From the IMG/VR virus record IMGVR_UViG_3300009151_000088, positions 1 through 55,887 of that record: DNA of 55,887 nucleotides. One strand, given 5' to 3'. Source of the DNA: a virus. Taxonomy: Duplodnaviria > Caudoviricetes. This document shows positions 1 through 55,887 of this stretch, one piece after another (the stretch's first letter is position 1; each line of letters starts with the position of its first letter). The notes under the pieces were generated by a model that saw nothing but the letters and a program-made list of their open reading frames with translations, was not told the origin of the DNA and searched no databases. A program made the translations under genes and the position numbers.

Positions 1-1833
1 AAATATTCCAACGCCACCACCACCACCAGCACCAGTGCCAAATGCACTTGAGCCGGCACCGCCACCACCACCACCTCCGGCGCCGGATCCACCATTCCCC
101 GAGAAGGTGTTACCACCGGCACCACCATTACCTGTATATCCGCCGGCACCGCCGCCGGCACCACCACCGCCCGTTCCTAAGCCACTGGAACTTCCGCCCG
201 AGAAGCCCGAGCCCGCTCCGCCATTGCCTCCACTGCCGCCGCCCTGAGAAGTAATAGAAGCAGCCACAAAATAGCTGCCGCCGACACCGCCAGGGGTGCC
301 AGTAGCGCTGGTACCGGTACTGCCACCAAGTGCAGAAATTACATTAGTATTGCTAAAATAGCTAGTGCCGCCGGGTGCATTAAGGAAGCCTTGGCCAACT
401 ACAACAGTATAGACTGTACCGGGTGTAACTGGAATATTATTTCCCCATGCTAGGCCGCCACCGCCGCCACCGCCTTGGGCACCAGCAAGGCCACCGCCGC
501 CACCTGCACCAACACATACTACATTTACACTAGTAACGCCCGTTGGACAGGTCCATGTAGTAGTTCCGGGAGTAGTGAATGTTGCCGCTCCTGATACTGA
601 TATTGCTGTTGCCGAAATACGTGTCCACTGATATGCATAGGTAGGTGCAGGATATCCTGTCCATGTGCCAGTGGTAACAGATAATGTCTGTCCTACATAT
701 ATAGTTCCAGTGATTGCTGGAGCCACTGTATTTGTAGGTACTGTAGAAATTTCCAGAGTTGAATTTGAAAAGGTGCTACTACTTCCTAGTCCATTAGTAG
801 CAGTTACTCTTGCTCTAATCGTAGATGCTATATCGCCTATTACTGAGACATAAGTAGAAGCAGTAGCGCCTGCAATATCAGTAGTTCCTCGTTGCCATTG
901 ATAGGTAAATGTAGGAGTAGGGTATCCTACCCATAAACCATCATATATTGATAGCGTGCCACCTAATACAATAGAACCAGATACAATTGGAGCAAACGTA
1001 TTAATAGGAGGACCTGAGATGATTCCAGTATAGTTTGACGAAGTTGTATGATATGCACCACGTGTATTAGTGGCTCTTACTAAGCAATTTAATATATATC
1101 CTGCATCGATACCTTGAATTATATAGGTACTGGCTGTTGATGTTGTTATAACAACATTGGTCCTATACCATTGATATGTAAATGTAAGTGCAGTATCAGC
1201 AGTCCATGTGCCTGTAGTTACACTCAGTGTAGATCCAATTGACTGTGTTCCACTCAATACAGGAGGTGATATGTTTATCGGAGCGCCAGCAATAACGGCT
1301 GTGCTGGTGCTTTTACTAATTGTACTTTCTGCTCCACTGCTGGCAATTACCAAACATCTTAATTTAAAGTTTTCATCTGCTGGGTCTATGTAATATGTGC
1401 TACTAGTTGCACCATCTATATTAACTGTGCCTCGTTGCCATTGATAGCTAAAACTAATACTATCTCCGTACCACGTACCTGTACTAACAGTTAGAAATTG
1501 TCCAACAAATGGAACGCCGGTAATTACAGGTAATGCTCCGTGGTTAACAAGTTCAGTAGATAGTGCGTCTGATGCTATTGAATACTCTTGGTACCAAGAT
1601 GTGGCATTGTTAATTTTTGGAGCATAGGTTACTACAGTGGTACCATCTGCTAAAGGGGCAACAACAGTGCCCGTATTAATGATCCAGGTAGATGACCCTT
1701 GATTTTCACTGTTGATTAAAATGTTTTTAAATGAGCCGCCATCAAAGCCTCGACCACTAAAATTGGAAAGAGGTGTAATAATTTGTTTGCCTAAAGGAAA
1801 GCCGGGCGCAGGAAATCGAATAGTAATGGGCAT
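1..1833 (-). CDS. Virion/tail protein with 3-4 Ig-like repeats followed by a glycine-rich domain (3' end runs off the window)
   Basis: Not in the ORF track because there is no stop in the window. Open frame from ATG 1833 (MPITIRFPAPGFPLGK) to base 1. Repeated P.(I/L)(S/T)G....G..L....G.W.......YQW.R units, then VVCVGAGGGG...GGGGGGL and poly-Gly. TAAATA lies 5 nt upstream of the ATG. Confidence 0.85.
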   Translation of the reverse strand, partial: MPITIRFPAPGFPLGKQIITPLSNFSGRGFDGGSFKNILINSENQGSSTWIINTGTVVAPLADGTTVVTYAPKINNATSWYQEYSIASDALSTELVNHGALPVITGVPFVGQFLTVSTGTWYGDSISFSYQWQRGTVNIDGATSSTYYIDPADENFKLRCLVIASSGAESTISKSTSTAVIAGAPINISPPVLSGTQSIGSTLSVTTGTWTADTALTFTYQWYRTNVVITTSTASTYIIQGIDAGYILNCLVRATNTRGAYHTTSSNYTGIISGPPINTFAPIVSGSIVLGGTLSIYDGLWVGYPTPTFTYQWQRGTTDIAGATASTYVSVIGDIASTIRARVTATNGLGSSSTFSNSTLEISTVPTNTVAPAITGTIYVGQTLSVTTGTWTGYPAPTYAYQWTRISATAISVSGAATFTTPGTTTWTCPTGVTSVNVVCVGAGGGGGLAGAQGGGGGGGLAWGNNIPVTPGTVYTVVVGQGFLNAPGGTSYFSNTNVISALGGSTGTSATGTPGGVGGSYFVAASITSQGGGSGGNGGAGSGFSGGSSSGLGTGGGGAGGGAGGYTGNGGAGGNTFSGNGGSGAGGGGGGGAGSSAFGTGAGGGGGVGIF

Positions 1834-1847
1834 GTGAATATTTACCT

Positions 1848-1881
1848 AAAAAAATAGCCGCCTAAAAAGAGCGGCTATTTT
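1848..1881 (-). terminator. Intrinsic terminator (possibly bidirectional)
   Basis: Stem AAAATAGCCGC (1851-1861)/GCGGCTATTTT (1871-1881) with a U-run on the minus strand, just after the stop of 1897..5736. Confidence 0.85.
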
Positions 1882-1896
1882 ATGTTGCTTAATTAA

Positions 1897-4800
1897 TTAA
1901 GCAGGTAAAGCCCAACGGAAGTTATTAACAAACGTACTTGCCGCACCTGATGTAGCCTGAGTGTTAGTATCTTCCAAACTTCTCCAAGACTGTTGAGGTC
2001 CTGTTGTAGCATTCTGTAAGGTAGTAAATCTGTATGTTACAACAGTTTGCTGTCCAGACAATGCACCGGCTGTTGGAGGAGTACCAATGACCCAGTGATC
2101 CTTAGCACTCTGTGTTGAATCATAGAACGAGTTACTATCAACTGTGATACTTACAGTATCCATTAATGTACCCAATGCGCTCGGTAGAACTTTCAATCCG
2201 TAAATACGTCCGCGGATATCAGGATCGTATGCTGGTCCAAGAACAACTACAGGACTAAACATGAAACGCTTGCTGTTATATACGTTAGTATACACAGGAA
2301 CAATCTGCCCCATGTGGATCTGAGGTACTGAGTTAGTTGGTTGAATTGGTAATGCATTGTTTGCCAATGTACCAGGGCTGGTATAAGAACCAGTAGCACC
2401 AAATTCAACTGTATGGCCCCAACGTCCAGTGGTAATAGTTGCCGCACTGTAAATGTGGGCATTAATACCAACTAGGTCGCCTACGGAGTTACGTACACGT
2501 GGAGTAGCAAAAATACCACCATGGATTGGATATAGAGAAGCTACTGGTAATGTAGCATTCTGCGCTGATCCAACTGGGAATCTGTTACTATTAAAGTACG
2601 CAAAGCATGGCCACGGAGCAATACCAGGAATATACTGGATTGACTGTGAGAAACCAGCCGCTGTGGTGTTAGTTGGTGCACCGGAGAAACCCTGTGCCAA
2701 CTGTGAGCCACCTACTAGTGTTGAGTAAACAATACCTGCACTAGTTCCAAGTCCACTACCAGTATCTTCTGGTTGAGCACGTTCAAACTCAATAACACCC
2801 TGCCATTGCGTTTGGATGTTTGAGTAGCTCTTACCTTGTAGTACAAAGTAACGTGGGTTAGCAAATAGATACAAGTATCCACCTGTGGTCTGTGTCAATG
2901 ACTGAATGTCAAAAACACCGTTTAGACCAAACACAGTAGTTGCACCAAGACCTGATGTATAAGACTGTGACATAGTGTATGCAGAGTTAGCTAGACCTTG
3001 TGTACCCTGAGCAGATGTTAATGCTGTAATACTGTTACCAGCAGTTCCCTGAGCTTGCATGGATGTAGTGATTGAACCAGTAATTGGGCTACCAACAGTA
3101 AATGCTGTTGTAGTTTGTGTACCAACTACCATAGTGCCACCAGACTGATCAGACATGTTAATACCAACGCCGTGTGCGCCGCCATAAGCTGCCGCCCAAC
3201 GCTCATATACTGGAGTTGCAATACCAGCAGTAGCTGCCGCAATAGTACCAGTACCTGTGGTCAACACCTGTGTGTTAGATAGCAGTGGCCAGTAACGAAT
3301 ACCAAAATACTTACGATCGTTACTGGTGTTTAATAACGGCACTGCGTCAGCACTCTTGTTAGGCGCACTGTATACATACTCAATAAAGTCTGCACTGTGA
3401 GCCATGAAGAACACCAACGGTGGGTTATTGGCTGCAACACCAGTGGAGTATACTGGATGCCTAATTGGAGTACCTAATGTGATCAAGTTACCAGTAATGG
3501 CCGCAATATATGTGTACAACGGAACACTTCTGTACAACGGTGTTGGACCAGTTACAGTTACAGCCGCATGTACTACCATACTGGTATCACTGTTAATTGC
3601 AATAACAACTAAATGTTGTCCAGCAATAATAATTTCTGCACCAATGTGTAGCTGTGTTGTAAACTGTGTGTTAAGACCAGTTAGTGTAGTGGTTGCCACA
3701 GCACTGTTAATTTGTCCAGTTAGGGCGATCGGAGCACCACCAGCGCCACTGATCTTAATAAAGTGGTTAGGTAATGCAGTGTTAGTAAACGGAACCGCTG
3801 ACACTAAAATCTGTGTAGCACCAATATCATACAACACGCTGGTTGTTGCAGTAATGCTGGTTAATTGGCTCCACTTAATACCTTGAGTGGCTGTTGACAA
3901 ACCGTAGTATGATTGGCCCGGGCCGCCTTCACGTGTACCTTCTAATACAAAACCGTGTAGTTTACGTTTCTTGTAAACTTGTAAAGCATTAGGAGTGTGT
4001 GAAAAGTCTTGTGTTAAACGGAAAGCTGTTGTGCTTGTATTAACAATCTGTGCAATAGTAACTTCAGTACCGTCAATGATCAAATCATCACCTTGACGAA
4101 TTTCAGTTTGTACCACGTTAGAAATTGTAGCAGGGAATGCACTCATTGTGATGTAAGATTCATCACGTTTGAATGATGATCCAAAATAAGTTTGACGTAA
4201 CACGTTAGTTGCAACACCGCTGTAACCAGCATAATCTGTGGTATAACCATAGTTAGTAGCCGCTGTAGGAATACTAGAACTCAATGTACCAGTAAGTGTG
4301 TTAAAGTTCAAAGTTCTTAGTTCATCACCAATCCATACTTGGTCACCTGTTTGTAGGTCCCATAGGAAGTTAGTACCAGTACCTCGAACAGCACTAACAG
4401 TGGTAGCGGAAGTAGCTATCGTTGTTGGTTGTGTGGTCAAATATGTTCCAGCACCGCCTGGTGTGTAGAAGAAGCCTGATTGAGCAACGATTGCGGTAGT
4501 AACTGTTGAGCTAATTGTAGCAGAGTTACCAACAATACCAGTGACATATGTACCAGTTTGAATACCTAGTAATGGAGCACCGTTACCAGATATTAGTTGA
4601 CCTACAACAATTGCTGTGCTTGATGACACAGAAATAGTGCTTGTACCTAGTTCAGCGTTGATCGGAGACTGTGTAATTGCAGTACCTAGACCACCAAATT
4701 CTTGTGCTGAAATAAGTGTACCGGCAGTAAGTGCTACAGTACCTTGCCAGATGTTATATATTGTTGCACCATTGGGTATAAATGCGCTTGGTGCAGTTAC

Positions 4801-5736
4801 CTGCATTCTGTTAGTACCAGTACTTAGAGCAGTAAAAGACCACTGTGTGGTAGCGTTAGTACCATTGGAAATAGTACCACGAGGGAATGTTTTGTAACGC
4901 AGGTTACTGTCAGTAAAGTCCATAGGAGTATTAACTGTCATAATTGTGTTGCTGGCAATACCAGTAACAGTACGTAGACGTCCGTTAATCTGAATCTTAC
5001 GACCAATTACACCGTTCTGTGCTTTGGCAATAGTAGCACCTGCGGCGATAGCTGTTGCTGGAGGAGTAACTAGGGTAGCCGCACCGTCACCTGTTACGGT
5101 GTTGATAATAAAATATTGTGTTCTACCGTTTAGGGTAACAGCAATAGAATCGCCTGGATATAGTCCGTTTTGTGCGCCTTGTTGTGCTACAAAACTTGTA
5201 GTAGAACCTGTTACGTTACCGGCAGTATCAATGGCCACTGTACCTGCCACAGTCTGTAATGTCACTGAGTTTGTTGCATCTGACAAGAAGAATGTACCAA
5301 CGCCTGTAACTTGTTGAGAACCAGCTACACAGTATACTCTACCGTTAGTAGCTCCCCTTATTTGGAATGTTGCGTTGGTAGCAGTAGTAATACCAGTTAA
5401 CAAGTTGTTGGTAGTATTAAGTACTTTAACAGCACTGGCAATAACAGTGGCTGTGGTATAAGCAATAGTAACTTCAAGTGCTGTATCACTAGTAACACTG
5501 GCTACAGTTTTAGGAACGCCTGCGATCATGATTACAAAACCAGCTTCTACCTGTGTGGTAAATGCGGTTCCTACACCAGTAACTGTGGTACCAGAACACG
5601 TTACAGTTCCTTGTAACGTATCATTTCTGATCCATCCGTCTAGCGCGGCTAGTGTAGGCCAAAGGTCTGCACCAGTTGTAGATGGCCCGTATGATAAGGC
5701 TGCGCTGTTTCTACCAAGTTCGTTAAGTGTTGCCAT
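1897..5736 (-). CDS. Large virion structural/tail-fibre-like protein (1279 aa)
   Basis: SD AGGAG upstream. Thr/Gly-rich, with recurring (V/L)TG.GT.F......G..I.I.G motifs typical of phage tail spike/fibre repeats. Confidence 0.75.
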   Translation of the reverse strand: MATLNELGRNSAALSYGPSTTGADLWPTLAALDGWIRNDTLQGTVTCSGTTVTGVGTAFTTQVEAGFVIMIAGVPKTVASVTSDTALEVTIAYTTATVIASAVKVLNTTNNLLTGITTATNATFQIRGATNGRVYCVAGSQQVTGVGTFFLSDATNSVTLQTVAGTVAIDTAGNVTGSTTSFVAQQGAQNGLYPGDSIAVTLNGRTQYFIINTVTGDGAATLVTPPATAIAAGATIAKAQNGVIGRKIQINGRLRTVTGIASNTIMTVNTPMDFTDSNLRYKTFPRGTISNGTNATTQWSFTALSTGTNRMQVTAPSAFIPNGATIYNIWQGTVALTAGTLISAQEFGGLGTAITQSPINAELGTSTISVSSSTAIVVGQLISGNGAPLLGIQTGTYVTGIVGNSATISSTVTTAIVAQSGFFYTPGGAGTYLTTQPTTIATSATTVSAVRGTGTNFLWDLQTGDQVWIGDELRTLNFNTLTGTLSSSIPTAATNYGYTTDYAGYSGVATNVLRQTYFGSSFKRDESYITMSAFPATISNVVQTEIRQGDDLIIDGTEVTIAQIVNTSTTAFRLTQDFSHTPNALQVYKKRKLHGFVLEGTREGGPGQSYYGLSTATQGIKWSQLTSITATTSVLYDIGATQILVSAVPFTNTALPNHFIKISGAGGAPIALTGQINSAVATTTLTGLNTQFTTQLHIGAEIIIAGQHLVVIAINSDTSMVVHAAVTVTGPTPLYRSVPLYTYIAAITGNLITLGTPIRHPVYSTGVAANNPPLVFFMAHSADFIEYVYSAPNKSADAVPLLNTSNDRKYFGIRYWPLLSNTQVLTTGTGTIAAATAGIATPVYERWAAAYGGAHGVGINMSDQSGGTMVVGTQTTTAFTVGSPITGSITTSMQAQGTAGNSITALTSAQGTQGLANSAYTMSQSYTSGLGATTVFGLNGVFDIQSLTQTTGGYLYLFANPRYFVLQGKSYSNIQTQWQGVIEFERAQPEDTGSGLGTSAGIVYSTLVGGSQLAQGFSGAPTNTTAAGFSQSIQYIPGIAPWPCFAYFNSNRFPVGSAQNATLPVASLYPIHGGIFATPRVRNSVGDLVGINAHIYSAATITTGRWGHTVEFGATGSYTSPGTLANNALPIQPTNSVPQIHMGQIVPVYTNVYNSKRFMFSPVVVLGPAYDPDIRGRIYGLKVLPSALGTLMDTVSITVDSNSFYDSTQSAKDHWVIGTPPTAGALSGQQTVVTYRFTTLQNATTGPQQSWRSLEDTNTQATSGAASTFVNNFRWALPA

Positions 5737-5810
5737 TTATTTTTTCTCCTAATTGTCAGATCTATCTAACATGGTTTCTTGTGTTTATTTAGCTTTTTTG
5801 AATTTTTCAA

Positions 5811-6563
5811 TTAAGAATTCAGTAAAGCCAGCGTGAAATTTAACCCTGATCCCGATACTATACTTACTGCTAAGTAGTCGTCAGGAGTTATTCTAAAATT
5901 AAGTCCTGTGATTCTAGCACGAAAACTGTTTGCAGGAATTGTGTAAAAACCTAGTAACTCATTGTTTCTATACAAAGCCGCAGTTAAACTTCCGTAGCAC
6001 ATTTCACCATTTGTTAACTGAATTCCTCGAATATAATCAGTATACGAAGGCACAAAAATTGCTGTTCCTGTCAAAGGTGCATCAAAGCTGTTCAGCACAT
6101 TAAAAGTTTTAATTAAATTTGCGCCTGCTGCCGCTGTTGATTCAATTGTAACAGTATTTGTTACAGAAGAACTAGCAATAGTAACGCCCTGACCAGCAAC
6201 TAAATGAATAGTGTCGTCTTTTGCCGGAGATAAAACACTGCCGCCTATATCCCAATATCTAAATCCATAGCCGCCGCTGAACCCTACTTTAACCTCGCCG
6301 TTGTCTAGATTAGTGAGTGTAAAGCCTTCGTCTTGATTAAATTTAATTGTTGATACAGGACTAACTGTGGCTACTGTACTAGTACCAGCAACTAGTCCTA
6401 GACTTAGCTGTGATAGCACAACCATTGAAGTTGAAGTGCCCACAGTTTTGGCAAAAAACAATTTACCGTCTGTGGTGTTTAGGGCTAGTTCACCGTTTTT
6501 TAAATCAGTGGTTAACGGTACCTTTCCAGGTACATCACTGCGTTTTAATTTAAATGTTGTCAT
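5811..6563 (-). CDS. Tail-fibre-associated protein (250 aa)
   Basis: N-terminal KLKRS..PGKVP...L..GELALNT.DGKLF module common to fibre proteins. Shares an internal module with 8394..9092. Confidence 0.7.
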   Translation of the reverse strand: MTTFKLKRSDVPGKVPLTTDLKNGELALNTTDGKLFFAKTVGTSTSMVVLSQLSLGLVAGTSTVATVSPVSTIKFNQDEGFTLTNLDNGEVKVGFSGGYGFRYWDIGGSVLSPAKDDTIHLVAGQGVTIASSSVTNTVTIESTAAAGANLIKTFNVLNSFDAPLTGTAIFVPSYTDYIRGIQLTNGEMCYGSLTAALYRNNELLGFYTIPANSFRARITGLNFRITPDDYLAVSIVSGSGLNFTLALLNS

Positions 6564-6566
6564 TTA

Positions 6567-8381
6567 TTAATACGAACCGCCATCTAATTCAGCCCAGTAT
6601 ACACCATTACCATTTGGATTAACTTGCAGTACTTGACCCGCTAATCCCATGGCTAATACTTGTAGAGATCCGGTAGTACCTAGTAATATATCACCATAGT
6701 TAAATGTTGTTCGTCCTGTACCACCGTAGTTTGTAGCCACGGTGTCTGCTTTCCATGTACCTTGACTGATTTCACCAACTGTAACAATGGATGTTTGACC
6801 AGTATAAGAGTTAGAAATATCTATGGCATCAGCACTGACTACAATTCTGTTGCTAGTACCAACAACTTCAAAGCTGTTACCGTTTAATACAAGTCCGCCG
6901 CCTGCAAGGAATGTACCTGCACCCGAAAACTGTTGGAATATGATTGGACTAGTACCTATATTCGTAGTAACTTCAGTTTGAACCCAACCGGTGTCACCGT
7001 TTCTAGTACCGTTGACTACGAATACGAAATCGCCGCCACTAATTTCTATAACAGTTTGGAAATCATCAGCTCGAGTTAATAATGAAGTAGCAGTTGAAGA
7101 CCATACATATATACCGTTACTAGATGTGGTTGCTTCATTTTTAACTAAAATTCTATTTTTATCTAATAGTGTATATCCGTCAAGTATGGTCAACGGGTTG
7201 CTCAATGCAATAGTGGTAGTAGTATAAGTTACTGTACCGCCAATGATCAGAGCCAATGATTGTGTAGTGGCCGCATCTGCGGTAGCATGAATGTGTAATC
7301 CACTAGCGGCGGCGTCAACATAGGCTTTAGTGGCCGCATCTGTATCATTTTTAGGAGCGGCCAATCCAGTAATTCGTGTATTGTTTACATTGACTGTGCC
7401 TAGGCCTGTTGGTACTAGATCAATTGTTGTGTCAGTACCAATTGCGCTGATTGTAGAAGCGTTGACATTGATGTTACCAACTGTGGCTTGTCCTGTAATA
7501 GTTAGTTTGTTTGTGCCATCATCAAATCTAAAATTGTTAGAATCTTTTAGAGCTCCACTGGCTCCTACATATACAATTCTAGCAGTGGTAAGATCTGTTA
7601 CTCTTAATTGTTTACCACTACTAACAACAACGGCTCCTGTGCCATTTGGAGTTAATGTTATATTTCCATCAGTATCAGTAGAGCTAATAACATTGCCATT
7701 GATATCAATATTATCAACCTGCAACTCACCGGTAATTGATACTTTACCTGTGCCTGTGTTGATTGTAAAATTACTGCTATCAACTAATAGGCCGTTGGCC
7801 CCGGCAAATGTTATCCTATTACTGGTTAAATTAGTTGCTTGTAGGTCAGCACCTTTAACTTTAGCACTAGCAATTACATTGACTGTACCTAGTGTGTTTG
7901 TGGCTGTGCTGAATGTAAGATTGGCATTGTCAGTTAATTCATTAGCCGAGCCTACAAATGGAACTCGTGTTGCTGTTAAATCTTCTACAATTAACTTGGC
8001 ACCAGTTTTTACAATTACATTACCCGATCCATTTGGATCAAGAATGATATTGCCGTTAGTGTCAGTTGAACTAATTGTATTACCTGTTAACTTTAGATTG
8101 TTAACAAATAACTCATTGATTTTCTTATCGGCATCAACTAGAATTGCACTGTCTGCGACTAATGTACCACGAGTGTGGTCCATCATATCGGTAAAATACT
8201 TACCGCCAATTACATAGTGATTTACAGCATTACCGCCAGTTTCAGTGCCTATACCAACATATAGTCTGTCACCACCATTGCTGTCATTATTGGTCAGCGC
8301 AGAATAAGCTAACTCGCCTGCACCTAACGTGCCCGGGTTACCCGCGGTCTGCGATCGCTTAATTCTAATTATTGATGCCAT
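6567..8381 (-). CDS. Tail fibre protein (604 aa)
   Basis: N-terminal IRIKRS...G.P..L.AGELA module, repeated GN.ISSTDT.GNI.L.PNG.G.V units, a DAATKAYVD motif and C-terminal ELDGGSY. Confidence 0.8.
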   Translation of the reverse strand: MASIIRIKRSQTAGNPGTLGAGELAYSALTNNDSNGGDRLYVGIGTETGGNAVNHYVIGGKYFTDMMDHTRGTLVADSAILVDADKKINELFVNNLKLTGNTISSTDTNGNIILDPNGSGNVIVKTGAKLIVEDLTATRVPFVGSANELTDNANLTFSTATNTLGTVNVIASAKVKGADLQATNLTSNRITFAGANGLLVDSSNFTINTGTGKVSITGELQVDNIDINGNVISSTDTDGNITLTPNGTGAVVVSSGKQLRVTDLTTARIVYVGASGALKDSNNFRFDDGTNKLTITGQATVGNINVNASTISAIGTDTTIDLVPTGLGTVNVNNTRITGLAAPKNDTDAATKAYVDAAASGLHIHATADAATTQSLALIIGGTVTYTTTTIALSNPLTILDGYTLLDKNRILVKNEATTSSNGIYVWSSTATSLLTRADDFQTVIEISGGDFVFVVNGTRNGDTGWVQTEVTTNIGTSPIIFQQFSGAGTFLAGGGLVLNGNSFEVVGTSNRIVVSADAIDISNSYTGQTSIVTVGEISQGTWKADTVATNYGGTGRTTFNYGDILLGTTGSLQVLAMGLAGQVLQVNPNGNGVYWAELDGGSY

Positions 8382-8393
8382 GCGCTGTGTCCT

Positions 8394-9092
8394 TTAAAAT
8401 TCACCGCCGTCTATAACTTGTATAGACAACTCTCTTTTTGTATCCCACCTGCTAGCGCCTTCATTATAAACCAGCAAAGAACCATTTGACAGTGTAGTAC
8501 TATTAACATCGGGAATGTCTATAACTTTATTTATTACAGCCCCTTGCGTTACGGAGATGGTACCATCTGGCGTGATATTAATATTGTTGCCAGGTTTTAC
8601 ACCACCTAATGTAGCAGTAGTAGCAGGTAATACTGAAAAAGTAACTGTTTGCGTAGAAGCATTAGGGTCTGTGGTAATCCCAATGCCTGATCCTGCGGCA
8701 AGTTTTACATGATCAATGCCTTCCGCAGTTAAATGTTCTTGTCCATCAACGTGCCAGTACTTGAACGTTGAGTTCATGCTGATCTTGACTTCGCCGCTGC
8801 CTAGGTCAACGACATCAAAGCCTGCATCTGAATCAAATCTTAGTTTTGTAACATTGGTTACGATGTTACTCAGTGTGTAATCTGGACCGATTAAACTAAC
8901 TGTAAGTGGTATGCTAGTACCAGTACTGCCTCCACCACCTGAAAATGTTAATTGACGACCGCCCGGAGTAACGTCATCTCCAATGCGGAGATCCCCCAGT
9001 GTTTCATCATACCAAATTGTACCGTATGGACCTACCCAATTGTTTGAAGCAACTGTAATTACCCTACCAGCTTCTATTTTTCTAATAGGCAT
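8394..9092 (-). CDS. Tail-fibre-associated protein (232 aa)
   Basis: LRIGD..TPGG and AT..TLGGVK.G.NI.I..DGTIS fibre motifs, C-terminal IDGGEF, SD GGAG. Confidence 0.7.
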   Translation of the reverse strand: MPIRKIEAGRVITVASNNWVGPYGTIWYDETLGDLRIGDDVTPGGRQLTFSGGGGSTGTSIPLTVSLIGPDYTLSNIVTNVTKLRFDSDAGFDVVDLGSGEVKISMNSTFKYWHVDGQEHLTAEGIDHVKLAAGSGIGITTDPNASTQTVTFSVLPATTATLGGVKPGNNINITPDGTISVTQGAVINKVIDIPDVNSTTLSNGSLLVYNEGASRWDTKRELSIQVIDGGEF

Positions 9093-9111
9093 CTAGTTCT
9101 CTCCGGTGCCT

Positions 9112-9357
9112 TTACGGCAATTCTTTGGTTTCTGGGTCTACCTCATCTTGAGTAAGATCGTGAATTATAGGACTATTTTTGCCTACTTCTGCTTTTTGCA
9201 ATTCAATCTGTTGCTGTAATGGAGGAACCATTACAGGATCTTCTTTGGGTTTAGAAGGATCAATGGGTGCATCATTGCCCATGTCAATTTCAGGCTGGCC
9301 GTCACCATTAATACGGATATTAATGGGTATGTTTATTGTAAATTCTCTGGCTCTCAT
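9112..9357 (-). CDS. Hypothetical small protein (81 aa), possible head-associated protein
   Basis: Clean ORF. TAAATA 7 nt upstream of the ATG. N-terminus MRAREF. Confidence 0.7.
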   Translation of the reverse strand: MRAREFTINIPINIRINGDGQPEIDMGNDAPIDPSKPKEDPVMVPPLQQQIELQKAEVGKNSPIIHDLTQDEVDPETKELP

Positions 9358-9370
9358 AGTTTAGTATTTA

Positions 9371-9476
9371 GTTCCGCTTACTTTATACGGAGTCAAGTAC
9401 GCCTGACAGTTCAATTGCGCGGACGCCTGTAGCGAGCGAGCTCGCTTCCGTGACGACAACGGATCCTAAGGTGGAT
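9371..9476 (+). ncRNA. Putative structured RNA with a 23S rRNA H67-H70-like segment
   Basis: GC-rich intergenic stretch. Stems: TCCGC/GCGGA (9373-77/9419-23), GTCA..TGAC hairpin, AGCGAG/CTCGCT (9431-46), TCCGT-GACGACA-ACGGA (9447-63), CGCCT/AGGTG (9424-28/9469-73). GACGCCTG...CCGT-n7-ACGG-(A)TCCTAAGGT follows the order of the conserved 23S sequence. Strand is inferred from the rRNA similarity; no clear plus-strand promoter was seen. Confidence 0.6.
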
Positions 9477-9606
9477 TCTTTTCAAAGTATTCTGGGTAGG
9501 GTATACCTACCATACCCCATCCAAATTTAGCCAATCCTTCAAGCAGGGCTGTAGGGATTGCGAGGACGGTCTGTGCCATCATCTTCTGGATAAACTGGAT
9601 ATTCAT
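9466..9606 (-). CDS. Possible small hydrophobic protein (46 aa; MNIQFIQKMMAQTVLAIPTALLEGLAKFGWGMVGIPYPEYFEKNPP)
   Basis: ATG immediately after the nuclease stop (TGA TA ATG). Below the ORF-track cutoff. An overlapping 34-aa frame (9539..9643) competes with it. Confidence 0.35.
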   Translation of the reverse strand: MNIQFIQKMMAQTVLAIPTALLEGLAKFGWGMVGIPYPEYFEKNPP

Positions 9607-9608
9607 TA

Positions 9609-10424
9609 TCAGTCGGCTGATTTGCATCGGGCTCGTTTCGCATTAGTTAGTGCTCCAAAATCTACGGGCCATTCCTGTCCCGGTGCAAGTTCAACAGCAC
9701 CAGTTGGGAAAACATACTTAACACCAGCTTCTTGCATGATGTTAGCAACTGGTTGACGGAATACTGTTAGGTCATTGCCCAAATTTACATAAGGTTTAGT
9801 ATGTGGGAATCTCCAACCTGCAATTTGTTTCGTATTGTTATTAATGACAATTTTGTAATATCCATGAGGAATGATAATACCGTTACCAATTGTGGGATCA
9901 CCAGCGCCATACATAGCTCCAACGAATATAGTATAGCTTTGGTTCGTTTGTACTGCCCACCCACGTATAGAAGTTTCCAGTAATTTCCAAATTCCACGAT
10001 TCAGGCTTCCATGCTGGGGATACATGTTTGTCATTAAAAAACTTTCGTACTCTACTTGCTGGCTCCATGACAAGTCGCCATCAGGAGCCGCATGTCCTTT
10101 GTCATAGCCTGTGCCAGCATAATCATCTGGACGAGCACCTGTACCACCTAGGCTTTGATCAGCAACAAAGGCATTGGTACGTGGAAAACATCCTAGAGCA
10201 TTTTGTGGCAGTAGTGTGTAGGCAACATACACCGGAATCTTTACCGGAGCATCATATGCCACTAGATATGCTTCACGGCAAATGGGTTGGGCTGTACGTT
10301 GAGTTTGAGCAAAGCCGTAAGGGCTGTGTATTCGACATGCTTCTGCTGGTAGTGGAGCACGTTGGTCCCAAGCGTTGGCTAGACTTGTGGCCGCTAGCAG
10401 TAGCGCAAATAAAATCTTTTTCAT
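9609..10424 (-). CDS. DNA/RNA non-specific endonuclease (NucA/EndoG-type, His-Me finger) with signal peptide
   Basis: GYDKGH (DRGH-like) catalytic motif, ESF.MTNM.PQ...LNRG.W..LE, and an N-terminal MKKILFALLLAATSLANA signal peptide. Confidence 0.92.
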   Translation of the reverse strand: MKKILFALLLAATSLANAWDQRAPLPAEACRIHSPYGFAQTQRTAQPICREAYLVAYDAPVKIPVYVAYTLLPQNALGCFPRTNAFVADQSLGGTGARPDDYAGTGYDKGHAAPDGDLSWSQQVEYESFLMTNMYPQHGSLNRGIWKLLETSIRGWAVQTNQSYTIFVGAMYGAGDPTIGNGIIIPHGYYKIVINNNTKQIAGWRFPHTKPYVNLGNDLTVFRQPVANIMQEAGVKYVFPTGAVELAPGQEWPVDFGALTNAKRARCKSAD

Positions 10425-10451
10425 AGATATCCTATTAAGTATGTATATTTA

Positions 10452-11408
10452 TTAAGTTAGTTCTTTAATGGTAAAGGCAAACCATACATCTAATTTAGTA
10501 GCGTTGTCCACTCGCCGTAAACATAAAGTAAGCATATTAGGAGAATTTCCACCAATCAATGTTACAGGCCCTTCATCGCCTTGAGTATTTTTACCAATGA
10601 TAATGCCGCTGTGTCTTAATTTGGCGCCGTTGGTTGAAAAGGTATTGCCAGTATTACCTGAGTATTTGTCTTGATAAACTCTGTATTGTATTTTAGTACC
10701 TAGTGTTGTCCAACTGGGAATGGCAGCATCTGATATAGTTAAGTTTCCTTCATACCATTCGTAGACAATAGTGCTTTGATTAGCATTATTATTGCCAATT
10801 TCATACTCAACTATTTTTACTAAATCTGCAACAGTAGTTCCAGTAGTATTAACACGAAAACTAACCATTGGGCGCATCGTGTCATCCATGGTCCAACCGC
10901 GATTGGCATTAATAGAGGCATTGTTAAATGCATACACCTCTCCAGGTTCAGACCCTGTGATAACTGTGACAATATTGGCAATAGTTGCTGTTACAGTACC
11001 GGTAATTGCTGGCAAACTGCTAATGGCAACAGTACCAGTTATTGCTGGCATTGAACTAACTCGTACAGTGCTGGTAAAGTTGCTTACTGTAACTGTGCCA
11101 GTTATTGCTGGCATTGAGCTAATTCTTACAGTGCTGGTAAAGTTACTGGCAAACACTGTACTAGTAAAGTTATTGACAAATACAGTAGCAGTTTGCGTAA
11201 GGAATACGGGAACGGGATTAGTTAGGGTATTGTTAATTCTAATATTATCAAGGACGTTTATGTTGCCTGTAACAGTAATATTATCACTACCTAGGTCAAC
11301 ACGCAAATGCGGTTCACCGTCGCGATAAACCATTGCCTTGTGTAGGCTTAACAGGTTAGGCTCGTTAGGATGAACGTAACCTGTACTGTTAGGATTTAGA
11401 ACGCCCAT
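10452..11408 (-). CDS. Putative virion structural protein (318 aa) with internal Thr-rich repeats
   Basis: Repeated NFTSTV and SSMPAITGTV units, located in the structural gene block. Confidence 0.65.
   Translation of the reverse strand: MGVLNPNSTGYVHPNEPNLLSLHKAMVYRDGEPHLRVDLGSDNITVTGNINVLDNIRINNTLTNPVPVFLTQTATVFVNNFTSTVFASNFTSTVRISSMPAITGTVTVSNFTSTVRVSSMPAITGTVAISSLPAITGTVTATIANIVTVITGSEPGEVYAFNNASINANRGWTMDDTMRPMVSFRVNTTGTTVADLVKIVEYEIGNNNANQSTIVYEWYEGNLTISDAAIPSWTTLGTKIQYRVYQDKYSGNTGNTFSTNGAKLRHSGIIIGKNTQGDEGPVTLIGGNSPNMLTLCLRRVDNATKLDVWFAFTIKELT
10990..11176 (-). repeat. Coding tandem repeats (NFTSTV[R/F] and SS[M/L]PAITGTV units)
   Basis: ATTGCTGGCA occurs three times and (T/C)AG/GTAAAGTT-type units three times in this interval. 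Confidence 0.7.
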
Positions 11409-11415
11409 TTAAGAA

Positions 11416-11700
11416 TTAGTCAGCGTCAATTACAGTAACAGTAGCATTACCACTGGCCGCAATAAAGGCCACGTGTGTTCCTGTTGTAAAGTTAAAATCT
11501 AATACGGTGTTTGCAGGAATAACACAACTACTAGTAGTTGCGGCTATTGTGCTAGTACCAAATGCCATAAAGTGTGCAGTGGCATTGGTAAGAACTGTGA
11601 GCCTACGGCTGGTAATTGCTGTGCTAGTGCTGATTGCGCCTGTGACCATTGTTATAAATTTAGGAGCACCGGCGTTGTAAAGTGTATGATATCTACTCAT
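11416..11700 (-). CDS. Small beta-rich virion protein (94 aa)
   Basis: Clean ORF in the operon, Thr/Ala-rich. Confidence 0.7.
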   Translation of the reverse strand: MSRYHTLYNAGAPKFITMVTGAISTSTAITSRRLTVLTNATAHFMAFGTSTIAATTSSCVIPANTVLDFNFTTGTHVAFIAASGNATVTVIDAD

Positions 11701-11703
11701 TTG

Positions 11704-12033
11704 TTATTGTCCTTTGTTTTCTGCTTGATAGGTTGGGTACATTGATACAGAGTTTGCTCTTATATCAGCAGGGTTTTTAGGACCATTCCATCCACCACCT
11801 GCGTGTGTAGTCACTGACTCAATACCTGCCACAACTTCTGCAGGACTGTTGTCATACATCTGTGCTCGTTCTGCACTTAATATATCAAATATCTGTTTGA
11901 ATCTGTTGGTGTCAACACCTGTTTGAACAATGTCAAGTTCAGGCATGGCAACAACTTCCGGTTGTGGTTCTTGGGCGCAGTCTACTTGATCAATTAAGTC
12001 AAGTACTCCGCGGATGATGTCAGTGGCTTTCAT
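11704..12033 (-). CDS. Hypothetical protein (109 aa)
   Basis: Clean ORF. TAAATA 7 nt upstream of the ATG. Confidence 0.75.
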   Translation of the reverse strand: MKATDIIRGVLDLIDQVDCAQEPQPEVVAMPELDIVQTGVDTNRFKQIFDILSAERAQMYDNSPAEVVAGIESVTTHAGGGWNGPKNPADIRANSVSMYPTYQAENKGQ

Positions 12034-12048
12034 AGTATGTTATTTACA

Positions 12049-14805
12049 TTAAAATGTAGCACCGGCAAATCTTAGCCAACTGTTGGTAGCAACACAGACG
12101 TACATGCTAGTACTGTTCACAGCAATCTGTCCTTTTACTCCAGTGGATGTGCTAGATGCTGGCACTGTCACTGTGTTAATTGCAGAAGCATAGGCCACTG
12201 TGCCTGTGTTGGTAACAGCGTTCCAAGGAGTCTGATACCATATTGCACCAGGACTTGGATTGGTCATTGTAAATGCTGTGCCCGTGCTAATATTATATGT
12301 ACCACTACCGAGGCCACTTACTACTATAGACCAAGTAGTGCCTTGATCAGTTACTGTTATAATAGTCCAAGTAGAGAATGATGCGTATAGTGTCCAGCCT
12401 GCTTGTGGGGTTGGACCGCTAGGATTCTTAGCAAATATTATGGTAGCAGTTGGATTGGTAAAATCATTTTGTCCATATGAATTTAATGTTGTCACTGCTG
12501 GATAATAAGTTCCACTGCAATAATAAAAATAATTGCTGTCAACTGCTATGTCGCCAAGTTTATTAGTTGATGTACCCAATAATGAAGTAGGAGCACTTAC
12601 TATTCTTAGATTAGTTAGTTGTGTAGCAGTTACAGCATATCCAACAAACGCTGTAGAAGTATTAGCCAATGTAACGGCTGTGCTTACCAATGTAGAAGTA
12701 TTGAATGTAGAACCGCTGGTTGCCGCTGGGCCATATGTTACTTCTTTAGTAGTAGCATTATAATATATTGAAGTAGCAGTATTTGCACCATCGCTTCTAA
12801 TCGGAGCAATGTATAATCCGTTTGTAGCTGTGCTGTTTAATACCGATCCAGAAGCATTTAAAATTATTGTGTTAAGATGCTGATTGTTAGTACCGGCAAG
12901 ATGTCCAATTGCAATAGCATTTTCGCCCTGACTGTAGCGTCCTGCTTCTGTACCAATGGCAATTGCAGTTTGAGTCTGTGTATTCTCGCCCGCATTAGTT
13001 CCAATAGCAATGCTGTTTAAACCTTGTCCTCTATTGCCAGCAGTATCACCAATTGCAATAGCTTGTATGCCTTGGCTATATTGTCCCGAGCCCCAACCAA
13101 TAGCGATAGCACTACTGGCCTGTTGGCCGCCTGCGTGTGTACCAATGGCAATAGCATCGTAGTCCTGTGTGTTACCAGCATCAACTCCTATAGCAATGGC
13201 TAAGTTTGTAGAATCTTTAATTATAACACCGTGCGGCAATCTAACAGATCCAGTTGATGATACTGTCATTGTCCATGTACCTGAAACTAGAGCAGCCGCA
13301 GTGGTAGCATTAACTGCATTGGCTACCAATGTACCCGTATTAAAACTGTATGCATATCCTGCATTAGTTGATGTGGTAGCATTGACTGCATTAGCTACCA
13401 ATGTACCTGTATTAAATGATGTTGCATAGGTAGCTGTTACCGCATTGGCTACTAATGTACCTGTATTAAATGATGTTGCATATGATGCAGTAGTAGCATT
13501 GACTGCATTGGCTACCAATGTACCTGTATTAAATGATGTTGCATATGATGCAGTCGTGGCATTAACTGCATTAGTCATCAGTGTAGCAGTATTTAAACTT
13601 AGAGTAACTGTGCTTGTTCCATATACAGCGATTAAACCTGTTCCTGTAGTTATTGTCGGTGTTGCAGTTGCTTGTATACTACCATTTGGATATACTATGC
13701 TTCCGCTGGTTGTAATACTAAATGTCCAAGTACCATTTGAAATAGTAGATGTTGAATTTAATCCATTTGCACCATCTATGCCTGGTAGTCCTCGTAATCC
13801 TTGAGGACCGGATATTGGTCCAGCATTTTGCCAACTGGTAGTTAATGTGCTCCAAAACCAAACTTGATTAGTAGTTGTTACAATATATGCCTGTCCGTAG
13901 GTTCCTGACACTGGCAGTCCTGCGCTGGTGCTAGTACTACCTATTAAAGTAACTGGACTACCTACACCACCTACTACTGGCAGTCCATTTACTAGTAAGT
14001 TACCTGTGGTTGTGGCCACTGTTAAAGGTATGTTGTTTAGATAGATAGTACCAGATGTATAAATGTTAGCCCATTGGTTGGACGTAGATCCTAAATTAAT
14101 GCCGGGCCCAGAATTTGGAATTATATTTGAAACAAGTATTATATCGTCTGAAGTTATAGTTGCAGTCTGGGTTGATAATGAAGATAGTCGATTAACGCTA
14201 AACGTTCCCGAAGAGGAGATTTCAGCATGAGTAGTAATTGTACTAGTAGTACCATTATTACCTGTAAATCTTAACCTTATAGGAACTATTCCTGTACGAA
14301 CAGTTTGATCTACAACCGGAGTAATAATAAATCCAACTGTTGAAGTAGTACCGTCATGTCCCATAAAATGAATATCTACTATTTCGTCACCTTGTTGTAC
14401 CGCAGTTGGAGCTCGGGAGCTGCCTCTGCTTCTATAGAATTGAAAATTATTGGCATCGAATGTGTTATGGCTCTGAGCAAATAAGAAACCACAAGCAAAC
14501 CCGTTATTGTAAAATCCGTTTTCTATTACTAATGTGTTAAATGAGCCAGTGGTAACGGACTTGTTACCAATTGATAATGTTCCATTATTATATTCAATTC
14601 TGGGTATTGGCGCCAATGTTTGTGGAGAAATATAATATGCCAGTGTTGATGTAAAGGATGATGTAGTAATAACTCCACTGCCCCCTGAGTTAGTTACCGT
14701 ACTTAGATAAGCAAATGTACTGTTAACTTTATTAAATGCCGCACGAACACTATCACCATCACCTGCGTTTGGCCCACTACCTGTATTAATATATTGGATT
14801 GGCAT
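12049..14805 (-). CDS. Trimeric tail fibre/adhesin (918 aa) with short collagen-like segment, tandem repeats and YadA-like head repeats
   Basis: N-terminal IN.GSGPN.GDGDS.R.AF.K.N attachment motif, GPQGLRGLPGIDGANG, about 8 (A/S)IAIG..(A/S)G repeats, and C-terminal G.KGQIA....Y.YVC.ATNSW.R-type motif. Confidence 0.85.
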   Translation of the reverse strand: MPIQYINTGSGPNAGDGDSVRAAFNKVNSTFAYLSTVTNSGGSGVITTSSFTSTLAYYISPQTLAPIPRIEYNNGTLSIGNKSVTTGSFNTLVIENGFYNNGFACGFLFAQSHNTFDANNFQFYRSRGSSRAPTAVQQGDEIVDIHFMGHDGTTSTVGFIITPVVDQTVRTGIVPIRLRFTGNNGTTSTITTHAEISSSGTFSVNRLSSLSTQTATITSDDIILVSNIIPNSGPGINLGSTSNQWANIYTSGTIYLNNIPLTVATTTGNLLVNGLPVVGGVGSPVTLIGSTSTSAGLPVSGTYGQAYIVTTTNQVWFWSTLTTSWQNAGPISGPQGLRGLPGIDGANGLNSTSTISNGTWTFSITTSGSIVYPNGSIQATATPTITTGTGLIAVYGTSTVTLSLNTATLMTNAVNATTASYATSFNTGTLVANAVNATTASYATSFNTGTLVANAVTATYATSFNTGTLVANAVNATTSTNAGYAYSFNTGTLVANAVNATTAAALVSGTWTMTVSSTGSVRLPHGVIIKDSTNLAIAIGVDAGNTQDYDAIAIGTHAGGQQASSAIAIGWGSGQYSQGIQAIAIGDTAGNRGQGLNSIAIGTNAGENTQTQTAIAIGTEAGRYSQGENAIAIGHLAGTNNQHLNTIILNASGSVLNSTATNGLYIAPIRSDGANTATSIYYNATTKEVTYGPAATSGSTFNTSTLVSTAVTLANTSTAFVGYAVTATQLTNLRIVSAPTSLLGTSTNKLGDIAVDSNYFYYCSGTYYPAVTTLNSYGQNDFTNPTATIIFAKNPSGPTPQAGWTLYASFSTWTIITVTDQGTTWSIVVSGLGSGTYNISTGTAFTMTNPSPGAIWYQTPWNAVTNTGTVAYASAINTVTVPASSTSTGVKGQIAVNSTSMYVCVATNSWLRFAGATF
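13301..13573 (-). repeat. Imperfect 54-72 nt tandem repeats encoding NAVNATTASYATSFNTGTLVA
   Basis: AATGTACC(T/C)GTATTAAA occurs four times, with flanking GCATT(G/A)ACTGCATT units. Confidence 0.9.
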
Positions 14806-15131
14806 TATCTAATTCCCGCTAGTTTTCTTATCGATTCTAATTCCATATTTGATTTATATGGCATTTGACCGTGGTCCGGACCTTGATGAGCACTGGCGAT
14901 CTTTTCATATTGGTCCATTGAGAGAATACCCAAATTCTTTAAACTTAGTATACGTTCAACCAAATTATGCAGATCTTCATCAGTTTTAATATCTTCTCGA
15001 ACTAATTCAAATAATCGAATCATTAAAGGAACATCAAGAGACACATAGTCCTGCTTGTCTTGCATTTCTTTGATATTCTGCGGTTTTGCTGGATTTACCA
15101 GACTAGAATGGATAGTAGTATTGCGGTTCAT
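14805..15131 (-). CDS. Hypothetical protein (108 aa), possible prohead/core-associated
   Basis: Start re-assigned to ATG 15131 (MNRNTT), which has TAAATA 5 nt upstream. DVPL.IRL.E..RED motif and C-terminal LESIRKLAGI. Confidence 0.7.
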   Translation of the reverse strand: MNRNTTIHSSLVNPAKPQNIKEMQDKQDYVSLDVPLMIRLFELVREDIKTDEDLHNLVERILSLKNLGILSMDQYEKIASAHQGPDHGQMPYKSNMELESIRKLAGIR

Positions 15132-15143
15132 ACGACTATTTAG

Positions 15144-15172
15144 TTGCATTTTTTTGATTTCGATGTTATAAT
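15144..15172 (+). promoter_or_regulatory. Sigma70-type promoter for the HNH gene
   Basis: TTGCAT-17 nt-TATAAT with an extended -10 TG. Confidence 0.65.
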
Positions 15173-15207
15173 TAATGTTGTTCTTATTTTGATTAAATAG
15201 TAGTATA

Positions 15208-15717
15208 ATGAGCACTTTAATGTTAAACGCAGACGGAAGCCCAATCTCCTATCTGCCATTGTCAGTAATTTCTTGGGAAGATGCTATTAAGTATATTGTA
15301 CTTGAGAAGGCCACCGTTTTGGAATTTTACGAAGATTGGACTGTACACAGCGCAAATTGGGAAACTGCGGTTCCTGCCGTAATGATCCTGCGTGACTATG
15401 AAAAAAGAAAAACATCAGTGAGATTCTCTAAACTCAATGTTTTCTTGCGTGATGGCTACGAATGTCAGTATTGCGGGGAAGATGTTAGCCGTAAAACAGC
15501 TACATTAGATCACGTACTGCCAGTATCACATGGCGGTAAGACCACGTTTGAAAACTGCTGTACTGCCTGTGCTAACTGTAACGCAACCAAAGGAAATAAC
15601 AAAAAGATTATTCCCAAGGTCAAGCCATTTAAGCCTAGTTACTATCAGTTGGTAGACAAACGTAAGAAACTAAAGTGGGATTTACAACATCCAAGCTGGG
15701 CTAACTACCTAGCATAA
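15208..15717 (+). CDS. HNH endonuclease (McrA-like, HNH_5 type)
   Basis: NVFLRDGYECQYCG...TLDHVLPVSHGGKTTFENCCTACANCN. Confidence 0.92.
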   Translation: MSTLMLNADGSPISYLPLSVISWEDAIKYIVLEKATVLEFYEDWTVHSANWETAVPAVMILRDYEKRKTSVRFSKLNVFLRDGYECQYCGEDVSRKTATLDHVLPVSHGGKTTFENCCTACANCNATKGNNKKIIPKVKPFKPSYYQLVDKRKKLKWDLQHPSWANYLA

Positions 15718-15718
15718 G

Positions 15719-15743
15719 AAAAGCCGCTCTAAGCGGCTTTTTT
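15719..15743. terminator. Bidirectional intrinsic terminator between the convergent HNH and infA genes
   Basis: AAAAGCCGCT-CTA-AGCGGCTTTT with A and T runs on either side. Confidence 0.88.
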
Positions 15744-15748
15744 ATTGA

Positions 15749-15967
15749 TTATTTTGTACGATATACGATACGACATTTGGTTAAGTCGTATGGACTCATT
15801 TCTACTTTGACCTTATCCCCTTGCAGGATTTGGATTCTATTCTGGCGCATCTTGCCGGAAATATGCCCTAGCACGGTAGAGCCTTGCTCTAAAATTACCC
15901 TAAACATTGCGTTGGGCAGTACTTCTTCAACCCTACCTTCAAGGCTGATCATTTCTTCTTTTGACAC
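15749..15967 (-). CDS. infA: Translation initiation factor IF-1
   Basis: [13 protein letters not shown]......GHISGKMR...[24 protein letters not shown] start abutting the upstream stop, SD GGAG. Confidence 0.97.
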
Positions 15968-16210
15968 TTAAACAGTTTCTCCTTTTAAACCTTTAATTAC
16001 CAATTCTTTGGCACGGTTATTTAACGACAGATCTTCTGCGGTATGCATCTGCTTGGTCATTGACTTTACAAAATCTAGCATAACGATGCTGCCTTTCTCA
16101 GTCCAATGACTATAATCAGCACCAACACTACTGCGATAATAAAAATCTTTATTATTCATCAACTCTGTTAGACCTCCGTACATAAGATCCTTTATTACGA
16201 TTTTTTCCAT
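15968..16210 (-). CDS. Hypothetical protein (80 aa)
   Basis: Start re-assigned to ATG 16210 (MEKIVIK), immediately after the ligase stop. Confidence 0.7.
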   Translation of the reverse strand: MEKIVIKDLMYGGLTELMNNKDFYYRSSVGADYSHWTEKGSIVMLDFVKSMTKQMHTAEDLSLNNRAKELVIKGLKGETV

Positions 16211-16211
16211 A

Positions 16212-17525
16212 TCAAATCTTCTCGCCAGCCGCAAAGCCGCGGAATCGGAGAAAACGCGGAAAGCGCAACGAATAAGTGCCATCTTGATTTTGTGTAACAG
16301 CATCTGCTCTTACTTCCACAATTTGACGAGGCAAACTATCACGGTTATTCCAAAACTCAATTCGATCATCATCGCTAAAGCCACTACCAACATTGACTCG
16401 TATGTCTCTGTCATCATCGTTGCCGGAGCAAACAAAAGCCCCAAGTCGTCCTTCATTTTTACCAGTACCTTCTTCAACATTTGTAATCTCCAGTGATACT
16501 TCAATAAACGGCTTCATCTTGAGCCAATTGGCACTCCGCTTGCATTGATAAGTGGCGTTGATATCTTTGATCATGATACCTTCAAAGCCTGCTTCAATGG
16601 CGTCCTTGTTGTATTGTTTGAATTGTAGTTCGCCTACGTATTCAGCAAGATCAATTTCAATTTGAGGGATGATGTCAATACTGCCAATTTTATCAAACAC
16701 AGCTTTCATACTGCGTAGGAGATTGCTACGCCGGCGCTGTCCCATAACACTTTCGCCTGCTTGGAATTCACTGAGTGGAAGGATATCAAAAAGCATAAGA
16801 CGAGCGTCTTCGCTTTGCACATCTGTTTTACGATGTACCTGTTTCATTAATGCTTGGAAACTGCTACTAACCATTTCGCCGTCAAGAACAGTACTACGTT
16901 CAAATAGGTCAATATTAGCTTCGATGGCTCGAGTAATGTGTCCAAAATTTTCTAGTTCTTTGCCGTTACGACTGTACATAGTTACAGTCTTGTTTTCAGC
17001 ATTGATAATTGTGATTACACGAACTCCATCAAGTTTGGGCTCAAGAAGTTTTTTACCTATGATTTTCTTTTCGTGATTGGCACCGTCATGTGCTAACATA
17101 CACTCAAATACAGGCACAGATTTAATACTGGAAAAGTCTTTAAGAACTTTGTTTACAGTCTTTTCACTGACGCCACAGCGTAGGTCTTTGATAAGGATAC
17201 GACGATACCAGTCGTTCCATTGACTCTGTGTACTTGCACTCAATGCCAGTTCAATAGCATCACGAGCATCATGTCCAGTAAGTTGTCTGGTATACAACAA
17301 ATGAGCCAATTCTTTAAATGCAGTCCAGGGCAATCCTTGTCCATCCGGGCCTCCATGTGTGGGTACTTTCTTTACTCCAAAGGTATAAAGATTGTCTAGA
17401 GCCATACGCATACCCTCAAACAATTCTTGATTGTTACTAGTTGCTTCTGATTCTAGGATACCTTCTTTGTTTAAACGACTAGGATGATCTTCTAGAATTC
17501 GGATAATACTGGCACAATTGCTCAT
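16212..17525 (-). CDS. ATP-dependent DNA ligase
   Basis: EPKLDGVR adenylation motif, VLDGEM, EGIMIK, WLKMK and SLRFPRF OB-fold motif. Confidence 0.96.
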   Translation of the reverse strand: MSNCASIIRILEDHPSRLNKEGILESEATSNNQELFEGMRMALDNLYTFGVKKVPTHGGPDGQGLPWTAFKELAHLLYTRQLTGHDARDAIELALSASTQSQWNDWYRRILIKDLRCGVSEKTVNKVLKDFSSIKSVPVFECMLAHDGANHEKKIIGKKLLEPKLDGVRVITIINAENKTVTMYSRNGKELENFGHITRAIEANIDLFERSTVLDGEMVSSSFQALMKQVHRKTDVQSEDARLMLFDILPLSEFQAGESVMGQRRRSNLLRSMKAVFDKIGSIDIIPQIEIDLAEYVGELQFKQYNKDAIEAGFEGIMIKDINATYQCKRSANWLKMKPFIEVSLEITNVEEGTGKNEGRLGAFVCSGNDDDRDIRVNVGSGFSDDDRIEFWNNRDSLPRQIVEVRADAVTQNQDGTYSLRFPRFLRFRGFAAGEKI

Positions 17526-17557
17526 AATGTGATAGATGAATGGTTGAACATGTGTAT

Positions 17558-17586
17558 ATTATACAACCATTTTACCAAGAAGTCAA
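17558..17586 (-). promoter_or_regulatory. Sigma70-type promoter of the ligase-ORF80-infA operon, with a TGGTAAAA box in the spacer
   Basis: TTGACT-17 nt (tctTGGTAAAAtggttg)-TATAAT on the minus strand. Confidence 0.8.
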
Positions 17587-17602
17587 CTGCAATTTTACCA
17601 TT

Positions 17603-17926
17603 TCAAACGGAAAAGGACGAGCCACAACCGCATGTTGATGTAGCCTGCGGGTTCTTAATTGAAAAGCTACTTCCGGATAAGTCTTCTTTGTAGTCAATTT
17701 CGGCGCCCTGCAAATATTGCATACTCATTGCATCAACCAGCATTTTAAATTCGCCCACTGGAAACTCAAAATCATCTTCGTTTATTTCTTCGTCAAAGGT
17801 AAAGCCATAACTGAATCCACTGCACCCGCCGCCCTGTACAAATGTACGTAGTGCGAGTTTTGGATTATTTTCCTCTAACAACAGGTCTGCGATTTTGGTT
17901 TGAGCGTTGGATGTAATATTGATCAT
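17603..17926 (-). CDS. erpA: A-type Fe-S carrier, ErpA-like (HesB/IscA family)
   Basis: [20 protein letters not shown]...[14 protein letters not shown]...[12 protein letters not shown]. Confidence 0.9.
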
Positions 17927-17931
17927 GACAA

Positions 17932-17948
17932 TATTTATCAGGTAAATA
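17932..17948. promoter_or_regulatory. Back-to-back TAAATA late-type promoters for erpA (-) and iscU (+)
   Basis: TATTTA-TCAGG-TAAATA. The minus copy is 5 nt from the erpA ATG. Confidence 0.6.
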
Positions 17949-17980
17949 TCAAGTACAGTAAAAACTTCAAAGGAACAAAC

Positions 17981-18358
17981 ATGGCATATTCAGAAAAAGT
18001 AGTAGATCATTATGAAAACCCTCGTAATGTTGGTAAATTTGACATAGATGAATCCATTGGTACCGGAATGGTGGGTGCGCCGGCCTGCGGTGATGTAATG
18101 AAGTTGCAAATAAAAGTAGTAGATGGTATTATCCAAGATGCACGGTTTAAAACATATGGTTGCGGCTCAGCGATTGCGTCGAGTTCGCTTGTTACTGAAT
18201 GGGTCAAAGGACGGACACTTGACGAAGCGGGACAGATTAAAAATAGTGACATTGCTAGCGAGCTTGCCCTCCCCCCAGTTAAGATTCATTGCTCAATACT
18301 TGCGGAAGATGCGATCAAAGCGGCCATAGAAGACTATCGAAAAAAACAGCTGGCATGA
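17981..18358 (+). CDS. iscU: Fe-S cluster scaffold protein IscU
   Basis: [18 protein letters not shown]...[13 protein letters not shown]...[14 protein letters not shown]...[19 protein letters not shown]. Start at ATG 17981 with SD AGGA. Confidence 0.97.
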
Positions 18359-19050
18359 GCAAAGTAATTGTTGTAATTGGCGAGGCTAGAACTGGTAGCA
18401 GTTTCCTCATCGAAGCATTAAATTCATACGATCCTATTATGAACTTGTATGAATATTTTCCAAGAAGTGATATAGATTTTGCTCAAGGCCCTGATTACTC
18501 TAATGCAAAAAATGCAGTGCATTTAATGAAAAACTTAGAAATGGAAGATACTATAGTCTGTATGAAAATTCAAAGCTATCAACTATTAAATTTAATGACC
18601 AATGACATTGATAAAATTCTAAGTTTACCGCATGTAGAAATTATATTACTTGAACGACTTAAACTATCGCAATGGGTTAGCAGTGAACAAGCTAAAAAAA
18701 CTTTACAATATTCTAAATTTAACACCAACGAAGTGATGGTAGAATTTGATCCGCACAAGTTTTTAGAGTTCTATAAAAAATCTACAATATTTTATAAATT
18801 TATTCGTAAAAAATTATCAGACCTAAATAAAAACTATTTAGAAATATCGTATGAAAAAGATCTTGAAGAATTTTCATATAACAAATTACACAGTTTAATA
18901 GATCCCTGGTTAGAAAGTAATAGTATAGTGTTGGGCAAAAAACATCACGAAATGACTTTTACCAAACAACGTAATGTGCCAATTGAGCAGTGCATTAGCA
19001 ATTACGCTGAATATAAAACATTAGTAGACCATTTTAAAAACAAATTATGA
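18355..19050 (+). CDS. Sulfotransferase-like P-loop protein (Stf0-like)
   Basis: VIGEARTGSSFL (PAPS-binding loop-like), I.LER...SQWVS and ISYE.DL motifs. ATGA overlaps at both ends. Confidence 0.7.
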   Translation: MSKVIVVIGEARTGSSFLIEALNSYDPIMNLYEYFPRSDIDFAQGPDYSNAKNAVHLMKNLEMEDTIVCMKIQSYQLLNLMTNDIDKILSLPHVEIILLERLKLSQWVSSEQAKKTLQYSKFNTNEVMVEFDPHKFLEFYKKSTIFYKFIRKKLSDLNKNYLEISYEKDLEEFSYNKLHSLIDPWLESNSIVLGKKHHEMTFTKQRNVPIEQCISNYAEYKTLVDHFKNKL

Positions 19051-19373
19051 TTACCTTATCTGAACTAGCCGCAAAAAAAATTAAACAAAATTTAGACAAG
19101 CGTGGAAAAGGCATAGGTATCCGTATTGGGGTAAAGACCACAGGGTGTAGTGGTTTGGCCTATGTATTAGAATATGTAGATCATGCTCCTGTTACTAGAG
19201 ATCAGTTTGTCTACGAAAGCCACGGAGTAACGGTGTGGATAGACGGAAAGAGTGCTGTTTATATAAACGGACTTGAAATGGATTGGGTTCGTAATGGACT
19301 CAACGAAGGCTTTGATTTTAAAAATCCCAACGAACGTGACCGCTGTGGCTGCGGTGAAAGTTTTAGAATATGA
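19047..19373 (+). CDS. iscA: Fe-S cluster assembly protein IscA
   Basis: RGKG.GIR.GVKTTGCSGLAY.LEYVD...GLNEGF.F.NPNERD.CGCGESF. Confidence 0.95.
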   Translation: MITLSELAAKKIKQNLDKRGKGIGIRIGVKTTGCSGLAYVLEYVDHAPVTRDQFVYESHGVTVWIDGKSAVYINGLEMDWVRNGLNEGFDFKNPNERDRCGCGESFRI

Positions 19374-19726
19374 AATATTGGTCAAGAGACGATACAAAAG
19401 AATGGATTATTCAACTAGAACATCGCATACAGGACATAGATTATTATCTTAATAAGACCATTGAGTGGTGCGAAGAGTATGGCATTGACAATAACAATCT
19501 AGTATTCATGTGCAGTTTCCTAACTTGTATATGGGTTAGTAATATGCGAGGTGAACCAATTACGTTCACTGAACTAATGGAACTATTAGGTGTTGAAGAA
19601 TGGGACCAAGACGAGGAAAAAGTCTACGAACTTGATGATCGTTGGGGGAACTTAGATTTTCACGAGTTTCTTGAGCAGGTAGTAGAAACTTACTCAAAAG
19701 ACGATGACGACGAAGATTATGAGTAA
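19370..19726 (+). CDS. Hypothetical acidic protein (118 aa)
   Basis: ATGA-coupled to iscA. Asp/Glu-rich tail. Confidence 0.75.
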   Translation: MKYWSRDDTKEWIIQLEHRIQDIDYYLNKTIEWCEEYGIDNNNLVFMCSFLTCIWVSNMRGEPITFTELMELLGVEEWDQDEEKVYELDDRWGNLDFHEFLEQVVETYSKDDDDEDYE

Positions 19727-19962
19727 TCTTTAACAGAGCCGCCGTGCTTTTCACTTTTAGCTTTACGGCCTTTTAGGCTACGTCCGCTACCTTTAACACC
19801 TTGCTTGCCCGTACCATCCGTATGGCTAGTATCATGCTTTAACATTCCATTACTAACGCACTGTGCATAACGAACATTACTTAGACGACTATGTCCTACA
19901 GAACATTGGGTTGCTGTAGGGGTAGCTAGGTTCTTTTCTGAGAGAAGTTCTGTGATTCGCAT
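19717..19962 (-). CDS. Small basic hypothetical protein
   Basis: Start at ATG 19962 (MRITELLSE) in a TAATG overlap with the upstream stop. Confidence 0.7.
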   Translation of the reverse strand: MRITELLSEKNLATPTATQCSVGHSRLSNVRYAQCVSNGMLKHDTSHTDGTGKQGVKGSGRSLKGRKAKSEKHGGSVKDYS

Positions 19963-20252
19963 TAGCAATTCCACTTACGTAATGCTAATGCTTTGCGAGT
20001 AGGATCACCATTAGGTTTCTTCATTGGTCCATCAACACCGCCCATTCTAGCACAGAATGATTTGCGGCGTTTAGCATCTTTGCTACCTGCTTTAAGTTTG
20101 CTAGGTTTAGTAGTCACTGCTGTTTGCAGTTTGCTACCAGGATGTTCTCTACGGTAAGAAGCAACTCCTTTGGCATTTAGGCCGCCAGATTTGCTTTTAC
20201 CTGCTTTGCGGTGCCAGGCCGCTGATTCGTCAATAAATTCGTGTGCTCGCAT
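19962..20252 (-). CDS. Basic phage protein (DUF6321-like)
   Basis: AW.RK.GK...GGLN.KG..SY....PGSKL...RRKSFCARM.G motif. Full TATAAATA 5 nt upstream of the ATG. Confidence 0.8.
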   Translation of the reverse strand: MRAHEFIDESAAWHRKAGKSKSGGLNAKGVASYRREHPGSKLQTAVTTKPSKLKAGSKDAKRRKSFCARMGGVDGPMKKPNGDPTRKALALRKWNC

Positions 20253-20265
20253 TCAAGTATTTATA

Positions 20266-20586
20266 TTACTTGAATACAATCATTCCCAGCATTACAACTT
20301 GACCAATGAAACCCACACAAATTGTAGAAACATATAGAAAGTTCTTCTCAATCAAACTCTTGAAGAACAGAGTAGTCAGCGCGGCCCAAACAAAGATCAT
20401 AAGATCATAGGGAGGTAACTTGTCGCTCTGTGCTAGAATCATTGCTAACAGTGTAGGCACAGCCGCAAAGTGCAGTAACACAATAGTAATCCAACCCAAG
20501 GTATGAGCACTTAAATGACCCAAATGATTCTTAAAAAACATGTAAACAAAGTCAATTAATTTAGCGATAGATACAAAGAATTTCAT
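20266..20586 (-). CDS. Small multi-pass membrane protein (106 aa)
   Basis: Three hydrophobic segments, directly downstream of the cell-wall hydrolase, SD AAGGA. Confidence 0.75.
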   Translation of the reverse strand: MKFFVSIAKLIDFVYMFFKNHLGHLSAHTLGWITIVLLHFAAVPTLLAMILAQSDKLPPYDLMIFVWAALTTLFFKSLIEKNFLYVSTICVGFIGQVVMLGMIVFK

Positions 20587-20595
20587 TTTAAGTCC

Positions 20596-21171
20596 TTACT
20601 TGTAAAAGATGTGATGGCCAATTTTAGTGATCTTTTCACGTTTCCAGCCGGGATTGATATAGTCTGCGTGATAGTACATTGCCTCTTTTAGGCCGGGCAA
20701 CCTAAATTCTTCTAGGAGAACTTTCTTTGCTACTTCCTCGCTTTCTCGATAGTTTGAATTATTAGGTGGACGACTTCCAGAATCCCTGTCACAGGTCCAC
20801 GAAAATTGGCAAATGACCTTTTCATAGAAGATATTCTTTTGATAGATTGTTTTGCAAACGTCGTTGGGAAATTGGCCGCTGTTTACACGGTTTAATGTTA
20901 CTTGGGCAACTGCTACCTTGCCTTCGAAAGGTTCGCTGCCTGCTTCGTAATAGATATTTTTGGATAGACAAGCTAGTTGTCTTTCTCTCATTGCTGTAGT
21001 GATCTGAGAACTGCCAGCGGATTCATATTTGTCGAGCTTGTCAACAACAACCCACTTTAGCATAAACATTGATAGGATCAATGTTAGCACCATTAATGTA
21101 AGTTTTACTGCGGCCAGTGCCGTTTCAGAAACTTCAGGTGCTTGTTCCCTGTCTAGCGTTAACTCAGTCAT
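20596..21171 (-). CDS. Cell wall hydrolase, SleB/CwlJ family (Hydrolase_2), with N-terminal membrane anchor
   Basis: CL..NIYYEA..EP..GK.AVAQVTLNRV....FP..VC...Q....QFSW...YYHADY..P.W......IG.HIFY. SD AGGAGG. Confidence 0.92.
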   Translation of the reverse strand: MTELTLDREQAPEVSETALAAVKLTLMVLTLILSMFMLKWVVVDKLDKYESAGSSQITTAMRERQLACLSKNIYYEAGSEPFEGKVAVAQVTLNRVNSGQFPNDVCKTIYQKNIFYEKVICQFSWTCDRDSGSRPPNNSNYRESEEVAKKVLLEEFRLPGLKEAMYYHADYINPGWKREKITKIGHHIFYK

Positions 21172-21221
21172 TGAAGACCTCCTTTTTCGTTAGTTGGTAA
21201 AATAATTAGTACACAATGACT

Positions 21222-21250
21222 ATTATACTGTCAAAGTTGGTAAAAATCAA
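21222..21250 (-). promoter_or_regulatory. Sigma70-type promoter of the hydrolase gene, overlapping a TGGTAAAA box
   Basis: TTGATT-17 nt-TATAAT on the minus strand. TGGTAAAA at 21238-21245 and 21195-21202 on the plus strand. Confidence 0.65.
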
Positions 21251-21271
21251 CCAGTTTGGTAGGATGTGACG

Positions 21272-21823
21272 TTACTTGACGCCAATTAACATGAATCTGG
21301 TAAATTTCCAAGTTGGATATTCAAATTCACGCTGGCCTCGATATAGGATCGTGCTTAGAGGGAACTCTCTAGCAAAATCTTCCAGGCTATCACTGTGTAC
21401 AAAGTGATCAGTGTGCGGCATATTGTTTCCCTGTAACGCAACTGTGGTTCCTTTGGGGATTCTATGCCACCAATCAAAACTATCAAAATGCTCTGTACTA
21501 GTATTAATTATCAAGTCTGGTGGATTGGATTTAGTATCCAGTTTATTGCAGTCCTCAGTTAGTGCTTTGAATTGCCAGTTTTGATAAACCCAGTTCTCGT
21601 TGATCATGTCTGCAACTTGTTCGCAGTGAGAGTCTTTGTCGTAGCTTCTTATTGATTGAATCCGCAGATTGCCTCGACTCCTCAATAGGAAAGCCGATAC
21701 TCCATACCAACCTCCGTAAATCCATATAGAGTCAATGCTGTCAAATAGCGTTTCTAGTTCTTCGCAGAGCCAAATCTTGCTGCCAATCTGGCCACTACTA
21801 AAAGCATCTTTGTCCACATGCAT
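21272..21823 (-). CDS. Putative class I SAM-dependent methyltransferase-like protein
   Basis: IWIYGGWYG glycine loop, SYDKD acidic strand end, DLIINTSTEH. Confidence 0.6.
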   Translation of the reverse strand: MHVDKDAFSSGQIGSKIWLCEELETLFDSIDSIWIYGGWYGVSAFLLRSRGNLRIQSIRSYDKDSHCEQVADMINENWVYQNWQFKALTEDCNKLDTKSNPPDLIINTSTEHFDSFDWWHRIPKGTTVALQGNNMPHTDHFVHSDSLEDFAREFPLSTILYRGQREFEYPTWKFTRFMLIGVK

Positions 21824-22972
21824 TTACAAAATACCTAATTTTTTAAATTCCGGGCTCCAGGGGTCAGTAGTTTTTAATTTGACTAACCGATGAAAATTGT
21901 ATTCTGTAATCTCCTTACAATTTTTTATTAATTCTAAAAACTCATGTTGGGGCAACTCGGATATACGTTTCATTTCTGCAATGATCATAGTTTTTCTTAG
22001 TTCATTATTCAACACAGCATCATATGATTCGTCAATGAAAGGATGGAATGTTTTGTAACCGTCTAACTCTTTTAATTTGTGTAGTGAAAAAGCATCACTA
22101 TATAATATAAAAGGTTTCATGGCAGCTATTGCTTTATAAGTCTTTTCAGTCATAGGATAAGTGGGAAATTGATGTTCAATACTTGTTTCAAGTACAACAT
22201 GTATATAAGATTGTCGTATTAGGTCAAATAATTTATTTGACGTCATTCCAAATATATTTCCTGAGATTTCATAGGGCATGCCATTGATCCATTCTTTGAT
22301 ACCTAATTCAAATAATTGCTGGTCGGATTTGTTATTATATCTTGCCCAAAAAACTAGCATAGAAAACATAGTTTCAGGATCAATAATAGTTATAGGAGAA
22401 GTATATGGGACTACATTACTAAAACTATATATGCAATCATTCATTAATCCCTTGTTAAACAGATCAAAAAAGAATTCTAATCTCCAATTTTTGAAAGTTC
22501 TAGATAGTATGCTAAACTTTTTTATTGGTTCTCTTGGATATAAGGGATACAACTTAGTAAATTCAAGGAGCAGTTGATTCCTGCTTTCAAGTTGAATTTT
22601 AATATTACGTTTGGATAGTTCAAGAGCCACTGCATCAACTTCTGCCCAATGCATTAACAATAAAACTATTTGAGATTGATCTATCTTATATTTTTCTATA
22701 AATGGCAAGACCATTTTGTCTACAATAGTAAAAGCATCCACAATTGGTGAATGGTCATGTATTATTAATACCTTGCTAGTAGGATCTTTTTGTAAGTGTT
22801 CAACATGTTGGTATTGAAAATCATGTTCAATCTTATATGCAAATAAGAAAAATACAGCGCCGTCAATAAACGACCTTTGATTTAATATACCCGCTGGATT
22901 CTTGTCTGTCCAAGGATGAGAAGGTTGGTTTTCGCTTGCATAAAATGGCGTTGGCATACATGTAATTATCAT
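21824..22972 (-). CDS. Glycosyltransferase-like protein (GT-B-type C-terminus)
   Basis: I.VV.ET......TEKTYKAI....PFI........L...GYKTF...IDESYD motif, resembling the GT10-type (E)N/TEK signature. Confidence 0.55.
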   Translation of the reverse strand: MIITCMPTPFYASENQPSHPWTDKNPAGILNQRSFIDGAVFFLFAYKIEHDFQYQHVEHLQKDPTSKVLIIHDHSPIVDAFTIVDKMVLPFIEKYKIDQSQIVLLLMHWAEVDAVALELSKRNIKIQLESRNQLLLEFTKLYPLYPREPIKKFSILSRTFKNWRLEFFFDLFNKGLMNDCIYSFSNVVPYTSPITIIDPETMFSMLVFWARYNNKSDQQLFELGIKEWINGMPYEISGNIFGMTSNKLFDLIRQSYIHVVLETSIEHQFPTYPMTEKTYKAIAAMKPFILYSDAFSLHKLKELDGYKTFHPFIDESYDAVLNNELRKTMIIAEMKRISELPQHEFLELIKNCKEITEYNFHRLVKLKTTDPWSPEFKKLGIL

Positions 22973-23005
22973 TCAGTAGGTACATTACTCAAATAAATAG
23001 AATAA

Positions 23006-24217
23006 ATGTCCTGCGTTCAAACTCATCAATGTCTGGCCTGTGGCCAATCAAATTTACAGCCAATACTTGATTTAAAGGATCAGCCATTAGCCAACGATTA
23101 TCAACTTATTCCTATAAATGGAAAAACATACCCACTGCTGGTTAATCTATGCAGAACTTGTTTTCATCTTCAATTAAGCCATAGTGTTGCACAGGAAATA
23201 ATCTATAAGAATTACCTATACAAAAGCGGAACTAACCGAACCATCAAAGAATACTGTGATTGGTTTGCTGGGTATGTAACCAGTCTTGTAGAGCATACAA
23301 ACAAGAGCATTCTAGACATTGGGTGCAATGATGGTGTGCAATTAGACAGCTTTAAAAAACTAGGGTGGAATACATTTGGTATAGATCCAGCAGAAAACTT
23401 ATATTCAGCAAGTTCAACTAATCATAAAGTAAGCTGTACATTTTTTAACGGTGATTATGTATCTAAAATACAACAGCAATTTGATATAATTGTTGCCCAA
23501 AACGTCATGGCACATAATCCTAATCCGTTTGAATTTCTAAATAATTGTAAAAATTTAATGAGTGATACTAGTTTATTGTTTATTCAAACTAGTCAAGCGA
23601 ATATGATATTGAACAACGAGTTTGACACTATATATCATGAACATGTTAATTTCTTTAATGTCCGCAGTATGAAACAACTAGCCGATAGAGCAGGTATAAA
23701 TTTAATCGATGTAATTAAAAGTCCAATACATGGAATTAGTTATATATTTGTTTTTAGCAAAACAATATCTAAAAATTACAACATAGAAAACATTATTAAC
23801 ACAGAATCACAATTAGGTCTTTACTCGTTAGATACATATAAGAAATGGAGAACTAACATTATTCAAAATACAAAGTTATTAAAAGATATGTTAGTTCATT
23901 ATAAAGAAAAACATTATCAATTGATTGGCTATGGTGCGGCTGCTAAGGGAAATACATTGTTAAACTACATGGATATTAAATTAGATTTAATAGTTGATGA
24001 CAATCCGTTAAAACATAATTTGTTTACGCCTGGTACTAATATTATTATTAAAGATTCCATTGTACTAAAAGATATACCCTACGACCAACCTGTATTGTTT
24101 ATTCCTCTAGCATGGAATTTCTTTGAAGAAATACGAGAAAAGATATTATTAATTCGACATAATAAAAATGATATGTTTGTAAAATATTTTCCTACTGTAG
24201 AGGTGTTCAATGTTTAA
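23006..24217 (+). CDS. NDP-sugar C-methyltransferase (zinc-binding N-domain, SAM domain, C-terminal domain)
   Basis: CLACG...CRTCFHLQL, ILDIGCNDG, GIDPA, FDTIYHEH, GYGAAAKGNTLLN, VDDNPLK..LFTPGT and LAWNF. Confidence 0.9.
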   Translation: MSCVQTHQCLACGQSNLQPILDLKDQPLANDYQLIPINGKTYPLLVNLCRTCFHLQLSHSVAQEIIYKNYLYKSGTNRTIKEYCDWFAGYVTSLVEHTNKSILDIGCNDGVQLDSFKKLGWNTFGIDPAENLYSASSTNHKVSCTFFNGDYVSKIQQQFDIIVAQNVMAHNPNPFEFLNNCKNLMSDTSLLFIQTSQANMILNNEFDTIYHEHVNFFNVRSMKQLADRAGINLIDVIKSPIHGISYIFVFSKTISKNYNIENIINTESQLGLYSLDTYKKWRTNIIQNTKLLKDMLVHYKEKHYQLIGYGAAAKGNTLLNYMDIKLDLIVDDNPLKHNLFTPGTNIIIKDSIVLKDIPYDQPVLFIPLAWNFFEEIREKILLIRHNKNDMFVKYFPTVEVFNV

Positions 24218-24560
24218 GTTTCCAATTATAGAATTAGTAGATAGATATTGCATTGCAAAGTTAAAATTTGAAAAATTAGGCAATAATAAACCAGAACTTG
24301 ATTTCTACACAGATCAGTTATCGCAGATTGGTATAGATAACATCCAAGAAGAATTAATCCAACTAACTGATATCCACAGAAGGATATGGAGCATGGAGGA
24401 TGACTTTAAAAAATACACGGTTGAGCTTCAATACAGCTTGGAAGAAGTTGGACGCAGGGCTATAGAAATTAGAAACATTAACGGTGAACGATATATAATA
24501 AAAAATAGGATAGCAGATAAACTCAACGATCCTATTAAAGAAATAAAAAGCTACGGTTAA
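24210..24560 (+). CDS. DUF6165-like helical protein
   Basis: P..ELVD...I...K, IW..ED, N..R...K..I and KSY tail shared with 47172..47546. Confidence 0.65.
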   Translation: MFKFPIIELVDRYCIAKLKFEKLGNNKPELDFYTDQLSQIGIDNIQEELIQLTDIHRRIWSMEDDFKKYTVELQYSLEEVGRRAIEIRNINGERYIIKNRIADKLNDPIKEIKSYG

Positions 24561-25313
24561 TTATCGTCGTTCAATATCTTCTTCATCACAAGCTGACCCG
24601 TACTGTATTTCAACGATCCTGCAAGGAACATCATAGGGATTAGTAAGTTGATGCCAATCGCCCTTATGTACGTTATAGGTTTCGTGTGTTGCCAATTCAG
24701 TTAATGGTAACGCATATCCGTTTGGCATCATAGAATTAACAATACATTTTCCTTCTGACACTAACCAATATTCTGCCCTGTGTGCATGTCGTTGCATACT
24801 TAATTTTTGTCCAGGCTCAACTGTTAATTCTTTGACCTTGGTTCCGTTGACATCGTGTAAGACTCTATAATACCCCCAGACCCGTGCAGTCTTTGGTGCT
24901 TTCCATTCTTGAAGTATCCAACTACTGCTGTTTGCTTTATCTTCACCGCCAACACCAAATTCAAAAGTAACATCCGTTACAGCCATTTCCGGAATGTTGT
25001 CTGCCGTACGGTCACCACCGTTGGCAAATATGATCTGATGGCCTGGATAATTCTGTTTTACTTTCTCTAATAAATTGCAAGCGGAGCCATCTCCATCGTC
25101 AAACTCAATGACTTCATCTACAGCTTTCATGTTACTTACCACAGCCCTGCGTTCGTCGTATGGCATGAATGCGCGGCCTTTCTTGCGTTCAAGCCATGCA
25201 TCACTATTAACACCTACAATAAGATAATCACCATAAGTTTTTGCAGAATTCATTAATAATACATGACCACTGTGGATAGGGTCGAACCCTCCTGACACTA
25301 CAACTATTTTCAT
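24561..25313 (-). CDS. Cytidylyltransferase (RfaE/TagD-like) fused to a cupin (mannose-6-P isomerase type II C-terminal-like)
   Basis: VVSGGFDPIHSGH, VGVNSD.WL.RKKG, FANGGDR, then R.WG.Y.VL, LSMQRH..R.E.W and EIQYG..C.E.DIER. Confidence 0.9.
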   Translation of the reverse strand: MKIVVVSGGFDPIHSGHVLLMNSAKTYGDYLIVGVNSDAWLERKKGRAFMPYDERRAVVSNMKAVDEVIEFDDGDGSACNLLEKVKQNYPGHQIIFANGGDRTADNIPEMAVTDVTFEFGVGGEDKANSSSWILQEWKAPKTARVWGYYRVLHDVNGTKVKELTVEPGQKLSMQRHAHRAEYWLVSEGKCIVNSMMPNGYALPLTELATHETYNVHKGDWHQLTNPYDVPCRIVEIQYGSACDEEDIERR

Positions 25314-25326
25314 ATTAATACTTATT

Positions 25327-26262
25327 TTAAGTTAATCTCTCAACAAATTTTACAGGAACTTTGCCGCCAAACTTAATTTCACGTTGGGTGGCCATAATTA
25401 GTTCTCGTTCAAAGTCAGTTAATTTCAAAGAATGGTATTGGTTAACTTCAAGGCCGGGAATTTTAAATTCGCGGAGGTCAGTGGTTACCTCAACAAATGT
25501 TTCTCGAAATACTCTATTATTCCCATTATTGTTTTTTAAATCGTTTAAAATATTTTGAAAGTGAACAGGAGTCCAAGTAAGCAATTCTTCAGCCGAATTT
25601 AAAAAATAGGTAGTTGAATCTAAATGTAAAAAATGACAAATCAAACTAGGAGTATGCCATGGTAACATTATTACTGGAACTTTTAATAGGTGGGCCAAAT
25701 GAGCAATTCCCCCCTCGTAGCCAATAACAACATCGCATAATTCATTCAACATAAAAATTTTAGTTTCTATGTCTATTTTTCTACTATCAAATGTAATTAC
25801 ATCGTAGCCCATTTTTTTAGCAAATTGAAATACTTCTGTCCAGTATTCAACAGGATACCATCTATTCTTTGGATACAGGTAAGTTCCTTTTTCAAAGTTA
25901 CTGCTGTCAAACACTTCATTTGAATCGTTGTAACAGGCTAAACCAATACAAGGTTTATTAGGTTTGCCTACTTTAAGTTTTTGACCAAATAATTTAATTA
26001 TATCAACTTTGGGGTAAGAATTAAAAATTTTTGATAAATCACCGATTAACGGTATTTTATCATTTTCAAGTTTATCTTTTTCTATGACTGCTAAAGTTGG
26101 TACATCAAATACATCTTTCATAGTTTTAAACCATCGAGATCCGTGATACTCTGTGGTAACAGTTACAGGTATTGCAGAGTTTGCAAACACTGAAAAAATA
26201 GTAACGTTTGTGCCCAAACCTCTCAGAGAAGTTTCAACATTAATTGAACCGTTTTCAAACAT
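25327..26262 (-). CDS. Glycosyltransferase family 9-like (heptosyltransferase-like)
   Basis: RGLG near the N-terminus, R.YP.E.W, and CDVVIGYEGG.AHLAH.L.VP.I.L. Confidence 0.7.
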   Translation of the reverse strand: MFENGSINVETSLRGLGTNVTIFSVFANSAIPVTVTTEYHGSRWFKTMKDVFDVPTLAVIEKDKLENDKIPLIGDLSKIFNSYPKVDIIKLFGQKLKVGKPNKPCIGLACYNDSNEVFDSSNFEKGTYLYPKNRWYPVEYWTEVFQFAKKMGYDVITFDSRKIDIETKIFMLNELCDVVIGYEGGIAHLAHLLKVPVIMLPWHTPSLICHFLHLDSTTYFLNSAEELLTWTPVHFQNILNDLKNNNGNNRVFRETFVEVTTDLREFKIPGLEVNQYHSLKLTDFERELIMATQREIKFGGKVPVKFVERLT

Positions 26263-28033
26263 TCTTTTCCTCAGTTAACTTTTTATACACATAGTCTGTA
26301 AATTGTTTATAGAATTCCATACGTGGATGATACAGGCCATGTGTATCATTATCCCAGTGTATGTAATTTCCCATACAGTAATCGGAATCAATGATGGAAT
26401 CAAAAGAATTAGCTTCTTCTAATATGTTAACAAAGTTTGGATTGATTGGTTTCTTAGTCCATCTTTTGTAATCATCATATCTTCCATGAATGTATTGTTG
26501 TACCAATCGTCCGTTCAGTCTATCCGCCAGCAAATCTAAAAATTTTACTGAAATGTACCAATGATACAAATTGAAATAATCATTAGCAACATTTACAACA
26601 AACTCATTGTATAATTCAATAGACGGCCAAAATATATTATCAGAAAGCATTACACGTTGTGTGTTGCCTTCGGGTGTAAAAAACATCCATCTATCTGGTC
26701 CGGGTATTCCTACTATGATAAAATCTAAGTCGGTTAAAAATCCAGACTTTAAATCTTTTTCAATTTCAAATACAACATTTTCCATAGAGTTTCCGCTGTT
26801 GGCTCTATTTGCAAAATCTACACCAAATTTATTTGCTAATTGTTTAGCCCATGACAAATTTTGTTGTATACTTTTTAAGTCGGGAGCAATATCTTTATAA
26901 TGTTTATAGCTTTCGTAAAAATTAAATTTTTCTTCACGTTTTCTACGATCTAATTCTTCTATAGGTAGTCTAGGATCGATTAAGTAATCGGCAAGTTCTG
27001 CTCCTTCTGTGAAACTGCAACCATAGGCAACAATTCTATTAAATTTAATAGTCTGCCCGTTGCGTTGTATTTCTTTAGGTTTCCATTTTGGTTCTAAGAA
27101 TTCAATTACTTGCGGTCGTAATGTATGTAAATTTTCTAAAAAGGTTTTTTTATAAAATGCAATATCTTGATCATTAACTATCCATCTACCTTTTAAGAAA
27201 CTACTAATCATAGAAAATGCCGCGGGAGTTGTATGAAAACGATGCATAGTCAGCATTCTTATTTTGCTGTTAACTAATTTGATTATTTCTTTTTGTAAAT
27301 CTTCAATGTCTAGACAAAATTCATCAGCGCACCCGCCATACTGGCCAACTGCCATTGGACTATAGTCATTCTCCCAAGCTAGTTTAGTTTGTGCGTAACA
27401 CCAATATAATACGGCTTCGCTAATAATCATAGGAACTTGATATATATCGTAGTTGTTAAACTTGAGTATTGTAATTAAGTTTCGCACCAGTTGATTTTTC
27501 CATATAAATGGAGTAATATTATATGATTCTGTTAACGTGTTAACATCTAAGCCTAGCACAGAGCAAGCCATTTTTTGATCATCACTAGGAGGATTAGGAT
27601 TTGGACGGTCGTTAAACAAATGAACTAGCAATTTGCCATCTTTGAAGTAATCTTCAAATCTTGTAGGTCGAATTAAGAAATTTTTACAATCAAATAATAT
27701 AGACCATGTTCTGTCTGATCGGCTGGCGGCCCATAATTTAGCTACCTGTTGTCTATGCCAACCATCTGTGGCAGCAATTGTAGGGGCATCTACTACTTCT
27801 ATATTCCAGTTCCACATCAATGGTACTATATTATCTACGCACCATTTATGTGTATATCCGGGATCTACCGGAGGCTGTTGTCTGCCTTGTGTAACACAAT
27901 CTTCAACTACAATAGTCCATTTATACTTCTCTGGATTATGGTCGACCCAATACTTTCTTAAACTAAGTGCATGATAATACAGGTTGGCTAGGTCGCCCGC
28001 ATACACTACTGTTATTAACTCAATGGTCTCCAT
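26255..28033 (-). CDS. Fusion of a GT-A/DUF6492-like domain and an SGNH-hydrolase-like domain (592 aa)
   Basis: N-half GW.RQQ.AKL.A......ILFDCKN..IRP. C-half AYGCSFT.G.E...SW...LA.....NRA.SG.S...HP. Confidence 0.6.
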   Translation of the reverse strand: METIELITVVYAGDLANLYYHALSLRKYWVDHNPEKYKWTIVVEDCVTQGRQQPPVDPGYTHKWCVDNIVPLMWNWNIEVVDAPTIAATDGWHRQQVAKLWAASRSDRTWSILFDCKNFLIRPTRFEDYFKDGKLLVHLFNDRPNPNPPSDDQKMACSVLGLDVNTLTESYNITPFIWKNQLVRNLITILKFNNYDIYQVPMIISEAVLYWCYAQTKLAWENDYSPMAVGQYGGCADEFCLDIEDLQKEIIKLVNSKIRMLTMHRFHTTPAAFSMISSFLKGRWIVNDQDIAFYKKTFLENLHTLRPQVIEFLEPKWKPKEIQRNGQTIKFNRIVAYGCSFTEGAELADYLIDPRLPIEELDRRKREEKFNFYESYKHYKDIAPDLKSIQQNLSWAKQLANKFGVDFANRANSGNSMENVVFEIEKDLKSGFLTDLDFIIVGIPGPDRWMFFTPEGNTQRVMLSDNIFWPSIELYNEFVVNVANDYFNLYHWYISVKFLDLLADRLNGRLVQQYIHGRYDDYKRWTKKPINPNFVNILEEANSFDSIIDSDYCMGNYIHWDNDTHGLYHPRMEFYKQFTDYVYKKLTEEKNV

Positions 28034-28685
28034 TTTTAAATTCCTGTTCTATTTTAATTCTATATGTATTTAAATAATTTTCAAGTATGTGGTAATCAGA
28101 TTTTTCATAGTGCTTGCCACAAGGGTCATCATAAACATCTCTCGACGATGCACCATTGCGATGTAAGTGTATATTACCTACAAATTGCAAATCTACAATA
28201 TTTTGATTTTGTTTTATTAGTTCTATCTTTGGTTTTAGATAATAATATCTGCTAAGGTCAGTTAAATTATATCGCTCGCACATATTAACAAATAAATGTG
28301 GAATTGAACGACTACGCAAAAAGCCACTTAACATAATAATGTTAGTAAACAACTTATCAACTTTTGATAGTCGATCTTCAATTACCAAAGAGTCTGTTAA
28401 AATTGCTTTGTAATCTACAGGTGTATTTTCTAACATGGTAGGAGAATATTTACAATACTCTGTACCTTTATTCCAGAACACCATTTCGTCTCGGGTATCG
28501 TAGGTTAACCCAATTATCACAAAATCTGGATTTCCGTTGTTAGCTATCCATTCAATGGTAGTTCTAAATGTTCGCTGATTACTGCCGCCAAACTCTGCAA
28601 GATTGACTATATCATGTTCTGCAAACCACTCTTTGGGATTCCAGCCATGTATAAAACTACATCCATTTAATAACAGAGTTTTCAT
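28020..28685 (-). CDS. SGNH/GDSL-hydrolase-like protein
   Basis: LLLNGCSF, NLA..GGSN.R.FRTTIEW and a C-terminal His. Confidence 0.65.
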   Translation of the reverse strand: MKTLLLNGCSFIHGWNPKEWFAEHDIVNLAEFGGSNQRTFRTTIEWIANNGNPDFVIIGLTYDTRDEMVFWNKGTEYCKYSPTMLENTPVDYKAILTDSLVIEDRLSKVDKLFTNIIMLSGFLRSRSIPHLFVNMCERYNLTDLSRYYYLKPKIELIKQNQNIVDLQFVGNIHLHRNGASSRDVYDDPCGKHYEKSDYHILENYLNTYRIKIEQEFKNGDH

Positions 28686-29430
28686 TTATTATATTATTGA
28701 TCCACCATGTAGCTATTTTTTTGTGGCCTTCTATGCTAGGATGTTTTATGTTAGTGTATAGATGTTCGTATCCTGGATTAACAATTAACTTATCATGGTA
28801 TGGATAACTGGTGGCTTGTCCCCATGTATCGTTCAATATATCGATTAGTGTGTTGCCTTCTTCTGTTAGACAAATGCTGTCTACAGATTTATATATCTGT
28901 TTTGTTTTTGCAGACTCTCCTGCTAGTGCATTGGTAAACAGATTAAATTTTATTATCTTAACATTGTAAGCTGTGCTTAATTTTTCTAAGATTGCCAACA
29001 AATAGAATAAATCTATCTTAGAAATTTTATCTATGTCCCATTCATTTATTAAATTTCTATCTATCAACGAAGGGCCACTACTGCCGTCTGTAATTTTTTC
29101 AAACTGATGTAATGTTATTCTATCTCGTAACAACGACGTTATTCCAAATAACACTATATCACCTGGAAGAATTTCCTTAGATGCAAGAGCTACTTTAAGT
29201 TTATCTAATTGTGGATAGTTGCCGGAGCCTCGTTCTGCTCTGTTAATTAATTCTACATTTAAATGTTTGGCAATCAAAGATACAAAACTAACATTGTATT
29301 TTAAGTATTCTAATCGTTGATTGTATGTCATGCCATGTGTAGGAGGATTAGTCTTACTAGTATTTGGGTCATCATAGAAATCATCCTGGTCTCCTACAAC
29401 AAAACTATCTCCAAACGCATAAATTTTCAT
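28657..29430 (-). CDS. SGNH/GDSL-hydrolase-like protein
   Basis: YAFGDSF, NRA..GSGN and HPS.EGH..IA. Confidence 0.7.
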   Translation of the reverse strand: MKIYAFGDSFVVGDQDDFYDDPNTSKTNPPTHGMTYNQRLEYLKYNVSFVSLIAKHLNVELINRAERGSGNYPQLDKLKVALASKEILPGDIVLFGITSLLRDRITLHQFEKITDGSSGPSLIDRNLINEWDIDKISKIDLFYLLAILEKLSTAYNVKIIKFNLFTNALAGESAKTKQIYKSVDSICLTEEGNTLIDILNDTWGQATSYPYHDKLIVNPGYEHLYTNIKHPSIEGHKKIATWWINNIINENSVIKWM

Positions 29431-31503
29431 TTACCAAGTTCCTTTGATTATATCGTTATATTCAAAACTTAGATCCATTTTTCTACGTTGATCATTTCTA
29501 GCCAGTTCTTCGTCATAGAGTTGGAAAGTAAAATTAGTTTCACCTTTACTTCCTGGTAGTGCAAGGGCACGGGCTCTCTTAGCCGCAGTCGAATCTGCTC
29601 TAGAATATTCTTGATAGGTCCATGGATTATCTGATTGTACAAATTTAAAATCTAAGCCGGCTGTCCAATTTCCGTTGCTGTCAATGTCAAACAAGATCCT
29701 AGCATTAAAATTACAGCCCATTCTGTTGCCAAACTCATTCATGTCCTTGTCTGCATCAAATACTAAATCAATTTTGTATGCACCACGAGTCCTCCAAAAT
29801 AATCTTAACAATGGCCATATTTCGTTGATCAATGAATCGGCGAATGAACTTATATTAGGCTTACAAATGTTAAAATCAAACTTTTCAAATTCAATTTCCT
29901 TTGGTATCGGATCAGCAATAGACAATTTATAATGGCTTTCTATGCTATGCCTATTGCTGAAATCGTTGTCATTCTCGTTGATCAGATTGTTTAATAGTAT
30001 ATTAAAAGTCTTTAGTCTAATCAAACGATGAACTTTACTATTATCATATTTGGTAGAAATCCAATTACCTTCAAAGAAACTTTTGGCAATTCCGTACTTG
30101 TCTACATCTTGTGCTATGATAGTATCAGGAGGGATTGTAAATCCGTGTCCTGCTGATATCTGCATTAGGTAATTCCTATTGCGCCATATCAGCATCATTG
30201 TTTCGTAGAAATCCTGTGGCTGTTCTGTAGGGAATCCTACAATCCAGTTACTAAACGCATCTACACCTACACTAGCGCCATCTCTAAGATTCTGTTCGAT
30301 TTCATCAACAGTTACACCCTTATCCATATCTTCTAATACTTTGTTGGATCCGGACTCAATTCCGTAGCTGAGACTTAGGCAACCGCTGTTTGCTAAATCT
30401 TTATAATATTCCAAGTCCATGCGCTTGTCATGCCTTGCGTAACCTGTCCAGTGTATCTTCATCTCACGGGCAATAACACCTTTACAGAAAGCTCGTAGTT
30501 CATTTAAGTTACCGTTGACTAAACTGTCAAGGAACCAAATAACATCAACTCCTTTATTATAGTAAAGATCTGCAACTTCATCAAGTATGCTACGAGCCGC
30601 ACGACCTCTATACTTCCAAAAATGTGTTTCACTACAGAATACACATTTTGCTGTGCATCCTCGACTAATTTCTGCATTAACTCCATTGGGCATAGAGTAA
30701 TCAGTAAAATCAAAATGACTGTAATCGGGTGCAGGAAGTTTATCTAAATCTAGACGCTGGCCTTCTTCTTGTTTCAACCAACGCTGTTCAGTATGCCTAA
30801 CACCGGATTCAATTTCTTCTAAGGCTTCTAGCAATAGTTCTTCACCTTCACCCCTAATAACATAATCATATTCAGTGATAGGAGTCCAGTAGCTTTGATG
30901 GCATTGTGGGCCGCCTACCATGATAATAACATTGGGCAATCTCTTTTTTAATTCTCGAGCCATCCACTTGGTAGGTTCTTCATTACAGTAATAAAGTGTA
31001 AATCCAATCACTGTTGGATTTATTTCTACCAGCTTTTCTATGTATGATTCCATAAACGGTTTGACAAACTGATGTAAGTCAGTGTGGTAAGAATCACCTA
31101 TCCATTTCCATTCGCGGGCACCATCCCACGGGTTAAAGTCTAAGCCTTCCCAGTTCTTGTAATCCTTAGAAGCTTTGGCATTCAAATCAAATGCATAAGT
31201 TTTATAGCCAGCAGTTTTTGTAACTGCGGCTAATCTAGCTACGTTATATGGAGGGAAGTTAATTGCCCATTCAGGTAATACTAAAAATGCTATGCTCGAC
31301 TTACGAGTGACATAGTCAATTTTAACTTCAGTTAAATTACTTTGAGGTTTTGCTCGGGCATAAGGCTTTAATGCATCTAATACCTTTTGGTGTTTTGCAT
31401 CATAATCTTCTTCTTTAATTGGTTTGGGATTTATCTTTTTTAAAGTATAAATCTTATTCCAACCATGATTCTTTTTAAGCTGGGAGACGACGGGGTTTTT
31501 CAT
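29431..31503 (-). CDS. B12-binding-domain radical SAM enzyme (class B methyltransferase-like)
   Basis: P.WA..FPP, IGFT.Y, I.VGGP, GEGE, SRGCTAKCVFC, GIESGS..VL..M.KG and IVGFP.E. Confidence 0.9.
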   Translation of the reverse strand: MKNPVVSQLKKNHGWNKIYTLKKINPKPIKEEDYDAKHQKVLDALKPYARAKPQSNLTEVKIDYVTRKSSIAFLVLPEWAINFPPYNVARLAAVTKTAGYKTYAFDLNAKASKDYKNWEGLDFNPWDGAREWKWIGDSYHTDLHQFVKPFMESYIEKLVEINPTVIGFTLYYCNEEPTKWMARELKKRLPNVIIMVGGPQCHQSYWTPITEYDYVIRGEGEELLLEALEEIESGVRHTEQRWLKQEEGQRLDLDKLPAPDYSHFDFTDYSMPNGVNAEISRGCTAKCVFCSETHFWKYRGRAARSILDEVADLYYNKGVDVIWFLDSLVNGNLNELRAFCKGVIAREMKIHWTGYARHDKRMDLEYYKDLANSGCLSLSYGIESGSNKVLEDMDKGVTVDEIEQNLRDGASVGVDAFSNWIVGFPTEQPQDFYETMMLIWRNRNYLMQISAGHGFTIPPDTIIAQDVDKYGIAKSFFEGNWISTKYDNSKVHRLIRLKTFNILLNNLINENDNDFSNRHSIESHYKLSIADPIPKEIEFEKFDFNICKPNISSFADSLINEIWPLLRLFWRTRGAYKIDLVFDADKDMNEFGNRMGCNFNARILFDIDSNGNWTAGLDFKFVQSDNPWTYQEYSRADSTAAKRARALALPGSKGETNFTFQLYDEELARNDQRRKMDLSFEYNDIIKGTW

Positions 31504-32671
31504 TAATTAATTCTGCATAAAGGGCTGGCCATAAATCTTCAAAAGAATGTGTTTTATCAGTTAGGTATTGCATTTCAACAGTATCTATCCACATTAAAAA
31601 CGAAGTTCGATCTCTGTAATTTGCATCAATAATACCCTCCGGAGCTTCATCTGGTCTGCTAGTTATTAGTGAATTGTACAGGTTTTTTCTAATTTCTTCA
31701 AGAGCTGACATGTCAAATCGAGTGTTTTTAAATTTTGATATGCATCGATCAAGTTCATCAAGAGCTTTAATTTTTAATCCATCTGGTAATGTAAAAACAT
31801 TTAGACCGGGAATATTTTGTATCACACACCAATATGATTGAGTAAAAATATCATTGCTTGTTAAGAAATCATAATATTCGCATAAGTCAAATGCAGAATA
31901 TGCACAATACAACGGGTGTGCATTTATTTCTTTTGGATTAGTATCTTTAACATACTGTAGGTTAGCAGTTAGTGTTTTCCAATCTGCACCGTGCCGTACA
32001 TATTCAAACTTATCTCCGATGTTTTCAAAACTAACACCCCAGGATACATTCTTATTAGCTAACAATTTTTTAGCAATTGGATTATTTGGAACATCAACTG
32101 ATAGGTTAGTTAATATATAATACCTCTTATCGTGCATCAAATCCAGCAAGTGGTTGTTCTGTTTCTGCAACAAGGGCTCGCCACCTAATAGGTACAACTC
32201 TTCGATAGTATCTTTTGAACGTTCAATTAATGTAAACATCGAATCTTCTGCTGATGCTTTGTTAGCGTTAACTTTAATGCCTTTAAGTGTAGCCCATTTA
32301 GAACTAAAATACTCATAGCAATAGTTACAAGATAGATTACAGGTATTGCTCCATCTTAGATCTAACTTTTGCAGTTTAAATGTATCTTTGGTTGCGTCTT
32401 TAAACTCTCCAAACTTGTGCAATACACCTGTACGTTCTGTGCGGGCACCGTATTGTTCTAACCTTTCACATTGATCACAGCTTGGATGCCATTTGCCTTC
32501 AACAATAGACTGTCGAATCTCAGTGAGCATTTTTCCATGTACAATCTCATCTACTGTTAGTTCATTAATGTTGCCCAATCGTGCGCCAGAAGAACAGCAT
32601 GGTTTAATATCACCATCCGCACCTAGAAACAGCGTGTTAAAAGGGTAAGCACAAAATGTAGTTTCATTCAT
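31475..32671 (-). CDS. Radical SAM enzyme with N-terminal SPASM/twitch-like Cys domain
   Basis: FCAYPF...G.IKPCC...C..C, then SNTCNLSCNYC and LLGGEPL. Confidence 0.9.
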   Translation of the reverse strand: MNETTFCAYPFNTLFLGADGDIKPCCSSGARLGNINELTVDEIVHGKMLTEIRQSIVEGKWHPSCDQCERLEQYGARTERTGVLHKFGEFKDATKDTFKLQKLDLRWSNTCNLSCNYCYEYFSSKWATLKGIKVNANKASAEDSMFTLIERSKDTIEELYLLGGEPLLQKQNNHLLDLMHDKRYYILTNLSVDVPNNPIAKKLLANKNVSWGVSFENIGDKFEYVRHGADWKTLTANLQYVKDTNPKEINAHPLYCAYSAFDLCEYYDFLTSNDIFTQSYWCVIQNIPGLNVFTLPDGLKIKALDELDRCISKFKNTRFDMSALEEIRKNLYNSLITSRPDEAPEGIIDANYRDRTSFLMWIDTVEMQYLTDKTHSFEDLWPALYAELINEKPRRLPA

Positions 32672-32695
32672 TGTTATTTCCTATTATATTTTTCT

Positions 32696-33958
32696 TCATT
32701 TAACTTTTTTAAATGTAGAGTTTCCATCATTTAATTCATGTGAAAATATCTTATCAATACTAGATACTTGACCGCAAGTATCTGCACAATATGATAATTT
32801 ACCTTTTGCTACAGATTCTTTGGTCCAAGAATCAGCAAATACTCTGTCCAGATGCTCTGCATCTAATATTTCTTCTAAAGTATGTTTTTCCAAACTAAAA
32901 TGGTCCCAGTCGTAGTCATTCATATGTTTATGTAACTGCAATGTTCTAGTGTCCGTGTACACTCCGTTAAGGTGTGTACCAATATAACAGCAAGGCATTA
33001 CTCTACCAGATTGATCTACAAATATTTCCTTGCCCCACTTGCCCATTTTAGATTTGCATTTAATCTCGCACTTATCGTACTTAGAGTTATCTTCGTTTAA
33101 TATTCTATCTTCATAAACTGTGTTAACCTGTTCTTGAAAATGGTTTAATGTTGATTTAGTTTCTTTAGCCTTACGATAATCTGCAGGGTCAAAAGGATAG
33201 TAAGTTAATGTATCTGAAAAACTGCCTTGTGGATTTTCTAAGTTCCTGTTTTTTGGATCTGTGGGGGCTTCAATAACATACTCTACCTTACCTTCTTTAT
33301 TCAATACACCCATAGGTGTTAGTTCTCTACCATTGTCTACACCTAACGCTTTCTTAGGTACAAACTCGTGGAAACCAAATTGTTCTGCAAGATATTTTGC
33401 TTCTTCAATTTGATGTTCGTTATGTTTAAAAATCAAATAGTCCCAATTGGCAAGACCCCCCGCAGATATAAATGCTGTAAAGTTATCTTTTAAGTTTTTC
33501 CAATTAACATTGCGTCTATATATGTGGTTAGTATCTTCTAGGCCATCAATACTAAATGTTACTTGCCAATAATTAAATCCAGACTCTTTGTTTCTTTTAG
33601 AGAACAACTCTCCTAGTTTCTTCCACCAATCGGGCTTACGCATACCTCCATTGGTATTCATACGAACAGCAGTCTTGCTAGATGACTGCATGATATATTC
33701 GCAGATTTCTAATGTGTCTCTAGCCACGCACGGATCTCCGTGAACTCCACAGAATAATATTAAATTACATTTTTGAAGTATATGAGGAGGAAAGTATTTC
33801 TTAAACTTATCAATAGTAATCTGTCCTATCTCTAAGTCAGGACGAGTTAACGGACTGTTATTATGAAACCTAACACACATCGGGCAAGCCGCATTACAGC
33901 CGTTGGTTAGCTCAATGTGCATTTGACTTAGTTCGTGTTTATTCCAAAATGCTGTCAT
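32696..33958 (-). CDS. Radical SAM enzyme with C-terminal SPASM/twitch domain
   Basis: IELTNGCNAACPMC, GDP, TNGG, FSIDG, and C-terminal C...G.V.PCC...C..TC. Confidence 0.9.
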   Translation of the reverse strand: MTAFWNKHELSQMHIELTNGCNAACPMCVRFHNNSPLTRPDLEIGQITIDKFKKYFPPHILQKCNLILFCGVHGDPCVARDTLEICEYIMQSSSKTAVRMNTNGGMRKPDWWKKLGELFSKRNKESGFNYWQVTFSIDGLEDTNHIYRRNVNWKNLKDNFTAFISAGGLANWDYLIFKHNEHQIEEAKYLAEQFGFHEFVPKKALGVDNGRELTPMGVLNKEGKVEYVIEAPTDPKNRNLENPQGSFSDTLTYYPFDPADYRKAKETKSTLNHFQEQVNTVYEDRILNEDNSKYDKCEIKCKSKMGKWGKEIFVDQSGRVMPCCYIGTHLNGVYTDTRTLQLHKHMNDYDWDHFSLEKHTLEEILDAEHLDRVFADSWTKESVAKGKLSYCADTCGQVSSIDKIFSHELNDGNSTFKKVK

Positions 33959-35168
33959 TGATTAGTTCTCCATATTCTTTAAATGTTTTAAAAAAGTCCT
34001 GCTCTCTATAAACATCATGTTTTTTAATTGTTTCTAAGAAGGTTTTCCATATCTTTAAATTAGGAGTACCATTTTGTATGAATCCAATGATGCCAGGTAG
34101 CTGGTACCATGCATGAGTGTAATCCTTGTTAATGGACTCTAACTTAGCAATAATCTTTTCTTTGATACCTTTTGGAATATAACTTATATTATAATGCTCA
34201 GGTCCGTGTACTAGATTAAGGTATAGACCAAAGTCTGTAAATTCTTTATAGTAGGCATCAATAATCTCTGGAAGATAATAAATGTTAGCTGTACTGAGTG
34301 TAACACACCAGCTCAGGCTTAGATTGCCATAGGTCTTTTTAAAGTCTAAAGCCTTGCCCATGTTAACACGTACCTCATTCCAAATAGCTAGGTGACGCAT
34401 ATACTCAAACTGGTCTTCTGTGCCGTCTATGCTAAAACTTAGATTCACACTTTTAAAGTTCTTCCAAAGTTCTGTAGCATCCGGCCAAGTTGTTCCGTTG
34501 GTATTATAGTGTAGTTCAATGTCTTTGGCATATCCACGATCAACACATATCTTTAATACTTCCCACATCTTCTTACTTAGGAAAGGCTCGCCACCATAAA
34601 AGTCAAACTGTTTAATAGTGCTAAGGTTATCAATTAGGTCGTCCCAAAAAGGACTCTCGTCATCATACTGTTGATGAAATGGTTTCATCATCACAGAGTA
34701 TTCTTTGTAGGTCTTTGATGTGCTATGATCTAAATCGTAGGCTTCCTTCATCCACTGACTGCTAATAGTAGGATGGCAAGTACGACATTTGATATTGCAG
34801 GTGTTTCCTAGGTTTAATTCCAACTTGGCAAGGCCTGAATAGGGAGTGCGCTCTTGCCACTGTAACTCATGTAGATATCTTTCGTTATCTCGCATACGTT
34901 TGCTCTTACGGCCACCTTCTTCTTCTTGCCAACAGTTAGTGCAGGCTTCATCACGTATACCATTGTCAAGATTTTCTCTAATTGAAACAGCCAAAGGATT
35001 GTCAAAATTATTTTGTATAGAAACTTTACCAATTGAATAATCAGTAGAGCCCATTCTGCGATACTCTTTGGATATCATACAGCACATCTTAGTGCTACCA
35101 TCATTGTTGGCGCTCATGCCATGGAAAGCATTGACACACCATGAGTGTTCATTTTGTTCAGTTATCAT
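33939..35168 (-). CDS. Radical SAM enzyme with N-terminal twitch-like domain
   Basis: WCVNAF...KMCC...CTNCW, then GNTCNIKCRTC, FYGGEPF, TNGT and FSIDG. Confidence 0.9.
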   Translation of the reverse strand: MITEQNEHSWCVNAFHGMSANNDGSTKMCCMISKEYRRMGSTDYSIGKVSIQNNFDNPLAVSIRENLDNGIRDEACTNCWQEEEGGRKSKRMRDNERYLHELQWQERTPYSGLAKLELNLGNTCNIKCRTCHPTISSQWMKEAYDLDHSTSKTYKEYSVMMKPFHQQYDDESPFWDDLIDNLSTIKQFDFYGGEPFLSKKMWEVLKICVDRGYAKDIELHYNTNGTTWPDATELWKNFKSVNLSFSIDGTEDQFEYMRHLAIWNEVRVNMGKALDFKKTYGNLSLSWCVTLSTANIYYLPEIIDAYYKEFTDFGLYLNLVHGPEHYNISYIPKGIKEKIIAKLESINKDYTHAWYQLPGIIGFIQNGTPNLKIWKTFLETIKKHDVYREQDFFKTFKEYGELINDSILE

Positions 35169-35947
35169 AATGTTTTATATCTAATTCCTCTATTAATCCC
35201 TCTCCAAGGATAATCTTCAAACGTAACTTTTCCTACTGCTGAATATACTTCTCTAATCTGAGAATCAGCAGATTTAACAAATTTATCGTCCAGCGGAGCA
35301 AATTCTGGCAATACTTGTTTAATATAAACTAAATGATCCGATGGTACTCTATGAGAATCATTTAGTGTAACATAATTTGTTAAAAGGAAAGGTTTAGGTA
35401 CTTGTCCTAGAACAGAATAAAAACTAGGTTGAATAGTTTCTAATACATCTTTATACAGATCTATTACATCAGAAGATGTTTTGCTAAGTTCAAATTGTGT
35501 ATCATCGAGATTAATATTTAACGATAATCCCACACCACACATTGATATAAAATAAAATTTGCAACCTATTTTTTCTAGAAGATCTTTAGCGGCCTTGATC
35601 ATCGCAATATCTCTAATAAAAAATCCTCGCATATCAAAATAATTTTTAATATATTCTGCAGGATAATAATTAGGTAATCCACCCTTAGTAATCCATTTTT
35701 TATCTATGTACCTATCTTCTCTTAATATGCTAGACCATTGAATAATTACTAAATCATTTTTGGTAATTTTATGTATTTGATCTGCTTGCATAAGCATATT
35801 AAAAATGTATATGTTTCCTGCACCAGACATTCCATAATTATAATAATTGTTGTTATATGACTGTCCTATAATATCTGCCCAGGTTGGCCATTTATATAGA
35901 GTATAACTACATCCAAATGCAAAAAATCTATTTTTTATAGTTTTCAT
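35165..35947 (-). CDS. SGNH-hydrolase-like protein
   Basis: FFAFGCSYT...WPTWAD, NYG.SGAGN and IQWS...REDR. Start re-assigned to ATG 35947. Confidence 0.65.
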   Translation of the reverse strand: MKTIKNRFFAFGCSYTLYKWPTWADIIGQSYNNNYYNYGMSGAGNIYIFNMLMQADQIHKITKNDLVIIQWSSILREDRYIDKKWITKGGLPNYYPAEYIKNYFDMRGFFIRDIAMIKAAKDLLEKIGCKFYFISMCGVGLSLNINLDDTQFELSKTSSDVIDLYKDVLETIQPSFYSVLGQVPKPFLLTNYVTLNDSHRVPSDHLVYIKQVLPEFAPLDDKFVKSADSQIREVYSAVGKVTFEDYPWRGINRGIRYKTL

Positions 35948-37292
35948 ATATATCTTTGCACAGGGCATAGAACTCAGCGTATTCAGGAAATGTCTTTAGC
36001 AGGGCTGTACCTGTGCGTTTATCGTTTTCAGTAAAGAATACATAAAAGTCTCTACGACCTGCACGAATCTTATCTTCGCTGATATCATGCTCTTTCATAA
36101 AGTTTGTCACACGTTTAAACTTTTCATATTCAACACCAGTAAACCATTCTGGATTGTCTTGAATAAACTTTAAAGTATTATCCATATAAGGAATAAAGTC
36201 TGGTGTAAGGATTTTAATCATCCAGTGTGGTGGTTCTTTTAGGTAAGGTGTATCAAATGCCACACACTTCATACCACGTTCCTTGCGCCATTCAATTACT
36301 TTTTCTAATAGCTGTTGGAAATTAGTAACACATAGAACATTAAATGTACACATTAGATTAACTGTAGCACCTGTATCCATAACGGCTTTAGCGTTACGTT
36401 CCCAATGGCTACATTCTAAACCTGTACGCATATACTCTGCTTGCTCGCCCCAACTATCGATACTAGTAAAGAAACTAAACTTACGGATCTTCTTTTGGTC
36501 TAGTAGGCTTTTAACACGAGCTAACAGTCTATCAATTTTACCGTAGGCAACACCTAGATTACTGTTTAATGTAATTTCTAGATTAGGAGCTGGTTCGTCT
36601 TCTAGCAGGTCAAAGAAGTGCATGGCCGCTGGATTCATCAATGGTTCACCGCCAGTAATGCGTAGTGTGTGCAGATCTTCTTTAAGACTTGGCCACCATT
36701 TCCAAAACGCATCAATGTAGGGATTTTGTTCTTTGGCTGTATAATATGTGCCGTTGTCTAAGAACTCTATACCATATTGATTGTAGGTTAAATCATAGTT
36801 ACCATATTCTTTGATCTCATTGACCCATTGCGTACTAGACTGTGGACAGCAATAGCCACAACGGAAATTGCAGTTATTACCAAAGCTGACTTCCAAATAT
36901 TTTGGATTAATGTTTTGATCCCAAGGAAGTTCTGCTAGTTTTTCAATTAAAGGTTCAGCATAGTCACTGCTACTGTGCAACATACGGTCGCTTAGGTGAT
37001 CGCCTTCTAGATCTTCAATGTTCCAACAATAGTAACACTCGTCTGGACGCTCGCCCTCTAACATTTTTTTACGTTGTTCTTTTTTCCATTTTGTATTATG
37101 TAATGCGCTGGGGTCTGCGGCAATCTCGTCTAAAGGAATGTGTTGTGGTCGAGGATGATAACAACTATGGTTGTCTCCGGTGTGTAGATACAGGGTTTCA
37201 TGTAACCACTTTTGTGTGCAGAAGCTAGGGCTTACTGCATTTAATCTATCTCTAACATTTTTTACAAATTGTACTCTATGATCATCAGCCAT
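35928..37292 (-). CDS. Radical SAM enzyme with N-terminal twitch-like domain
   Basis: SFC..KW...HSCYHP...ECYYCW, then NNCNFRCGYC and ITGGEPL. Confidence 0.9.
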   Translation of the reverse strand: MADDHRVQFVKNVRDRLNAVSPSFCTQKWLHETLYLHTGDNHSCYHPRPQHIPLDEIAADPSALHNTKWKKEQRKKMLEGERPDECYYCWNIEDLEGDHLSDRMLHSSSDYAEPLIEKLAELPWDQNINPKYLEVSFGNNCNFRCGYCCPQSSTQWVNEIKEYGNYDLTYNQYGIEFLDNGTYYTAKEQNPYIDAFWKWWPSLKEDLHTLRITGGEPLMNPAAMHFFDLLEDEPAPNLEITLNSNLGVAYGKIDRLLARVKSLLDQKKIRKFSFFTSIDSWGEQAEYMRTGLECSHWERNAKAVMDTGATVNLMCTFNVLCVTNFQQLLEKVIEWRKERGMKCVAFDTPYLKEPPHWMIKILTPDFIPYMDNTLKFIQDNPEWFTGVEYEKFKRVTNFMKEHDISEDKIRAGRRDFYVFFTENDKRTGTALLKTFPEYAEFYALCKDIYENYKK

Positions 37293-38721
37293 GTGTTTCC
37301 TTACATTGTGTCCAGAATGTATTTAACTCTGGGAAAGTTTCTAAAAAATTAGTTTGGTTTCTACGATCGCCCTCTTCAATAAATGCTAGGAAGTTTCGTA
37401 TTGCCGCGTCTCTATCAAATTCTACAGGACTCTTAATCCAATCAACAAGGCGTTGTACTTTACTAATTTCATAATCTTTGAATCCTTTGAATGCTGTTTC
37501 CATTGTTTCTTTGTTAGCTTCCATGAACTTAATACTATCTTCTAAGACAGTAACCATCTCCGGCATTAGTTTTGGGTTAAGCCACTCCGGGTAATGTAAT
37601 TGTGGAACATCAAACCAAATCAGCTGTCGTGTTTTGTTAAACTCTTGTCTAAGTTTAAGAATATTTTGAATATATGTCATCCAACCAGGATAGCTTAATA
37701 AATTGAATGTGCAAATAAAAGACATGCTGTGTTTGTCATTGCCTTTGACTAAGAATTCTTTGATGTTTTTGTACAATGTATCAAAATGCAGGCCTGTACG
37801 GATATATTCAGCCTGTGGTCCCCAGCTATCTAAACTACAGAACAACATAAAGTGATCAATGGATCCTGGATTGGTTAATTCTTCTAAGCTGGTCATGAAC
37901 TTGGCCCATTGATTGCCAGGCGGACAACAATTGCTAGTAATGCTTAGGTGCAATTGTTTACTGGGATTCTGTTTGACATAGTCAAATACCTTAAACGTAC
38001 TCTTATCCATTAGTGGCTCACCACCAGTCATACGGAACGTTTTTAATGTAGGATATACTTTAGGAAACCACTCCCAAAAGGCCAGTAAGTAAGGATTGTC
38101 GGGACTGTTGTTGGGCCACACATTGTTGTCAGTCATCCAGCTTAGGTCATTGTGCCAACGATCAGTTAATATGTATGCACCGTTACGCTCAATGTCCTTC
38201 ATCCACTCTGTGCTTAGGTGTGGACTGCAATATCTACATTTGAGATTACAGGCTTGGTTAAAATTTACTTCAACATACCGAGGGCTGGCATTACCTGTTG
38301 ACCCTAGCTCAAGGGCTTCTTGTATAATACCTTCTTCCCAAACATCCTTACTACGATAAGCACGGTCGCTGAGTTGATTTCCACTATCTTCTATTTCCCA
38401 ACAGAAGTGGCATTCACTAGGTCTATCTCCTTTGATCATCAAAGCACGTTGCTCTTTTTTGTAAGAAGTATTATGTAATGCACTAACATCTATCTTTATT
38501 TCCTTTAATGGAATATGATGACTGTTGGGATGATAGCAACTGTGTGTCTGCCCTGTGGGGATATGTATACTAACATTAAACCATTTAGCTAAACAGAAGC
38601 TAGGGCTAACTGCATTTAGTTTAGTATAGATATCCTGTGTATCAACAAAGTATTTTGTAGCATTCTTACCCTTAACCGTAAGTATCTCGTTGCCTCGGAT
38701 GTTTGTTTTATCGTCACTCAT
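37285..38721 (-). CDS. Radical SAM enzyme with N-terminal twitch-like domain (paralog of 35928..37292)
   Basis: SFCLAKW...HSCYHP...ECHFCW, then QACNLKCRYC and MTGGEPL. Confidence 0.9.
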   Translation of the reverse strand: MSDDKTNIRGNEILTVKGKNATKYFVDTQDIYTKLNAVSPSFCLAKWFNVSIHIPTGQTHSCYHPNSHHIPLKEIKIDVSALHNTSYKKEQRALMIKGDRPSECHFCWEIEDSGNQLSDRAYRSKDVWEEGIIQEALELGSTGNASPRYVEVNFNQACNLKCRYCSPHLSTEWMKDIERNGAYILTDRWHNDLSWMTDNNVWPNNSPDNPYLLAFWEWFPKVYPTLKTFRMTGGEPLMDKSTFKVFDYVKQNPSKQLHLSITSNCCPPGNQWAKFMTSLEELTNPGSIDHFMLFCSLDSWGPQAEYIRTGLHFDTLYKNIKEFLVKGNDKHSMSFICTFNLLSYPGWMTYIQNILKLRQEFNKTRQLIWFDVPQLHYPEWLNPKLMPEMVTVLEDSIKFMEANKETMETAFKGFKDYEISKVQRLVDWIKSPVEFDRDAAIRNFLAFIEEGDRRNQTNFLETFPELNTFWTQCKETHG

Positions 38722-40909
38722 TTATAGTTTTAAATTGTTGTTCTAACCATTCATAATCATTAACACGATTAATAGTAGGATTTTTAAGAGCATAGTCTCT
38801 ACCCTGCATTGCACCCTTCTTTGCCCAATCTGTAAAGTCCGCATCCATATTAATTGTTAACCATTTTGATAACCTATGTTTAGATTCATTGTCTGTTTTA
38901 ACAGCAAGTTTAGCACACTCTCTAAATGCACTTCTCCAGGTATCAAACTCCGACGCATTAAATCTTGTTTCATTACTAATCTGATCTATTATTTTAAATT
39001 TATTACTAACAGACGTAGTAAGGTCTGTACCCCATTTAGTAGTTCTTTTTAATAGGGATGTAGGAAATAGTTTAACACCTCCGTAGCCGTATGTCAAGCT
39101 ATTAATAGGATTAATACTGTTCCAAACATAAACACAATCTCTGTCATATAAACTGGGTTGGAAGTCAAATGTCCAATTGTCGACTAACCATGCATCACCG
39201 TCTACTACATAAAACATATCCGTTGTTGCTAATTTGGCTGCGGCTTTGTGTGCATTTAATATACCCGTTACTCCAGCAATCCTTTTAGCATTTGGAGCAA
39301 AGGTTAGTAGGCGTTGCCAGTTTTCTTCTGCATTAGGCTCCTTATAGGAAATAAAGACTACATCTAATTGCCTAGGTATTATAGGTTCAATCATTCCCAT
39401 TTCTTTAATGCCAGTAGGTTTTTTAACAGCCCTAAGTTTTGCAGACCATACCTGTTCGCCATTAATCATTGTATACCAAATATGCTCATACATTCGATCA
39501 TGGACAGGTATTTTATATTCTATCTCAATATATAAATTTGTCAATGCTAGATTGAACTCTATGAATTGGTCGGGCTCAAGTGCTTCTACCTGTTTTGAAC
39601 CTTTAGTTTTATTAACATAGGTTTGCTTCACTGCCCACATAGATTTATCAAATTGTTGATAGTCAGAATCTAACATCCAAATGTGTTCATAACCTAGGTC
39701 ATACCAAGCGGGCAAATGATCTGTGTTAAAATTGAAACCTTTTAGTGCAGGATTAATTTTAAATTTAGAACTAGGGCTAACATAGTCAATAAATTTAGAT
39801 CCAATTGGTTCTTTAACCGCACTAGCAGTTAACGCCCATATTTCTTCTTCACCATGTTTTAAATGATTATTATCTAACATCCAAACTTGTTCATACCCTA
39901 AATCGTACCATGGCACCGCATAATCAATATCATATTTTAAATCAGGAAGAACTGGATTAAGTGTTACTTTAAAGGTAGGGCTAATATAATCAATAATCTT
40001 ACTTCCATCTAGTTCGTTAGATACTTGAATAGTAAACGCCCATATATCATCTTTACCGTTAGCTAAATGTTTTCTATCTAGCATCCATACATGCTCAAAT
40101 GCAAAATCATGCCAAGGTATCAGATATTCTAAATCGTAGTCTAATTCTGGCAGTTCAGGATTAAACACGATTGTGAGTTCCGGAGTTACGATCCCTAGCC
40201 ACTTCCACTCTTTAGGTTTACGCCACATAGGAGTAAACTTAACAACCCAAAGTCTTTCATTGTTTGTTTGATGTATAGGATCCAACTCGTAGGCACATTC
40301 ATGTGCTAGGTCATAAAAAGCGGGACAACAATCATTTGCATCAACGCCTAGGTCAGGTAAGTGATCATTAAACTGCACAGCTACATCGGGTACAACATAT
40401 CCCATATCTTTTGTGCCAAGTATCTCTTTGCCTATTGGTTGGCAACTAAAAGCCCATACTTTATCTTCTAAAGGATTGAATCTCTCGTCCATGTACCAAA
40501 CTAGTTTGTAATCTCTATCCCACTTGCTGGGATTAAATGAGCCAAACGGATCATCTTCATAGGTTATTAGTTTATCAATATCTGGATTACGTGTCCACGC
40601 TAGTTCAGTTTTGATAATTTCAACTGTTTCATATCCATGATAAGGATACCATCCATCTTTAAATATTTTAACTATCCAATCGTTGTTGTAAGTTACTACT
40701 ATGCATTTTCTAGTGTTAGGTACTTCTTCCACATAATACTTAAGATCAACACGCCATTGTTCGGGATAATCATTATTTGGATTTACCACATAAAACTCTA
40801 AATGGCCTGCACCTAGCTCATATAATTGTAGATCGTAATAAAGATCGTTGCCAAGCCAATCTACTTGGGATACTCTTTCAGTTGGTATTTGATGTATTCT
40901 ATCGAACAT
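38714..40909 (-). CDS. Repeat-containing protein with C-terminal GT-A-like glycosyltransferase domain (731 aa)
   Basis: About 6 aromatic-rich ~65-aa repeats, then DVVFISY.EPNAEENW...AH..AA....TDMFYVVDGD (DxD)...NP.N.L.YG.GGVKL. Confidence 0.75.
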   Translation of the reverse strand: MFDRIHQIPTERVSQVDWLGNDLYYDLQLYELGAGHLEFYVVNPNNDYPEQWRVDLKYYVEEVPNTRKCIVVTYNNDWIVKIFKDGWYPYHGYETVEIIKTELAWTRNPDIDKLITYEDDPFGSFNPSKWDRDYKLVWYMDERFNPLEDKVWAFSCQPIGKEILGTKDMGYVVPDVAVQFNDHLPDLGVDANDCCPAFYDLAHECAYELDPIHQTNNERLWVVKFTPMWRKPKEWKWLGIVTPELTIVFNPELPELDYDLEYLIPWHDFAFEHVWMLDRKHLANGKDDIWAFTIQVSNELDGSKIIDYISPTFKVTLNPVLPDLKYDIDYAVPWYDLGYEQVWMLDNNHLKHGEEEIWALTASAVKEPIGSKFIDYVSPSSKFKINPALKGFNFNTDHLPAWYDLGYEHIWMLDSDYQQFDKSMWAVKQTYVNKTKGSKQVEALEPDQFIEFNLALTNLYIEIEYKIPVHDRMYEHIWYTMINGEQVWSAKLRAVKKPTGIKEMGMIEPIIPRQLDVVFISYKEPNAEENWQRLLTFAPNAKRIAGVTGILNAHKAAAKLATTDMFYVVDGDAWLVDNWTFDFQPSLYDRDCVYVWNSINPINSLTYGYGGVKLFPTSLLKRTTKWGTDLTTSVSNKFKIIDQISNETRFNASEFDTWRSAFRECAKLAVKTDNESKHRLSKWLTINMDADFTDWAKKGAMQGRDYALKNPTINRVNDYEWLEQQFKTINE

Positions 40910-40947
40910 ACTACTAATTATCTTAGTAGTTAATCAATCAAAATATA

Positions 40948-42561
40948 TTATGCTGTTGGAATAGGAACAGTAGTTACATCTACTGAGAATGTTGGTTTGC
41001 CTGTGATTGGATCATATGTTGATATGAATCCCCTAAACAAATGAGTTAACGAACCGTCAACCACTGGTGCTTCAAGTTGATAATATCTTGGAGGATTTTC
41101 AACATTAGAATAATAATAAAATGCTTTGGTTATATTTTGCAATGTTGTGTCAAACTCAGTATCACCAGATGTTTCTCTTAGATTGTTTATTTCAATAGTA
41201 ATATTGCCGCCGCCGTCATGTTCCACTAAAAATATAGATCCTTGACTTTGTTCAAATCCAAAATAATCCGCGTAATTAAATCCTTCTGTAGATTTAACTT
41301 GATACAACGAGTTTCCGTTTTCGTCTAATGCTCCGCTTATATACGAAGTTGCTGTATTGCTTAACACGAAACTGTATACATTGGCCCAATACGGATAAGG
41401 TTGATCAATGGTTGCCGCATCATAGATTAAATCTCTAAGTTCTGCAAATGGTGCTCCGCCATAGCCATACTGCGGTGTTCCATCGCCGCCTGTGCCCAAT
41501 GCAATGGTTAACACAGTTGATGTATTTGCCGCACCTGTGGAGTCAACAACTAACTCTTGATCCAGACTTATACCAACAACAGCATTATAAGGAGCTGCCG
41601 CACTAATCCACTGTGCCTGTGTTTTATAATTTCTATAGTCAATGTTTATATAAGCAGTATTAACAATGTCATGACTGATATAATTAGAAGTTACGGTTAC
41701 TGTAGAATAATATGTACCTGTGGTATTTTGTTGTAGGTCAGGATCAAATATCAGCGTAAATTCATTTATTCCTGGCCTTATCGACCATCCTGCATTACCA
41801 ACGATAGATGTAGTATATGGTGCTGAATATTCTGGATCATAGAATCCGTTTCGAATAGGAGTAATTGTAATATTTGTGATTGCCTGCTGACCTAATACTG
41901 TGGTTGTTGTAATCACAGTAGTAGTGCTTAAATTAAAGTCATAGGTCTCTACTCCTACTAACTGTGAAGTATATACTGTTACTGGTCCGGAACCTGCATT
42001 TGATTCAATACTAACCAGACTCGAAAAGTCTCCGGTGTCAGTGCCATAATATGCAATTTCTACATTGGTAGTTTGTCCTATTCCTAGTGTATAAGAATTA
42101 AGTGAAGCAACACCATTAATAAATCTAGTATCAGTTCCACCTACTGAATGTAGCACAGGAAATACTCCCGGAGTTTCTGGTGCAGAAAACAAAGGTCTAT
42201 ATGGAGGATTAGGAAACATCACAACGTCAGCATTACCGAGATTTGTTATTGTTATTGTTTTCTTATATCCTTCAGTCCATGATTTTAAGTAGTCGTTATA
42301 ATATGTAGGATGTAAAGCAAGTAATGTATTAGTGGATGTTTGTCCGGCTGGAAATATAAAATCATCAGGAGTGCTAACAGAAATAATTTTTGAATCTCTA
42401 TTTGCTCTAGTTCCTACAATGGTTATTAAAGAATCCATTTCTTTAATAGTTTCTTGTATAGGTAACGGTGCACCGGCTTGCAAGGGATTGGCAGGATTCT
42501 TAGCCCGCTTGAATCCAAATGCACTGCCTAATGGTAAATTTACAACCTGTGATATTGGCAT
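40948..42561 (-). CDS. Putative virion structural protein (537 aa), beta-sandwich-rich
   Basis: Thr-rich with Ig-like patterns (TITITNLGNAD, I.SN). Lies in an operon with other structural-like genes. Confidence 0.65.
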   Translation of the reverse strand: MPISQVVNLPLGSAFGFKRAKNPANPLQAGAPLPIQETIKEMDSLITIVGTRANRDSKIISVSTPDDFIFPAGQTSTNTLLALHPTYYNDYLKSWTEGYKKTITITNLGNADVVMFPNPPYRPLFSAPETPGVFPVLHSVGGTDTRFINGVASLNSYTLGIGQTTNVEIAYYGTDTGDFSSLVSIESNAGSGPVTVYTSQLVGVETYDFNLSTTTVITTTTVLGQQAITNITITPIRNGFYDPEYSAPYTTSIVGNAGWSIRPGINEFTLIFDPDLQQNTTGTYYSTVTVTSNYISHDIVNTAYINIDYRNYKTQAQWISAAAPYNAVVGISLDQELVVDSTGAANTSTVLTIALGTGGDGTPQYGYGGAPFAELRDLIYDAATIDQPYPYWANVYSFVLSNTATSYISGALDENGNSLYQVKSTEGFNYADYFGFEQSQGSIFLVEHDGGGNITIEINNLRETSGDTEFDTTLQNITKAFYYYSNVENPPRYYQLEAPVVDGSLTHLFRGFISTYDPITGKPTFSVDVTTVPIPTA

Positions 42562-42562
42562 A

Positions 42563-42625
42563 TTATCTTAATTGTCCAGTGGCCGCATATCTTCTTTTTT
42601 CATCTAATGTCACTCTATTAAACAT
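42563..42625 (-). CDS. 20-aa micropeptide MFNRVTLDEKRRYAATGQLR
   Basis: Strong SD AAGGAG 6 nt upstream. Its stop is 1 nt before the next ATG, filling the gap exactly. Confidence 0.55.
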   Translation of the reverse strand: MFNRVTLDEKRRYAATGQLR

Positions 42626-42636
42626 ATTAATCTCCT

Positions 42637-42816
42637 TTATTTGTGTGAAAATTCTTTTCTTAATTCTACAAACCATTGAATAAAAATATCATCTGGAAAC
42701 ATTTTTATTAATAAGTCGGCCGCTGGTATCGAAACACCAGTCAATAATAACATTTTTTCTTCGTAGGTCAGTAGTCTAATTTTTTCAACTACTTGTTCTG
42801 GGGTATAACTAAACAT
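42637..42816 (-). CDS. Hypothetical 59-aa protein (MFSYTPEQVVEKIRLL...)
   Basis: Below the track cutoff. Overlaps the stop of the Hint gene, SD AAGGA. Confidence 0.65.
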   Translation of the reverse strand: MFSYTPEQVVEKIRLLTYEEKMLLLTGVSIPAADLLIKMFPDDIFIQWFVELRKEFSHK

Positions 42817-43945
42817 TTTTGTTCCTTATCATCTGTTTTAATTTAAGTACTGGAAGGACAACAATACCTAATAGTTTTAATAAACTCATAGAAACTTTTT
42901 GTATTGTCGGGGACGATCCTACTTTGAATACCTTTGCATTTATCTTGTTTATTGCATTTATGTTCATCCAGCCTAGAAATATATTATACAGGTATCCACC
43001 ATAGACTGCATTATTTCCATTTTCAATGAACAAGCGTCTAATTGCCAACACTTCGTCTTTGGTCAATAATTGTTTTCTGTAACCTTCAAGAAGACCGCCG
43101 CCATCACCAAATATACTATGTGTTCCATATCCGTTGACTCTAAATGTATGATCACCATCAACCCATAGACTATAAACACGTTGACCGCTTGCAGGTATTA
43201 CCTTATCAGGAGTTAATAACTTGTTCTTACCCAGCCAAGGATACATTTGATAATTTATTTCTGGATATACTGCATACATTTCTCCATTGATAATCAAAGG
43301 ATGATTAACTGTGGCAAATGGCGCATATTCAGGTGTGGGTGAATACAAGGCTCGATATGTATCATCTGTGTCATATTCAGTGAATGTCACTGTGTTAACG
43401 GCACTACGGTTATGATTATAAACTTGTTCACCCTCTTGTACATCTACTATACGTTTTGTAGTTCCGTCGGCCATGTCAACTAGGGTATCAGCAGTAAAGC
43501 ATTCGGAAATTACACTAAGGATAATCAGTAAGGGAATAATATCCCATCCGCCACCTCCACCTCCTCCACCACCTCCACCGGTGCCAGGACCACCAATAAC
43601 ATATTTGGTAGGATCGGGCACAGGCAGTTGAGAAATAATCACTGTGTTGGTCACAGTCATTGGATTTGATATACCACGCAAAGACGCACTTATAGCCACG
43701 GTACCTGTATATACTCCAAACACTGCGGTATTGGTACCATACCAAGAAGTAAAGTTAGTTGAACTGTTAGGCTGTATAGTTGTATTAGTAGCAGTAGTTG
43801 TACCTAAAAATATACCAGGAACCCCAAAGTTAGTTAAAGTAGATCTATGATAGATACTGGCGGTAGTAGTAAATGCAAAGCCCGTGACTGTGGCTGCTGT
43901 ACTACTGTTATTATATATTGTATAGGTAATTGGAGGATATGCCAT
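42809..43945 (-). CDS. Virion-like protein with poly-Gly linker, hydrophobic segment and Hint (hedgehog/intein-like) domain
   Basis: ECFTADTLV.MADG..K.I..V..G..V (block A), T.NHP (block B) and VY.L.V....TF.VNG..THS (blocks F/G). Confidence 0.85.
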   Translation of the reverse strand: MAYPPITYTIYNNSSTAATVTGFAFTTTASIYHRSTLTNFGVPGIFLGTTTATNTTIQPNSSTNFTSWYGTNTAVFGVYTGTVAISASLRGISNPMTVTNTVIISQLPVPDPTKYVIGGPGTGGGGGGGGGGGWDIIPLLIILSVISECFTADTLVDMADGTTKRIVDVQEGEQVYNHNRSAVNTVTFTEYDTDDTYRALYSPTPEYAPFATVNHPLIINGEMYAVYPEINYQMYPWLGKNKLLTPDKVIPASGQRVYSLWVDGDHTFRVNGYGTHSIFGDGGGLLEGYRKQLLTKDEVLAIRRLFIENGNNAVYGGYLYNIFLGWMNINAINKINAKVFKVGSSPTIQKVSMSLLKLLGIVVLPVLKLKQMIRNKNV

Positions 43946-44154
43946 TAATTAAATGCCTCGTCTCTGTATCTAGAAATTGTACCATCTGCATATACTATAG
44001 TCACAGTATGTTCAATGATAGTAACTGTAACTTCTTCGTCGGTACAGCAACTACTTTTACCGGTAAATTGAATATCCTGTAAGGTGCCTAGATACTTGTA
44101 CATTTTGTATAGGATCTCTGCTTCATTTTCACAGGTGCATGTTTTTGTAGTCAT
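43945..44154 (-). CDS. Small Cys-containing hypothetical protein (69 aa)
   Basis: TAAATA 5 nt upstream of the ATG. TAATG overlap with the next gene. Confidence 0.7.
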   Translation of the reverse strand: MTTKTCTCENEAEILYKMYKYLGTLQDIQFTGKSSCCTDEEVTVTIIEHTVTIVYADGTISRYRDEAFN

Positions 44155-44172
44155 ATTAATATTTACCGGTAA

Positions 44173-46302
44173 TTATGTCCAAGTAAATGTACCTGTACCC
44201 AAGGTCCAGTCAGTGAGCATATTACCATCACCGTCATAGGTAGGAGGTGTGCCGCCCCATAATAATTGCATATTGCTCCACCAATTGTATATACTAATAC
44301 TCGATCCGTTGTCTCCAGTACCCCATGCCGTAGGATAAGTCCTAATGCTCATTGAAGTAGCACTGGTTTTGGTAATTCTATATGTGTAGGCGACACGTGA
44401 ATATGGACCATTAACACCACTAGGTATCTGATAATCAACTACCTGACTAGTAGTTAACGCAGTTAAATTCACAGAACCAACCATGGTCCAAAATGGTCTT
44501 AGGTTATTCTGATATCTATACAGGTTACTTTCAGTCTGAGCACTACCTATCAGGCCATTGCCGTTAAATGCCAACCACTCCCAATTACAGGTTTGGCAGT
44601 TTGGGGGGTCTGTGGGCCATACCCCCATATATAGCCAAACATTGCCCTGCACTCTATCCAGTGAGAAACCGCCCTGTGCTGAATAACAGCCTGCCACACT
44701 CTGAGATCCGGATATGTGATTTGTGTTAGGAGCACTGGCATAGTATTCCCAAGGACCGTAGTTCCAATATCCTGATATAGGATCTACTAATAGATCTGCC
44801 ACACCGTCATTACGGAATGTAGCTGTTAGATCAATACGTTTGGACAGACTAACATCACTGTTGTCGCGCACCGCTAGTATGTTCACACTCAGCGTACCAC
44901 TGCTGTATGTAGTTGATGTAGTAGTTGTTCCTGCATTAAGGAAGTTGTCTCTGGTATATTTCCAATTACCATTGTCATAAAGATAATCTGCAAACTGGGC
45001 CCAGGCTACATCTAAATCATTGCCTTGTGCTGTGGTATTGTAATAGGGAAACCAAGTTAGCTGGCCGCCTGTGTTAAAGAAATAACGGGCCATTTTATTG
45101 GTAGGAAAATCTACCCTAACCTTGTGACTGATTTCACGACTCCATACCGCGGTTCTAGTACTGGTCCCGTAGCCAATGTCAATGTAGCTGTTATTACTGT
45201 ATAGATATTGATTAGGGTGGCATTCATATCGGTGTGCGTCTAGCCAATTTATAGTATTGGATAGAGTATTATGCATACCAATGGTAATTGGAGTACCTAC
45301 CAAGGGTGTAAGGGTAGTTGTTGAAGTGTTGGTAACATGTATATGAGCATAGTTAATATCAGTGATTAACCTATTCCACTGTGTGCGTGTAATTCTATTT
45401 CTACGACTTGCAGGGCGACTGTTAATTCCGCCAAAACCGTAGCCATTGTTTCCTAGACCTAGTATGTCACTGATCTTGGCCTGTATGCTGTTATATGCTT
45501 CCAAAGGAATAATACTGCTGGGCAAATCAACACTGACTGTAAATGTTTGGTTTCCGCTAGCACCCGCGCTGTCAACAGCCCGCATAACCAACACTACTTC
45601 GGTGCCTGCGACTGTAGGGGTTCCGCTAATTGATCCAGTGGCGCTATTTAAGGTTAGACCAGTGGGTAATGTGCCGCTGATTATTGAGTATGTATAAGGA
45701 GCTGTACCGCCTGCGGCCGCAACAGGTTGGAAATCTGTGGGAACATTAATACGTAGTCGTTGATTGGCAATCAGTAGGACCTTAAAGGCTGAGGCTACAT
45801 TGGCCACAGGCGGCTCGGCGGCTACCACACCTGTATTACCATTTATATAGGCCGCGTATTCTTCCTGTGTTAGAATACGTCCATCAGTTTGCCCATATAC
45901 CACTTCATTGTTGCCAGAATATGGGCTGTTGAAGTCTATGCGATATAATAGTGTCCAACCAGCATAGGTAGTACCCGGAGTATAACTCGCAGCCTGTCCA
46001 GGAAAGCTCATGGTAAACTGTACACTGGCATAGGTAAGTTCAACTCCTGTGGTAGTTGCGGCAAAGTTAATTGGTATAGCTGTTATTGGACTAGGTGTAC
46101 AGTGATTATATCCGTAAAACGTCATCGTTCCGCTGACGGGAGTGGGAAAGCTGGAGCTCAAGGTCCAGTTGGCTGTGATCGTGGTGTTTTCTATTTGAGC
46201 ACCCGTGAGATCTGTGCCTGGATAGAAGTTTACTCGATCAAAGGCAGTGCTGGCTCTACCTCCAGTGCTAGGATCATTAGGGTCGTATATAATTATTGCC
46301 AT
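44173..46302 (-). CDS. Virion structural protein with putative Ig (He_PIG-like) domain (709 aa)
   Basis: A.GGT.PYTYSI.SG.LP.GL.LN..TG.ISGTPT..G motif. GYG, I...QW..L..DI and ARYFFN.GG motifs of phage structural proteins. Confidence 0.75.
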   Translation of the reverse strand: MAIIIYDPNDPSTGGRASTAFDRVNFYPGTDLTGAQIENTTITANWTLSSSFPTPVSGTMTFYGYNHCTPSPITAIPINFAATTTGVELTYASVQFTMSFPGQAASYTPGTTYAGWTLLYRIDFNSPYSGNNEVVYGQTDGRILTQEEYAAYINGNTGVVAAEPPVANVASAFKVLLIANQRLRINVPTDFQPVAAAGGTAPYTYSIISGTLPTGLTLNSATGSISGTPTVAGTEVVLVMRAVDSAGASGNQTFTVSVDLPSSIIPLEAYNSIQAKISDILGLGNNGYGFGGINSRPASRRNRITRTQWNRLITDINYAHIHVTNTSTTTLTPLVGTPITIGMHNTLSNTINWLDAHRYECHPNQYLYSNNSYIDIGYGTSTRTAVWSREISHKVRVDFPTNKMARYFFNTGGQLTWFPYYNTTAQGNDLDVAWAQFADYLYDNGNWKYTRDNFLNAGTTTTSTTYSSGTLSVNILAVRDNSDVSLSKRIDLTATFRNDGVADLLVDPISGYWNYGPWEYYASAPNTNHISGSQSVAGCYSAQGGFSLDRVQGNVWLYMGVWPTDPPNCQTCNWEWLAFNGNGLIGSAQTESNLYRYQNNLRPFWTMVGSVNLTALTTSQVVDYQIPSGVNGPYSRVAYTYRITKTSATSMSIRTYPTAWGTGDNGSSISIYNWWSNMQLLWGGTPPTYDGDGNMLTDWTLGTGTFTWT

Positions 46303-46405
46303 ATTTGGGTTTGGGTCTCAGTAGGGTATTTAGCCCTTTTTCTCTAAGGCCATTGTACTAGACGTTAAATACGTATATAATGATACGATATCTAAAGGAA
46401 CAAGT

Positions 46406-47170
46406 ATGCGTAAAAAACTAGGAATAATTCAAAGCCGAGGGCTGGGCGACATAGTCATAGCCCTGCCCATAGCCCTGCACTATCATCAAGAAGAAAACAT
46501 GGAAGTGTTTTGGCCCGTGGAAGAACAGTGGGTCAACCAACTCAGCAAGTATGTGCCCTGGGTCACATGGATTCCCCTACAGCGTGATGCTGGGGCATTC
46601 TTCTTTGACACACCAATGACATTGTTACAGCAATTGGGCTGTGATCAAACTCTATGCTTGTATCAAGCACTGACAGGACACCCTGAGTTCACCGAAGTAC
46701 CTTGGTTCCAACACGTGGCCTTTGATCGCTACAAGTACATAGCCGCAGGCCTGCCATTCACAGACAAACTACGTTTAACAGAGTGTATTAGCCGGGACTA
46801 CGAAGCTGAAGCCCGTATGTTTGAGCGCATGGTGGGCACTGACCACCCACCCTATGTGGTCACACACCTAAGCAGTAGCGAGCAGACTGTGCGTATTGAT
46901 GCCAGCATGATACCCGAGGGTTGGATGACCATACCTATCACACAGGAAGGATCAATCTTTGAATGGCTCACAGTCATTGAGGGTGCAGAAGCCCTAATCA
47001 TGACGGACTCAGTGATGGCCAACCTAGTTGATGGGTTAAACGTCCAGGGTCCAGAACGCTACTTTATACCTCAGCATCACATACAGTTGACTCCCACACT
47101 GCTAGGTGATTGGACTTGGTTGCACAACCCAGATCTCAAAGCCCATGCTTCTATATTCAGGGCCAGCTAA
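46406..47170 (+). CDS. Glycosyltransferase, GT9/GT-B-like
   Basis: IIQSRGLGDI.IALP.A and C-terminal I.GA..LI..DS..ANL. SD AAGGA, TAAATA upstream. Confidence 0.7.
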   Translation: MRKKLGIIQSRGLGDIVIALPIALHYHQEENMEVFWPVEEQWVNQLSKYVPWVTWIPLQRDAGAFFFDTPMTLLQQLGCDQTLCLYQALTGHPEFTEVPWFQHVAFDRYKYIAAGLPFTDKLRLTECISRDYEAEARMFERMVGTDHPPYVVTHLSSSEQTVRIDASMIPEGWMTIPITQEGSIFEWLTVIEGAEALIMTDSVMANLVDGLNVQGPERYFIPQHHIQLTPTLLGDWTWLHNPDLKAHASIFRAS

Positions 47171-47171
47171 G

Positions 47172-47546
47172 ATGTTGGTTTCTGCACCCATATCAGTGGG
47201 CGAGCTAGTGGATAAGATTACCATATTGGAAATCAAACTGGATCGCATCAACGAAGCCGCTAAACTCACTAACATAGCCCTGGAACTAGGCCATTTAACC
47301 AGCATACTTGAAGGCTTGGATCTCAAGAACACAGAAGCCCTGCTTAGGTCAGATCTAAAAGCGATAAATGCAGAGCTTTGGGACATTGAAAACTTCAAAC
47401 GACACTGTGAAAGCACACAGGATTTTGGCCCAGAATTCACTGAAGCCGCTCGCAGTGTCTACTTGAAAAACGATCAACGTGCGGCTCTAAAACGTGCCAT
47501 AAATGTGCTAGCGGGTTCAACGATCATAGAAGAAAAGAGCTATTAA
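47172..47546 (+). CDS. DUF6165-family protein
   Basis: PIS.GEL.DKITILEIK...L..IN..LWDIE...AR.VY..ND.RA..K..IN...GS.I.EEKSY. Start re-assigned to 47172. Confidence 0.8.
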   Translation: MLVSAPISVGELVDKITILEIKLDRINEAAKLTNIALELGHLTSILEGLDLKNTEALLRSDLKAINAELWDIENFKRHCESTQDFGPEFTEAARSVYLKNDQRAALKRAINVLAGSTIIEEKSY

Positions 47547-48127
47547 TGCTAGAGGACAAGAACACAGCCTTAGAAGCTTATATACAGGTTTTTGAAGATA
47601 TCCTGAGTCTCGATGTTATAGATGCACTCCTGGGCGAATATCTGCACAGCGACGAGTGGCAGGCCACCAAAGTGGGCTCACACAATGTCATAGACCGAAG
47701 TACTCGCAACTGTGACGTCATAAGCATGAGTCAGCCCGGGGTCATAGAGCACAAGAACTCTGAGTTGAGATCTCAGTTAGATCAAGCAGTGTTCAAGTCA
47801 GCTAGTTCAGCAATCACAGCCTACAATATGCGCTTTCCCTTGGCCCAGATCAGCAACGACACGGGCTATGAAATACTGAGATATGAAACCGGGCAGTTTT
47901 ACATAGAACATGTGGACAGCTACACACAGCAACCCCGAGCAGTGAGCTGTAGTTGGATACTCAATGATGACTACGAGGGCGGTGAGTTCAGCTTTTTCAA
48001 TGATCAAATCCGCTACAAACTACCCAAAGGTAGCTGTATAATGTTTCCCAGTACATTTATGTATCCACATCAGATCATGCCTGTGACTCAGGGCACACGC
48101 TTGAGCATAGTCACTTGGTTTATCTAA
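47546..48127 (+). CDS. 2OG-Fe(II) oxygenase (prolyl-4-hydroxylase-like)
   Basis: LRY..GQFY..HVD, LNDDYEGGE..F and FPS...YPH...PV..G.R.S.VTW. Confidence 0.92.
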   Translation: MLEDKNTALEAYIQVFEDILSLDVIDALLGEYLHSDEWQATKVGSHNVIDRSTRNCDVISMSQPGVIEHKNSELRSQLDQAVFKSASSAITAYNMRFPLAQISNDTGYEILRYETGQFYIEHVDSYTQQPRAVSCSWILNDDYEGGEFSFFNDQIRYKLPKGSCIMFPSTFMYPHQIMPVTQGTRLSIVTWFI

Positions 48128-48383
48128 GAGATTTTCAGTAACAATAACAGATACAGTTTGGGATCTAACCAGTAAAAGTCATAGCCTAGACTGCGCCATT
48201 GACTTTGAGGACTAGCATGTACAAGCTTCTGTATGCTAGTATCCGCAACAATCCATATATCGGGACCTCTGTGACTTGAATGTATTCTTCTTGACATTAT
48301 ACCTACAAGTATACTAGATGCGAAGCATAACAGCAAGAATTTTTTAACCAGAGAACTATGACTGTATAGACCATACAGTATAG

Positions 48384-48507
48384 AATACCCCGCTGTAGCC
48401 TACAGTGGTCTACAAATACCCCGCTGTAGCACCAAGCACATAATCACAGTAGACTACAGTGACTACACTATGTACACAGTATGCACTATTGACAAATACC
48501 CCGCTGT
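48384..48507 (+). repeat. Three direct repeats AATACCCCGCTGT
   Basis: Exact copies at 48384, 48415 and 48495 in a non-coding region. Confidence 0.9.
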
Positions 48508-48718
48508 GCGGTCTGAGCACTGCGTCGGCTCGCAGTTCAGAGGTGGGAACATCTGAACTGAAAGCAGTGTGAGCCCGTGGGAAAATGGGGAGAGAACTGG
48601 GAGGGGACTGTGAGAAATGTGGAGAGGGAAGTGGAAAACCATTTGACTATTACCCCTCATCCCCACTGTGGTCTCGCAATTTCTACTATAAAAATCCTAG
48701 GAAACGGTGCTCAAAGTG

Positions 48719-48749
48719 GCCAAAAATCTGCCAAAATCTGCCAAATATT
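48719..48749 (+). repeat. Tandem ~10-mer GCCAAAATCT x3 (imperfect)
   Basis: GCCAAAAATCT GCCAAAATCT GCCAAATATT. Confidence 0.75.
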
Positions 48750-48795
48750 CATAGATTCTGTGACATTTTTGCCACAATATCTACCAGGATTTCAC

Positions 48796-48824
48796 TTGCC
48801 CAAAGTCCAGGATCAGTGTATAAT
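48796..48824 (+). promoter_or_regulatory. Sigma70-type promoter for the tRNA
   Basis: TTGCCC-17 nt-TATAAT, 19 nt upstream of the tRNA. Confidence 0.7.
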
Positions 48825-48843
48825 AAGTATATACTGTAGTATA

Positions 48844-48921
48844 GGGCCGTTAGCTCATGTTGGTTAGAGCAGTGGACTCATAATCCATTGGTGCTGTGTT
48901 CGACTCACAGACGGCCCACCA
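48844..48921 (+). tRNA. tRNA with CAU anticodon, most likely tRNA-Ile2 (lysidine-modified, reads AUA)
   Basis: Acceptor GGGCCGT/ACGGCCC-A-CCA, D arm GCTC/GAGC, anticodon arm GTGGA-CTCATAA-TCCAT, T arm CTGTG-TTCGACT-CACAG. C4-G69 and C5-G68 as in TilS substrates; no initiator features. Confidence 0.93.
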
Positions 48922-49140
48922 AAATTTTAAACCCGAGGATGCAGGATATATGCTATACAAAGAGATCAGGAGCTAGAAGTCTGGGATCTCAGCGTATAGT
49001 TGAGGCTAGTTGTAAACGAACCGTTACTGCGCCAAACCAATAACCAATTACTTCTAGTGGTTAGGGCTCATTATCGAGAGATAGTAGGAATAAGTTGGCG
49101 GGGTCTATATAACGACACCTGCGTATATATAGAACTGACG

Positions 49141-49176
49141 ATAGGGATAATGCGTAATAGCATTATCCCTATTTTC
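49141..49176 (+). terminator. 13-bp hairpin, probable terminator between the convergent tRNA transcript and 49225..49485
   Basis: ATAGGGATAATGC-GTAATA-GCATTATCCCTAT followed by TTT. Confidence 0.65.
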
Positions 49177-49224
49177 TTATTGGATTATCTCTTATGCATT
49201 GTTAATATTATACAGTGTTAATGA

Positions 49225-49485
49225 TTAAACAAATTCGATATTATTAGTACGCAATTGCTTTTTAGCAGTTTCTGTTAAGCGATTAACTTCTGCTTGTAGT
49301 TCCTCATATATAATATCTCCGCTAACATAAGCGCATTTTGCTTGTGTTGGGAATATATGCACAATATCTCCATTATCCTTTTGCTTAGTATGTACATTAA
49401 AAGCGACAACTAGTTTATACAGTTCTCTTTTTTTGTTATATACTAGTTTAGCTTTAGCTAGTGTATTAAATGCATTGCTTAACAT
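49225..49485 (-). CDS. Hypothetical early protein (86 aa)
   Basis: Own consensus promoter (49513-49541), leader ACACGCATACACTAAAAAGGAG. Confidence 0.8.
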   Translation of the reverse strand: MLSNAFNTLAKAKLVYNKKRELYKLVVAFNVHTKQKDNGDIVHIFPTQAKCAYVSGDIIYEELQAEVNRLTETAKKQLRTNNIEFV

Positions 49486-49542
49486 GGGAGCTCCTTTTTA
49501 GTGTATGCGTGTATTATAGCGCAGTTTGGGCTCTCTGTCAAA

Positions 49543-49612
49543 TGTGGCAGTTTATACACACAAGGTTTGGCGGGACATTGGAGTGCCGGAAGTGTGGCAG
49601 TTTATACACACA
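49543..49612 (+). repeat. 20-bp direct repeat TGTGGCAGTTTATACACACA, 50 bp apart, between divergent promoters
   Basis: Exact copies at 49543 and 49593. Confidence 0.9.
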
Positions 49613-49681
49613 CGGCTTGTAAGGACTTGACACTATGGTAAAACCGTGTTACAATACACACTTGTTTAAAGGAAATATACA

Positions 49682-49984
49682 ATGCGTAAAGTTACTAAGT
49701 CTCATGCTCTAGCTATTAATAAATTAATGTTGCCATTAATATGCAGTGTCTCGCATCCCTCTTATGTGTGTGAGGATGCAGACATGGGCTATTATAATAT
49801 GCTAGTGGGAGATATTGCACATAATGTCTCAGCATTAAGTGTGTTTAATAGTACATTAGATGCTGGTGTATTACATAATAGCATTATGCTACAAGATACC
49901 TCACCCAGAGAGCATTTTTTTACTGTGCTAAAGTATATTGAAGATAATGCATTAATTAATGCTAATAAATTCTGTTGCAGTTGA
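49682..49984 (+). CDS. Hypothetical early protein (100 aa)
   Basis: Promoter at 49627, SD AAGGA. Confidence 0.75.
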   Translation: MRKVTKSHALAINKLMLPLICSVSHPSYVCEDADMGYYNMLVGDIAHNVSALSVFNSTLDAGVLHNSIMLQDTSPREHFFTVLKYIEDNALINANKFCCS

Positions 49985-49992
49985 GCAACACT

Positions 49993-50023
49993 GTAAAGAC
50001 CCTGCTTGTTGTAGGGTCTTTAC
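49993..50023 (+). terminator. Hairpin after 49682..49984, probable terminator
   Basis: GTAAAGACCCTGC-TTGTT-GTAGGGTCTTTAC; no long U-tail. Confidence 0.55.
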
Positions 50024-50089
50024 TGATAGGAGTTGACAGTCTGCTAAAAGTTTGCTACAATACACACATACACTAAAAAGGAGTTAAAA

Positions 50090-50335
50090 ATGGGTCAATA
50101 CGCTAATACAGTTAACGCATACGCTATGTCTGCCGCTCGTGCTAAAGTATACACTATGCAAAACACTATGCAAAGCTACGGACAAACCGCTTACATGCTT
50201 AATGTAAGTACAGCAAAGTTCCGCAGGGATATCGAAGCTAAAAAAGTAAAATTTATTGCAAAGCTAGAAAAAGAAAAACTTGCTAAAATGCAAGCAGAGA
50301 TTGCTCACTTGCAAGCAAAGCACAGTGTTGCATAA
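50090..50335 (+). CDS. Hypothetical early protein (81 aa), basic and helical
   Basis: Promoter at 50033, SD AAGGAG. Confidence 0.8.
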   Translation: MGQYANTVNAYAMSAARAKVYTMQNTMQSYGQTAYMLNVSTAKFRRDIEAKKVKFIAKLEKEKLAKMQAEIAHLQAKHSVA

Positions 50336-50403
50336 AAACAACGACCCTACGGGGTCCAGGGTCTTTGGTTGACAGAGTGGTAAAACCGTGCTATAATACA
50401 CAC

Positions 50404-50754
50404 ATGAACAAAGAAACTGTAGCCCGTAAGAAGCGAGTCGATCGCAATCATATCATCTATGAGCTCGTGGTCAATGGCAAGAACTACATCGGCGTCACTG
50501 CTAAGACAGAAAGTACAGTGAACAAATCGGTGCTGTCACGTGCGGCCAAACACTTCTATCGTGCTAAGACAGAGACCAAGAACTGGCTCTTGTGTGCAGA
50601 ACTTCGTAAGCTCAATGACAAGTCAGAGATCGAAGTCTATGTACACGAAGTGATCCGCGGCAAGGCAGAAGCTCACAAGCGCGAAGTAGAGATCCGCAGA
50701 ATGGTCAAGCCCGTGCTGAACACAGATGTCCGCGGTGACTTGACAGCAGGCTAA
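50404..50754 (+). CDS. GIY-YIG-like protein (116 aa), leaderless
   Basis: HIIY.....GKNYIG.T, R...H, A...E..I and P.LN. ATG 6 nt after TATAAT (50392-50397). Confidence 0.7.
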   Translation: MNKETVARKKRVDRNHIIYELVVNGKNYIGVTAKTESTVNKSVLSRAAKHFYRAKTETKNWLLCAELRKLNDKSEIEVYVHEVIRGKAEAHKREVEIRRMVKPVLNTDVRGDLTAG

Positions 50755-50795
50755 GAACCTGCTATAATACACACATACACTAAAAAGGAGCTAAG

Positions 50796-51080
50796 ATGTT
50801 TTCAACAGACAATCAACGATCACTCAAAGCAGAGTTAGATCAGATGTACGCAGATCAGGGCGCGGCATTTACGTCGGGCTACCTGAACAGCATGGCACAG
50901 GAGATGCTGAACCTCATGCCCAAGCGTCAGCAGAAGGCATTTATCAAACAGGTGGCTACCTTCAACGGTCGTCAGCTGATCACAGTGAAGAACTGCCTAA
51001 CAGGCGTAGAGGTTGAGATCCGCAGAGAAGACCGTGGCGGACCCTGCGATCCCAGCACAGAGCGATTCCACTCAATGTAA
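50796..51080 (+). CDS. Hypothetical early protein (94 aa)
   Basis: Promoter at 50740, SD AAGGAG. C-terminal VKN..TG..VEI......CDPSTE.F.SM. Confidence 0.8.
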   Translation: MFSTDNQRSLKAELDQMYADQGAAFTSGYLNSMAQEMLNLMPKRQQKAFIKQVATFNGRQLITVKNCLTGVEVEIRREDRGGPCDPSTERFHSM

Positions 51081-51140
51081 TGGTTGACAGGCACCCGAAA
51101 GGGTGCTATAATACACACATAGACAACAAAGGAGCTTGAT

Positions 51141-51347
51141 ATGCGTACACAGACAACCAAACTGCTGGCAATGATGGACGAGGGCTTGATCAGCGCCGAA
51201 ATGGTTGCTGAGATGTGCCTTGCGTACATGAGCGAGGACGAAGTAGCGGACATGATGCGCTCAAACGACATCTTAGACGAAGAAGACGAGTACGATGGTC
51301 AGCCCGACGAAGCCCAAGAGTGGGCAGACTTTGATCCGGAGTGCTGA
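51141..51347 (+). CDS. Small acidic early protein (68 aa)
   Basis: Promoter at 51084, SD AAGGAG. C-terminal DGQPDEAQEWADFDPEC. Confidence 0.8.
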   Translation: MRTQTTKLLAMMDEGLISAEMVAEMCLAYMSEDEVADMMRSNDILDEEDEYDGQPDEAQEWADFDPEC

Positions 51348-51348
51348 T

Positions 51349-51513
51349 ATGATTGACCAAAAGTTCAAAGAGGTAGAGCGGGCGGCACAAGAGTTCAAAG
51401 ACGCCCTGTTGAAGTTCCGAAGCTTCTACGATCCGGAGACTGTGGGCATTGATGAGTTTTGCGAGCAGATCGACGAAGTATTGTTTGACATTGACCAAGA
51501 GTTGCAGGAATGA
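51349..51513 (+). CDS. Small acidic early protein (54 aa)
   Basis: ATG 1 nt after the upstream stop, SD GGAG. Confidence 0.7.
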   Translation: MIDQKFKEVERAAQEFKDALLKFRSFYDPETVGIDEFCEQIDEVLFDIDQELQE

Positions 51514-51573
51514 TTGGTTGACAGACTGGTAAAATCACGTTATAATTAACACTTACACACACTGGAGCACACT

Positions 51574-51861
51574 ATGAACATCATGCAAATCAACACTGCC
51601 ATCCTGCAAGGCGGCTTCACTAACACCGAGCTGTCCAGCATCATCGATGCAGTCAAGTTCGCTCGCGCACGTCTTACAGAGATGAATAAGCGAAGCCTGC
51701 GTCTGGGAGACACTGTAGAGTTCACCAGCACCAAGACAGGGCGTACCATGCAGGGCACTGTACAGAAGATCGCTATTAAGTATGTCACAGTGGCAACTAC
51801 AACGGGTCTGTGGAGAGTGCCTGCTAACATGTTGACAATGGTTGAAAAGGAATTCGCATAA
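51574..51861 (+). CDS. Hypothetical early protein with SH3-like C-terminal half (95 aa)
   Basis: Promoter at 51518, SD GGAG. L.LGD.V.F......G.V.KI..K.V.V......WRV....L pattern. Confidence 0.75.
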   Translation: MNIMQINTAILQGGFTNTELSSIIDAVKFARARLTEMNKRSLRLGDTVEFTSTKTGRTMQGTVQKIAIKYVTVATTTGLWRVPANMLTMVEKEFA

Positions 51862-52247
51862 TGACACGCTATTACGACACTTTGGCTGAATACGAACGAG
51901 ACGGCTACACAATTATCGTAGACAAGACCTATGAAGACATACACCCCAGTGACCTCTTTGACGATAGCGAGCATGACGTCAAACAACTATGCCAGGACAT
52001 CGAGTGCGGGAATCTTGACTGGTTCATGCTCCGGGTTCGTGTACTGGTCGAAGGACTCGAGTTGGCTGAAGAGTTCCTCGGCGGATGCTTATACACAGAT
52101 GCCCGCGAAGTCCTTAGTGACGGGTGTGCCGAAGACATCATTGACCAGGCTATGACCCATGCTCAAGGGCGGGTCTATGCATTGAGCCGTAAGTTCACAG
52201 AGTTGAGCTACGCACATGACGCGGTGCCTGCCAATGAGCAATATTAA
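51861..52247 (+). CDS. Hypothetical acidic early protein (128 aa)
   Basis: TAATG overlap with the upstream gene, SD AAGGA. Confidence 0.8.
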   Translation: MTRYYDTLAEYERDGYTIIVDKTYEDIHPSDLFDDSEHDVKQLCQDIECGNLDWFMLRVRVLVEGLELAEEFLGGCLYTDAREVLSDGCAEDIIDQAMTHAQGRVYALSRKFTELSYAHDAVPANEQY

Positions 52248-52476
52248 CAAAGACGAAGTACTACAATGGACAGGGGCTTTCTTTATCACAGCAGGGCACG
52301 TACTCAACACCATGGGCAGTGCCTATCACAAGGACGTTTGGAACATTGCGGCCTTTGCTGTGGGAACTTTGCTGTTTCTAACGTGGACGATCCGTGTGGC
52401 AAATAAGCCACAGATGGCAGTCAACGTTGCGGCTTTAGCCACAATGGCAGTAGGGTTATACAAAGCCTTTGGTTGA
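52234..52476 (+). CDS. Small membrane protein (80 aa, about 3 TM)
   Basis: Three hydrophobic segments. Start re-assigned to ATG 52234. Confidence 0.7.
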   Translation: MSNINKDEVLQWTGAFFITAGHVLNTMGSAYHKDVWNIAAFAVGTLLFLTWTIRVANKPQMAVNVAALATMAVGLYKAFG

Positions 52477-52531
52477 CTGAATGGTAAAACCTTGCTATAA
52501 TTAGAACATGAAACAAACAAAGGAACAAACA

Positions 52532-52672
52532 ATGTCAAAAGAGATGTACGAAATATTGGCCGCGCTGGACAAAGCCGCAGAGCTCATGTTTGCATATGGA
52601 CTCAATGGCTATGCTGAAGATGTTGGCATGATGATGGGCGAGTTGGAAGCAGAAGTCCAAGAAGTAGAGTAA
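52532..52672 (+). CDS. Small acidic protein (46 aa; MSKEMYEILAALDKAAELMFAYG...)
   Basis: Promoter at 52473, SD AAGGA. An in-frame leaderless ATG also exists at 52508. Confidence 0.7.
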   Translation: MSKEMYEILAALDKAAELMFAYGLNGYAEDVGMMMGELEAEVQEVE

Positions 52673-52730
52673 ATTGTAGGGCTATTATAGCAAGGTTGAC
52701 TAAATGGTAAAACCTTGCTATAATAGAAGC

Positions 52731-52940
52731 ATAGTAAGTAATTAGGGGTTACCAACTCCGGTAGGTGGCCTAGATAGTGAGTAACCAGTTGACGGACTGG
52801 CACTACTAGGTTACACGAAAGCAGACCCGCAAGGGCGAGGCACGCCGGATCAAGTTGGCTCGTAATGTGGCTGACAGACAAGTCCGTGGACGGCACGGTA
52901 GGGCAGGATCAAAACTGCGTTCGCTGATCAGACATCCCCT
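52731..52940 (+). ncRNA. Putative ~210-nt structured non-coding RNA with its own early promoter
   Basis: Promoter 52696-52724, no SD or sense ORF before the next promoter. Nested stems: AGGGG/CCCCT, CCAACT/AGTTGG, CCGGT/GCCGG, GTGGCCTAG/CTAGGTTAC, TAGTG/CACTA, CCAGTT/GACTGG, CCC-GCAA-GGG, CCGTG/CACGG and GCAG/CTGC. Confidence 0.72.
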
Positions 52941-52998
52941 GGTTGACAAGACCAAAATTACCTGCTATAATACACACATACACTAACAAGGAGCAGAG

Positions 52999-53265
52999 AT
53001 GAACATTCAAACTATCGAAGCCTATGTGGCACAGAAGAACAAGTGGGCCGCGATCTTCAAAGGTCGTCAAGTGAGCCTGCTCAACAAGGCAGATCGTCAA
53101 AGCATTGCCAACAGCCTAGACGCAGACCTTAGCCCAGAGAACTTGACCTGCGATGGCGAGTTGCGTGGTGCAGAGGTTCGCCAGAAGCAGGCCTACCTGA
53201 TGCGTTGCGTAGAGGAACTGATCAGCATCGATCCTACTGTGTCTTTTTACTCTTTGGAGATCTAA
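52999..53265 (+). CDS. Hypothetical early protein (88 aa)
   Basis: Promoter at 52943, SD AAGGAG. LSPENLTCDGE motif. Confidence 0.8.
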   Translation: MNIQTIEAYVAQKNKWAAIFKGRQVSLLNKADRQSIANSLDADLSPENLTCDGELRGAEVRQKQAYLMRCVEELISIDPTVSFYSLEI

Positions 53266-53445
53266 ATGAAGTACCTTTTTGTGATTGCCTTTGTGATCTT
53301 CTTGATCATCATTGGACCCATTGTAACCATTTGGGCATTGAACACACTGTTCCCTGTATTGGCCATTCCTTACACTATGGAGACCTGGGCGGCTGTGATC
53401 TTGATCAAGGGTCTACTCACTGTACAAGTAACAAAGAAGGATTGA
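53266..53445 (+). CDS. Small membrane protein (59 aa; MKYLFVIAFVIFLIIIGPIVTIWALNTLFP...)
   Basis: Not in the track. ATG abuts the upstream stop, SD GGAG, two hydrophobic segments. Confidence 0.75.
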   Translation: MKYLFVIAFVIFLIIIGPIVTIWALNTLFPVLAIPYTMETWAAVILIKGLLTVQVTKKD

Positions 53446-53446
53446 T

Positions 53447-53659
53447 ATGAAAGCCTATGTAACAACTATCCTGCGACAAGAGATCGAAGTGCCGGAAGGC
53501 ACCAGTCGTGAAGATGTGCTAGAGTTCCTAGCAGAGAACCAAAGCTTCGGTGATGCGTTCTTAGGTGTTAGCGATATGACACAACGGTTCCGCATCGTTG
53601 GCATTACTGTGGTAGAAGAAGAGATTACAGAACTTGGAGAGGAGAGCTACGATGCCTAA
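53447..53659 (+). CDS. Hypothetical acidic protein (70 aa)
   Basis: SD AAGGA, coupled to its neighbours. Confidence 0.75.
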   Translation: MKAYVTTILRQEIEVPEGTSREDVLEFLAENQSFGDAFLGVSDMTQRFRIVGITVVEEEITELGEESYDA

Positions 53660-54230
53660 TTGGTGCAACAACACTGTCACGCTGGAACACGCAGATCCAG
53701 CAATGATTGCTCGTGCTAAGGCCGCGTTCATTAAAGGAGAGTTCCTTGCGGAGTTCATTCCGGTGCCAGAGAGCCTACATATCGTAGCAGGACGAGTGGG
53801 TGACCCGGACGAGCAGAAGAAGCTGGAAGAGGACACAGCCCGCAACCTTGCCACACACGGCTACGGCAACTGGTATGATTTTGCTGTCAACGAATGGGGT
53901 ACCAAGTGGGATGTTGGCGGTGGTGATGGAACCTACAATGATATCGAAGGCGGTATCATACTGGGCTTTGACAGTGCATGGGCTCCTCCTATTCAAGCCT
54001 ATGAGAAACTGTTCTACATGGGCTTCAAGATCCGTGCCATGTATTACGAGCCAGGCATGGCTTTTGCAGGCATCTTTGAAGATGGGCAAGACGAATACTA
54101 CGAGTATGGTAACATGAACAGTGATCAGATTGCTGAAGAACTGCCGCCTGAGTTAGATGAGGCGTTTGGTATCAGCGAGTCAGTCGCTGAGTACGAAGCA
54201 GAGCAGGAGAACGAGGAAGATACCGAATAA
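53652..54230 (+). CDS. DUF1281/YubB (Api92-like) ferredoxin-like-fold protein
   Basis: MPNWC.N, WYD....WGTKWD, FDSAW.PP and YYEPG..F.G. SD GGAGG. Confidence 0.8.
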   Translation: MPNWCNNTVTLEHADPAMIARAKAAFIKGEFLAEFIPVPESLHIVAGRVGDPDEQKKLEEDTARNLATHGYGNWYDFAVNEWGTKWDVGGGDGTYNDIEGGIILGFDSAWAPPIQAYEKLFYMGFKIRAMYYEPGMAFAGIFEDGQDEYYEYGNMNSDQIAEELPPELDEAFGISESVAEYEAEQENEEDTE

Positions 54231-54293
54231 CCCTTCGGTTGACAGGGTTATTGAGTTGTGCTATAATACATGCTTATACACTAAGGAGCAGAG

Positions 54294-54632
54294 ATGTACA
54301 AAGTAAATGCAACGCTAAACACAGGCGGTGGCGGCTATTGGAGCAACACTAAAACAGCAGTAGAGGTCACCCGCCTGCAACTTGCATACACTAACGACGA
54401 ACTAGACTTCGGCGAGTTGCGTGTTTATTTTAACACAGACACATGGGATGTCGATGAGCTGGGTCTCATATACACAGACAAGCAGTTTATGCGAGAGCTT
54501 GTAGAGCTGTTAGCCGCTAAGGGCTTTGACGCTAGCGATGTAAGCTACAGCGAGCAGGGAATGCAAGGGGACAACTATGTGTCCTGCGATGTAGGCGAGT
54601 GCTTTATTAACACGTTTATGCAGAACGCATAA
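54294..54632 (+). CDS. Hypothetical early protein (112 aa)
   Basis: Promoter at 54239, SD AAGGAG. GLIYTD and YSEQGMQG..YVS motifs. Confidence 0.8.
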   Translation: MYKVNATLNTGGGGYWSNTKTAVEVTRLQLAYTNDELDFGELRVYFNTDTWDVDELGLIYTDKQFMRELVELLAAKGFDASDVSYSEQGMQGDNYVSCDVGECFINTFMQNA

Positions 54633-54712
54633 CCTTAGAGGGCAAAGGGTCTTTGGTTGACACTTTGCCCAAACAGTGCTATAATACACACATACACTAA
54701 ACAGGAGCAACA

Positions 54713-54982
54713 ATGTTAGACATTAGCAAAATCGTAAAAACCTATAGCGGAAAAATCGGCTGTATGTGCGGGTGCCTCGGCAAGTACAGCTACACACAAG
54801 ACGGCGCTACAAATCACGGGCCCGGCTACAATGTACAAAACAGCGTTAACGAGCGGTCTGTGAAGATCATCGCAAAGAAAGTGCTTGCTAACCCCAACGT
54901 ACAATGGGACGGCGATATTGCATACGTAGAGGATCGCGTAGGCAATCGTATGCAGGCAATTTACTTTAAGGAGACCGTATGA
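54713..54982 (+). CDS. Hypothetical early protein (89 aa) with GCMCGC motif
   Basis: Promoter at 54657, SD AGGAG. Confidence 0.8.
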   Translation: MLDISKIVKTYSGKIGCMCGCLGKYSYTQDGATNHGPGYNVQNSVNERSVKIIAKKVLANPNVQWDGDIAYVEDRVGNRMQAIYFKETV

Positions 54983-55239
54983 TCACAGCAGAGAAACTTA
55001 AATGGGGTAGTTCACTGGATGCAGTCACTCTCACTGCACTGGTACACGGTGGCCCTACTAAACGCAAGGATCGATACACGGGCGTCAAGTTTCTGGGTGT
55101 AACCAATGGCGGCGAGTTCTGCTATACTGTAACCTTCCAAGTCAAAGGCGGCACCGACAGTGGCAAAGTGTTTGTCAAACAAGACCCTGTCACTAGTAAG
55201 GTTATTGCAACACCAGAGTTGACAGTCTGGGAAAACTAG
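54979..55239 (+). CDS. Hypothetical early protein (86 aa)
   Basis: ATGA overlap, SD AAGGAG. Confidence 0.75.
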   Translation: MITAEKLKWGSSLDAVTLTALVHGGPTKRKDRYTGVKFLGVTNGGEFCYTVTFQVKGGTDSGKVFVKQDPVTSKVIATPELTVWEN

Positions 55240-55278
55240 TATATAATACACTTACACTGAAACACTAAGGAGCACAGC

Positions 55279-55533
55279 ATGAAAGTATCGCAACTCATCG
55301 AGCAACTAGGCTACATGGACAAGGACGCAGAGGTCCACTTCAGCTACAACTATGGTGACCACTGGCGCACAGAGGTTGCCCCTGCTGTGGGCCGCATCGA
55401 CGAAGGTGCAGTAGTGTACAGCGACTACCACCGCATGGACAAGCTCGTAGAAAACGATGACGAGAGCGAGTTTGACGACGAGGGCCGAGAGATTGTTGAT
55501 GAAACCCTACGCCGTGTAGTGGTATTGAGTTGA
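55279..55533 (+). CDS. Hypothetical acidic early protein (84 aa)
   Basis: Promoter at 55219, SD AAGGAG. MKV..LIE.L..MD.DAEV start. Confidence 0.8.
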   Translation: MKVSQLIEQLGYMDKDAEVHFSYNYGDHWRTEVAPAVGRIDEGAVVYSDYHRMDKLVENDDESEFDDEGREIVDETLRRVVVLS

Positions 55534-55598
55534 TTGGTTGACAAGTTGGTAAAACCGTGCTATAATAAGCACATACACTGAAACACTAGGAGCACATA

Positions 55599-55887
55599 AT
55601 GGGAACACGAAGCACTATTGCATTGGAATTCGCAGACGGCACAGTCCAGCAAGTGTATTGCCACTGGGACGGCTATCTCGAGCACAACGGCAAAATCCTT
55701 GCTGAACACTATAGCGACCCGTTCAAACTGCGTGACTTGATTGATCAAGGCAGCATCAGTTCGCTGGGCAAGGTTGTTGGCAATACACATCCTTTCAGCC
55801 CATTCGAAGGCGAGACACAGAAAGCACAGTACGAAGCGGCAATGGCAGCGGGTGCAACTACATTCTACGCACGAGATCGTGGCGAGG
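55599..55887 (+). CDS. Conserved-type phage protein (MGTRSTIA...VYCHWDGY...NG.IL..HY), truncated by window end
   Basis: Promoter at 55538, SD AGGAG, open to the end of the window. Confidence 0.8.
   Translation, partial: MGTRSTIALEFADGTVQQVYCHWDGYLEHNGKILAEHYSDPFKLRDLIDQGSISSLGKVVGNTHPFSPFEGETQKAQYEAAMAAGATTFYARDRGE

Follow-up and report, generated by a model that had tools for sequence, protein, structure and literature searches.

A Structured RNA of Freshwater Phages Commonly Encoded beside tRNA-Glu(UUC)

The RNA Locus in the Small-Gene Array

The window, that is, the whole stretch of DNA analysed here, corresponds to an entire IMG/VR record of a virus (55,887 bp), which is linear and rated very incomplete. 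From ~49.6 kb to the window end, small genes form an array on its plus strand, with a near-consensus promoter before each gene or small group. The pattern TTGAC-N15-TGCTATAAT, with up to two mismatches permitted, matches the window 15 times against 1.1 expected, a number reached by none of 100 shuffles. Twelve near-consensus promoters with an extended −10 element lie on the plus strand between 49627 and 55566, and those from 50369 on, except the one preceding the RNA, each head one to four small genes without known function. The sole tRNA of the 56-kb fragment, tRNA-Met(CAU), is found 3.8 kb upstream of the RNA (48844–48921, +).

The promoter of the RNA (52696–52724, +) is of the sigma-70 type with an extended −10 element (TTGACT, 17 nt, TG-n-TATAAT), shows no mismatch to the array pattern and predicts a transcription start at ~52731. 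The first-pass annotation, made from the sequence alone, had read the interval as promoter-driven and its promoter as the only early one lacking a plausible ORF, and both statements hold. All other plus-strand promoters between 50369 and 55538 have an ATG-initiated ORF ~55 nt on, and no plausible ORF is present in the stretch after this promoter (52731–52998, +). With the predicted start as its 5′ limit and the closing stem as its 3′ limit, the RNA would span 52731–52945 (+), as delimited by relatives found with nhmmer, by the alignment described below and by covariation.

Upstream, 52216–52476 (+) encodes a putative membrane protein of 86 aa that matches DUF6552 weakly (E 8.9e-05, under the cut-off). 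Downstream, 52999–53265 (+) encodes an 88-aa protein for which no Pfam family was found and which has at least 586 IMG/VR relatives, many of them on contigs of 100–374 kb. The next gene has a full promoter of its own (52943–52971), and the last bases of the 3′ strand of the RNA's closing stem overlap its −35 element (52943–52948). A scan of 51400–54400 on the plus strand revealed no terminator-like site, including none after the RNA, so that much read-through is expected across the array.

Parts of the stretch occur in six RNA runs. Within 52100–53600, three lake metatranscriptome runs provide exactly matching contigs, which span 52769–53004, 52756–52896 and 52570–52748; such contigs carry no ends, strand or level, and gaps in their cover are uninformative. 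One of them crosses the promoter and another continues into the next gene, which makes them compatible with DNA carry-over or read-through as well. The contigs thus lean slightly towards transcription of the RNA, and the type of its promoter suggests that expression would be early.

A Family of Relatives in Lake Viruses

Relatives were collected in steps of widening reach. A 25-mer from the window RNA retrieved three viral contigs, two further patterns retrieved 42 and 20 IMG/VR stretches, and a degenerate 20-mer retrieved at least 119 lake-metagenome stretches. An nhmmer profile search over the fetched loci gave at least 173 matches, at least 155 of them full-length and at least 111 distinct. 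The covariation alignment, A2, consists of 111 distinct full-length rows from viral and lake metagenome contigs. Identity between the window copy and the other 110 distinct members is 60–83%, and no helix or invariant column of A2 is missing from the window copy. Among the relatives the core is almost invariant and the flanks are unrelated, which sets the boundaries of the element.

The RNA is a single-copy gene in all five records searched for copy number, three of which are complete giant genomes of 352–367 kb. The sole multi-copy case seen is a metagenome contig (L171) with two different tandem copies, at 402–645 and 723–958, separated by a partial tRNA-like match (665–723). Two other RNA-bearing contigs carry pieces that match the betaproteobacterial tmRNA model (L152, 928–1058, E 1.5e-12; L180, 1092–1224, E 1.3e-10), below the gathering threshold since they are cut at the locus end; these pieces hint at freshwater Betaproteobacteria as hosts. 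Among GenBank phages, blastn in distant mode with the 901-base stretch 52400–53300, which contains the RNA, gave no match. No cellular copy was found with a single 20-base pattern among 185,579 bacterial species genomes, where both matching stretches share the pattern alone.

Covariation and the Two-Domain Fold

Folded as a single sequence, the plus strand of 52731–52945 reaches −75.7 kcal/mol (z = −2.06), and equally good folds occur in 3 of 200 shuffles, which suggests a fold only modestly better than chance. The case for structure therefore rests on the relatives. On the 111 rows of A2, the proposed structure has 64 pairs in nine helices; 91.6% of its cells form standard pairs, compared with 31–42% when the 3′ partners are slid by one to three columns, and 49 of the 64 pairs (839 cells) show changes on both sides. 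None of 500 shuffles reached the observed value of any of five covariation measures. An independent mutual-information ranking places the same pairs at the top, with no non-nested pairs outside the variable region. Homologue collection had been named in the first-pass annotation as a check on the RNA, and it yielded covariation across 111 distinct rows.

The same annotation had assigned the RNA to the plus strand, and this is supported by the less favourable z of the minus strand (−1.16) and by conserved G-U pairs, namely 211:281 (GU 81/GC 30), 83:88 (UG 97) and 249:264 (GU 93) of the alignment, which would be A-C mismatches on the minus strand.

The structure is closed by helix P1, formed by TAATTAGGGG (52739–52748) and CCCCTGGTTG (52936–52945). 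Proposed at first as AGGGG/CCCCT, this terminal stem covaries on the 111 relatives, with 12 of the 14 pairs of helix 1 changed on both sides, and its real length in the window is 10 bp. Domain 1 (52752–52858) is bounded by P2 (52752–52755/52855–52858) and P3 (52757–52761/52845–52849) and encloses a long arm and a variable hairpin. Both bounding helices covary, as exemplified by 49:188 (AU 78/GC 32), and the CCAAC/GTTGG and CCGG/CCGG helices proposed for the window RNA are borne out on 111 distinct relatives.

The long arm, P4a–c (52765–52814), corresponds to helices 4 and 5, and its tip loop GACG (52791–52794) is closed by U52790-G52795. Covariation upholds the parts from which the arm had been assembled, GTGGCCTAG/CTAGGTTAC, TAGTG/CACTA and CCAGTT-GACG-GACTGG; helix 5 at the tip is 100% paired with 6/6 pairs changed on both sides, in one example as UA 45, GC 34 and CG 30. 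The arm is followed by the junction CACGAA (52814–52819), in which alignment positions C94, A95, G97, A98 and A99 are invariant in all 111 rows. Next comes the variable hairpin P5 (helix 6; 52821–52841), in the window GC..CCC-GCAA-GGG..GC. The GNRA hairpin singled out by the first reading is real in this copy, but it sits in the variable region of the family, where relatives have other hairpins inserted and only two basal pairs are shared (GC 92/CG 17 and AU 60/CG 40).

The two domains are linked by the invariant TAATGTG (52863–52869), directly preceded by the nearly invariant G52862. The last three bases of the link form P6 with 52933–52935, in the register G52867:U52935, U52868:A52934 and G52869:C52933 that the family keeps (GUG/CAY; GU 81/GC 30). 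Domain 2 (52871–52931) is a three-way junction of helices 7–9 closed by P7 (52871–52877/52924–52931). For this closure the proposed CTGACAG/CTG-A-TCAG pairing covaries, but the ATGT/ACAT register drawn beyond it is broken in 30/111 rows. Both hairpins proposed within the domain are supported by covariation: P8, CCGTG-GACGG-CACGG (52884–52898), is 100% paired with 4/5 pairs changed on both sides, and P9, GCAG-GATCAAAA-CTGC, occupies 52903–52918.

Pairings beyond the nested fold fared differently. A pseudoknot between ACGGACT and AGTCCGT had been suggested, but its C86:G230 pair is broken in 27/111 rows and the same G covaries inside P8. The suggested alternative pairing of GTAACC with GGTTAC is 52–72% paired and shows no real covariation. 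Taken as a set, the alternative pairings stay at the shuffle level (234 of 500 for cells paired). A candidate contact between loops L8 and L9 (GAC/GUU) has two of three pairs that never vary, and its A:U pair is broken in 23/111 rows. For the first GACG-containing loop no covarying partner was found, the 13 rows with a GCCG loop showing no compensating change elsewhere. The first anatomy of the RNA is therefore largely right, with the pseudoknot and the ATGT/ACAT register wrong.

The family is defined by a fold of two domains closed by P1, together with GGUUACC, a pair of GUAGG junctions, two GACG-carrying hairpin loops, CA-GAA and UAAUGUG. Within these elements the GGUU of GGUUACC, both GUAGG, CA-GAA and UAAUGUG are invariant, together with G-CG in the first loop and GACG in the second. 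The twin GACG-containing loops, GUAAUG, CAYGAA and GGUUACC are kept even in four divergent relatives (L040, L022, L050 and L128), despite a rebuilt second domain.

The invariant ATG in UAAUGUG (52865) opens a 20-codon frame, MWLTDKSVDGTVGQDQNCVR, in the window copy, and a short protein gene could be proposed from the presence of this ATG in 111/111 rows and from a frame that runs uninterrupted through the aligned slice (29 codons) in 56/111 rows. We give this proposal next to no credence. In 55/111 rows the frame terminates after 1–27 codons, and in 11/111 the codon after ATG is TGA. Double substitutions that preserve a base pair, for example CCGTG/CACGG to CCATG/CATGG, change two codons at a time, and no Shine-Dalgarno sequence was seen by eye before the ATG of the window copy. 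The interval thus holds no conserved ORF, in keeping with the first reading, the domain 2 frame from 52865 being interrupted in those same 55 rows. Covariation, the lack of an Rfam match (see below) and the lack of a conserved ORF together bear out the original proposal of a structured non-coding RNA gene.

Linkage to tRNA-Glu and the Closing Stem

A tRNA gene lies on the same strand within 80 nt of the core in 103 of 155 distinct contexts, and in 88 of these 103 the adjacent tRNA is tRNA-Glu(UUC). When tRNA-Glu is upstream (59 contexts), 14 nt invariably separate it from the core. The encoded CCA is immediately followed by the 5′ strand of P1, and the pairing of the 3′ strand reaches back over the last bases of the tRNA. 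When tRNA-Glu is downstream (29 contexts), the distance is 12–22 nt. Eleven of the remaining 15 tRNA-adjacent contexts have tRNA-Asp downstream, followed by tRNA-Glu in the loci inspected. The other flank of the RNA varies (Lys, Asn, Ala, Tyr or Ile). Stand-alone copies, with room on both sides and no tRNA within 80 nt, account for 36 contexts, including that of the window. The original placement of the RNA in a gene slot accordingly stands for a promoter-driven, stand-alone copy, but it missed the usual habit of the family, which is residence in tRNA arrays beside tRNA-Glu. The context label changes ~23 times on the RNA tree, which is short and weakly resolved; as a soft test, these changes hint that adjacency to tRNA-Glu is maintained and not merely inherited.

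Median lengths of the closing stem are 22 bp for 101 copies adjacent to a tRNA and 4 bp for the 36 stand-alone copies; the stem of the window copy has 10 bp. As the stem is long where the RNA adjoins a tRNA and short where it stands alone, the long stem is tied to embedding in a precursor and not to the core, which includes only the inner part of P1.

A rival reading is direct binding of tRNA-Glu: in a T-box-like or decoy RNA, the invariant GAA would read the UUC anticodon and thereby sense, sequester or protect the tRNA. The GAA is present in 111/111 rows, at a junction at the base of a ~20-bp arm, and tRNA-Glu(UUC) is the neighbour in those 88 of 103 contexts, on either side of the RNA, with the ~23 label changes on the weakly resolved tree pointing the same way. 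However, in duplex predictions against the anticodon loops of the same locus (71 loci, 68 with tRNA-Glu), tRNA-Glu never ranked first and had a median rank of ~8th of 18. The conserved loops hold other codons too, for example UUC, stand-alone copies exist, and Rfam gave no T-box match. No special likeness of the RNA to any tRNA of the same arrays was found either. Together with the anticodon loop never being the best partner, this makes direct reading of tRNA-Glu a weak rival, which we regard as highly unlikely. Derivation of the RNA from tRNA-Glu was also considered and rejected, as the local alignment scores for tRNA-Glu are among the lowest of the isoacceptors (mean 14.0 versus 13.6–17.0, first 25 arrays).

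A sigma-70-type promoter is recognisable upstream by pattern search in 6 of the 36 stand-alone contexts. In two stand-alone copies (L086 and L084) and ~15 related ones, a conserved upstream block containing ..GGGTTGTAGCCAAGGGATACGAAG.. together with a GTTTGGAGAC hairpin takes the place of such a promoter, and this block may be another element or a different type of promoter. The only recurrent real neighbour is the DUF6552-like small membrane protein, which precedes the RNA in 18 stand-alone contexts, the window included; the output of neighbour-protein clustering was mostly spurious frames over tRNA genes. No informative family was found among the proteins neighbouring the RNA.

In giant-phage copies (L083, L118, L089, L085 and similar ones), the 3′ strand of P1 is repeated ~60 nt upstream of the RNA as TTTCATATAG, with a CCCTG..CAGGG hairpin after the repeat. 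In these copies the 5′ strand of P1 therefore has two alternative partners, an arrangement that could guide co-transcriptional folding or processing. Farther upstream in the same copies, GTTCTTTAAAAA is conserved and may be a phage promoter.

Alternative pairing of this kind would also suit a cis-acting leader or attenuator, similar to a riboswitch, that governs the downstream gene. The absence of a terminator between the RNA and the next cassette and the RNA-library contig that spans the RNA into the next gene agree with such a role. Against it, the content downstream of the RNA varies among tRNA-Glu, tRNA-Asp, tRNA-Lys and unrelated proteins, and the next gene in the window has its own full promoter at 52943–52971. 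The P1-closed structure conceals no ribosome-binding site, and Rfam contains no matching riboswitch family. Regulation in cis is consequently judged very improbable.

Comparison with Known RNA Families

A comparison of the whole window with Rfam 15 at the gathering threshold returned only the tRNA-Met at 48844. With E up to 10, 52600–53050 gave one chance match, outside the RNA. With E up to 5, the loci of 20 relatives gave 88 matches, none on the RNA core; these are flanking tRNAs, tmRNA pieces and weak matches elsewhere. The first-pass annotation had recognised no known family, and the Rfam comparison, with no match in the window RNA or in these 20 loci, agrees. ARAGORN detected no tRNA or tmRNA at the window locus nor on the RNA in relatives, and a conserved CCA after P1 was not found among the relatives.

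Several families were considered individually. A resemblance of the segment AAGUCCG..UAGGGCAGG to E. coli M1 RNA was rejected. Local alignments to two RNase P RNAs (L250 and L251) were equalled by 195 and 212 of 300 shuffles, and neither RF00010 nor RF00011 matched the window RNA or the 20 relatives' loci. A long-range helix of the RNase P P4 type on AAGUCCG was likewise discarded, the AGTCCGT/ACGGACT pairing not being conserved. A T-box leader is contradicted by the lack of an RF00230 match, by the tRNA-Glu anticodon loop never being the best pairing and by the lack of a terminator after the RNA. A Y RNA is contradicted by the absence of TROVE (PF05731) from all five RNA-bearing phage records (three complete; control genomes were positive) and by the lack of a Y RNA match in Rfam, although a Ro protein of the host would be compatible with these results. 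No Rfam match to an HDV-type ribozyme, which has a nested double-pseudoknot fold, was obtained, and the covariation-supported fold consists of two nested domains.

Phage T4 encodes two small stable RNAs of unknown function, rnaC and rnaD (species 1 and 2 RNAs), in its tRNA gene cluster, from which they are freed by precursor processing. Compared by description, the lake-phage RNA is likewise a small phage RNA within a tRNA cluster, but it belongs to a larger family known only from uncultured freshwater phages. ROOL (~580 nt) and GOLLD (~800 nt) differ from it in having no sequence, structure or Rfam match to it; at ~200 nt, with two small domains and a specific linkage to tRNA-Glu, the lake-phage RNA is far below either in size. 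The small size and the lack of an Rfam match tell against an RNA-only multimer, a hypothetical small counterpart of ROOL or GOLLD in which the conserved loops would make intermolecular contacts. In addition, the conserved loops are not self-complementary, save for a GATC in the subgroup of the window copy. Speaking for assembly are the lack of an intramolecular covarying partner for the invariant loops and a shared genomic niche: PMC12286853 describes ROOL and GOLLD as ornate and strongly conserved RNAs of phages and prophages, often situated by tRNA islands and without known function or protein partner, and 103 of 155 contexts place the lake-phage RNA in a tRNA array. According to the same source, cryo-EM shows ROOL and GOLLD as cages assembled by way of kissing loops and A-minor contacts (PMC12286853). 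We consider a multimer of this kind most unlikely for the lake-phage RNA.

The theta ribozymes, as described in PMC10879173, are HDV-like, lie beside tRNAs of gut phages and have a proposed role in tRNA 3′ maturation. By analogy with them, the lake-phage RNA could be a putative self-cleaving RNA that cuts its own 5′ edge and thereby frees the 3′ end of tRNA-Glu. Like theta ribozymes, it abuts a phage tRNA 3′ end, in the 59 contexts where the closing stem begins right after the CCA of tRNA-Glu and always 14 nt from the core. It also has many invariant junction nucleotides, as ribozyme cores do, and the precedent of a tRNA-adjacent phage ribozyme (PMC10879173) adds to the case. Unlike theta ribozymes, its size and two-domain build do not resemble the HDV fold, and no ribozyme family of Rfam 15 matched. 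Copies that precede a tRNA or lie at a distance from any are numerous: 29 are upstream of tRNA-Glu, and 36 contexts, including the window, have no tRNA within 80 nt and hence no substrate for trimming in cis. A catalytic RNA is accordingly judged improbable.

A literature search found no description of this RNA family. It may be among the 8,495 candidate structured RNAs from IMG/VR that are reported in PMC10690425.

Proposed Role

That the locus holds a real structured-RNA gene, belonging to an uncatalogued and widespread family of freshwater phages, is held with great confidence. A fuller statement, which we consider probable on balance, is that a single-copy gene specifies a stable structured RNA of ~200 nt that is processed from arrays and acts in trans with a partner in translation or tRNA metabolism. 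The mode of action taken by itself is put forward tentatively, at rather less than even confidence. The functions offered in the first-pass annotation, a defence decoy, a protein sponge or a ribozyme, are at this stage guesses.

We infer the following course of events. In the window phage, the RNA would be transcribed from its own sigma-70-type promoter inside the small-gene cassette array. In most relatives, many of which are giant uncultured freshwater phages, it would be made within a tRNA-array transcript, beside tRNA-Glu(UUC). There the ~22-bp closing stem may serve as a processing stem of the RNase III type, by analogy with rRNA precursors, in which a duplex of flanking sequences likewise forms in a polycistronic precursor with tRNAs. 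Unlike those precursors, the window copy has a 10-bp stem and its own promoter, and cleavage is proposed here from stem length alone. The mature particle would consist of the two closed domains and would act in trans.

The putative partner, protein or RNA, would belong to the translation or tRNA machinery and would recognise the GACG-carrying loops, the two GUAGG junctions, CA-GAA and UAAUGUG. Over the 111 rows, no intramolecular position covaries with the invariant loops, and the invariant parts persist in the divergent relatives; recognition by an outside partner is favoured for this reason. Judged from the sequences, loops of this description would fit protein and RNA recognition alike.

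A bolder version can be formulated, although it is unlikely. The family would be a new class of translation-takeover RNA coupled to tRNA-Glu, released from a shared precursor and docking through its twin GACG-containing loops on a host component, be it the ribosome, an enzyme acting on tRNA or a defence nuclease directed at tRNA; or else it would be a new class of ribozyme. Either would protect or redirect the tRNA pool.

Complex conserved RNAs without known function are rare and have repeatedly yielded riboswitches, ribozymes and RNA cages. The present family combines at least 111 distinct lake-phage members, a near-invariant core and clean covariation with a tight and previously undescribed linkage to tRNA-Glu(UUC). 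The window copy separates the functional core from precursor processing and provides a minimal construct for biochemistry, since it is stand-alone, promoter-driven and closed by a short stem. If the RNA does act on tRNA-Glu or translation, the contest between phage and host over tRNAs would gain a participant made of RNA.
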